Shown here: positions 1-18,923 of the stretch, piece by piece
How positions within the stretch are numbered: the stretch's first letter is position 1
How the letters are laid out: the number at the start of each line of letters is the position of its first letter
Source: a virus
Length of the DNA stretch: 18,923 nucleotides
Virus record (IMG/VR): IMGVR_UViG_3300045988_027174
Strand: one strand, 5' to 3'
Position numbers and translations under genes: made by a program
Notes under the pieces: generated by a model
Database searches by the model: none
Told to the model about the DNA's origin: nothing
Seen by the model: only the letters and a program-made list of their open reading frames with translations

Positions 1-111
1 GTGGGAGGGGTGTGGGTTTGTGTGAAGATTTTCCCTTGTGGTTTTTTTTATTTGTGTATTATTTTTTTTTGTTCTGTGACGTCGTTGTCGCTTTGTTTTG
101 TTTATGCTTCT

Positions 112-140
112 ATTATATTTTTTTTACTCTTGCTTGTCAA
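112..140 (-). promoter_or_regulatory. Outward-facing consensus promoter in the left ITR (TTGACA-N17-TATAAT on the - strand)
   Basis: The + strand reads attata at 112-117 and tgtcaa at 135-140. On the - strand this is TTGACA, a 17-nt spacer, then TATAAT. Transcription would run toward position 1, with a predicted start near 105. Confidence 0.5.
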
Positions 141-150
141 CTTTTTTTAT

Positions 151-183
151 TTCGGGCGTGTCGTTTGTTTTCGGGCGTGTCGT
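151..183 (+). promoter_or_regulatory. Direct repeats TTCGGGCGTGTCGT x2, an operator-like element between the divergent ITR promoters
   Basis: ttcgggcgtgtcgt occurs at 151-164 and again at 170-183, a 19-bp period. The repeats sit over the -35 region of the inward promoter. They are mirrored at 18741-18773. Confidence 0.5.
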
Positions 184-192
184 GTTTTTTTG

Positions 193-201
193 TGTTATGA
201 T
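193..201 (+). promoter_or_regulatory. Extended -10 promoter (TGtTATGAT) for the ITR gene
   Basis: tgttatgat at 193-201 lies about 36 nt upstream of the ATG at 237. The SD aagggaaagga is at 217-227. No -35 match is present. Confidence 0.45.
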
Positions 202-236
202 GTGAGTATCAACTTCAAGGGAAAGGAAAAAATAAA

Positions 237-437
237 ATGATTAACAACAGCATCATCAAGGATTACGCTGAAGATTACATCCTGAACAGCGGTCAGGATC
301 TCAATGATTTCAACATTGATGTGATTGTTGAGAATCTGCATCATGTGGCGGTGGTTAATAATATGACTATCGAGGGTTATCAGGATTGTGATTCGTTTCC
401 GAGTGATGATTTTGTGGGAGCGTTTGAGGAGGTGTGA
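237..437 (+). CDS. ITR-encoded 66-aa hyper-acidic protein of unknown function (copy 1)
   Basis: ATG preceded by an AAGGGAAAGGA SD and followed by a hairpin terminator. Hand count gives 9 Asp and 5 Glu against 1 Lys and 0 Arg. An identical copy lies in the right ITR. Confidence 0.6.
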   Translation: MINNSIIKDYAEDYILNSGQDLNDFNIDVIVENLHHVAVVNNMTIEGYQDCDSFPSDDFVGAFEEV

Positions 438-448
438 TAGGTAATAGT

Positions 449-483
449 AAAGCCCCTAGGTGAGTAACCTAGGGGCTTTTCTT
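449..483 (+). terminator. Intrinsic terminator at the inner edge of the left ITR
   Basis: The stem pairs aaagcccctagg (449-460) with cctaggggcttt (468-479) around the loop tgagtaa. It is followed by tctt. Confidence 0.7.
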
Positions 484-509
484 GTGTCGTTTGTTTTACG
501 GCGTGTCGT
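484..509 (+). promoter_or_regulatory. Third copy of the GTGTCGTTTGTTTT-NN-GGCGTGTCGT module, just outside the ITR
   Basis: gtgtcgtttgttttacggcgtgtcgt at 484-509 matches gtgtcgtttgttttcgggcgtgtcgt at 157-182 at 24 of 26 positions. It ends 14 nt upstream of the TATAAT at 524-529. Confidence 0.5.
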
Positions 510-523
510 TGTTTTGTTTGTAC

Positions 524-529
524 TATAAT
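524..529 (+). promoter_or_regulatory. Candidate -10 box (TATAAT) for the early ORFan operon
   Basis: tataat at 524-529 lies 33 nt upstream of the ATG at 562. There is no consensus -35 and no TG at -15/-14. The repeat module occupies the -35 region. Confidence 0.35.
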
Positions 530-561
530 GAAAAATATCGACTACAAGGGAGGTAAATAAA

Positions 562-804
562 ATGGAAGATTATAAGCAAATCGCAGAAGAGGCGGGCGTT
601 AGTATCGAGGAGGTGCGGGAATTGATGGCGCGCGCTTACGTCAAGAGGGTTGAGACGCCATACTATCGCACTACCGAAGATGGGCGTAAGGTGGACGCGG
701 TTGAGGTGTTTTATGCCGTTTATGCTGATCATTGCTGCCCCGCCGTTGTCCTGGGAACTGGAGACACTATCGCGGAAGCGGTAGCCGACGCCTTGACGCA
801 CTGA
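562..804 (+). CDS. Early protein, 80 aa, possible helix-turn-helix at the N-terminus
   Basis: Strong SD AGGGAGGT lies 8 nt upstream of the ATG. The segment IAEEAGVSIEEVRELMARA resembles sigma-region-4 or other HTH segments. The function is not established. Confidence 0.6.
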   Translation: MEDYKQIAEEAGVSIEEVRELMARAYVKRVETPYYRTTEDGRKVDAVEVFYAVYADHCCPAVVLGTGDTIAEAVADALTH

Positions 805-819
805 TTGGAGGCAAACAGA

Positions 820-1053
820 ATGAATACTATTATCGCTATTAATTGGGCGCGTGATTGGGTTGTGGTTTCTTTTACTGATGTTGCGAATGTTTATACGTTT
901 AGTCTTGGCGAGGTTACTACCTTGAGTGACGCAAAAGCTCGCATTCGTCGAATAATGTTCAAGCAGTATGGTATTACGTTTTCTCGCATGAAGTTTGAGA
1001 AGTCTACTAATGCTATTGACTATTACCGCTCTAGCCGTGTTGAGGAGGTCTGA
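820..1053 (+). CDS. Early hypothetical protein, 77 aa
   Basis: ATG at 820 is preceded by GGAGG at 807-811. The track starts this ORF at TTG 805, and I prefer the ATG. It follows directly after the previous stop codon. Confidence 0.55.
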   Translation: MNTIIAINWARDWVVVSFTDVANVYTFSLGEVTTLSDAKARIRRIMFKQYGITFSRMKFEKSTNAIDYYRSSRVEEV

Positions 1054-1054
1054 T

Positions 1055-1285
1055 ATGTGGTATTTTATTATTACTAATGCTGGCTTCCAGGTGTTTGAGA
1101 TCATGTCTGATTGCGTGAAGCCTAGTAGCGTGTTTCACGCAACGTCGTTGAAAGCGTCGTTGGATGGAATATTGTCCCATATCCGTAACGCTTATGTTGG
1201 TCGTAACGTGAGTGTTGATATTGATAATGCTACGTTTGACATGGACTGCACTATGGTTGGCGTGGTGAAGGTGGTGTTGGTATAA
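1055..1285 (+). CDS. Early hypothetical protein, 76 aa
   Basis: ATG at 1055 is preceded by GAGGAGG at 1042-1048 and lies 1 nt after the upstream stop. The track ORF 995-1285 is in the same frame. Confidence 0.55.
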   Translation: MWYFIITNAGFQVFEIMSDCVKPSSVFHATSLKASLDGILSHIRNAYVGRNVSVDIDNATFDMDCTMVGVVKVVLV

Positions 1286-1452
1286 TGTTTGGCATGATTG
1301 TTGCCGTTTGCATTCTTTCCGTACTGTTTCTTACGGTGGCTGCTACGGTGTTTTGTGAGTTGCCGCGTGATTGGCGTGACACGTTTTGTTTTTTGGTCAT
1401 GCTTGCAGTAAGCGTGACTATGGTTTTGGTTTTTGTCATGAAAGGTTTTTGA
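1285..1452 (+). CDS. Unannotated 55-aa small membrane protein with two hydrophobic helices
   Basis: My hand translation is MFGMIVAVCILSVLFLTVAATVFCELPRDWRDTFCFLVMLAVSVTMVLVFVMKGF. Its start overlaps the upstream stop as TAATG. It is below the 60-aa cutoff of the ORF track. Confidence 0.45.
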   Translation: MFGMIVAVCILSVLFLTVAATVFCELPRDWRDTFCFLVMLAVSVTMVLVFVMKGF

Positions 1453-1453
1453 A

Positions 1454-1699
1454 ATGGCTGAGCATGATATGAAGGTTGCCATGTTTTCCTCGCAGTTTGT
1501 GGGGGGTAATGTGGAATTGTGGTATTGTCCACATGGCCAACGATACGAGCTGCGGTATGCCGTCCGATTCCGCACCCCAGCCGGGGTTTGCAACGCCACC
1601 GCTCTATGCGCGTATGATGCGGGAGATGGCAGCCAGGTAGTCGATCTTATGCTGGACGCTATCGATATCGCGCGCACGCCACTATTGGATAGGGATTGA
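1454..1699 (+). CDS. Early hypothetical protein, 81 aa
   Basis: The ATG lies 1 nt after the stop of the 55-aa ORF, and the ORF fills the gap in a tightly packed same-strand array. The SD is weak. Confidence 0.5.
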   Translation: MAEHDMKVAMFSSQFVGGNVELWYCPHGQRYELRYAVRFRTPAGVCNATALCAYDAGDGSQVVDLMLDAIDIARTPLLDRD

Positions 1700-1701
1700 T
1701 C

Positions 1702-1905
1702 ATGTATTTTTGCGGTTGGCTGCATTCATGGACTTGCAAGGACTGCGCTTATGCGGATGTGTATTGGCGTTTACGTGCGTTTTGGGCGGGAGTGAAACGT
1801 AGGGGTGACGCTTTTACACCGCCTAAACGGTGCCCAAGTACGGATTTATGGTTTGACATGTGGTGGCATGGTGCCGAGTCCGATAGTGAGGGATTGGAGT
1901 TTTAG
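1702..1905 (+). CDS. Early hypothetical protein, 67 aa, Trp/Cys-rich
   Basis: ATG at 1702 lies just after the upstream TGA (1697-1699), with AGGGA upstream. The track lists a TTG at 1696 as the start. Confidence 0.5.
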   Translation: MYFCGWLHSWTCKDCAYADVYWRLRAFWAGVKRRGDAFTPPKRCPSTDLWFDMWWHGAESDSEGLEF

Positions 1906-1907
1906 TC

Positions 1908-2084
1908 ATGTATGAAACTTTTGTCGCATTAGCGTATTTGCGTCATGGTAATAAACCCCCTATCGAAGTGGGGTATGCCACCTCGTACGATAAGGCGGCT
2001 GAGCTGATTCGAAAGTGGGCTGCGGTGCCCTCGCATACGAAAAATATCGCATATTTCAGGGTGGAAAGGCGTTATTATGTTTAA
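1908..2084 (+). CDS. Unannotated 58-aa hypothetical protein
   Basis: My hand translation is MYETFVALAYLRHGNKPPIEVGYATSYDKAAELIRKWAAVPSHTKNIAYFRVERRYYV. GGAG lies 9 nt upstream. The ORF overlaps the next ATG (2077) by 8 nt and fills an otherwise empty gap. Confidence 0.4.
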   Translation: MYETFVALAYLRHGNKPPIEVGYATSYDKAAELIRKWAAVPSHTKNIAYFRVERRYYV

Positions 2085-2595
2085 CCGTGGCAATGATCGT
2101 ACACCCGTCTATCGTATGCGTCGGTTTGATGACGCGATCATGGAATCACCCCGTATCGTCAAGGCTACGAGAGGTCGAAAGCGTGAGCTGAACTTGGAAC
2201 AGTATGACATGGGCTATGGTGATTACGAATCATGCTGTAGGGCGGTTAACATGCTGTGTGAACTGTGGCGAGAAGCGCCTAGCGTATGGTTTACACAAGC
2301 GGTGATTACCGTCTCGCAGATTTGCGGAAGCCTGACCATACGGGACGGATTGGCCGCCGCATTGTCCCGCACGTATGACGTGGAATACTTGGACGGTTCC
2401 GTGAATCCTCCTAATCTGATTGCATGGTGTGCGGTCTGCGCTGTCAAGGGTGCTACCTCGTATGACTGTTGCACGATTTTTAACAGTCCTCAAGCTCAAA
2501 ATCTGATTATCGTCGTGTTCAAAAATTTTGACAGACTGGACACGACACGGTATAATGATATCGAATTAGAAAAGATTTTACTGCAAGGGAGGTAA
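2077..2595 (+). CDS. Early hypothetical protein, 172 aa
   Basis: Longest ORF in this region on the gene-bearing strand, with GAAAGG upstream. I recognise no motif in it. Confidence 0.6.
   Translation: MFNRGNDRTPVYRMRRFDDAIMESPRIVKATRGRKRELNLEQYDMGYGDYESCCRAVNMLCELWREAPSVWFTQAVITVSQICGSLTIRDGLAAALSRTYDVEYLDGSVNPPNLIAWCAVCAVKGATSYDCCTIFNSPQAQNLIIVVFKNFDRLDTTRYNDIELEKILLQGR
2528..2556 (+). promoter_or_regulatory. Perfect consensus promoter TTGACA-N17-TATAAT ahead of the replication module
   Basis: ttgaca at 2528-2533, a 17-nt spacer, and tataat at 2551-2556. It is embedded in the 3' end of ORF 2077-2595, about 43 nt upstream of the TTG start at 2599. Confidence 0.6.
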
Positions 2596-2598
2596 AAA

Positions 2599-2913
2599 TT
2601 GGCTAGAACCAAAACCGATATTTTCCGTACGCGCGTCTACGCCGTGCTCAAGGGCATGGAACTTGTTGACGGTGATTTTATGGAAGCTGAGCACGTTATT
2701 GACGGGCGCTTGAAAGACGCGCGTGCGTATTCGGTTCGTGCGAAGAAACTGTTTCCAAACTTCATTCCACGTTCCATCAATATTTTCTCACAAAAAGTCT
2801 CTATGAATGAGGAAATTTTTTACAAGTATGCGACTTTCGAGGAGCCACAAGAATGGAACCCCGAAGAACACACAAAACGACACGCCGACATTGAAAATAA
2901 CGACGGCATGTGA
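2599..2913 (+). CDS. Putative phi29 p6-like double-stranded DNA-binding (histone-like) protein, 104 aa, TTG start
   Basis: GGGAGG at 2587-2592 lies 6 nt upstream of the TTG. The protein has a basic N-terminus, a central ...VDG(D/E)... segment and an acidic C-terminal tail. Its size and its position just upstream of the SSB match phi29 gene 6 as I recall it. Confidence 0.45.
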   Translation: MARTKTDIFRTRVYAVLKGMELVDGDFMEAEHVIDGRLKDARAYSVRAKKLFPNFIPRSINIFSQKVSMNEEIFYKYATFEEPQEWNPEEHTKRHADIENNDGM

Positions 2914-2919
2914 TATAAA
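2911..2919 (+). promoter_or_regulatory. Near-consensus extended -10 (TGaTATAAA)
   Basis: tgatataaa at 2911-2919 overlaps the stop codon of the upstream ORF and lies 62 nt upstream of the ATG at 2981. Confidence 0.3.
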
Positions 2920-2980
2920 AGATTTTAGGCATAAGCCTGAAAACAAAATAACAATAAACCATAAGGGAAGGTAAAATATC

Positions 2981-3415
2981 ATGGAAAACACCAACACCGC
3001 ACTTGTCGCATTCAACACCGAAAGCACCGAACTCGGCACTGTCCAGCACTTTATCGACACTTCCACCCGTGAAGGTAAGATCAAGCTTTACTCGGCATTG
3101 CAGAATGCCGAAAAACTCGACGAACATTTGAACGAAACCTTGAACATGGTGAATGCTGTTGCACAGGCTGTGCAGGTGACGGATGATCAGACCGGCGAGA
3201 TCTCCAACACCGTGCGCGTCATCATCGTAACCGACGATAACAAGGCATACGCCGCCACCTCCCCAACTCTCGCAGCCGGATTGAATACCATGTTTGGCAT
3301 CTTCGGCACCCCGAACACTTGGGACGCGCCGCTGGCTATCAAGGTGGTGGAACGCCGTTCCCGCCGTGGCTTCAAGTTTTTCAGCATTGAGCCGGTGGAC
3401 GAGGAAGCCAAGTGA
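2981..3415 (+). CDS. Single-stranded DNA-binding protein, phi29 p5-like, 144 aa
   Basis: The SD is GGGAAGG. The N-terminus MENTN..., the GKIKLYSA segment and the C-terminal IKVVERRSRRGFKFFSI parallel phi29 p5 as I recall it (MENTN...GQIKIFNA...KVKVVQGTSSKGNVFFSL). The gene sits upstream of the TP and polymerase genes. Confidence 0.65.
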   Translation: MENTNTALVAFNTESTELGTVQHFIDTSTREGKIKLYSALQNAEKLDEHLNETLNMVNAVAQAVQVTDDQTGEISNTVRVIIVTDDNKAYAATSPTLAAGLNTMFGIFGTPNTWDAPLAIKVVERRSRRGFKFFSIEPVDEEAK

Positions 3416-3418
3416 GCT

Positions 3419-3427
3419 TGCTATAAT
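3419..3427 (+). promoter_or_regulatory. Extended -10 promoter (TGcTATAAT)
   Basis: tgctataat at 3419-3427 lies 4 nt after the SSB stop and 71 nt upstream of the ATG at 3498. Confidence 0.5.
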
Positions 3428-3449
3428 AACTGAGTAGCGTTCGTTCACA

Positions 3450-3475
3450 GAGAGCACCCAACTTCGGGTGCTCTC
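3450..3475 (+). other. 10-bp perfect hairpin in the leader of the terminal-protein gene
   Basis: gagagcaccc (3450-3459) pairs with gggtgctctc (3466-3475) around the loop aacttc. It is followed by gccatctt, which is not a clear U-tract. Confidence 0.6.
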
Positions 3476-3497
3476 GCCATCTTAAGGACTGTGCCAT

Positions 3498-4454
3498 ATG
3501 TCTCGGAAGCAAAAGCATGTCAAGGCACGTCAGGCCGCACAGGCGCGTGCCGCACGCAATATTAAACAGCTTGGCGCTTACTCTCACTCGAATCTTGCAA
3601 AAACCGCCGACAAACAATTGGTCAATATCGCTAAAACGCTCGGCAAGGAATGGGAGAAACAGAAGAAACAAGCCATTGCGGAAGCGAAAGCAACCACCTA
3701 TCACGCCACCGCAGTCGAGAAGCCGACGAAAAAAGACATTATGTTTGCCCAGCGCACGCCCATCACTGACGCGCAGATAAAAGCGGAACCTGCGTCTAAA
3801 CGGCGCAAACTCTTGCGTCAGCAGCAGCGGAAGATCAATGCGGCACGGCAGAAGATCAGCGATTGGAACCGCGAACAGGCCATGCCGAAACGTAGTGTAT
3901 ATGATCAGCGCATGGCAGAACTTGAAGGCACTACGGGCGAGGGTTTCGGGCGTAACCAGATCATCCCTTCCAAGCTTACGGACTTTCTGCAAATGACCAA
4001 TGTCCTCTCGGATGAAGCATTCGTGCGCAGCCAATTGGAGAGCGGACACCGCAACGAACTGCGGGAGCAGATACATGATGCCGCCGAAATCTTGGGCTTG
4101 CGCACCGAACGGAAACGCGAACCGTCCAAAAAGCGGGGTAAGCAAAGCAAGGACTTGTACGGCGAACATGAGTGGCCGTCCTACATGTCGCGCGGACGTT
4201 ATGAAGTCTTTGAAAAAATTCTCGCCACCACGTTAGGGTCGAAACGGCTGAAACGATTCCGTAGTCTATCCAAAGCGCAAAAACGCGCGTTTATCGAACA
4301 GACGGACGCCCCCCGTATCGTGTTCGATTGGACGGTATATGACCCCGTCCGACACGGTTTTGCTTCGGTGTTCCGAGATAACAGCGAGGGGTATCAGCGT
4401 TCCCGCAAACAGTTCGACCGGTGGATGTCGGAAGCGGTCGCGCTGGAAAAGTAG
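3498..4454 (+). CDS. Putative terminal protein (replication primer), 318 aa
   Basis: The gene lies immediately upstream of the protein-primed polymerase, as in phi29. The protein is strongly basic and Lys/Arg/Gln-rich, especially at the N-terminus. The assignment rests on synteny and composition only. Confidence 0.6.
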   Translation: MSRKQKHVKARQAAQARAARNIKQLGAYSHSNLAKTADKQLVNIAKTLGKEWEKQKKQAIAEAKATTYHATAVEKPTKKDIMFAQRTPITDAQIKAEPASKRRKLLRQQQRKINAARQKISDWNREQAMPKRSVYDQRMAELEGTTGEGFGRNQIIPSKLTDFLQMTNVLSDEAFVRSQLESGHRNELREQIHDAAEILGLRTERKREPSKKRGKQSKDLYGEHEWPSYMSRGRYEVFEKILATTLGSKRLKRFRSLSKAQKRAFIEQTDAPRIVFDWTVYDPVRHGFASVFRDNSEGYQRSRKQFDRWMSEAVALEK

Positions 4455-4480
4455 CGGTTGAAAACAAGGGAAGTTATACT

Positions 4481-5932
4481 ATGGCGGTGAGCGATAATAG
4501 GGTAGGATTGTGGTGTGCGGATAACGTCATACGCTTTACGGACGGTACCGCATTGCGTGACATTACCGCGCCCAATCGCCTTTTGGCGTCCATCATGGCG
4601 GGCGGAAAACTCACCGTCTATATGACTGACCCCGACGTTTTAAGCCCGTTTATGGCTCACGTCGTGCACTCGCTCCCCCACAACGAACACAACGCGAATT
4701 TGAGCTGGGATGCGATAGTTTCCCAAAAGGGCAAGTTTTTTAGTTTTACCGTGCGTGTCGACCGTGAGAATTCCGCTCGTTTTTTCGATATATCGAATCT
4801 CTTGCGGGAAAACTGTAGGCTTACCATGACCGACACACAACTGCTCAATATTCTGCGTGAGTACGATAATCGTGGTTTGTGTAAGATTACGGCGGGCGGT
4901 GCAAGTATGGAGGCTTTCGCGTCCGGCGAGTGGAAATGGTATTACGACAAATTCCCGCAGCTTGACCCGGAGGATAAAAAGTCATTGCATGATGCTTATA
5001 TTGGCGGATTCATGACCGCAAAGGAAGGGGCGTATGATCGCGCTATCGACATTGACTGCAATAGCATGTATCCGTCCATACTGCGAGACGAATGGCTGCC
5101 ATGGGGCTTGCCGGAACCATACGACGGCAAATACGTGCAAGATGATGATATGCCGCTGCATTGCGACGAAATTACGTTCCGCGCGGAACTCAAGCCAAAC
5201 GGATACCCCTTTTTGCTTGACAACCGCAGTATCTACGGACTTAATAGGCTCACGTCTACTCGTGGTTATATTACGCGCGTATTGACCGATATAGATCAAC
5301 GGCTTTTATACGAGAATTATGAAGTGAGCGTCTACAAGTACATTAGGGGGTGGAAATTCCGACGCTCCAAAGGATTCTTCAGGTCGTTCGTCGATGAATG
5401 GGGGGGGTTGAAGCAGAAGGCGACGGGAGAGAAACGACAAATAGCAAAACTCATTATGAACGCCCTCGTGGGCAAGATGGCGAGTCTACCAAAAGGCTCG
5501 GTCATGCTCCCACTTTCTAAAGACGGCATCACCTTGGATTGGGATATCGCGCAACGTGAGGAGTCGAATCTGAAAACCGATTATCTGCCCGTGCCCGTAT
5601 GGGTCAATGCCTACGCGAGACGAAAGCTTATGGGCGTGTGCCACGCGAACGCCGACCGAATCTTGTACGCGAATACGGACGGGTGTATTTTGAGCGGCTG
5701 GGAGCCGGTGAAATCATGCGATATCCACCCCACCGAACTGGGCAAGTGGAAGATCGCCGCACGATACAAAAAATTGACTATCCTTGGAATAAATCGGTAT
5801 CAGGGATGGAGGGATGATAATGAGGTTGACGTGTGCATGGCTGGAAACATGTTTTCGGAACCTATCTCCTACGAGCAATTTCGGCATGGCGTGCAAGTCC
5901 TGGACGATTACGGTACATTGGTTATGCTATAA
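4481..5932 (+). CDS. Protein-primed family-B DNA polymerase, 483 aa
   Basis: ATG at 4481 follows the SD AAGGGAAG; the track starts the ORF at GTG 4421, inside the TP gene. Motif A is DIDCNSMYPS, motif B is KLIMNALVGK and motif C is YANTDG. GKYVQDDDMPLH parallels phi29 GKYVWDEDYPLH in TPR1, and a TPR2-length insert follows motif B. Confidence 0.92.
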   Translation: MAVSDNRVGLWCADNVIRFTDGTALRDITAPNRLLASIMAGGKLTVYMTDPDVLSPFMAHVVHSLPHNEHNANLSWDAIVSQKGKFFSFTVRVDRENSARFFDISNLLRENCRLTMTDTQLLNILREYDNRGLCKITAGGASMEAFASGEWKWYYDKFPQLDPEDKKSLHDAYIGGFMTAKEGAYDRAIDIDCNSMYPSILRDEWLPWGLPEPYDGKYVQDDDMPLHCDEITFRAELKPNGYPFLLDNRSIYGLNRLTSTRGYITRVLTDIDQRLLYENYEVSVYKYIRGWKFRRSKGFFRSFVDEWGGLKQKATGEKRQIAKLIMNALVGKMASLPKGSVMLPLSKDGITLDWDIAQREESNLKTDYLPVPVWVNAYARRKLMGVCHANADRILYANTDGCILSGWEPVKSCDIHPTELGKWKIAARYKKLTILGINRYQGWRDDNEVDVCMAGNMFSEPISYEQFRHGVQVLDDYGTLVML

Positions 5933-5933
5933 T
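5925..5933 (+). promoter_or_regulatory. Extended -10 promoter (TGcTATAAT) overlapping the polymerase stop codon
   Basis: tgctataat at 5925-5933. It has the same TGCTATAATA flavour as the promoter at 3419. Confidence 0.5.
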
Positions 5934-5939
5934 ACTTAC

Positions 5940-6105
5940 GTCTTGTGAGCGTCGATTTTCGACTGGGAACGACACGGGTCGGACTGCCACGGCTGAGAAT
6001 GCCGCCGACCATGACTTGCTACCGTGGCGGTAGTGCCCTACGATTATCAATCCGCGCTCTGATAGGACGATTCAGACCCTCCGTGATTGGAGGGTCATTT
6101 TATTT
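5940..6105 (+). ncRNA. Candidate structured non-coding RNA of about 165 nt (possible packaging-RNA analogue or terminated leader)
   Basis: The region is bracketed by the promoter at 5925-5933 and the terminator at 6075-6107. It holds no ORF with an SD; the only ATG opens an 11-codon frame. A 10-bp helix is possible between actgccacgg (5983-5992) and ccgtggcggt (6022-6031). Smaller helices include ttatca (6044-6049) with tgatag (6060-6065). Confidence 0.4.
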
Positions 6106-6107
6106 CT
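6075..6107 (+). terminator. Intrinsic terminator
   Basis: gaccctcc (6075-6082) pairs with ggagggtc (6089-6096) around the loop gtgatt. It is followed by attttatttct. Confidence 0.75.
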
Positions 6108-6116
6108 CCCGTCACG

Positions 6117-6125
6117 TGATATAAT
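6117..6125 (+). promoter_or_regulatory. Extended -10 promoter (TGaTATAAT), candidate late promoter
   Basis: tgatataat at 6117-6125 lies 37 nt upstream of the ATG at 6162. It is overlapped by the 8-bp palindrome tcacgtga (6112-6119). Confidence 0.55.
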
Positions 6126-6161
6126 TTTGATGGAATATCAACCAATACGAAGGGAGCTTGC

Positions 6162-6440
6162 ATGGCAGACCCAAACGCTGAAAGCGAGGAAACCACTACC
6201 CCACCGCCGACCGAAGAGGAACGGCAGACCGAAACCGTAGACGATGAAGTCAAGCCAAAAGAAGAACCGGAACCGGAACCGAAAAACGAGCCGGACGTGA
6301 GCGCGCGACTTGACAGCATCGAAAAGGAATTGGCCGCATTGAAGGCCATGATGGACGCGCTCGGCTACAATGACCCCGACCCCGACTCCGACGATGACGG
6401 CGATAACGACGGTGAATCCATCGAAGATTTGTTCGACTAA
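6162..6440 (+). CDS. Putative scaffolding protein, 92 aa, highly acidic
   Basis: The SD is GAAGGGAG. The gene lies immediately upstream of the capsid gene, like phi29 gene 7, and is of similar size. It has a Glu/Asp/Pro-rich N-terminus, a central helix (SIEKELAALKAMMDAL) and a C-terminal SIEDLFD reminiscent of the phi29 gp7 C-terminus. Confidence 0.55.
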   Translation: MADPNAESEETTTPPPTEEERQTETVDDEVKPKEEPEPEPKNEPDVSARLDSIEKELAALKAMMDALGYNDPDPDSDDDGDNDGESIEDLFD

Positions 6441-6458
6441 ATAAGAAAGGTATAAATA

Positions 6459-8180
6459 ATGTCCAATATTCGACCATTGGCCGGTAAGGGTGACGTTGAG
6501 ATCTTCAATGCCGTTCGTTCCGCCACCTCCCCTCAGTTCCAGGTGCGCATTCCTTCCGCCACGCAGGGCAACATTCGCAATGCGGTGGATACCATGCGCA
6601 ATTTCCCCTACCTTCGTGACGAATTTACGGGAGTGTTGATTCAGCGCCTCATCGGCCTGTATGTCCAACATGCGGACTGGGATGACCCGCTCAAGCTGAT
6701 CGGTTCCCCACGCACCCTCAAGCGCTATGGCTCCACCTATGAGCAGGCCGCGGTAGGCCTAGTCAAGGCACGCACCCGTAATTTCAATAAAGAATACTTG
6801 GGTGACGATGTGTATGGCCGCTATAATCTGCCAACCGCGTCCGTATTCCACCCGCTGACTTTCGACCATTATTACCCCGTCACAATCCCGGAAGACGCCT
6901 TGCTCACTGCTTTTGATGGCGAGTCCGGCATGTCGGATTACATTTCCGAGATCATGAACGCCCCGATCTTGAGCGATCGTAACGACATGTACCTGATGAA
7001 GGTGCAAACGTTTGCAGAATACGCACGCAAGGGCGGCTTCTACCGAGTCCACACCCCTGATGTGGGTGCCGCGAATTCCACCGAAGCGGATGCCAAGGGA
7101 TTGCTGCGTCTTATCCAGCAGACCGCCAACGAATTGAAAGCGTCTCCAATGTCGGCCATGCCGCGATATAACGCTATGTCGTGGGTAACTCCATGGCGCG
7201 ATTCGGAAGCGATTCTCTTCGCAACCCCGCAGGTGATCGCCGCGCTCAACGTCGAAGCCCTCGCCGCTGCCTTTAACATTGACAAGGTTAACGTGCCATA
7301 CCGTATTATCCCGATTCCGGAAGGAATGTTCGGCATTGGCGGTGCCGGCGGCAAGGTCCAGGCCGTGCTCACCACGGAAGACTTTTTCTTCTGCTGGGAT
7401 GAAATGCTCGAAACCACGAATAGCCCGGTCAATCCGATTGACGGCACTCGCAACATCTTCTACAAGCATCGTGGAAGCATTACCCCTAATCCTTTTGCCA
7501 ACGCAGTTCTGTTTTGGACTGGCGAAGGCTCTACCCAGTCCGTGACCTTGCCGGATACGCTCACCACCTCTAAGCCAGTCTTTGAACTGAAAGTACGGAA
7601 GTACGGGCAGTCATCGATTACCCCGCAGAACGTTTCCCGTGGAGGCTTGGTACAGGTGGTGTCCACCATTGAGAGCGCAAACAAGGCTAAAGCATCCTTC
7701 CAACCGGTCGGTATCACTTATGAGCTTGAGGGTGCAACCTCGCAATTTACCAGTATTGACAATGACGGTATTTTGCGTTGCGGACTCGATGAAACTGCAG
7801 AATCTCTCAAGGTTACAGCACAGGCTACTTATATTAATCCGGCAACACCGGAAATCGACCAGACTGTTTCCGCTGCGCTCGACGTTCCCGTGGTCGGGAC
7901 GTGGGTTGGCGGATTCAAGGTCGGCGCAATATCCAGCCTGCTCGTAGAAGGTGCTGATGCTGTCAAGGTAAGCGAATCCATCAAGCTAACCGCCTATGCC
8001 ATCAAATCGGATGGGTCAAGACAGGATGTGTCCAATCTTTGCATGTGGCAGACTTACGAGCGACGCGTAAAGGTGGACCAGACCGGCCTTGTGACCGGTA
8101 CTGATGCTGGGCCGGCCAGAATTGGGGCAACATTTGCTGAAGTGCATGGAGAAAAAACACTCACCGTCACCGCACAGTGA
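6459..8180 (+). CDS. Major capsid protein (phi29 gp8-like) with C-terminal Ig-like (Big_2-type) domains, 573 aa
   Basis: Several blocks parallel phi29 gp8 as I recall it: EIFNAVRS, ALLTAFDGESGMSDYISEIMNA, ALNVEALAAAFNIDK and FANAVLFWTGE. The C-terminus (LTAYAIKSDGSRQDVSNLCMWQT...VDQTGLVTG...GPARIGATF) fits a bacterial Ig-like domain. Confidence 0.9.
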   Translation: MSNIRPLAGKGDVEIFNAVRSATSPQFQVRIPSATQGNIRNAVDTMRNFPYLRDEFTGVLIQRLIGLYVQHADWDDPLKLIGSPRTLKRYGSTYEQAAVGLVKARTRNFNKEYLGDDVYGRYNLPTASVFHPLTFDHYYPVTIPEDALLTAFDGESGMSDYISEIMNAPILSDRNDMYLMKVQTFAEYARKGGFYRVHTPDVGAANSTEADAKGLLRLIQQTANELKASPMSAMPRYNAMSWVTPWRDSEAILFATPQVIAALNVEALAAAFNIDKVNVPYRIIPIPEGMFGIGGAGGKVQAVLTTEDFFFCWDEMLETTNSPVNPIDGTRNIFYKHRGSITPNPFANAVLFWTGEGSTQSVTLPDTLTTSKPVFELKVRKYGQSSITPQNVSRGGLVQVVSTIESANKAKASFQPVGITYELEGATSQFTSIDNDGILRCGLDETAESLKVTAQATYINPATPEIDQTVSAALDVPVVGTWVGGFKVGAISSLLVEGADAVKVSESIKLTAYAIKSDGSRQDVSNLCMWQTYERRVKVDQTGLVTGTDAGPARIGATFAEVHGEKTLTVTAQ

Positions 8181-8198
8181 CAATCTCTAACTAGTAAA

Positions 8199-8239
8199 AT
8201 AGGTGTGGATAGACTTTTATCCACACCTATTGTTGTTTT
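8199..8239 (+). terminator. Intrinsic terminator after the capsid gene
   Basis: A 13-bp stem pairs ataggtgtggata (8199-8211) with tatccacacctat (8218-8230) around the loop gacttt. It is followed by tgttgtttt. Confidence 0.8.
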
Positions 8240-8250
8240 AGGAGGACTTT

Positions 8251-10485
8251 ATGAGCGCAAATGATTTGCCCATTAATTTTAGTTATGCGAAATGGACGCC
8301 AAACACAAGATTCAAGTTGTGCAACGTCCCGTGGGACATGGGGTACCGAGATATTGTCAAATGGGACAGGCAAGCTCAAAAAGAGTATTTCGACCGGTTG
8401 AATGGTATCGAATTTACCGACTGCACCATGGCTAAATACGGTCTACCGGTGAGACTGCCGGTGCCATTCGCGCAAGCGTCGCAATATAATTATTTGATCG
8501 CCACGAACGATTATGATTTTGACACCCCCCGCAGTTGGTATTATTTCATTCAGACCTGCGACTACATCAACGCCAATACCACACAATTGAATATTCAGCT
8601 GGATGTGTGGCAGAGCTTCCAACATGACATCCAGCTCGGTAACGCCTATGTAGAACGCGGCCATGTGGGCGTTGCCAATGAGAACGCTTGGAAAGATTAC
8701 GGGAAAACCTATCTTGATTTGCCGGAAGGACTGGACACGGGCAAATGCACAGTGCTTACCAATGAATCGTGGCACCCGCTCATGGGTGCCAAGTCGGACT
8801 CGGAATATTCCTACGGTATCATCATTGCCACCACGGTAAAACTGGAGGCCGATGCGGGAACCAAAGACAGTCCAATCGTACAAAGCGCCACCGGTAGCAC
8901 GTTTGAAAACCAGATGAACGGCGCGGAACTGTATTATCTCGACAATACGTCCGATATTTTTAAATTTTTTGGAGCAGGGTCTACGAAACCGTGGGCTACG
9001 CAAGGTATTTGCGGGATCTACATGGTACCGACCATTCCGACGAAAATGCTAGAGGGGCACGCCGCCAAAAATCCGAAGCTGTTCGGAGCGGATGTGCAAT
9101 GGTCGGGGTCATGCTGGCTACTTACCGGTAATGTCGCAAACTCTTCCAGCAGATACGACGATATCATTAACATTAAAGATTTCCGTAACGCTTTCAGCCT
9201 GCCGGAACGCTACAAGTATCTAAAAAAATTCTTCATCGCCCCCTACGCTTACATTGAATGCAGTTGCCTAAATGGTACCGTCATCACGTACGAACCCGAA
9301 CAAATTCCTTCCGCAGACTTGACCATCCGAGAATCGTGGAATTACGCGCCCCCCTCCCCCCGCCTCAACTTTTACGCAAGGGGCTATCATGCGGGCAATC
9401 TCGGTGAGCGTCAACCATTGCCAAACAATCTCGGCCTACCTATCGACACGGGCGACATGCTCAACGCAAGTTTCGGTATTACGAATTTTCCCACCTTTAT
9501 GGCGGTCAATAATGGTAGCGCCCTGGCTCTCGCAAACAGTGCGTACACCCGCCAATACGCGCAACAGTCAGCCGACTGGGGGTATCAGAAAACCCAAATG
9601 GGCATTAACAATGCGTACGCGCAAGCGCAATTGGGTACCCAGTATGCAAGCGCTCAGAATCGGTTGGGCACGTCGAATCGGAATGCCATGAATGCGATCA
9701 GCAACCAGTCAGCGCAAATGGGCACCGACCTGACCCTAAAGAATCTCGGATTTAATAATCAGATGGCTCAAATCAACACGGTCGGGTCGGGCGTACTCAA
9801 CGCAGTCGGTTCACTCGCAACCGGCAATGTCGGGGGTGCTGCGGGCGCTGTGGCCGGTGCCGCCATTGGCGCATGGACGAACCAGCAGGTCTATGGCAAT
9901 AATGTGAGCACCGCCAATCAGCAGCTAGCGAACACGCAGACCACCAACAATGCCAGCACCTCACAAGCCAACGCTTTTTCGCTTGCGCAAACCAATCTGT
10001 CCAATCAGCAGACCATGCAATTAGCAGACATGAACAAGCAATTGGCTCAGGCTACCGCGCAAGGTGATTACGAGAACACGATCGCCGGCATCAACGCTCA
10101 GGTGCAGCAGACACAAACCGTACCTCCCACCACGTCAGGCGCTTTGGGTGGTGACGCCTTTAATTTGGCGAACGGGCTGATTGGGGTCATGGTGCGGTTT
10201 AGGCAGATTTCACCCGCCGCCATGCAAGCCATCGGGGAAGTGTGGTTAAGATACGGGTATTATGTTCAGCGTTTCATGCGACTTCCAGCAAATCTTATGG
10301 CAATGTCCAATTTCACGTATTGGAAATTGCATGAATTATACGTGCGCAGCTCGACATGCCCCGAAGAGTATCGCCTGACTGTCAAGGGCATTTTCGAGTC
10401 CGGTGTGACCGTGTGGACTGACCCCGACAAAATCGGTGTTACCGATTACGCAGACAATGTGCCGCTAGCCGGTATCGCATACTAG
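8251..10485 (+). CDS. Tail knob / distal tail tube protein (phi29 gp9-like), 744 aa
   Basis: The SD is AGGAGGA. The N-terminal third parallels phi29 gp9 as I recall it (YLIATNDYD...SWYYFIQTCDYIN...LNIQLDVWQSF...YVERGHV against YIMFQNADYGNKWFYAFVTELEF...FEIDVLQTWMF...IVREHV). The gene sits between the capsid and portal genes. Confidence 0.8.
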   Translation: MSANDLPINFSYAKWTPNTRFKLCNVPWDMGYRDIVKWDRQAQKEYFDRLNGIEFTDCTMAKYGLPVRLPVPFAQASQYNYLIATNDYDFDTPRSWYYFIQTCDYINANTTQLNIQLDVWQSFQHDIQLGNAYVERGHVGVANENAWKDYGKTYLDLPEGLDTGKCTVLTNESWHPLMGAKSDSEYSYGIIIATTVKLEADAGTKDSPIVQSATGSTFENQMNGAELYYLDNTSDIFKFFGAGSTKPWATQGICGIYMVPTIPTKMLEGHAAKNPKLFGADVQWSGSCWLLTGNVANSSSRYDDIINIKDFRNAFSLPERYKYLKKFFIAPYAYIECSCLNGTVITYEPEQIPSADLTIRESWNYAPPSPRLNFYARGYHAGNLGERQPLPNNLGLPIDTGDMLNASFGITNFPTFMAVNNGSALALANSAYTRQYAQQSADWGYQKTQMGINNAYAQAQLGTQYASAQNRLGTSNRNAMNAISNQSAQMGTDLTLKNLGFNNQMAQINTVGSGVLNAVGSLATGNVGGAAGAVAGAAIGAWTNQQVYGNNVSTANQQLANTQTTNNASTSQANAFSLAQTNLSNQQTMQLADMNKQLAQATAQGDYENTIAGINAQVQQTQTVPPTTSGALGGDAFNLANGLIGVMVRFRQISPAAMQAIGEVWLRYGYYVQRFMRLPANLMAMSNFTYWKLHELYVRSSTCPEEYRLTVKGIFESGVTVWTDPDKIGVTDYADNVPLAGIAY

Positions 10486-10487
10486 AT

Positions 10488-10526
10488 ATAATGGAGAGAG
10501 TTATATAGCTCTCTCCATTATTTTTA
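10488..10526 (+). terminator. Intrinsic terminator after the tail knob gene
   Basis: The stem pairs ataatggagagag (10488-10500) with ctctctccattat (10509-10521). It is followed by ttttt. Confidence 0.75.
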
Positions 10527-10537
10527 GGACGGTGATT

Positions 10538-11476
10538 ATGGGTAAACGCAATAATGCGAGGAAGGCCGCGCACTGGGACAATCAGAGCGTTTTAGGCTCA
10601 ATGTGGGGCAATCTTAATTTGCCCGAAATGCGGCAAAGTCTACGCATCAACCAATATATGAAATTGATCGAAATGTTGGCCGTAAGCCGGTTTAAATGGA
10701 TTAATCTACCTCCGTATATCGATGAAAGATATTTGGAATTGACTCTATTTGAGAACGGTTTGGCACTGTTTTTCCCCGATAAACGTAAGGGGGTCAACCG
10801 CTTTATGGTAACATCCGGCAATATTGGCGGTGTGAACAATTATAATAACCCTACCAGCTTTCAGCCTGTCGCTACCAATTATTCGCACCCGCAGATTGGC
10901 TCGAAGGAATGCGTGCCCATCTGGGACAATCAATTGCGTTGCACCATGATCGACGTCATGTGGAATTATGCGACACGATTGGCTATCGCTGACCGCGCTT
11001 TGGACGTGAATTTGGATAATATCAGCGTGCCGCTGATTATCGCCACGTCAGAGACGAACAAGCTCACCGCCCAAAATCTCATGAAAGCGAGAGAAGATGG
11101 CGACCCCTACATTTACACATACGATTCGGCGGACATTACCGGCATGTTCCAGACATTTCCCAACGTCACCCCTTTCCTAGCGGATAAAATCATCACCACC
11201 AAAACCCAGATTTGGAACGAGTTAGTCAACTATCTTGGCATTGACAATAGTACGACGGAAAAGAAGGAACGGCTGCTTGAGTCGGAAGTCACTGCAGGCA
11301 ATAGTCGTACGAACGTTTTTCGCCTAAGCTATCTTAAATCTCGTCAGCAGGCGTGCGATACGATTAACAGGCTGTGGCCGCAAATGGCCGACTCAGGCTA
11401 CCCCATCGGCATCGAATGGAATGATACCACGTCCGGTGGTCTATTGGACGTAGAAGGCAATAAGGAAGAAGAATAA
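10538..11476 (+). CDS. Portal (head-tail connector) protein, phi29 gp10-like, 312 aa
   Basis: ATG at 10538 lies 8 nt after AGGA; the track lists GTG 10532 as the start. FKWINLPPYIDERYLE parallels phi29 FEWENLPPTINPSFLE. WNELVNYLGIDNSTTEKKERLLESEV parallels [26 protein letters not shown]. Confidence 0.9.
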   Translation: MGKRNNARKAAHWDNQSVLGSMWGNLNLPEMRQSLRINQYMKLIEMLAVSRFKWINLPPYIDERYLELTLFENGLALFFPDKRKGVNRFMVTSGNIGGVNNYNNPTSFQPVATNYSHPQIGSKECVPIWDNQLRCTMIDVMWNYATRLAIADRALDVNLDNISVPLIIATSETNKLTAQNLMKAREDGDPYIYTYDSADITGMFQTFPNVTPFLADKIITTKTQIWNELVNYLGIDNSTTEKKERLLESEVTAGNSRTNVFRLSYLKSRQQACDTINRLWPQMADSGYPIGIEWNDTTSGGLLDVEGNKEEE

Positions 11477-12288
11477 TGGTGCAAGATTTAAGCATGTATG
11501 CCATCAAGGATAGTATGGCCGATTATACGCTGACCTTGGGTAATCTGATCGACCGTGGTTTCAATACGGACGAAAAACTACATTTGAGTTCTGCTTATTA
11601 TCCGATTTTCGACGAAAACTATAGGGCGAAACTGAATGAGAAAATCGTAGCCCACTACGCACTGCGCGAAGTCGGTAGTGAAACCCCGCAAATGTTCGTC
11701 TTTTATTTGGGACGTACCATGCGGGAACAAATGGACTATTTCAACCAGTTATATTTGTCTGCTCAACGTAAGTTCGATCCGTTCATCACCTCGGACATCC
11801 GGCAGGAAATGGATTCGACCAGCACGAACGAATCGAGCGGCAAATCTTCGGGCACGCAATCAAACAGGTCCACGGCAAACAGCACGTCCGACACTAAGGC
11901 CGACAATTCCAGCATGACGTTCAACTCGGAATTTCCGCAGACCCGTATCGACGATTTTCGCAAGTTTGCGACCAGCGCTTCACAGACCGACTCGGTAGGC
12001 AATACGCACACGGCTACCCAGCAGGACAGTTCGGCCACCGCATCCAGCACCAGCAATACGGATTATGCGCATTCATCCGATAAAGGCAATAGCGTGTCGC
12101 ATACGCTCGGTACCAGCGGCTCGCAATCGCAGTTACTGCTTGATTGGCGTAACACCATGCTCAACATCGATTTGCTGGTAATCAATTCGCTCGAAGATCT
12201 CTTTTTAGGTATGTGGGGCAGTGGTGACGACATGTCCAACGCACCCCAGATGTATTCCACGAGTCTCGCCTATAATCTCGGCCATTAG
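11476..12288 (+). CDS. Putative lower collar / tail tube protein (phi29 gp11 position), 270 aa
   Basis: The start overlaps the portal stop as TAATG, with the SD AAGGAAGAAG upstream. The assignment rests on synteny and size. The central region is Ser/Thr-rich and of low complexity. Confidence 0.55.
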   Translation: MVQDLSMYAIKDSMADYTLTLGNLIDRGFNTDEKLHLSSAYYPIFDENYRAKLNEKIVAHYALREVGSETPQMFVFYLGRTMREQMDYFNQLYLSAQRKFDPFITSDIRQEMDSTSTNESSGKSSGTQSNRSTANSTSDTKADNSSMTFNSEFPQTRIDDFRKFATSASQTDSVGNTHTATQQDSSATASSTSNTDYAHSSDKGNSVSHTLGTSGSQSQLLLDWRNTMLNIDLLVINSLEDLFLGMWGSGDDMSNAPQMYSTSLAYNLGH

Positions 12289-12320
12289 AGTATACTTAAT
12301 ACAGACAGATTGGAGGATTT

Positions 12321-12920
12321 ATGGACGGAATCAACATGTGCGCCGCCCCCTTGGATATCGACCCACGGCAGAGATATTTTACGACGGTCCAGCCTTTTTC
12401 GTACCGCGACACACTCACGGTATTGGGGTATGTGCAGGAGGTGGCTGAACACCTCGATCAGCTCAGGGAGCAGCTCGATAATCTCGCCAAAGACGAGACG
12501 GCGGACGTCGAGGCGATCAAACAATTGGTGGCCGATTTTAATACGCAATTCGAGCGCATCAATAAGACATTGGACGATCTTGAAAAACAGGTCGGCCAGT
12601 ACGAAGATTCAGACCTTACCTATAACCCGACCCGCGGAAAGTATGAGGATTCCAAAAACACGAATCGCGACATGTACCGCGAGCTTGCAGTGTTCGGTGC
12701 GCGAGTCAATCAGATGGCGCAGTTGAGCGTGCCCATGGCCTCCGCGCACACGTGCCTGGAGTTCGCCGTGCTCGGTAACAAAACCATTTTTCATAACGAC
12801 GAACCGCGTATTACCCCCCGTGATGTGCATGTTGACGATGGGGAGCCGGTTACGGCGTTGACGGTCGAAAACCTTGCCAACGGCGTGGTGCAAAATAATT
12901 TCATGAAAACCCATGAATAA
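12321..12920 (+). CDS. Putative virion structural protein with a coiled-coil segment, 199 aa
   Basis: GGAGGA lies 3 nt upstream of the ATG. A heptad-like acidic helix runs through EHLDQLREQLDNLAKDE...FERINKTLDDLEKQV. The gene lies within the tail/appendage block, and its function is not recognised. Confidence 0.6.
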   Translation: MDGINMCAAPLDIDPRQRYFTTVQPFSYRDTLTVLGYVQEVAEHLDQLREQLDNLAKDETADVEAIKQLVADFNTQFERINKTLDDLEKQVGQYEDSDLTYNPTRGKYEDSKNTNRDMYRELAVFGARVNQMAQLSVPMASAHTCLEFAVLGNKTIFHNDEPRITPRDVHVDDGEPVTALTVENLANGVVQNNFMKTHE

Positions 12921-12941
12921 ATAACAATAATAGGAGGAAAA

Positions 12942-13295
12942 ATGACTCAGAAAACCGCTAATTATAATCTTGAAAAGTATGACGCAACGGACGCGCCGAA
13001 TCTTCAAGGCCAATACAACCGGTCAATGGATATCCTTGATACGACGTTGAAAACCCAGTCGGATAAAATCGATGCTATCCCGACACCGGAATCCCTACCG
13101 GAGGGATTGAAAGCGTTCACCACCGCCCTCGGATTGAGTTCCGCGAACGCCAGCGCACTCGGTACCGCGCTTAATCATCTCCTCAATCGCGTTCCGGCCA
13201 CTGGTGGCGGAAATTACACTGTCAAAAATCTTACCGATACGAAGGTCACTGCCGAAGGACTGCCGTTCGTGTCCACCACCGCTTCGGGGGACTGA
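12942..13295 (+). CDS. Small fibre-like protein with the shared N-terminal docking motif, 117 aa
   Basis: The SD is AGGAGG. Residues 6-33 (ANYNLEKYDATDAPNLQGQYNRSMDILD) align without gaps to the N-termini of the next two ORFs. Confidence 0.65.
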   Translation: MTQKTANYNLEKYDATDAPNLQGQYNRSMDILDTTLKTQSDKIDAIPTPESLPEGLKAFTTALGLSSANASALGTALNHLLNRVPATGGGNYTVKNLTDTKVTAEGLPFVSTTASGD

Positions 13296-13301
13296 TAGGC
13301 T

Positions 13302-13484
13302 ATGGCAGATAACCCGCAAGCAACCCCCGTTGACGTGGCCGCATATGATGCGACCCGTCATTGGGGGTTGCCCCTCTACAATGACGCAACACCTATGGAT
13401 ATGAGGGATGGATACAATCGTGCTATGCGCATGATCGACCAGATTCTCACTCAATTGCAAACTCAGATTCGAGAAAAGGACTGA
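13302..13484 (+). CDS. 60-aa ORF consisting essentially of the shared docking motif
   Basis: Residues 19-46 (RHWGLPLYNDATPMDMRDGYNRAMRMID) carry the motif. GGGGGA lies upstream. The ORF fits exactly between its neighbours. Confidence 0.5.
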   Translation: MADNPQATPVDVAAYDATRHWGLPLYNDATPMDMRDGYNRAMRMIDQILTQLQTQIREKD

Positions 13485-13488
13485 CCCA

Positions 13489-14934
13489 ATGGCTACAGTG
13501 TACACGAAAACCGACAATTACGGGCTTAACTTGTACGGTGACAATGACCCCGCTGACTTGCGCGATGGATACAACGGCTCCATGCGCACCATTGACGCCA
13601 CGATGGAGACACACCTTAATCGAATCGAAGGCGTGGAAGCACGAGAAACACATGATGAAGCGGTGATGAAGGCACTGCTTGTGGATAACACGGTGGATAA
13701 CGCCACCACCTCGAAATCCAAGTGGGATAAAGCCTCTACGGACGCTATCGAAGCAATGGCTGACGCCGCCGCCGCAACCGGAAAAGCCAACATGAGCACT
13801 ACGATTCTCACCGCATTGGGTGCGGATACCACCGCACATGCCACCGCAAATAAGACTAAGTGGGATAAGGCAAGCATGGACGCCACATCCGCAATCAGCA
13901 AGGCAGACACCGCAGACGGTAAGGCAGACGGCAATACTGCGATTCTCACCGCACTGGGCGCGGACAATGTGGACAGCGCAACCGCCAGGAAAACCCGATG
14001 GGACAATACCTACACTAAGCTGGAATCGGACGGCAAGTATGCGCCCAAACCGGTCGAACAAAATCTGCTTGTAGGTATTGGCGACTCGTACTTCGAGGGA
14101 TTCCGCACCGACAATCCGGCCACGGACAGTATGATTGTCAAGGCGGCAGGACTCTTGGGGTTGGAATGCCGCAATTATGCTGTTGGCGGTTCTGGTTATA
14201 CGATTGGCGGCACGAAAGGCAAAACATTTAAACAGCAGATTCAGCAAGCGTCAGCGGAACTCGGCGCGGGCAAGGATGCTGTGAAATATGTGGTGATCGG
14301 CGGTGGCCGCAACGATTCCGTATCCGCCGTGACCGAATCTATCGTCTATGACACGCTCACCACTGCGAAAACCCTCTTCCCTGATGCTGAAATTGTACAG
14401 ATTCCGATGATGTGGGATAATTCGTGGCCGAGCTACGACCAAGCCCAGAAGTATGGGGTTATGACCGAAGGCGGACGTCACGCAGCTGTGAAGGTCGTGT
14501 ATGATGCACCAAGCTGGGGCTTGTTTTGGGGTTCCGGCATGACTGACATTCATCCCAATACGCAAGGTTCGGAAACGTACGCCCAGTATCTTGCGCTCGG
14601 CATTAAAACCGGACGCGCGAAACGAATCGAACGTTACACGAACACCACGTTATCCGGTGTTACAGACGGTTCATTAGGGGTGTTCATTGACGGTTTGAAC
14701 GTGCATTTCCAATTCCGTGGAAACAAAACTGCTTGGAATACAGCCGCGTTCGCAACGATAAACACAACCAGTCGATTCGGTACGTGGATTCCGTTGTTCG
14801 CGGTCAAGGAATCCAACGAGGGGTATGTAAAAATCAAGTTCGACGGCCAATCATTCAGCATCATCGACATGCTACAGGGTAACGGTGGTGCGGGCTATCT
14901 TGATTTTGATTTCTCCATGAGCTGCTTCCACTAA
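13489..14934 (+). CDS. Tail fibre / appendage protein with an SGNH (GDSL-type) esterase domain, 481 aa
   Basis: The N-terminus carries the docking motif DNYGLNLYGDNDPADLRDGYNGSMRTID. A 46-47-aa unit (K-KWDKAS...ILTALGAD) is repeated about 2.3 times. The SGNH blocks are VGIGDSYFEG (I), YAVGGSGYT (II), VIGGGRNDS (III) and TDIHPN (V). Confidence 0.8.
   Translation: MATVYTKTDNYGLNLYGDNDPADLRDGYNGSMRTIDATMETHLNRIEGVEARETHDEAVMKALLVDNTVDNATTSKSKWDKASTDAIEAMADAAAATGKANMSTTILTALGADTTAHATANKTKWDKASMDATSAISKADTADGKADGNTAILTALGADNVDSATARKTRWDNTYTKLESDGKYAPKPVEQNLLVGIGDSYFEGFRTDNPATDSMIVKAAGLLGLECRNYAVGGSGYTIGGTKGKTFKQQIQQASAELGAGKDAVKYVVIGGGRNDSVSAVTESIVYDTLTTAKTLFPDAEIVQIPMMWDNSWPSYDQAQKYGVMTEGGRHAAVKVVYDAPSWGLFWGSGMTDIHPNTQGSETYAQYLALGIKTGRAKRIERYTNTTLSGVTDGSLGVFIDGLNVHFQFRGNKTAWNTAAFATINTTSRFGTWIPLFAVKESNEGYVKIKFDGQSFSIIDMLQGNGGAGYLDFDFSMSCFH
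13702..14019 (+). repeat. In-frame tandem repeat (about 138-141 nt, roughly 2.3 copies) inside the fibre gene
   Basis: Protein repeat 1 is ATTSKSKWDKASTDAIEAMADAAAATGKANMSTTILTALGADTTAHA. Repeat 2 is TANKTKWDKASMDATSAISKADTADGKADGNTAILTALGADNVDSA, followed by a partial TARKTRWDNTYTK. At the DNA level, attctcaccgca is seen near 13803 and again near 13944. Confidence 0.8.
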
Positions 14935-14940
14935 ATCAGA

Positions 14941-14979
14941 TAATAGCCATATCCCTTATAATAGGGGATATGGCTATTA
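14941..14979 (+). promoter_or_regulatory. 15-16-bp hairpin that sequesters the SD and ATG of the tail lysin gene
   Basis: taatagccatatccc (14941-14955) pairs with gggatatggctatta (14965-14979). The loop contains tataat. The SD AGGGGA (14963-14968) and the ATG (14970-14972) lie in the 3' arm. The downstream tract tactttctctc is only weakly U-rich. Confidence 0.6.
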
Positions 14980-16181
14980 CTTTCTCTCAATGGATTGATC
15001 AGACGAAAAACCGGTACTGGGATATGGACGGGGCGTATGGGGCGCAATGCTGGGACTTGTGGGCAAAATATTCCATGGACATGTACGGCATGAGTATTCA
15101 GGATTGTATTACCCCAACCGGATATGCGGGCGGACTATACACGTCATATCCGGTATCCGCGCGGTGCGAACAAGTATACGAACGTATCCCTGTAGACGGG
15201 TACTCGCCGGTGGCGGGGGATGTGGCAATATGGGGATACGGCACGTACACTCCCTACACGCATGTGGCGATAGTCGCCGGTGACGGGGTAAAAGACGGCA
15301 GAGTCTACGTGATCACCCAGAATCCGGACGCAAGCGCACTCAAATGGTTCCCCGTTGACGGGCTATTAGGTTATTTGCATCCCCGTGCCATGCCTAAGCC
15401 GGATGTGGACAATCCGACCGGCGATAACAATCAGGGGCACACCGACACCGCGCGCGGCGGAGCATGGATACATTGGCAGGGAGACAATTTGTATTTACAT
15501 GAAACCGATAACAGCGGTGCGCGAATACGTATTTTCTACAAAACCACTGCTAACAATTTTTCCGAAAAAGCGTCACAAGGGCAACCGTCCGACGATAATG
15601 GACAGGCGCACCCATCAACCTCAGTATCACCGGAAAACTCTTACGCTCTCTACGTGGTCGGCACCGTGGAATCAAGTCTACGGTGGGATGCAGTGGAAGC
15701 CGCCAATCTACAGGGCATTGGCATAGCGCAGTGGAGTTTCGGTAGACGTTTGCAAGTGCTCAATAAAATGCGCGAAGCCGACCCGACTGGCTATACCGCA
15801 TTCAAAAGTGCGGCTCCTGAGATTGCGGGACTCATGGAATTGGGAGGTGATTTTACTCGACCGCTCACCTCGACGGAGGCGACGGCATTCCAAGCGTGGG
15901 CGGCACGTAGCGAGTCGCATGAGGGACAACGCAAGCAGTTTGCCGAGGATTACGTGGCGTACCCGCAGGAGTACGATGATGATAAAATGCAGATCTTGTG
16001 GGTGACCGCATACCACCAGTCACCAGCAAACGCCCTGAAGGTGCCGAAAGCATCGAATCTCGCGCAACTCAAAGACAATATTCTTGCCACGTATCCATTC
16101 CAACCATACGTAAGCCGATATAATCAAGCATATTCCCTGTTGTCTGTGTGGGATGGTAAATCGAATCCACCCGCATTCTAA
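14970..16181 (+). CDS. Tail-associated peptidoglycan hydrolase with an N-terminal CHAP domain and a C-terminal lysozyme-like domain, 403 aa (phi29 gp13 position)
   Basis: The CHAP signature is DMDGAYGAQCWDLW (Cys) ... GDVAIW ... HVAIV (His) ... QNP. The C-terminal GTVESS...GIGIAQWSFGRR resembles phage tail lysozyme or transglycosylase motifs. The gene sits after the fibre genes. Confidence 0.8.
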   Translation: MAITFSQWIDQTKNRYWDMDGAYGAQCWDLWAKYSMDMYGMSIQDCITPTGYAGGLYTSYPVSARCEQVYERIPVDGYSPVAGDVAIWGYGTYTPYTHVAIVAGDGVKDGRVYVITQNPDASALKWFPVDGLLGYLHPRAMPKPDVDNPTGDNNQGHTDTARGGAWIHWQGDNLYLHETDNSGARIRIFYKTTANNFSEKASQGQPSDDNGQAHPSTSVSPENSYALYVVGTVESSLRWDAVEAANLQGIGIAQWSFGRRLQVLNKMREADPTGYTAFKSAAPEIAGLMELGGDFTRPLTSTEATAFQAWAARSESHEGQRKQFAEDYVAYPQEYDDDKMQILWVTAYHQSPANALKVPKASNLAQLKDNILATYPFQPYVSRYNQAYSLLSVWDGKSNPPAF

Positions 16182-16185
16182 AGTG

Positions 16186-16194
16186 TGATATAAT
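16186..16194 (+). promoter_or_regulatory. Extended -10 promoter (TGaTATAAT)
   Basis: tgatataat at 16186-16194 lies 5 nt after the tail lysin stop codon. It has the same GTGATATAAT flavour as the promoter at 6117. Confidence 0.5.
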
Positions 16195-16243
16195 AAATGT
16201 TGTCGGCATGTGATAACTTCCCTTGAGTCGACCGTAACTAATA

Positions 16244-16290
16244 GGGGAGCGTAACGGTGGTCATGACGTTACGCTCCCCATTATTCTTTA
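16244..16290 (+). terminator. Strong intrinsic terminator between the promoter at 16186 and the ATPase gene
   Basis: A 13-bp stem pairs ggggagcgtaacg (16244-16256) with cgttacgctcccc (16267-16279) around a 10-nt loop. It is followed by attattcttt. Confidence 0.75.
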
Positions 16291-16304
16291 GGAAGTGAGC
16301 AAGC

Positions 16305-17372
16305 ATGGCGTTGCAAACATTGGGCGAAGACGACTACTACGATCTGCATAATCTGCTCACCCGTAACGCTCCGTGGAATTTCATTATCGGCGCACGTGGA
16401 TTAGGCAAGACGTTTGCAGCAAAAAGGTATGGCATCAAAGAGTATATTAAGCACGGCTACGAGTTTATTTACTTGCGCCGCACTGACGTAGAACAGCACC
16501 GGAAGGAAACGTTTTTCAAAGACATTCAAGAATTTTTCCCCTCCTACGAGTTTCGCGTGAACGGCGAAAAAGGGCAGATTCATAAAACGTCATGGGAAGA
16601 AAAAGATTGGCGCACATGCTGCTACTTCGTCGCACTCTCACAAGCTGGCGGACTGAAGTCAGTAGCCTACCCTAAAGTACACTTGATTATTTTCGATGAA
16701 ATCTTCCCCGATAACCTTAGATTTTTAAGTAACGAAGTAAACTCGTTTTCTGAATTTTATAATACCGTGGATAGGTGGCAGGATAGGACAAAAGTACTGT
16801 TTCTATCCAACGCAGTGCAAAAAGCGAACCCCTACTTTGCAAAATACCGGCTTGACATTGGCGCACAGCAAGCGAACCAACAACAATACAAATTATACTG
16901 CAGTGGCTTCGTGTGTCTAGAACTGGCGGACTATGGCGGTTTCTCCGCGAAAGTCGCGCAATCAAAGTTCGGCAGATTCTTGGAACAATACGACGGCGAC
17001 TACGCCGACTACGCGATTCGTAATAAATTCCGAGATGAGTCTGACACTTTACTGGCTCCAATTCCCAGCGATGGAGAGCTGTCCTACATTTTGGACACCA
17101 CCGACTACGCGCGTTTCGGCATATGGATATCCGTGTCCGAACGCGACGGGCATGTTTCACAATATGTTTCACGACGTATCCCCAAAGACAATACTCGCCC
17201 CGTCTACACATTCGACCCCAATCACGTTGACGAAAAAACATGGTACGTCAAAAAATCTGACGATATCATACGAAGACTCACCACAGGCTATCGACTAGGT
17301 AAAATCAGATTCGACGATTCACAAGTCAAGGCCGATTTCGGCCTGATCATCGGAGAATTACTAGGAAAATAG
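16305..17372 (+). CDS. DNA packaging (encapsidation) ATPase, phi29 gp16-like, 355 aa
   Basis: Walker A is IIGARGLGKT and Walker B is HLIIFDE. NFIIGARGLGKTFAAKRYGIKEYIKHGYEFIYLRR parallels phi29 gp16 NFVIGARGIGKSYAMKVYPINRFIKYGEQFIYVRR as I recall it. Confidence 0.9.
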   Translation: MALQTLGEDDYYDLHNLLTRNAPWNFIIGARGLGKTFAAKRYGIKEYIKHGYEFIYLRRTDVEQHRKETFFKDIQEFFPSYEFRVNGEKGQIHKTSWEEKDWRTCCYFVALSQAGGLKSVAYPKVHLIIFDEIFPDNLRFLSNEVNSFSEFYNTVDRWQDRTKVLFLSNAVQKANPYFAKYRLDIGAQQANQQQYKLYCSGFVCLELADYGGFSAKVAQSKFGRFLEQYDGDYADYAIRNKFRDESDTLLAPIPSDGELSYILDTTDYARFGIWISVSERDGHVSQYVSRRIPKDNTRPVYTFDPNHVDEKTWYVKKSDDIIRRLTTGYRLGKIRFDDSQVKADFGLIIGELLGK

Positions 17373-17384
17373 AAAGGATAATCA

Positions 17385-17756
17385 ATGACAATGACAGCAA
17401 CGGATGTATGGTGTGTGTTCGCGGTAGTTTTTTTTATCATTGTGGACTACGTTACCGGCATTGCAAAAGCCATACTCAATGACACGCTCAGCTCACAGAA
17501 AATGCGGCAAGGCCTATGGCACAAGTTCGCCTACCTCATGCTCACCTTGGTAGCCTACTTCGTGGACATGATTAACTTACACATAGATCTCGGTTTGCCG
17601 GTCAGCGTGTTCGTATGCACGGTCGGCGGTATTAGTCTCATTGAGCTTACGTCAATTTTAGAAAACATCACCGCCATCAACCCCGAACTAGCGGACGCGC
17701 CATTCATAAGCGTGTTCGCAAACGCCAACACCCACAAGCACAAGAAGGAAAACTAA
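17385..17756 (+). CDS. Holin, 123 aa
   Basis: Three hydrophobic helices are present. The DYVTGIAKA... and LIELTSILEN motifs are typical of the phage_holin_4 / TcdE-like family. The C-terminal tail is charged (HKHKKEN). The gene lies immediately upstream of the endolysin. Confidence 0.8.
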   Translation: MTMTATDVWCVFAVVFFIIVDYVTGIAKAILNDTLSSQKMRQGLWHKFAYLMLTLVAYFVDMINLHIDLGLPVSVFVCTVGGISLIELTSILENITAINPELADAPFISVFANANTHKHKKEN

Positions 17757-17757
17757 A

Positions 17758-18429
17758 ATGAATATACAAGAATGGATGAACTCAGTAAACGGACAAGTTA
17801 TCGACATGGACGGCGCATACGGCGGACAATGCTGGGACCTATGGAGTAGCTACGCACGAAACGTCTACAGCATTCCAGCCGCCGACACCAACACTGTAGA
17901 CGGATACGCCGCAAGCGTCTATTCCGCACGGTATGATCGCTCCCAAGCATTGCAAAACACATTCAGCCGAGAGAGCGCCAACTATACGCCAACCTACGGG
18001 GACGTGGCGTTTTGGAACGGCGCGGGCATGAATCACGTCGCCATTGTAATTCGAGACAATGGTAACGGGACTCTTAACACTATGTCGCAGAATCCGACCA
18101 GGGCAGGATATGTGACCATCACCAAAAACGGTATTATCGGATACTTCCACCCACGCACGGCAAACACGGCAACACCAGCAAACAACAATGTGACCATCAT
18201 TCCACGCACCTACAAGGTCAACGTGGACACGCTTAACGTACGTTCTGCACCTTCGACCTCAGCACAAGTCGTAGCCCAATACCATTACGGTCAAACCGTC
18301 GACCTCGCAGAAGGTGGCACGATCGCAGACGGATACATTTGGGCACACTACACAGGCGGCTCAGGAGCAACACGATACGTAGCCTTATCTCCAGCCGACA
18401 AATCAACATGGTACCTCGTATTCGCCTAA
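17758..18429 (+). CDS. Endolysin with an N-terminal CHAP domain and a C-terminal SH3b cell-wall-binding domain, 223 aa
   Basis: The CHAP signature is DMDGAYGGQCWDLW ... GDVAFW ... HVAIV ... QNP. The C-terminal YKVNVDTLNVRSAPSTSAQVVAQYHYGQTVDL...DGYIWAHY is SH3-like. The gene follows the holin by 1 nt. Confidence 0.88.
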   Translation: MNIQEWMNSVNGQVIDMDGAYGGQCWDLWSSYARNVYSIPAADTNTVDGYAASVYSARYDRSQALQNTFSRESANYTPTYGDVAFWNGAGMNHVAIVIRDNGNGTLNTMSQNPTRAGYVTITKNGIIGYFHPRTANTATPANNNVTIIPRTYKVNVDTLNVRSAPSTSAQVVAQYHYGQTVDLAEGGTIADGYIWAHYTGGSGATRYVALSPADKSTWYLVFA

Positions 18430-18440
18430 ATTAACAGCAT

Positions 18441-18475
18441 AAGAAAAGCCCCTAGGTTACTCACCTAGGGGCTTT
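18441..18475. terminator. Bidirectional terminator hairpin at the inner edge of the right ITR
   Basis: This is the same hairpin as 449-483. On the + strand it lies 12 nt after the endolysin stop and is followed by ttactatt. On the - strand it follows the right copy of the ITR gene with a ttttctt tract. Confidence 0.65.
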
Positions 18476-18486
18476 ACTATTACCTA

Positions 18487-18687
18487 TCACACCTCCTCAA
18501 ACGCTCCCACAAAATCATCACTCGGAAACGAATCACAATCCTGATAACCCTCGATAGTCATATTATTAACCACCGCCACATGATGCAGATTCTCAACAAT
18601 CACATCAATGTTGAAATCATTGAGATCCTGACCGCTGTTCAGGATGTAATCTTCAGCGTAATCCTTGATGATGCTGTTGTTAATCAT
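18487..18687 (-). CDS. ITR-encoded 66-aa hyper-acidic protein (copy 2)
   Basis: The translation is identical to 237-437, with the same SD, promoter and terminator, mirrored. Confidence 0.6.
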   Translation of the reverse strand: MINNSIIKDYAEDYILNSGQDLNDFNIDVIVENLHHVAVVNNMTIEGYQDCDSFPSDDFVGAFEEV

Positions 18688-18722
18688 TTTATTTTTTCCT
18701 TTCCCTTGAAGTTGATACTCAC

Positions 18723-18731
18723 ATCATAACA
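18723..18731 (-). promoter_or_regulatory. Extended -10 promoter (TGtTATGAT) for the right ITR gene copy
   Basis: Mirror image of 193-201. Confidence 0.45.
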
Positions 18732-18783
18732 CAAAAAAACACGACACGCCCGAAAACAAACGACACGCCCGAAATAAAAAAAG

Positions 18784-18812
18784 TTGACAAGCAAGAGTAA
18801 AAAAAATATAAT
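18784..18812 (+). promoter_or_regulatory. Outward-facing consensus promoter in the right ITR (TTGACA-N17-TATAAT)
   Basis: ttgaca at 18784-18789, a 17-nt spacer, and tataat at 18807-18812. It points toward the right terminus and mirrors 112-140. Confidence 0.5.
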
Positions 18813-18923
18813 AGAAGCATAAACAAAACAAAGCGACAACGACGTCACAGAACAAAAAAAAATAATACACAAATAAAAAAAACCACAAGGGAAAATCTTC
18901 ACACAAACCCACACCCCTCCCAC

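What the first reader, a model, noticed from the sequence alone, without database searches (positions are those of the whole stretch)
112..140. Perfect consensus promoters pointing outward, about 105 nt from each genome end
TTGACA-N17-TATAAT is present on the - strand at 112-140 and on the + strand at 18784-18812. A 12-of-12 match with optimal spacing is expected far less than once by chance in a genome of this size. It would produce a run-off RNA of roughly 105 nt that reaches the physical end of the linear DNA. That RNA is A/C-rich (...ccacaagggaaaatcttcacacaaacccacacccctcccac) with no start codon, and by eye has little potential for internal pairing. It is divergent from, and back-to-back with, the inward ITR promoter, with the direct repeats at 151-183 lying between them. 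Possible roles include transcriptional opening of the replication origin at the terminus, clearing proteins from the ends, a regulatory or decoy RNA, or occlusion of the inward promoter. phi29 also transcribes a non-coding RNA toward its left end, but that RNA is highly structured and this one does not appear to be.
Basis: seen in the sequence. Interest (0 to 1): 0.7.

Follow-up and report, generated by a model that had tools for sequence, protein, structure and literature searches.

The report
Outward host-type promoter in phage terminal repeats
Each end of this small linear Bifidobacterium phage genome carries a perfectly consensus, evolutionarily conserved host-type promoter that fires outward across the last ~105 bp (the replication origin), a device that also exists, unexplained, in two other phi29-like phage lineages.

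Summary
TTGACA-N17-TATAAT lies at 112-140 (-) and 18784-18812 (+), inside a 496-bp inverted terminal repeat (ITR) of a phi29-like, protein-primed Bifidobacterium podophage. It is about 81% identical to phage BP1. Shuffles give 0 such matches.

Among 35 distinct relatives' ends, 24 keep all 12 bases and 9 differ by one base. Spacer length and distance to the end are fixed. The hexamers and two flanking A-tracts are 5-10 times less variable than the spacer and the start region, which is a classic promoter footprint. The host genus uses exactly this consensus.

The predicted 105-nt run-off RNA has no start codon and essentially no structure. It is not a prohead RNA (pRNA). A separate, covariation-supported structured RNA at about 5940-6100 fills that slot.

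The device is not unique. Cp-1/Cp-7 and asccphi28 carry perfect outward promoters in their ITRs. Their depositors annotated these but never explained them. A sister Bifidobacterium clade lacks one.

Most likely it is a real sigma-A promoter whose act of transcription into the terminal origin matters, for example by opening or clearing it. That mechanism is inferred, not shown. It is a new member of a known but unexplained kind, of moderate interest.

The parts
1..496 (.). Left inverted terminal repeat (ITR). Position 1 is the physical 5' end, GTGGGAGGGG.
   Evidence: The two arms are 99% complementary. The BP1 record has a sequencing adapter joined directly to GTGGGAGG. The terminal motif always lies at contig ends.
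18428..18923 (.). Right ITR, a mirror copy of 1-496.
135..140 (-). -35 hexamer TTGACA of the left outward promoter (P_out).
   Evidence: Exact match. Conserved in 31 of 35 distinct ends. Pairwise diversity is 0.08, against 0.46 in the adjacent spacer.
112..117 (-). -10 hexamer TATAAT of the left P_out.
   Evidence: Exact match. Conserved or changed at one base in 34 of 35 ends. Diversity 0.07.
118..125 (-). Conserved A8 tract in the spacer just upstream of -10. The other 9 spacer bases (126-134) vary freely.
   Evidence: Diversity is 0.045 in the tract against 0.46 in the rest of the spacer. See the alignment.
142..152 (-). Conserved A-rich tract (AAATAAAAAAA) directly upstream of -35. It looks like an UP element. 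That reading is an inference.
   Evidence: Diversity 0.03. See the alignment.
1..105 (-). Predicted run-off transcript of the left P_out. The start is about A105 and the 3' end is at the genome terminus. It is A/C-rich, non-coding and unstructured.
   Evidence: Minimum free energy -6.1 kcal/mol. No start codon (sequence). No Rfam match. No transcript data are available.
18784..18812 (+). Right-end copy of P_out: -35 at 18784-18789 and -10 at 18807-18812. The predicted start is about 18819, with run-off at 18923.
1..78 (.). Nearly invariant terminal block, the presumed protein-primed replication origin. It includes a TTCCC box at 31-35.
   Evidence: Diversity is 0.05 over 17-78. A TTCCC(C) box at a similar distance from the end is also seen in Cp-1/7, asccphi28, Av-1, Squall, Curie and the PZA right end.
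151..183 (+). Two direct repeats, TTCGGGCGTGTCGT, with a 19-nt period, lying between the divergent promoters. The second sits where the inward promoter's -35 would be. They are a presumed regulator site.
   Evidence: The same motif recurs at 500-509 upstream of the TATAAT at 524-529, and inverted at 2877-2886. A partial inverted copy lies in the spacer of the 2528 promoter.
193..201 (+). Inward ITR promoter, an extended -10 (TGTTATGAT) with no -35. It drives the ITR gene at 237-437, which ends at the terminator 449-479.
   Evidence: Conserved in relatives.
2528..2556 (+). The only other full-consensus promoter in the genome. It lies upstream of the TTG-start gene 2599-2913, the SSB gene 2981-3415, the putative terminal protein gene 3498-4454 and the DNA polymerase gene 4421-5932.
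   Evidence: Exact match. Conserved in about 70 relatives. Gene identities follow the BP1 and BD811P annotations.

Best explanation
The element is a genuine, strong promoter for the host's housekeeping sigma factor. It is present once in each inverted terminal repeat and points at the genome end. Host RNA polymerase would start at about position 105 (18819 at the right end) and transcribe the last ~105 bp, which are the protein-primed replication origin. It would run into the terminal-protein-capped end and release a short, non-coding, unstructured RNA.

I propose that the act of transcription is what is selected, not the RNA. The template for this polymerase is the 5'-protein-linked strand. 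The strand left unpaired in the transcription bubble is therefore the 3'-ended strand, which the terminal-protein/DNA-polymerase complex must read to initiate. Outward transcription would thus transiently open, or clear of bound proteins, the G-rich terminal duplex and favour initiation. This is the job that protein p6 does in phi29.

Shown: the motif, its conservation pattern, its geometry, the nature of the RNA, and its recurrence in other lineages.
Inferred: that it fires in vivo, the start site, and the whole link to replication.
For: 1. The match is a perfect 12/12 with a 17-nt spacer, with 0 expected by chance. TATAAT/TTGACA with a 17-bp optimum is the mapped Bifidobacterium vegetative consensus, best conserved at highly expressed genes (PMC5746004).

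2. There is a promoter-shaped phylogenetic footprint in 35 distinct ends.
- 24 are perfect and 9 have one change. The spacer is always 17.
- Pairwise diversity is 0.07-0.08 in the hexamers and 0.03-0.045 in the two A-tracts. It is 0.46 in the spacer and 0.41 in the start region.

3. There are no indels between the promoter and the end, except in L035. The downstream 78 nt are nearly invariant, as expected for an origin.

4. The RNA carries no structure and no ORF, so there is little for RNA-level function to act on.

5. Perfect outward promoters occur in the ITRs of two other lineages: Cp-1/Cp-7 at 150-177, and asccphi28 at 373-401, where they are the only perfect matches in that genome.
- Their downstream sequences are unrelated and of different lengths.
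- That argues for a role of transcription rather than of a particular RNA.

6. The window's gene-expressing promoters are seven extended -10 sites. The only other full-consensus promoter drives the SSB, terminal-protein and polymerase genes. This suggests a shared class with the replication module.

7. A bidirectional terminator at 449-479 and 18445-18475 insulates the ends from other transcription.

8. In phi29, opening of the ends limits initiation. Early phi29 transcripts do run to the left genome end (PMC11476376).
Against: - There are no transcript data for any of these phages. In the Cp-1 record the outward promoter has no mapped start site, while 14 other promoters do.
- The sister BD811P1-like clade has no outward consensus promoter, and three other actinobacterial phi29-like phages have none with at least 10 of 12 matches in their terminal 500 nt.
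- One relative lost the -35 by a 23-nt deletion at both ends, and one has a degenerate -10. The element is therefore dispensable in some backgrounds.
- asccphi28 has an annotated terminator 23-75 nt from the end. If it works, it would stop polymerase before the terminus.
- Outward transcription is head-on to forks that start at the end, so a strong promoter could hinder rather than help replication.
- The RNA:DNA hybrid would be C/A-rich RNA on G/T-rich DNA. That is not the composition that favours stable R-loops (general knowledge).
Confidence: 0.4

Rival explanations
1. The RNA itself is the product that matters. This would be an abundant, unstructured, C/A-rich small RNA made from both ends. 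It could act as a decoy or sponge for a host RNA-binding factor such as Rho, which loads on C-rich, G-poor unstructured RNA. It could act as an anti-Shine-Dalgarno mimic, because its 3' end ...CCCCUCCCAC resembles the 16S rRNA tail and is complementary to the phage's GGGAGG ribosome-binding sites. Or it could be a cofactor in packaging.
For: - The strong promoter and fixed 3' end would give a defined, abundant RNA.
- The 3' 78 nt of the RNA are nearly invariant.
- The RNA is unstructured and untranslated, as Rho substrates are (general knowledge).
- In phi29, the known outward non-coding transcript near the end is a functional RNA, the pRNA (PMC11476376).
- The Av-1 record annotates a 'packaging RNA' that reads toward the right end.
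Against: - The invariance of the last 78 nt is equally explained by origin function at the DNA level.
- The 5' third of the RNA varies freely and has no conserved hairpin.
- G/T-rich ITR leaders also occur in the clade without the promoter, so the composition is not RNA-driven.
- The outward units of Cp-1/7 and asccphi28 share no sequence, length or structure with this one.
- It fails the tests for a pRNA that could be run: minimum free energy -6.1 kcal/mol and no Rfam hit.
- A covarying structured RNA at 5940-6100 fits the pRNA slot better.
Confidence: 0.2
2. The site works as a regulatory partner of the inward ITR promoter. One version is that it is a high-affinity sink that competes for polymerase or occludes the neighbouring promoter. 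Another is that its firing on unsupercoiled linear DNA generates local negative supercoiling that helps the -35-less inward promoter to open. In either version the GGCGTGTCGT repeats between the two would act as a shared operator.
For: - The two promoters are back to back, with predicted starts about 103 bp apart, so their footprints abut.
- A conserved pair of direct repeats lies between them, at the -35 position of the inward promoter.
- The inward promoter is an extended -10 with no -35.
- The same divergent layout is seen in Cp-1/Cp-7, with the outward promoter at 150-177 and the inward one at 222-250, and in asccphi28 with P1 and P2.
Against: - Most relatives carry an insert of about 110 nt between the outward promoter and the inward one. 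That roughly doubles their distance without affecting the outward promoter, which argues against tight coupling.
- The fixed distance to the genome end is not explained by this model.
- Other extended -10 promoters in the genome work without a divergent partner.
Confidence: 0.15
3. It is a relic or a by-product. It could be a leftover of an ancestral end-proximal pRNA-type transcription unit. Or the hexamers could be kept for a DNA-level reason unrelated to RNA polymerase, such as binding sites for an origin protein. In either case there would be no current transcriptional role.
For: - In phi29-like phages the classical outward unit at an end is the pRNA gene. Here the pRNA-like RNA sits elsewhere.
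- TTGACA also occurs as both half-sites of a palindrome, TTGACACTGTGTCAA, in the ITR insert of many relatives.
- Two natural variants with damaged promoters exist.
Against: - Selection keeps both hexamers, the exact 17-nt spacing and two A-tracts, while neighbouring bases vary about 6-fold more. That is the signature of RNA polymerase recognition and not of a relic.
- The chance of an unrelated site mimicking the full consensus is negligible.
- Independent recurrence in two other lineages points the same way.
Confidence: 0.07

Closest known systems
Outward -35/-10 signals in the ITRs of Streptococcus phages Cp-1 and Cp-7 (RefSeq NC_001825, NC_042114)
   Same: - They are phi29-like, protein-primed podophages with long ITRs (236 and about 350 bp).
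- They carry perfect TTGACA and TATAAT hexamers pointing at the end, about 145 nt from each terminus.
- They sit back to back with inward early promoters, and the downstream stretch is non-coding.
- A TTCCCC box lies about 35 nt from the end.
   Different: - The spacer is 16 nt, not 17.
- There is no sequence similarity to the window's ITR, and the DNA polymerase is only about 26% identical.
- In those phages the inward ITR promoters are also perfect consensus, so the outward one does not stand out.
- The records list it only as a sequence signal, with no mapped start.
- The downstream RNA is U/A/G-rich rather than A/C-rich.
Putative promoter P1/P8 with terminator T1/T4 in the 577-bp ITR of Lactococcus phage asccphi28 (NC_010363)
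   Same: - TTGACA-N17-TATAAT points outward in each ITR.
- These are the only perfect matches in that genome.
- The function is unassigned, and the literature says there is no evidence for a pRNA in this phage (PMC7823558).
   Different: - The promoter lies about 370-400 nt from the end.
- The transcript would be about 300 nt and moderately structured, with z = -2.7.
- It would end at an annotated hairpin terminator 23-75 nt before the terminus rather than running off.
phi29 promoter A1 / prohead RNA (pRNA), and run-off of the left early operon
   Same: - It is a host-polymerase promoter near a genome end that fires toward that end and makes a non-coding RNA.
- phi29 early transcripts reach the physical left end because there is no terminator (PMC11476376).
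   Different: - The phi29 RNA is 174 nt, highly structured, required for packaging, encoded at one end only, and ends 146 nt before the terminus.
- The window's RNA is unstructured and does not match the Rfam pRNA model.
- A separate structured RNA exists at 5940-6100.
Transcription-dependent steps at genome ends or origins in other viruses: transcriptional activation of lambda ori, the T7 phiOR promoter near the right end, and the vaccinia telomere-resolution late promoter (from general knowledge, not tested here)
   Same: In each case a promoter is placed so that polymerase traverses an origin or terminus. The act of transcription, rather than a gene product, is what promotes the DNA transaction.
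   Different: The replication and maturation chemistry differs: theta or concatemer replication, or hairpin telomeres, rather than protein priming. None is homologous. No such role has been shown for any protein-primed genome.

Membership tests
Housekeeping (sigma-70 / sigma-A type) bacterial promoter | -35 TTGACA-like and -10 TATAAT-like hexamers separated by 17 +/- 1 bp | tested here: met
   12 of 12 bases match with a 17-nt spacer at both ends. None of 200 shuffles gave a match.
Housekeeping (sigma-70 / sigma-A type) bacterial promoter | The host's polymerase recognises this consensus. | tested here: met
   Relatives infect Bifidobacterium. The mapped B. breve promoters give TATAAT/TTGACA with a 17-bp optimum (PMC5746004).
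Housekeeping (sigma-70 / sigma-A type) bacterial promoter | Purifying selection falls on the recognition elements and not on the bases between them. | tested here: met
   In 35 distinct ends, hexamer diversity is 0.07-0.08 against 0.46 in the spacer and 0.41 in the start region. The spacer length is invariant.
Housekeeping (sigma-70 / sigma-A type) bacterial promoter | Primary transcripts start about 7 nt downstream of -10. | not testable with these tools
   No transcriptome data are available. The start at A105 / 18819 is a prediction.
phi29-type prohead RNA (pRNA) gene | An outward-reading non-coding unit near a genome end | tested here: met
   The position and orientation fit. The phi29 layout is described.
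phi29-type prohead RNA (pRNA) gene | A stable multi-helix fold (three-way junction, about 120 nt core) | tested here: not met
   The 105-nt RNA has a minimum free energy of -6.1 kcal/mol and is nearly all unpaired. No conserved hairpin appears in relatives.
phi29-type prohead RNA (pRNA) gene | A match to the curated RNA family model | tested here: not met
   No Rfam match in the window at E <= 1, other than a chance CRISPR-repeat hit elsewhere.
Outward ITR promoter of ITR-bearing phi29-like phages (Cp-1/Cp-7, asccphi28). This is a positional class, not a homology family. | It lies inside the ITR and so is present at both ends, points at the terminus, has consensus hexamers, has non-coding sequence downstream, and is divergent from an inward early promoter. 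| tested here: met
   Window. Comparators.
Outward ITR promoter of ITR-bearing phi29-like phages (Cp-1/Cp-7, asccphi28). This is a positional class, not a homology family. | Sequence homology of the unit between lineages | tested here: not met
   The megablast search of the whole window, ITR included, found only Bifidobacterium-type phage records, and by inspection the ITR sequences share only the hexamers and a short TTCCC(C) box. The resemblance is functional or positional.
Transcriptionally activated replication origin | Initiation frequency depends on transcription through or next to the origin. | not testable with these tools
   Only the geometry can be read. The non-template strand of the outward unit is the 3'-ended template for protein-primed initiation (sequence, inference).

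The most novel reading that the evidence does not exclude
Outward consensus promoters in the terminal repeats would be a general device of ITR-bearing protein-primed phages whose terminal genes all point inward. Host RNA polymerase would be recruited to transcribe into the terminus. It would melt the end and hand the 3' template strand to the terminal-protein/polymerase complex. It would thereby act as a host-supplied origin-opening factor in place of a p6-like protein. This would be the first case of transcriptional activation of a protein-primed origin.
Probability: 0.25. Interest if true: 0.75.

Novelty: new member of a known kind. Interest (0 to 1): 0.45.

Why it matters
Protein-primed replication has been worked out almost entirely in phi29. 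There, a phage protein (p6) opens the ends, and opening limits initiation.

Three separate phi29-like lineages keep their best promoter pointing at the origin with nothing to express. If that promoter serves replication, host RNA polymerase may be part of the origin machinery. Transcription and replication would then be coupled at the ends of these genomes.

This is directly testable with phage BP1, which is cultured on Bifidobacterium pseudocatenulatum, or with Cp-1 and asccphi28.

There is also a practical point. These gut Bifidobacterium phages are candidate tools for microbiome work. Most deposited genomes lack their true ends and therefore lack this element.

If the promoter instead proves to be only a polymerase sink or a relic, the finding is a well-documented but ordinary regulatory detail.

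Tried and rejected
1. Chance match. Rejected: none of 200 shuffles gave a match, and the hexamers are conserved in relatives.

2. The window ends are not physical ends. Rejected on three grounds: the adapter junction in BP1, contigs that start at the same base, and the terminal motif always lying at contig ends. Three internal hits (L124, L131, L133) were unrelated chance matches.

3. The outward RNA is a pRNA. Rejected on fold and on Rfam. A covariance model of the structured RNA at 5940-6100 found nothing in ten distant phages, so it could not be tied to the known pRNAs either.

4. A conserved hairpin in the variable patch 76-91, suggested by the terminator-like hit. Rejected: about half of the relatives cannot form it, and it works only on the + strand.

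5. Strand-displacement mutational bias as the full explanation of the G/T skew. Only weakly supported. The skew is strong in the left 2 kb and in the ITRs but weak at 17-18 kb.

6. Looking for a p6-like protein or a regulator among the early genes. No Pfam or PHROG family was found, apart from a sub-threshold helix-turn-helix-like hit in ORF 562-804.

7. The isolate records BD811P1, P2 and P3 were uninformative. Their ends are truncated to within 38-55 nt of the first gene.

8. My recollection that asccphi28 has a pRNA in its ITR was wrong. The literature says there is no evidence for one.

9. The original Cp-1 paper (Martin et al. 1996) and Meijer et al. 2001 are not held in the library. What they say about the outward promoter could not be checked.

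Full report
WHAT THE WINDOW IS

The 18,923-bp window is a complete linear genome of a phi29-like podophage of Bifidobacterium.
- It is about 81% identical over 73% of its length to Bifidobacterium phage BP1, whose host is B. pseudocatenulatum. It is more distantly related to the B. dentium phages BD811P1-3.
- It has a 496-bp inverted terminal repeat (ITR).
- All genes lie on the + strand except the right-hand copy of a small ITR gene.
- The gene order is: early genes, SSB, putative terminal protein, type-B DNA polymerase, capsid, tail, portal, lysis genes interleaved with the phi29-type packaging ATPase.

The window ends are real molecular ends.
- In the BP1 GenBank record an Illumina adapter is fused directly to GTGGGAGG.
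- Several independent metagenomic contigs begin at GTGGGAGGGG.
- An internal-looking 25-mer of the terminal region is found only 17-54 nt from contig ends in every related contig.

THE OBSERVATION

An exact search finds TTGACA-N17-TATAAT at 112-140 (-), at 18784-18812 (+), and once more at 2528-2556 (+). Two hundred dinucleotide-preserving shuffles gave none.

The predicted start is A105 (18819 on the right), which gives a 105-nt run-off RNA. That RNA has no ATG, GTG or TTG (sequence; no ORF). It is about 85% A+C and folds to only -6.1 kcal/mol.

- Two GGCGTGTCGT-containing direct repeats lie at 155-164 and 174-183.
- They sit between the outward promoter and an inward extended -10 promoter, TGTTATGAT at 193-201. 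That promoter drives the ITR gene at 237-437, which is followed by a strong bidirectional terminator at 449-479.

IS IT MORE THAN A MOTIF?

I collected more than 85 related genomes from IMG/VR and metagenomes. Thirty-five distinct contig ends span the promoter region.

| Form | Number of ends |
|---|---|
| Perfect consensus | 24 |
| TACAAT | 4 |
| TTAACA | 3 |
| CATAAT | 1 |
| TATAAC | 1 |
| Degenerate -10 (TCTAAC, L035) | 1 |
| -35 lost to a 23-nt deletion between two T-runs, at both ends (L099/L101) | 1 |

The spacer is 17 nt in every intact copy. No indel separates the promoter from the terminus, apart from small ones in L035.

Mean pairwise diversity per site shows where selection falls.

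| Region | Diversity |
|---|---|
| -10 hexamer | 0.07 |
| -35 hexamer | 0.08 |
| A8 tract abutting -10 | 0.045 |
| A-rich tract just upstream of -35 (UP-element-like) | 0.03 |
| Other nine spacer bases | 0.46 |
| Discriminator / start region | 0.41 |

This is the footprint expected of RNA polymerase recognition. It is hard to reconcile with any other kind of site.

The host genus uses exactly this consensus. Promoter mapping in B. breve gave TATAAT and TTGACA with a 17-bp optimum, best conserved at highly expressed genes (PMC5746004).

I therefore regard it as a real promoter, with about 0.8 confidence on that step alone. No transcript has been seen.

WHERE IT SITS IN THE PHAGE'S OWN PROMOTER REPERTOIRE

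The phage's gene-expressing promoters are of the extended -10 type. TGNTATRAT occurs seven times, against 1.4 expected. Every copy is in the sense direction. Six lie just upstream of a gene (193, 1278, 3419, 6117, 16186 and the right ITR copy at 18723), and the seventh (5925) lies upstream of the structured RNA described below.

Full-consensus promoters with an upstream A-tract are only three: the two outward ITR copies and the one at 2528. The promoter at 2528 is conserved in about 70 relatives. It precedes the SSB, terminal-protein and polymerase genes.

So the outward promoter shares its class with the promoter of the replication module.

WHAT THE RNA IS NOT

In phi29 the outward non-coding unit near the left end is the prohead RNA, so that was the obvious hypothesis. 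It fails.
- The RNA cannot fold.
- Its 5' third varies freely, with no conserved hairpin.
- Rfam gives nothing.

The genome also contains a much better candidate for a structured packaging-type RNA, between the polymerase gene and the late operon.
- It has its own invariant extended -10, TGCTATAAT at 5925-5933.
- Its body of about 160 nt folds to -66 kcal/mol with z = -3.7.
- It ends at an intrinsic terminator at 6075-6096.
- In 42-81 relatives, 16 of 37 predicted pairs show compensatory changes.
- An internal loop (GCCAC) and a hairpin loop (GUGGC) are complementary and co-vary. All five ACCAC variants carry GUGGU.
- Its place just downstream of the polymerase gene matches the place of pRNA in phi29-type gene order.

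COMPOSITION

The 5'-ended strand of the ITR leader is almost purely G/T. The same bias is present in the ITR leaders of the BD811P1-like clade, which has no outward promoter. The A/C richness of the predicted RNA is therefore more likely a property of the DNA ends than a selected RNA feature.

A strand-displacement mutational bias may contribute. However, the mirror-image skew outside the right ITR is weak.

IS IT UNIQUE?

No. I fetched other protein-primed podophages.

| Phage | Outward promoter in ITR | Position from each end | Notes |
|---|---|---|---|
| Cp-1, Cp-7 (Streptococcus) | TTGACA-N16-TATAAT | 150-177 | ITRs of 236 and ~350 bp. Depositors annotated -35/-10 signals. No mapped start, unlike 14 other Cp-1 promoters. 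|
| asccphi28 (Lactococcus) | TTGACA-N17-TATAAT | 373-401 | 577-bp ITR. Annotated 'putative promoter P1/P8'. Followed by 'putative terminator T1/T4' 23-75 nt from the end. The only perfect matches in that genome. |

The motor literature states that there is no evidence for a pRNA in asccphi28 (PMC7823558).

The three outward units share no sequence, length or fold.

| Lineage | RNA length | Fold |
|---|---|---|
| Window | 105 nt | Unstructured |
| Cp-7 | ~144 nt | No more structured than shuffles |
| asccphi28 | ~300 nt | Moderately structured |

Several phages have no outward consensus promoter.
- The BD811P1-like Bifidobacterium clade (L086, L090, L091).
- Curtobacterium phage Squall, Arthrobacter phage Mendel, Microbacterium phage Curie and Actinomyces phage Av-1.
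- In several of these, coding operons themselves run off one end. Examples are Mendel genes 1-5, the right-hand genes of Squall and Curie, and the phi29 left early operon.

This suggests a pattern in which at least one terminus is usually reached by outward transcription. Phages whose terminal genes all point inward would then carry a dedicated outward promoter. The BD811P1 clade is an apparent exception, and the sample is small.

MECHANISM

The best-supported reading is that the act of transcription into the terminus is what is selected.

The geometry fits, as read from the sequence.
- The outward polymerase uses the 5'-protein-linked strand as its template.
- The unpaired non-template strand is therefore the 3'-ended strand that the terminal-protein/polymerase complex must read.

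In phi29, opening of the end limits initiation.

No p6-like protein could be recognised among the early genes here, but they have no recognisable families at all.

Points in favour:
- the recurrence of the device with unrelated RNAs in three lineages;
- the fixed distance to the end;
- the shared promoter class with the replication operon.

Points against:
- the absence of the device from sister clades, and the two natural loss variants;
- the terminator in asccphi28;
- outward transcription is head-on to forks that start at the end.

I put this mechanism at about 0.4.

The rivals are:
- a functional unstructured RNA, such as a Rho or ribosome-binding-site decoy (0.2);
- a regulatory partnership with the inward promoter through the shared repeats or local supercoiling (0.15). 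This is weakened by the ~110-nt insert that separates the two promoters in most relatives;
- a relic or a non-polymerase site (0.07). This is contradicted by the footprint.

VERDICT

It is a new, well-documented member of a class that already exists in database annotations for Cp-1/Cp-7 and asccphi28, but that nobody has explained.

Interest is moderate. The element itself is ordinary in kind. Its recurrence at protein-primed origins gives a concrete, testable hypothesis of transcription-assisted initiation.

Noticed in passing
window 5925-6104 (+): A conserved structured non-coding RNA lies between the DNA polymerase gene and the late operon. It has its own invariant extended -10 (TGCTATAAT at 5925-5933), a body of about 160 nt (-66 kcal/mol, z = -3.7) and a terminator at 6075-6096. 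In relatives, 16 of 37 pairs show compensatory changes. An internal loop GCCAC and a hairpin loop GUGGC are complementary and co-vary: all 5 ACCAC variants carry GUGGU. It has three-way-junction topology and lies syntenic with phi29 pRNA, so it is a candidate pRNA equivalent for Bifidobacterium phi29-like phages. It has no Rfam hit, and a covariance model of it found nothing in ten distant phages.
   Followed up: partly
window 2528-2556 (+): A third perfect TTGACA-N17-TATAAT is conserved in about 70 relatives. It lies inside the 3' end of ORF 2077-2595 and upstream of the SSB, terminal-protein and polymerase genes. Its spacer contains GACACGACACGG, the inverted form of the GTGTCG repeat found in the ITR.
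   Followed up: partly
window 155-164, 174-183, 500-509 (+), 2877-2886 (-), and mirror copies in the right ITR: A GGCGTGTCGT motif sits where the -35 would be for the inward ITR promoter and for the TATAAT at 524-529. It is probably the site of an unidentified regulator. ORF 562-804 has a sub-threshold Sigma70_r4-like helix-turn-helix hit.
   Followed up: partly
window 31-35; also L137 and L143 (~34-40), L141 (~17-22), L140 (~36-41), L135, L139, L136 right end, L138 right end, L090, L091: A short TTCCC(C) box followed by A/T lies 16-40 nt from the termini of many otherwise unrelated phi29-like phages from Bifidobacterium, Streptococcus, Lactococcus, Actinomyces, Curtobacterium, Microbacterium and Bacillus. 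It may be a shared origin signal. It was seen by eye only, with no statistics.
   Followed up: no
window 193-201, 1278-1286, 3419-3427, 5925-5933, 6117-6125, 16186-16194 (+), 18723-18731 (-): Seven TGNTATRAT extended -10 sites occur, against 1.4 expected. All are in the sense direction: six lie just upstream of genes and one (5925-5933) upstream of the structured RNA. This is the phage's standard promoter type and lacks a -35.
   Followed up: partly
L001 (GenBank PQ571273, phage BP1) 1-290 and right end: The deposited BP1 genome starts with about 240 nt duplicated from its own 661-778 region plus an Illumina adapter before the true end. Its right end is truncated about 88 nt short of the terminus. 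BD811P1-3 records also lack their ITR leaders.
   Followed up: yes
L059 165-285 and the homologous part of most relatives (L008, L011, L012, L023, L025 and others): Most relatives carry an insert of about 110 nt in the ITR between the first GTGTCG repeat and the inward promoter. It starts with the perfect palindrome ATTGACACTGTGTCAAT. It continues with a hairpin-rich stretch (GTTACGGTAACGTAACCGTA...) that ends in a T-run. This may be an operator plus a small RNA. The window and BP1 lack it.
   Followed up: no
L090 21-39, L091 14-35: In the BD811P1-like clade a GGGA...TCCC hairpin followed by a T-run lies 14-40 nt from the end. This clade has no outward consensus promoter. L090 has a lone outward TATAAT about 50 nt from the end, without a -35.
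   Followed up: no
window 1-2500 and ITRs: There is a strong G/T excess on the + strand in the ITR leader and the early region (GC skew +0.3 to +0.4, AT skew down to -0.7). It fades after about 2.5 kb, and only a weak mirror-image skew is seen near the right end.
   Followed up: partly

What the first reader, a model, noticed from the sequence alone, without database searches (positions are those of the whole stretch)
237..437. Duplicated 66-aa hyper-acidic early protein is a candidate DNA mimic or anti-defence factor
By hand count the protein has 14 acidic residues (9 Asp, 5 Glu) and a single basic residue, with no signal peptide or TM segment. Small, very acidic, immediately expressed phage proteins are typical DNA mimics. 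Examples are phi29 p56, which inhibits host uracil-DNA glycosylase, T7 Ocr, and ArdA-type and several anti-CRISPR proteins. Its position at both genome ends, with its own promoter, is what would be expected of a function needed before anything else. I do not recognise the sequence.
Basis: inference. Interest (0 to 1): 0.75.

Follow-up and report, generated by a model that had tools for sequence, protein, structure and literature searches.

The report
Swappable acidic gene in phage ends
A real, well-conserved 66-residue, very acidic four-helix protein of unknown family sits behind its own promoter in both terminal repeats of a phi29-like Bifidobacterium phage, in a slot where related phages carry other small genes. 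It is a reasonable but unproven candidate inhibitor of a host defence or DNA-binding protein.

Summary
Window 237-437 (+) and 18487-18687 (-) encode the same 66-aa protein: 9 Asp, 5 Glu, 1 Lys, 0 Arg, pI 4.05, no transmembrane segment. Both copies lie in a perfect 483-bp inverted terminal repeat of a complete 18.9-kb phi29-like Bifidobacterium podophage, nearest isolate BP1.

The gene is genuinely protein-coding (dN/dS about 0.12 at dS about 0.94). It is monocistronic, with a conserved extended -10 box, a Shine-Dalgarno site and the strongest terminator in the genome.

AlphaFold2 gives a confident all-alpha four-helix model (pLDDT 91). Pfam, PHROGs, NCBIfam, PDB sequence search, Foldseek on PDB and BFVD, and an exhaustive scan of 1.84 billion proteins link it to nothing known. 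It is therefore not a member of the p56, Ocr, ArdA or Ugi families.

The new result is the context. The same terminal promoter and terminator flank at least four unrelated small genes in relatives, and the two ends often carry different ones. The 66-aa gene is 63-85% identical in lineages whose DNA polymerase is only about 35% identical.

It is an exchangeable accessory cassette at the genome tips, which fits an anti-defence or host-takeover inhibitor. DNA mimicry, the target and early timing remain untested.

The parts
1..483 (+). Left inverted terminal repeat, a perfect copy of the right one. It contains the whole cassette: promoter, gene and terminator.
   Evidence: first mismatch at 484; the terminus GTGGGAGG matches the BP1 end next to the adapter
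155..192 (+). Two tandem 19-bp repeats containing the exact box GGCGTGTCGT (155-164, 174-183). They lie 12 nt upstream of the -10 box and are a candidate regulator or -35-region element.
   Evidence: the box is conserved across divergent lineages; the same arrangement lies in front of gene 2 at 484-529
193..201 (+). Extended -10 promoter element TGTTATGAT
   Evidence: read directly from the sequence; these columns are invariant or nearly invariant in alignment A2
207..236 (+). Conserved leader TATCAACTTCAAGG followed by a Shine-Dalgarno site (AAAGGA at 222-227, 9 nt before the ATG)
   Evidence: the same leader precedes unrelated cargo genes in relatives
237..437 (+). CDS of the 66-aa acidic protein (left copy)
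   Evidence: dN/dS 0.12-0.13; AF2 pLDDT 91.6
449..483 (+). Intrinsic terminator: 13-bp stem AAAGCCCCTAGGT...ACCTAGGGGCTTT plus a T tract. It has an A tract on the other side, so it could work in both directions.
   Evidence: the same hairpin follows four different cargo families
18441..18923 (-). Right inverted terminal repeat
18487..18687 (-). CDS of the 66-aa acidic protein (right copy), convergent with the late or lysis genes that end at 18429
18723..18731 (-). Extended -10 element of the right copy (mirror of 193-201)
   Evidence: mirror coordinates within the perfect ITR
18445..18475 (-). Terminator hairpin of the right copy. It sits 15 nt beyond the end of the last + strand gene, so it is placed to terminate that transcript too.
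   Evidence: (family D4)

Best explanation
The gene is an accessory cassette in the inverted terminal repeats of a phi29-like, protein-primed Bifidobacterium podophage.

Proposed mechanism: whichever genome end enters the cell first exposes a promoter of the extended -10 type, which host RNA polymerase is expected to read unaided. A short monocistronic mRNA of roughly 270 nt, running from the promoter to the terminator at 449-483, is then made. It yields a compact, soluble four-helix protein with a net charge of -13 (up to about -19 in relatives).

I consider it most likely that this protein binds and blocks a host protein stoichiometrically. The most probable target is a strain-variable nucleic-acid-binding defence enzyme such as a restriction-modification system, with the anionic surface competing with DNA. 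This is the same logic as T7 Ocr, in a different protein.

Shown: the ORF, its composition, the ITR, purifying selection, the cassette flanks, cassette exchange, lack of homology, and the confident helical model.

Inferred: early timing, inhibition of a host protein, DNA mimicry, and the target.

My sub-probabilities:
- inhibitor of some host protein: about 0.65-0.7
- target is an anti-phage defence: about 0.45
- mechanism is DNA mimicry: about 0.3
- target is uracil-DNA glycosylase: under 0.1
For: Real, selected protein:
- 25 distinct CDS give a median dN/dS of 0.13 at dS 0.94.
- Variable sites by codon position are 32/25/56, and the other sense frames are closed.
- Acidity is conserved across the family: D+E 14-21, K+R 1-3.
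- The AF2 model is confident and reproducible with two alignments: pLDDT 91.6 and 90.7, helices 4-17, 27-40, 48-53 and 56-64.

Self-contained unit: promoter box, leader, Shine-Dalgarno site and the genome's strongest terminator.

Accessory and mobile:
- The gene is absent from BP1, whose backbone is 81% identical at the DNA level.
- The same leader drives at least eight different cargo proteins in relatives, five of them strongly acidic.
- The same terminator follows four cargo families.
- The 81-aa and 85-aa cargo families are not detectably related to the 66-aa family.
- Single contigs combine different cargo at their two ends, for example L009/L138 and L034/L078.
- Chimeras and leftover C-terminal tails of other cargo show recombination.
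- The gene is 63-85% identical in lineages with about 35% DNA polymerase and about 30% ATPase identity to the window.
- It occurs at either end of the genome.
- It is confined to these phages: 187 close homologues, only 20 representatives among 1.84 billion proteins, and none in 185,579 species genomes.

No homology to a structural or replication protein was found.

Known DNA mimics are small, acidic and mutually unrelated in sequence and fold (PMC3902945, PMC2018632). Lack of homology therefore does not count against mimicry.
Against: - There is no functional datum of any kind.
- There is no fold or sequence match to any solved DNA mimic or anti-CRISPR protein. The best Foldseek E-value is 2.3.
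- A small helical bundle with 21% Asp+Glu necessarily has an acidic surface, so acidity alone is weak evidence.
- The phosphate-like spacing of carboxylates and the oligomeric state could not be tested.
- Early timing rests on position and promoter type. The promoter lacks a recognisable -35 element and carries a repeated GGCGTGTCGT box, which could mean phage-controlled rather than immediate expression.
- Purifying selection (dN/dS 0.12) shows no arms-race signature.
Confidence: 0.45

Rival explanations
1. It is a host-takeover factor aimed at housekeeping machinery rather than a defence system. Candidate targets are RNA polymerase or sigma factor, a nucleoid protein such as HU, or the division apparatus. 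Comparable small acidic proteins are T7 Gp2, SPO1 Gp46 and T7 Gp0.4.
For: It shares the general features of those proteins: small, acidic, soluble, in its own unit at the genome tip, and of no known family.
Against: Housekeeping targets are conserved across Bifidobacterium. One would then expect the gene to be kept in all close relatives. Instead it is replaced by unrelated cargo in phages with nearly the same backbone. The other cargo genes could, however, be functional analogues.
Confidence: 0.2
2. It is a functional analogue of phi29 p56. It would inhibit host uracil-DNA glycosylase and so protect the single-stranded replication intermediates of a protein-primed genome.
For: The phage has the phi29-type SSB and protein-primed family B polymerase. 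p56 is likewise a small acidic early protein, 56 aa with pI 4.17 (PMC2018632).
Against: There is no sequence or fold similarity. p56 is about 40% beta-strand and an obligate dimer (PMC2018632, PMC3239192), whereas this model is all-alpha. UDG is a conserved host enzyme, yet close relatives such as BP1 lack this gene.
Confidence: 0.08
3. It is a replication or genome-end accessory protein. It could be an acidic partner or chaperone of the very basic putative terminal protein (window 3498-4454, pI 10.3, net +29), or a factor acting at the origins in the ITR.
For: The gene lies inside the ITR, next to the replication origins. Its charge is complementary to the putative terminal protein.
Against: Core replication partners should co-evolve with the polymerase and terminal protein. 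This gene is 63-85% identical where the polymerase is about 35% identical. It is also absent from viable isolates with an 81% identical backbone.
Confidence: 0.1
4. The ORF is not a functional gene. On this view its conservation reflects DNA-level constraints on the terminal repeat, or the duplication is an assembly artefact.
For: ITRs of protein-primed genomes carry cis-acting replication sequences. Metagenomic assemblies can also create end artefacts. The antisense frame is open in 22 of 25 sequences.
Against: Third codon positions vary at 56 of 66 sites, against 32 and 25 at positions 1 and 2, and dN/dS is 0.12. The length is a constant 66 aa in about 180 homologues. AF2 gives a confident fold. 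The non-coding ITR outside the promoter is not conserved between lineages while the gene is. Seven other contigs and two isolates show real ITRs. The open antisense frame is what a D/E/N/I-rich codon set with few TTA, CTA or TCA codons produces.
Confidence: 0.03

Closest known systems
T7 Ocr (gp0.3), a DNA-mimic inhibitor of type I restriction-modification and BREX
   Same: A small, strongly acidic, alpha-helical protein. It is the first gene at the entering end of a podophage genome and is read from host-type promoters before the rest of the genome is exposed. (The Ocr facts are from my own knowledge.)
   Different: There is no Pfam hit, including to Pfam's Ocr model, and no PDB sequence or Foldseek match. 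The protein is 66 aa rather than 116. Its oligomeric state and target are unknown. Here the gene lies in an ITR and is exchangeable.
phi29 p56, a uracil-DNA glycosylase inhibitor
   Same: A small acidic protein (56 aa, pI 4.17) made early by a phi29-type, protein-primed phage. It is proposed to mimic DNA (PMC2018632, PMC3239192).
   Different: p56 is a beta-rich dimer with a fold of its own, whereas the present model is a four-helix monomer model. There is no sequence or structural match. The gene is not conserved among close relatives.
Anti-defence accessory hotspots: anti-CRISPR loci, and the leading regions of conjugative plasmids carrying ArdA or Ocr-like genes
   Same: Unrelated small genes are swapped between conserved flanks. 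They are transferred horizontally between otherwise divergent elements and sit on the DNA that enters the cell first.
   Different: No member of the slot matches a known anti-defence family. The only candidate for an adjacent HTH regulator (Aca-like) is a sub-threshold Sigma70_r4 hit in gene 2, E=0.003.
Diploid host-range and immunomodulatory genes in poxvirus inverted terminal repeats
   Same: Accessory host-interaction genes lie in terminal repeats with movable boundaries. A gene is therefore sometimes present at both ends and sometimes at one. (The poxvirus facts are from my own knowledge.)
   Different: Those are eukaryotic viruses with hairpin ends and far larger ITRs. The resemblance is one of genome architecture only.
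BD811P2_00001 (WAX06311.1), the first gene of Bifidobacterium phage BD811P2, annotated as a hypothetical protein
   Same: A likely distant homologue. hhalign aligns 54 columns at 31% identity with E 2.7e-4, and it is colinear in alignment A3. It has the same position behind the same promoter and leader, is 61 aa, and has 15 acidic and 1 basic residue.
   Different: It is present at one end only; the other end carries an unrelated 105-aa acidic protein. It lacks the HH and DCDSFP motifs of the 66-aa subfamily. The hhalign probability is only 41%.

Membership tests
phi29 p56 (UDG inhibitor) | Sequence similarity to p56 | tested here: not met
   phmmer and two profile searches against all PDB chains, which include p56, gave no relevant hit at E<=10. 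Pfam and PHROGs gave nothing significant.
phi29 p56 (UDG inhibitor) | Fold: three antiparallel beta stretches plus one helix, about 40% beta (PMC3239192, PMC2018632) | tested here: not met
   The AF2 model is all-alpha with four helices, pLDDT 91. Foldseek against PDB gave no match with E<2.
phi29 p56 (UDG inhibitor) | Obligate dimer that binds UDG 2:1 and blocks DNA binding | not testable with these tools
   The tool predicts single chains only. No binding assay is possible.
T7 Ocr | Match to the Ocr family model or to the Ocr structure | tested here: not met
   No Pfam family at E<=10. No PDB sequence hit. No Foldseek hit.
T7 Ocr | First gene at the genome end, behind a host-type promoter | tested here: met
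   It is the first ORF after a conserved extended -10 box in both termini. This is positional evidence only.
ArdA / Ugi / SAUGI / anti-CRISPR families | Match to the curated family HMMs or to solved structures | tested here: not met
   Pfam, NCBIfam on 25 family members, PDB and Foldseek on PDB and BFVD are all negative.
DNA-mimic proteins (functional class) | Small size and a strong excess of Asp and Glu | tested here: met
   66 aa, 14 acidic and 1 basic residue, pI 4.05. The family range is 14-21 acidic and 1-3 basic.
DNA-mimic proteins (functional class) | Surface carboxylates arranged like the phosphates of DNA, on a suitable scaffold (PMC3902945) | not testable with these tools
   Model coordinates are not returned, so only the secondary structure is known. 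Each helix carries acidic residues at helical spacings of 3 to 4 (i, i+3/i+4), which any small acidic bundle would show.
DNA-mimic proteins (functional class) | Occupies the DNA-binding site of a target protein | not testable with these tools
   This needs binding or competition assays, or complex prediction with host proteins.
Phage accessory / anti-defence cassette (operational class) | Unrelated genes alternate between conserved flanks, with horizontal transfer between divergent genomes | tested here: met
   

The most novel reading that the evidence does not exclude
phi29-like Bifidobacterium phages carry, in both terminal repeats, a promoter-to-terminator slot that is the first DNA to enter the cell. 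This slot is loaded by recombination with interchangeable anti-defence genes. On this reading the 66-aa protein is the founding member of a new-fold family of DNA-mimic (anti-restriction) proteins, which spreads horizontally between phage lineages and is expressed from whichever end enters first.
Probability: 0.25. Interest if true: 0.7.

Novelty: new member of a known kind. Interest (0 to 1): 0.45.

Why it matters
Restriction-modification is, from general knowledge, the main barrier to genetic work on bifidobacteria and a main determinant of phage host range there. Only four virulent podophages of human-gut Bifidobacterium have been isolated (PMC12694917), and none of their small terminal genes has a known function.

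If this protein is an anti-restriction or other anti-defence factor, it would be the first from this host group. It would add a new fold to the short list of DNA mimics. It could also be useful in practice for raising transformation efficiency, as Ocr is used in E. coli.

Whatever the function, the terminal slot gives a simple rule for finding candidate counter-defence genes in this phage group. The genes to test are those between the conserved TATCARCTTCAAGG leader and the GCCCCTAGG...CCTAGGGGC terminator. If the protein turns out to be an ordinary host-takeover factor, the finding is routine.

Tried and rejected
1. Homology searches all failed.
- Pfam gave 0 families at E<=10.
- PHROGs gave only E=0.09 and 0.43 hits to families of unknown function.
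- NCBIfam on 25 members gave only noise.
- PDB by phmmer and two profiles gave nothing, or E=1.3 noise.
- tblastn against 50,697 phage records gave no match.

2. Structure search failed. Foldseek against PDB and BFVD gave a best E-value of 2.3. The top PDB hits are the small helical lid of proteasomal AAA ATPases at TM about 0.35. I treat these as chance.

3. I tried a linker-fused homodimer to probe dimerisation.

4. By eye I considered an acyl-carrier-protein-like or colicin-immunity-like four-helix layout and an EF-hand pair. There is no DSL serine and no EF-hand loop consensus, and no Foldseek support. Rejected.

5. I tested whether ORF conservation is a by-product of ITR DNA conservation. 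Rejected by dN/dS and the codon-position pattern, and by the lack of conservation in the distal ITR.

6. I asked whether the outward-facing consensus promoter in the ITR makes a phi29-like packaging RNA. The roughly 105-nt product is A/C-rich and essentially unstructured, and Rfam finds no pRNA. Rejected as a pRNA; its role is unexplained.

7. I looked for bacterial or prophage homologues that might hint at a target. There are none in 185,579 species genomes.

8. I tested whether the different cargo families form one fast-evolving superfamily. hhalign gave a probability below 1% for the 81-aa and 85-aa families. Only BD811P2 gp1 looks related.

9. The literature held nothing on these terminal genes.

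Full report
**What the window is.** The 18,923-bp window is a complete linear genome with 49.8% G+C. All genes lie on the + strand except the last one.
- It encodes a phi29-type SSB (PF17427, E 6e-18) and a protein-primed family B DNA polymerase (PF03175, E 8e-28).
- A close relative also shows a phi29-type capsid protein and tail knob.
- The nearest isolates are Bifidobacterium phage BP1, which infects B. pseudocatenulatum (81% identity over 73% of the genome), and the B. dentium phages BD811P1-3.
- BP1 is a podovirus placed near the Salasmaviridae. Only four such phages of human-gut bifidobacteria have been isolated (PMC12694917).

**Check of the observation.** The ORF at 237-437 (+) and the ORF at 18487-18687 (-) give the same 66-residue protein.
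- Composition: 9 Asp, 5 Glu, 1 Lys, no Arg, 2 His. pI is 4.05 and net charge about -13.
- No hydrophobic stretch approaches transmembrane values.
- Against the rest of the phage proteome the composition has a chance of about 1.6e-4. Only 27 of 4091 equally long windows elsewhere in the proteome are as net-negative.
- The two copies lie in an inverted terminal repeat that is perfect for 483 bp and diverges right after the terminator.
- The repeat is real rather than an assembly artefact. Seven independent IMG/VR contigs carry the gene in a repeat at both ends. BP1 and BD811P2 have terminal repeats. In the BP1 record an Illumina adapter is joined directly to GTGGGAGG, the first bases of this window.

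**It is a real gene.** The 5.8-billion-protein collection holds 187 homologues. Of the 120 listed, nearly all are exactly 66 aa and 74-100% identical, many on contigs of 17-19 kb.
- For 25 distinct coding sequences, median dN is 0.13, dS is 0.94 and dN/dS is 0.13.
- Variable sites by codon position are 32, 25 and 56 of 66, and the other two sense frames are closed in all sequences.
- The non-coding part of the repeat is not alignable between lineages, except for the promoter-proximal 70 nt.
- Conservation therefore acts on the protein, not on the repeat DNA.
- The antisense frame is open in 22 of 25 sequences. I attribute this to the codon set of a D/E/N/I-rich protein.

**Transcription unit.**
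- Upstream lies TGTTATGAT (193-201), an extended -10 element.
- Two tandem 19-bp repeats precede it, each containing the exact 10-mer GGCGTGTCGT.
- Downstream come the leader TATCAACTTCAAGG and a Shine-Dalgarno site 9 nt before the ATG.
- These elements are the only well-conserved columns when divergent lineages are aligned.
- The same box-plus-(-10) arrangement recurs in front of the second gene.
- Eleven bases after the stop codon lies the strongest terminator-like hairpin in the genome, with a 13-bp stem and 7 G-C pairs.
- At the right end the mirrored hairpin sits 15 nt beyond the last + strand gene, so it can end both convergent transcripts.
- Timing of expression is not shown by any of this. 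The promoter has no recognisable -35 hexamer, and the repeated box could be a site for a phage or host regulator.

**The protein.** AlphaFold2 with 34 close homologues gives pLDDT 91.6 and pTM 0.77. A more diverse 25-sequence alignment gives 90.7 and 0.74 with the same secondary structure. The helices span residues 4-17, 27-40, 48-53 and 56-64, and a single beta bridge links residues 2 and 45.

Nothing known resembles it:
- Pfam none, PHROGs only weak hits to families of unknown function, NCBIfam noise.
- No PDB chain by sequence or profile.
- Foldseek best E-value 2.3 against both PDB and the BFVD viral models.
- An exhaustive HMMER pass over 1.84 billion representative proteins found only 20 sequences, all short members of the same family.
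- No bacterial or archaeal species genome encodes a relative.

The one extension of the family is the first gene of phage BD811P2. It is 61 aa with 15 acidic and 1 basic residue. It aligns over 54 columns with E 2.7e-4 and sits behind the same promoter.

**The context is the main new result.** I searched viral contigs for the conserved leader and read the ORF behind it. The same promoter and leader drive many different small proteins in relatives:
- the 66-aa family
- an 81-aa family (BP1 gp1)
- an 85-aa family
- a 95-aa protein
- a 105-118-aa family (BD811P2 gp21)
- BP1 gp26 (91 aa)
- a 77-aa protein
- BD811P2 gp1

Five of the eight are strongly acidic, and none has a Pfam or PHROG assignment. 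The 81-aa and 85-aa families show no profile similarity to the 66-aa family.

Further evidence that this is an exchangeable cassette:
- The terminator hairpin GCCCCTAGG...CCTAGGGGC follows four of these families.
- Individual contigs combine cargo in all ways: the same gene at both ends, or 66-aa plus 81-aa, 66-aa plus 77-aa, or 81-aa plus 118-aa.
- The 66-aa gene is found next to the early genes in some loci and convergent with the lysis genes in others.
- There are recombination scars. Some 66-aa proteins end with the tail of the 118-aa family (SGDRYELVEA) or of the 85-aa family (SVDNGD). One contig has an 81-aa/66-aa chimera.
- The 66-aa protein stays 63-85% identical in lineages whose DNA polymerase is about 35% and whose packaging ATPase is about 30% identical to the window's. 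That implies horizontal transfer of the cassette.

In BP1 and BD811P2 the repeat ends at the start codon, so only the promoter is duplicated. In this window the repeat has spread over the whole cassette.

**Interpretation.** The data show an accessory, exchangeable, horizontally mobile gene for a compact anionic protein, placed on the first DNA that either end brings into the cell.
- This pattern is typical of counter-defence and host-takeover genes.
- It argues against a core replication role and against a conserved housekeeping target such as uracil-DNA glycosylase.
- The parallel with T7 Ocr is one of logic only (first gene in, acidic, helical); family membership fails every test that could be run.
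- p56 membership fails on both sequence and fold. p56 is a beta-rich dimer (PMC2018632, PMC3239192).
- Known DNA mimics share neither sequence nor fold (PMC3902945). These failures therefore lower 'it is an Ocr or a p56' but not 'it works by mimicking DNA'.
- The mimicry claim itself is untested. I could not obtain coordinates to map the charges, could not model a dimer, and could not model complexes with host proteins.

My probabilities:
- about 0.65-0.7 that it inhibits some host protein
- about 0.45 that the target is a defence system
- about 0.3 that the mechanism is DNA mimicry
- under 0.1 that the target is UDG

**Verdict.** The protein is a new, unannotated family of a known general kind: small acidic accessory proteins at phage genome ends. 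The terminal-repeat cassette arrangement is the more interesting aspect. Interest is moderate, because the candidate is well defined and easy to test, but no evidence yet bears on its function.

Noticed in passing
window 112-140 (- strand) and mirror copy 18784-18812 (+ strand): A perfect TTGACA-17 nt-TATAAT promoter points outward, toward the genome terminus, in both repeats. The two hexamers are kept in BP1 and in L012 while the spacer differs. The run-off RNA of about 105 nt would be A/C-rich and nearly unstructured, so it is not a phi29-like pRNA. Its purpose is unknown; it could be origin activation or an end-directed transcript.
   Followed up: partly
window 155-164, 174-183, 500-509 (+), 2877-2886 (-), and mirror copies 18741-18750 and 18760-18769: The exact 10-mer GGCGTGTCGT occurs six times. 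Upstream of the gene studied here it lies in tandem 19-bp repeats 12 nt before the -10 box, and a similar arrangement lies 14 nt before the -10 box of gene 2. A GGGYGTGTYGT box is conserved across divergent lineages. It is a candidate regulator binding site or an unusual -35-region element.
   Followed up: partly
L001 (GenBank PQ571273, phage BP1) 1-292: The left end of the deposited BP1 genome is not phage terminus. Bases 1-118 repeat bases 663-779, and bases 260-292 are the Illumina adapter ACACTCTTTCCCTACACGACGCTCTTCCGATCT. The true end, GTGGGAGG, starts at 293. The right end of the record is truncated relative to the left repeat.
   Followed up: yes
window 562-804 (+): The second gene has its own promoter of the same type. 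It encodes an 80-aa acidic protein (pI 4.5, net -8) with a sub-threshold helix-turn-helix hit at residues 4-26 (Sigma70_r4, E 0.003, below the Pfam cut-off). It could be a small regulator.
   Followed up: no
window 5933-6161 (+): Rfam finds no packaging RNA anywhere in the genome. This 229-nt gap between the polymerase gene and the capsid module folds somewhat better than shuffles (z -2.1). It ends in a terminator-like hairpin at 6075-6096. It is a possible location of a divergent pRNA.
   Followed up: partly
window 6162-6440 (+): A 92-aa protein with 36% Asp+Glu (net -26, pI 4.05) lies directly upstream of the major capsid gene and has no Pfam match. It is more acidic than the protein studied here. 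Its position suggests a scaffolding or head-associated protein.
   Followed up: no
window 3498-4454 (+): A 318-aa protein with pI 10.3 and net +29, with no Pfam match, lies between the SSB and DNA polymerase genes. By position it is the likely terminal protein. The listed GTG start of the polymerase ORF (4421) overlaps it by 34 nt.
   Followed up: no
L003 530-736; L012/L013 (repeat of about 523 bp); L031/L032 (repeat of about 687 bp): In some relatives a further small ORF lies between the 66-aa gene and the next conserved gene, or the repeat is longer than here. The slot may therefore hold more than one cargo gene.
   Followed up: no

What the first reader, a model, noticed from the sequence alone, without database searches (positions are those of the whole stretch)
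5925..6107. Promoter-to-terminator non-coding unit of about 165 nt between the polymerase and the late genes, a candidate packaging-RNA analogue
A perfect extended -10 (TGCTATAAT, 5925-5933) is followed about 140 nt later by a clean intrinsic terminator (6075-6107). A separate extended -10 at 6117-6125 then serves the late genes, so the intervening segment looks like an autonomous transcription unit. It has no plausible ORF and is G+C-richer than neighbouring intergenic DNA. It can form a 10-bp helix (5983-5992 with 6022-6031) enclosing a 29-nt loop, plus further hairpins. phi29-type motors use a pRNA of about 120-174 nt that bridges the connector and the gp16 ATPase. This genome encodes clear gp10 and gp16 homologues, but no pRNA is otherwise evident. 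An alternative reading is a lambda 6S-like terminated leader that requires antitermination for late expression.
Basis: partly seen in the sequence, partly recalled or inferred. Interest (0 to 1): 0.75.

Follow-up and report, generated by a model that had tools for sequence, protein, structure and literature searches.

The report
Prohead-RNA-like small RNA gene in Bifidobacterium phage
A small Bifidobacterium phage related to phi29 carries a self-contained gene for a folded RNA of about 165 nt whose shape matches, element by element, the packaging RNA of the phi29 DNA-packaging motor, an RNA so far known only from Bacillus phages.

Summary
The window is a complete phi29-like Bifidobacterium phage genome. 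Between the DNA polymerase and the head genes lie an extended -10 promoter (5925-5933), about 125 nt of non-coding structured sequence, an intrinsic terminator (6075-6107) and a second promoter (6117-6125). This layout is kept in 105-106 of 106 distinct relatives. The RNA was found in 80 of 80 relatives fetched through their capsid gene alone.

All eight helices of the fold carry compensatory changes. The fold has an end-closing helix and a three-way junction. One arm is a 9-bp helix with a 1-nt bulge, a 7-nt bulge on the 5' side only, and a 4-bp hairpin. The other arm is a second hairpin joined to the closing helix with no spacer. This is the topology of phi29 pRNA.

The last four bulge bases (GCCA) complement the hairpin apex (UGGC), as CE-loop AACC complements D-loop GGUU in phi29. 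One of these pairs covaries in five independent lineages.

There is no match to Rfam RF00044 and no sequence similarity to known pRNAs. Function is inferred, not shown. My best reading is a packaging-RNA counterpart (about 0.6). The rivals are a late-operon leader or an unrelated small RNA.

The parts
5925..5933 (+). Extended -10 promoter TGCTATAAT of the RNA gene. It overlaps the DNA polymerase stop codon (TAA, 5930-5932).
   Evidence: TGYTATRAT is kept in 105 of 106 distinct copies. The Leu codon is always CTA or TTA, the stop is TAA or TGA, and Met-to-Val changes keep the TG. This indicates selection on the promoter beyond coding. BadAztec phages have the same arrangement.
5940..6103 (+). 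Predicted RNA of about 164 nt. The 5' end is inferred at about 7 nt after the -10 element and the 3' end in the U-rich tract.
   Evidence: Inference from the promoter and terminator positions. The covariation-supported fold has -61.4 kcal/mol, against an MFE of -66.1 (z = -3.65).
5939..5952 (+). 5' strand of the end-closing helix P1 (P1a 5939-5944, P1b 5947-5952), the counterpart of the A helix.
   Evidence: Pairs with 6054-6069. Four of 6 P1a pairs and 3 of 6 P1b pairs show double changes, for example GAGCG:CGCUC to GAGCA:UGCUC.
6054..6069 (+). 3' strand of P1 (P1b 6054-6059, P1a 6064-6069), with a conserved asymmetric internal loop NNAU.
5959..5967 (+). 5' strand of P2 (UCG, then ACU, then GGG), which extends the closing helix up to the junction.
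   Evidence: Pairs with 6036-6043 (CCC, then UA, then CGA). It is invariant in close relatives. Compensatory C-G to U-A and G-C to A-U changes appear in divergent members. A local hairpin 5952-5955/5959-5962 is an unresolved rival for the UCG part.
6036..6043 (+). 3' strand of P2. It follows P5 with no spacer.
5973..5982 (+). 5' strand of P3, the counterpart of the C helix: 2-3 bp, a 1-nt bulge (G5976), then 6 bp.
   Evidence: Pairs with 6005-6013. Six of its 8 pairs (2 in the outer part, 4 in the 6-bp part) show double changes, for example GGCCGG/CCGGCC, GGUUGG/CCAACC and GAUCGG/CCGAUU.
6005..6013 (+). 3' strand of P3, contiguous with the 3' strand of P4.
5983..5989 (+). 7-nt bulge ACUGCCA on the 5' strand only, the counterpart of the CE loop. 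Its last four bases, GCCA, complement the P5 apex.
   Evidence: The pair 5986:6028 reads G-C 81, G.U 11, A-U 8 and A.C 0 among 100 distinct sequences. The A-U state arose in 5 separate lineages.
5990..6004 (+). P4 hairpin, the counterpart of the E hairpin: a 4-bp stem (CGGC/GCCG) with the nearly invariant 7-nt loop UGAGAAU.
   Evidence: L095 carries the compensatory CGAC/GUCG.
6017..6035 (+). P5 hairpin, the counterpart of the D hairpin: an 8-bp stem with the loop UGG. The apex G6024-UGG-C6028 complements the bulge.
   Evidence: Seven of 8 pairs show double changes. The lower stem is replaced wholesale in L097 and L123 while the apex stays the same.
6075..6107 (+). Intrinsic terminator, the counterpart of pRNA domain II: a 9-bp stem, the loop GUGAUU (reported as a 4-nt loop with a closing G.U pair) and a U-rich tail.
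   Evidence: Stem changes are compensatory, for example CCCUCC/GGAGGG to CCCCGC/GCGGGG. It is present in 106 of 106 copies. No credible covarying antiterminator was found.
6117..6125 (+). Separate extended -10 promoter TGATATAAT for the late (head) genes.
   Evidence: TGRTATRAT is kept in 106 of 106 copies.
10538..11476 (+). Portal (upper collar connector), the presumed docking partner. Its N-terminus MGKRNNARKAAH is basic.
   Evidence: PHROG 2038. PDB 1H5W (phi29 gp10) at E = 9e-29. N-terminus. The comparison with the RKR motif of gp10 rests on my own knowledge.
16305..17372 (+). gp16-type packaging ATPase, the presumed partner of the closing helix.
   Evidence: PHROG 2150. PDB 7JQQ (phi29 gp16) at E = 3e-36, aligned over residues 11-341 and so including the C-terminal domain.

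Best explanation
The segment is a self-contained gene for a structured small RNA of about 165 nt. I think it most likely works as the prohead (packaging) RNA of this phi29-like Bifidobacterium phage.

**Steps shown by sequence evidence**
- Host RNA polymerase can start at the extended -10 element that overlaps the polymerase stop codon.
- The transcript ends at the intrinsic terminator.
- The first 125-130 nt fold into an end-closing helix (P1 and P2) that leads to a three-way junction.
- One arm is P3, then a 7-nt bulge on the 5' side only, then hairpin P4. The other arm is hairpin P5.

**Steps inferred by analogy with phi29**
- The four bulge bases GCCA (5986-5989) pair with UGGC (6025-6028) at the apex of P5 in a neighbouring molecule, which closes a ring of RNAs on the portal vertex of the prohead.
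- The junction-distal loops, including the invariant UGAGAAU loop of P4, contact the portal N-termini and the capsid.
- The protruding closing helices recruit the gp16-like ATPase, which has no portal-binding module of its own.
- The terminator hairpin corresponds to the dispensable domain II of pRNA.
For: **Phage context**
- This is a phi29-type phage with a 496-bp inverted terminal repeat, a type-B polymerase, a gp10-like portal and a full-length gp16-like ATPase.

**Autonomous unit**
- The promoter is conserved in 105 of 106 distinct copies, and the terminator and the second promoter in 106 of 106.

**Ubiquity**
- Model R1 finds the RNA in 80 of 80 loci that were retrieved through the capsid protein only. 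It is always on the same strand, about 390-530 nt upstream of the capsid gene.

**Structure**
- 97.9% of cells are paired.
- 24 of 38 pairs show changes on both sides, against 10.0 +/- 1.8 in shuffles (0 of 500 shuffles reach 24). Slid controls give 3-8.
- Every helix has at least one compensatory change.

**Topology compared with the Rfam RF00044 consensus**

| Element | phi29 pRNA | This RNA |
|---|---|---|
| Closing helix | 22 bp, interrupted by bulges | P1 + P2, 18 bp (20 with G5945.U6063 and U5946-A6062), interrupted |
| C helix | 5 bp, 1-nt bulge, 4 bp | 2-3 bp, 1-nt bulge, 6 bp |
| Bulge on 5' side only | 9 nt | 7 nt |
| E hairpin | 4 bp, 6-nt loop | 4 bp, 7-nt loop |
| E and C 3' strands | contiguous | contiguous |
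| D hairpin | 6 bp, 5-nt loop | 8 bp, 3-nt loop (7 bp and 5 nt if the closing pair opens) |
| Spacer between D and A | 0 nt | 0 nt |

**Kissing geometry**
- The last 4 bulge bases, next to the E-like hairpin, pair with the last 4 bases of a 5-nt apex. In phi29 the same positions are A45-C48 and G82-U85.
- The pair 5986:6028 reads G-C 81, G.U 11, A-U 8 and never A.C. The A-U state arose in 5 lineages, each nearer to a G-bearing sequence than to another A lineage.
- The apex is conserved even where the P5 stem is rewritten.

**Synteny**
- In phi29 the pRNA gene lies downstream of TP and DNAP, is co-oriented with them, and has its own promoter. The arrangement here is the same.

**Other**
- The predicted length is about 164 nt, against 174 nt for phi29 pRNA (PMC11476376).
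- No conserved ORF is present.
- The RNA matches no Rfam family.
- The only hits of its motif in the representative bacterial and archaeal genomes are chance matches.
Against: - RF00044 gives no hit even at E <= 10, and there is no sequence similarity to known pRNAs. Model R1 does not hit phi29.
- In the plain secondary structure the P5 loop has only 3 nt. A 4-bp contact needs the closing pair G6024:C6028 to open, and that pair itself shows a compensatory G-C to A-U change in 3 sequences.
- A5989U (5 sequences) and U6025C (2 sequences) are not compensated.
- Sequence alone cannot tell an intermolecular contact from an intramolecular pseudoknot or a conformational switch. The complementarity can extend to 10 bp.
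- In BadAztec-type relatives the syntenic structured RNA is followed by a hairpin without a U tract and by no second promoter. There it is a leader of the late operon. R1 does not recognise that RNA.
- A second conserved promoter-hairpin unit precedes the ATPase gene, so promoter-proximal hairpins may be a general regulatory device of this phage.
- There are no expression or biochemical data.
Confidence: 0.6

Rival explanations
1. The element is a cis-acting leader or attenuator of the late (head) operon. The structured domain binds a phage or host factor, or a ligand, that controls read-through of the terminator at 6075-6107. This would resemble the lambda pR'-tR' (6S) unit, or a riboswitch or protein-dependent attenuator. 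The 10-bp alternative helix would act as the switch.
For: - The element sits directly upstream of the scaffold-like and capsid genes.
- In BadAztec1 and BadAargau2 the syntenic RNA is followed by a conserved hairpin without a U tract and by no second promoter, so late genes must be co-transcribed with it.
- Av-1 has a promoter, hairpins and a terminator directly before an RBS.
- A second conserved promoter-hairpin-gene unit lies upstream of the ATPase gene.
- Two mutually exclusive foldings exist: P4 with P5 at -61.4 kcal/mol, and the 10-bp helix at -53.5 kcal/mol.
Against: - A separate extended -10 promoter behind the terminator is kept in 106 of 106 copies, so late genes do not depend on read-through.
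- P1 closes the domain independently of the terminator.
- No segment that could pair with either terminator strand covaries with it. The best candidates consist almost entirely of G.U pairs.
- No riboswitch or leader family of Rfam matches.
- The outer pairs of the alternative helix break where P5 covaries.
Confidence: 0.15
2. The element is a trans-acting phage small RNA with a role unrelated to packaging. Examples would be a regulator or sponge of host or phage mRNAs, an RNA-polymerase-binding or protein-sequestering RNA, or an anti-defence decoy. On this reading the resemblance to pRNA is a coincidence of a common three-way-junction fold.
For: - It is an autonomous, terminated and strongly conserved structured RNA gene.
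- Three-way junctions are common in RNA.
- There is no detectable homology to pRNA.
- The invariant single-stranded motifs UGAGAAU, GAUUUU and UACGAU could bind any protein or RNA.
- Other actinobacterial phi29-like phages that I inspected (Reje, Anjali, Av-1, OP549880) have no recognisable counterpart.
Against: - The match to pRNA goes beyond a generic junction. It includes a bulge on the 5' side only, placed between a 9-bp helix with a 1-nt bulge and a 4-bp hairpin. It also includes a zero-nucleotide D-to-A join, a covarying 4-nt bulge-to-apex complementarity at the same relative positions, a 3' terminator domain, and synteny with TP and DNAP.
- The RNA was found only in phages that encode gp10-type and gp16-type motor proteins.
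- No conserved complementarity to a target was noticed. This was not searched systematically.
Confidence: 0.2
3. The conservation reflects DNA-level signals only, such as promoters, operator sites or a replication or packaging site. On this reading there is no functional RNA.
For: Two promoters and a terminator lie within 200 bp.
Against: - The substitution pattern is that of RNA helices. G-C, A-U and G.U interchange in 24 of 38 pairs and the signal is strand-specific, far above the shuffled and slid controls.
- G.U pairs would be A.C on the other strand.
Confidence: 0.03

Closest known systems
phi29-family prohead/packaging RNA (pRNA; Rfam RF00044 Phage_pRNA)
   Same: - It is encoded by a protein-primed podophage with a gp10 portal and a gp16 ATPase.
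- It has its own promoter and terminator, and a similar size (about 164 nt against 174 nt).
- A 5'/3' closing helix with internal loops leads to a three-way junction.
- The C-like helix has a 1-nt bulge. It is followed by a bulge on the 5' side only and by a 4-bp E-like hairpin.
- A D-like hairpin joins the closing helix with no spacer.
- Four bulge bases complement the apex of the D-like hairpin.
- A 3' hairpin domain is present.
- The gene lies downstream of TP and DNAP and is co-oriented with them.
   Different: - There is no sequence similarity and no hit by RF00044.
- The host is an actinobacterium, not a Bacillus.
- The gene lies in the middle of the genome, between the polymerase and the head genes, and not at the genome end. 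The early module here is not inverted relative to the late genes.
- The junction strands are longer: 5 nt and 3-7 nt, against 1 nt and UUU.
- The D-like loop has 3 nt unless its closing pair opens.
- The upper part of the closing helix (P2) competes with a small local hairpin.
- Prohead binding and oligomerisation are untested.
Lambda 6S RNA (the pR'-tR' terminated leader that is read through under Q antitermination)
   Same: A constitutive promoter is followed after about 150-200 nt by an intrinsic terminator, directly upstream of the late genes.
   Different: - A conserved second promoter sits behind the terminator here.
- No Q-like antiterminator was identified.
- The RNA has an elaborate covarying fold that a simple terminated leader does not need.
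Syntenic structured RNA of the Badaztecvirus Bifidobacterium phages (BadAztec1, BadAargau2), which is not annotated
   Same: - The polymerase stop codon lies inside a TGCTATAGT or TGCTATAAT promoter.
- An RNA of about 105 nt is closed by GUGAGCG/CGCUCAC and by a second helix with compensatory changes (ACAGUGG/CCGCUGU against GCGGUGG/CCGCCGC).
- A conserved GC-rich hairpin follows, and then the scaffold-like and capsid genes.
   Different: - Model R1 does not detect it, even with filters off.
- There is no U tract and no second promoter.
- The inner fold cannot be resolved with the two distinct sequences available.

Membership tests
phi29 pRNA (Rfam RF00044 Phage_pRNA) | Scores at or above the gathering threshold (100 bits) of the RF00044 covariance model. 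| tested here: not met
   There is no hit in the whole window at gathering thresholds. There is also none in 5700-6300 at E <= 10. As a positive control, phi29 scores 145.4 bits.
phi29 pRNA (Rfam RF00044 Phage_pRNA) | The 5' and 3' ends pair in a long, interrupted A helix. | tested here: met
   P1a, P1b and P2 span 5939-5967 and 6036-6069 (18 bp, or 20 with two further pairs in this genome). They carry compensatory changes. The predicted start at about 5940 falls at the first pair.
phi29 pRNA (Rfam RF00044 Phage_pRNA) | A three-way junction of the A, C and D helices, with no unpaired base between D and A. | tested here: met
   G6035 of P5 is followed directly by C6036 of P2. The other junction strands have 5 nt and 3-7 nt. 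RF00044 consensus.
phi29 pRNA (Rfam RF00044 Phage_pRNA) | A C helix with a single-base bulge, then a bulge on the 5' strand only (CE loop), then a short E hairpin whose 3' strand is contiguous with that of C. | tested here: met
   P3 is 2-3 bp, then G5976, then 6 bp. The bulge is 5983-5989. P4 has 4 bp and a 7-nt loop. G6004 and C6005 are adjacent. All parts covary.
phi29 pRNA (Rfam RF00044 Phage_pRNA) | CE-loop bases are complementary to D-loop bases and covary with them (interlocking loops). | tested here: met
   GCCA 5986-5989 faces UGGC 6025-6028. Counts by pair: 5986:6028 is G-C 81, G.U 11, A-U 8 and A.C 0, with the A-U state in 5 independent lineages. 5987:6027 is C-G in all 100 sequences. 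5988:6026 is C-G 94 and U.G 6. 5989:6025 is A-U 93 and unpaired 7.
phi29 pRNA (Rfam RF00044 Phage_pRNA) | The loop-loop contact is intermolecular and builds a ring on the prohead. | not testable with these tools
   This needs native gels or analytical ultracentrifugation with complementary mutants, or cryo-EM of proheads.
phi29 pRNA (Rfam RF00044 Phage_pRNA) | The RNA binds the portal vertex of proheads and is required for DNA packaging (RNase-sensitive packaging). | not testable with these tools
   Only the partners are shown: a gp10-like portal with a basic N-terminus and a full-length gp16-like ATPase.
phi29 pRNA (Rfam RF00044 Phage_pRNA) | A separate transcription unit downstream of the early replication genes and co-oriented with them. 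| tested here: met
   In phi29 the order on the minus strand is 3 (TP), 2 (DNAP), 1, small ORFs, promoter A1, pRNA. In the window the order is DNAP, promoter 5925, RNA, terminator. The position at the genome end is not shared.
Lambda-type terminated late leader (6S RNA / Q antitermination) | The late genes have no promoter of their own downstream of the terminator, so their expression requires read-through. | tested here: not met
   TGRTATRAT lies 20-30 nt after the terminator in 106 of 106 copies.
Riboswitch or attenuator leader | An aptamer or sensor domain shares bases with an antiterminator that competes with the terminator. | tested here: not met
   P1 closes 5 nt before the terminator. 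A scan for upstream segments that pair with either terminator strand found only G.U-rich matches without real covariation. No Rfam riboswitch or leader matches.

The most novel reading that the evidence does not exclude
This RNA is a true evolutionary homologue of pRNA. On that reading the RNA component of the phi29 packaging motor is not a peculiarity of Bacillus phages. It would predate the split between the phi29-like phages of Firmicutes and of Actinobacteria. Its ancestral position would be directly downstream of the terminal-protein and polymerase module, and the Bacillus phages would have moved it to the genome end by inverting that module. The syntenic BadAztec RNA would then be a third, further diverged form.
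Probability: 0.45. Interest if true: 0.85.

Novelty: new variant of a known kind. Interest (0 to 1): 0.78.

Why it matters
**Current state of knowledge**
- pRNA is the only RNA known to be an essential part of a viral DNA-packaging motor.
- Reviews state that it is known only from phi29 and related Bacillus phages (PMC5066667, PMC11476376).
- Its origin is openly debated: a relic of an RNA world, a replacement for a lost terminase domain, or a captured cellular RNA (PMC11476376).

**What a counterpart in Bifidobacterium phages would add**
- It has the same architecture but an unrelated sequence.
- It would show which features of the RNA are truly required.
- It would give an outgroup for the evolution of the motor.
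- It would supply new self-assembling three-way-junction and kissing modules for RNA nanotechnology.
- It would explain how gp16-type ATPases dock in phi29-like phages outside Bacillus.

**Testability**
- Cultured isolates exist (BD811P1-3 on B. dentium, BP1 on B. pseudocatenulatum), so the question can be tested directly.
- The family would be a new entry for Rfam, with about 100 distinct sequences collected here.

Tried and rejected
- **Rfam.** Scans at gathering thresholds and at E <= 10 gave nothing except a spurious mir-223 match on the terminator.
- **MFE fold.** Its inner pairing UUCGACU:GGUCGGA is rejected. 5977-5982 covaries with 6005-6010 instead, while 5958-5964 is invariant.
It is rejected for its outer pairs (4-13 unpaired sequences) and retained for its centre as a tertiary contact.
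- **Local hairpin 5952-5955/5959-5962 against P2a.** This stays unresolved. Two compensatory sequences from one lineage favour P2a and one favours the hairpin.
- **Antiterminator search.** Only G.U-rich pseudo-matches were found.
- **Model R1 on other phages.** It gave no hit on BadAztec (with filters on and off), Av-1, phi29, Reje, Anjali or OP549880.
- **Bacterial genomes.** The motif pattern gave three chance hits in representative bacterial and archaeal genomes, and R1 rejected them.
- **Intermediate lineages.** The search through capsid homologues listed only proteins that are 80-88% identical. IMG/VR added no new BadAztec relatives.
- **Outward-facing consensus promoter in the inverted terminal repeat.** I considered it as an alternative pRNA locus. 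Its run-off RNA would be A-rich and unstructured.
- **Promoter-hairpin unit upstream of the ATPase gene.** I considered it as another alternative locus. It has only two tandem hairpins and is not pRNA-like.
Full report
**Context**

The window is a complete linear phage genome of 18.9 kb.
- It has 496-bp inverted terminal repeats, and all major genes lie on the + strand.
- It encodes a type-B DNA polymerase (4421-5932), a phi29-type major head protein (6459-8180), an upper collar connector (10532-11476), a lower collar protein and a gp16-type packaging ATPase (16305-17372).
- The ATPase aligns with full-length phi29 gp16 (PDB 7JQQ, E = 3e-36, residues 11-341). The portal aligns with the phi29 connector (1H5W, E = 9e-29).
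- The nearest cultured relatives are Bifidobacterium phages BP1 (81% DNA identity) and BD811P1-3 (about 75%).

**The observation**

- TGCTATAAT is at 5925-5933 and TGATATAAT at 6117-6125.
- A 9-bp, G+C-rich terminator stem lies at 6075-6096 and is followed by ATTTTATTTC.
- TGNTATAAT occurs five times in the genome, always on the + strand and at gene boundaries. Shuffles give 0.67 (0 of 200 shuffles reach five).
- The first promoter overlaps the polymerase stop codon. The last sense codon is always CTA or TTA, the stop is TAA or TGA, and Met-to-Val changes keep the TG. The promoter is therefore under selection beyond coding.
- The segment is the longest internal non-coding gap (229 nt). Its G+C is 0.51, against 0.27-0.45 for the other gaps, with one at 0.50.
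- ORFs of 59 and 66 aa overlap it in this genome. In relatives the core length varies from 137 to 142 nt through indels that are not multiples of three, and in each frame at least some relatives carry stops, so no frame is kept across the family.

**Conservation**

- The intergenic segment is alignable in all six GenBank relatives, with 84% mean column identity.
- A two-block motif search found it in 51 IMG/VR contigs and 25 metagenome contigs.
- To remove the circularity of a motif search, I fetched 80 loci through the capsid protein alone. A covariance model built from the first set (R1) found the RNA in 80 of 80. It was always on the same strand, about 390-530 nt upstream of the capsid gene, at 84-164 bits.
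- Among 106 distinct copies with full flanks, the upstream extended -10 is present in 105, and the terminator and the downstream extended -10 in all 106.
- The motif hits in representative bacterial and archaeal genomes are chance matches. No Rfam family matches.

**Secondary structure**

The model, in window coordinates:

| Element | Coordinates |
|---|---|
| P1a | 5939-5944 / 6064-6069 |
| P1b | 5947-5952 / 6054-6059 |
| P2 | UCG 5959-5961 / CGA 6041-6043 and GGG 5965-5967 / CCC 6036-6038 |
| P3 | 5973-5974 / 6012-6013, then bulged G5976, then 5977-5982 / 6005-6010 |
| Bulge | ACUGCCA, 5983-5989 |
| P4 | 5990-5993 / 6001-6004, loop UGAGAAU |
| P5 | 6017-6024 / 6028-6035, loop UGG |
| Terminator | stem 6075-6083 / 6088-6096, U-rich tail to 6107 |

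Support for the model:
- On the capsid-anchored alignment (73 distinct sequences), 97.9% of cells are standard pairs.
- 24 of 38 pairs have changes on both sides, against 10.0 +/- 1.8 in shuffles (0 of 500 shuffles reach 24). With slid partners the figure is 3-8. The motif-derived sets give the same picture.
- Helices that are invariant in close relatives acquire compensatory changes in divergent members. P2a shows C-G to U-A, P2b shows G-C to A-U, and P4 shows CGGC/GCCG to CGAC/GUCG.
- The model has -61.4 kcal/mol, against an MFE of -66.1.
- The inner pairings of the MFE are contradicted by covariation.
- One ambiguity remains. A 4-bp local hairpin (5952-5955/5959-5962) competes with P2a, and the data do not decide between them.

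- The 10-bp complementarity between 5983-5992 and 6022-6031 is real. It is mutually exclusive with P4 and P5, and it crosses P3.
- Its two outer pairs fail in 4-13 sequences, exactly where P5 shows compensatory changes. The closing pair of P5 itself changes from G-C to A-U in three metagenome sequences. P5 is therefore a genuine hairpin.
- The centre of the complementarity is nevertheless kept. Among 100 distinct sequences:

| Pair | Counts |
|---|---|
| 5986:6028 | G-C 81, G.U 11, A-U 8, A.C 0 |
| 5987:6027 | C-G 100 |
| 5988:6026 | C-G 94, U.G 6 |
| 5989:6025 | A-U 93, unpaired 7 |

- The eight A-U sequences fall into five lineages. Each lineage is closer to a G-bearing sequence than to any other A lineage.
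- In L097 and L123 the lower stem of P5 is rewritten (UACGGGCG/UGCCCGUA), but the apex CG-UGG-UG stays and still matches the bulge.
- The best reading is a 4-bp contact between the 3' end of the bulge (GCCA) and the apex of P5 (UGGC). It could be a pseudoknot or a contact between molecules.

**Comparison with pRNA**

As a control, RF00044 finds phi29 pRNA at 145 bits, and the output shows its consensus structure.

| Element | phi29 pRNA (RF00044) | This RNA |
|---|---|---|
| Closing helix | A helix, 22 bp with bulges | 18 interrupted bp (20 with two further pairs in this genome) |
| First junction strand | 1 nt | 5 nt |
| C helix | 5 bp, 1-nt bulge, 4 bp | 2-3 bp, 1-nt bulge, 6 bp |
| Bulge on 5' side only | 9 nt | 7 nt |
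| E hairpin | 4 bp, 6-nt loop, 3' strand contiguous with C | 4 bp, 7-nt loop, 3' strand contiguous with P3 |
| Second junction strand | UUU | 3-7 nt |
| D hairpin | 6 bp, 5-nt loop | 8 bp, 3-nt loop (7 bp and 5 nt if the closing pair opens) |
| Spacer before the A helix | none | none |

- In phi29 the last four bulge bases (A45-C48), next to the E helix, pair with the last four D-loop bases (G82-U85). Here the last four bulge bases, next to P4, pair with the last four bases of the 5-nt apex.
- Both RNAs carry a 3' hairpin domain beyond the closing helix. Their sizes are about 164 nt and 174 nt (PMC11476376).
- Synteny also agrees. On the phi29 minus strand the order is SSB, TP, DNAP, small ORFs, promoter A1, pRNA. 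Here it is DNAP, promoter, RNA. The difference is that in phi29 the whole early module is inverted relative to the late genes, which places pRNA at the genome end.
- The portal N-terminus is basic (MGKRNNARKAAH). The N-terminus of phi29 gp10 is also basic and binds pRNA. That comparison rests on my own knowledge and is weak evidence.

**What speaks against the pRNA reading**

- There is no sequence similarity, and neither covariance model recognises the other family.
- The contact needs the closing pair of P5 to open, and seven sequences carry an uncompensated change in it.
- Whether the contact is inter- or intramolecular cannot be read from sequence.
- In Badaztecvirus phages (37% capsid identity) the same position holds a structured RNA of about 105 nt.
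  - It starts from a promoter that again overlaps the polymerase stop codon.
  - It is closed by GUGAGCG/CGCUCAC and by a second helix with compensatory changes.
  - It is followed by a conserved hairpin without a U tract and by no second promoter, so there it is a leader of the late operon.
  - R1 does not detect it, and two distinct sequences cannot resolve its core.
- A second conserved promoter-hairpin unit lies in front of the ATPase gene.
- Other actinobacterial phi29-like phages that I inspected show promoter and terminator arrangements but no recognisable counterpart.

**Rival explanations**

- *A lambda-6S-type or riboswitch-type leader.* It is disfavoured by the universally conserved second promoter, by the independence of P1 from the terminator, and by the lack of a covarying antiterminator.
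- *An unrelated trans-acting small RNA.* It cannot be excluded. It would have to share with pRNA, by coincidence, a detailed topology, a covarying bulge-to-apex contact, the synteny and the phage type.
- *A purely DNA-level explanation.* It is incompatible with the strand-specific G.U-tolerant covariation.

**Literature**

- Full-text searches found no report of a pRNA or of any non-coding RNA in Bifidobacterium phages.
- Reviews state that pRNA is known only from phi29 and related Bacillus phages (PMC5066667; PMC11476376).

**Verdict**

The feature is real: a conserved and autonomous structured small-RNA gene, not matched by any Rfam family and not reported in the literature I searched. It works most probably like pRNA (confidence about 0.6). 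It fails the formal Rfam membership test. I therefore classify it as a new variant of a known kind and not as a member of RF00044. Whether it is homologous or convergent remains open.

Noticed in passing
window 16186-16304: A second promoter-then-hairpin unit lies directly upstream of the packaging ATPase gene. It consists of TGATATAAT (16186-16194), a first stem GUCGGC...GCCGAC, and a 13-bp hairpin (16243-16281) with the conserved loop GUGGUCAUGA and a U-rich tail, followed by the RBS. The promoter and the hairpin are kept in 11 of 11 relatives that cover the region. The stem shows compensatory changes (GGGGAGCGUAACG to GGGGAGUAUGACG). Its function is unknown. It may be an attenuator or a translational control element of the ATPase gene.
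   Followed up: partly
window 1-496 and 18428-18923: The inverted terminal repeats are 496 bp long and 99% identical. Each carries a 66-aa ORF with a strong terminator. Each also carries a perfect TTGACA-17-TATAAT promoter that faces outward, towards the genome end (140-112 on the minus strand and 18784-18812 on the plus strand). The run-off RNA of about 105 nt would be A-rich and unstructured.
   Followed up: partly
window 1278, 3419, 5925, 6117, 16186: All five TGNTATAAT motifs lie on the + strand at gene boundaries, against 0.67 expected by chance. This outlines the transcription map of the phage. A perfect TTGACA-17-TATAAT also lies at 2528-2556, inside ORF 2077-2595.
   Followed up: no
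L057:2857-3030 (BadAztec1), L059:2871-3044 (BadAargau2): A syntenic, unannotated structured RNA occurs in honeybee-gut Bifidobacterium phages. The promoter overlaps the polymerase stop codon. The RNA has long closing helices with compensatory changes. A conserved 12-bp hairpin follows, without a U tract and without a second promoter. Model R1 does not detect it.
   Followed up: partly
L091:5018-5160 (Arthrobacter phage Anjali): The motif GACGCCGGACAGC occurs twice. The two copies flank about 75 nt plus a strong terminator (5104-5133) in a 300-nt gap between an RHH-protein gene and the late genes. This is a similar layout of promoter, short RNA, terminator and second promoter.
   Followed up: no
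L058:2305-2432 (Actinomyces phage Av-1): The annotated promoter is followed by two hairpins and by a 14-bp terminator with U5, immediately before the RBS of ORF8, upstream of the head gene (z = -5.0).
   Followed up: no
window 6162-6440: A 92-aa, very acidic, Pro/Glu/Asp-rich protein is encoded between the RNA gene and the capsid gene. It has no PHROG match. It occupies the position of the phi29 scaffolding protein gp7.
   Followed up: no
L097:477-616, L123:977-1116: The RNA evolves faster than the capsid protein. These two members are about 60% identical to the window RNA, while their capsid proteins are 86% identical.
   Followed up: partly
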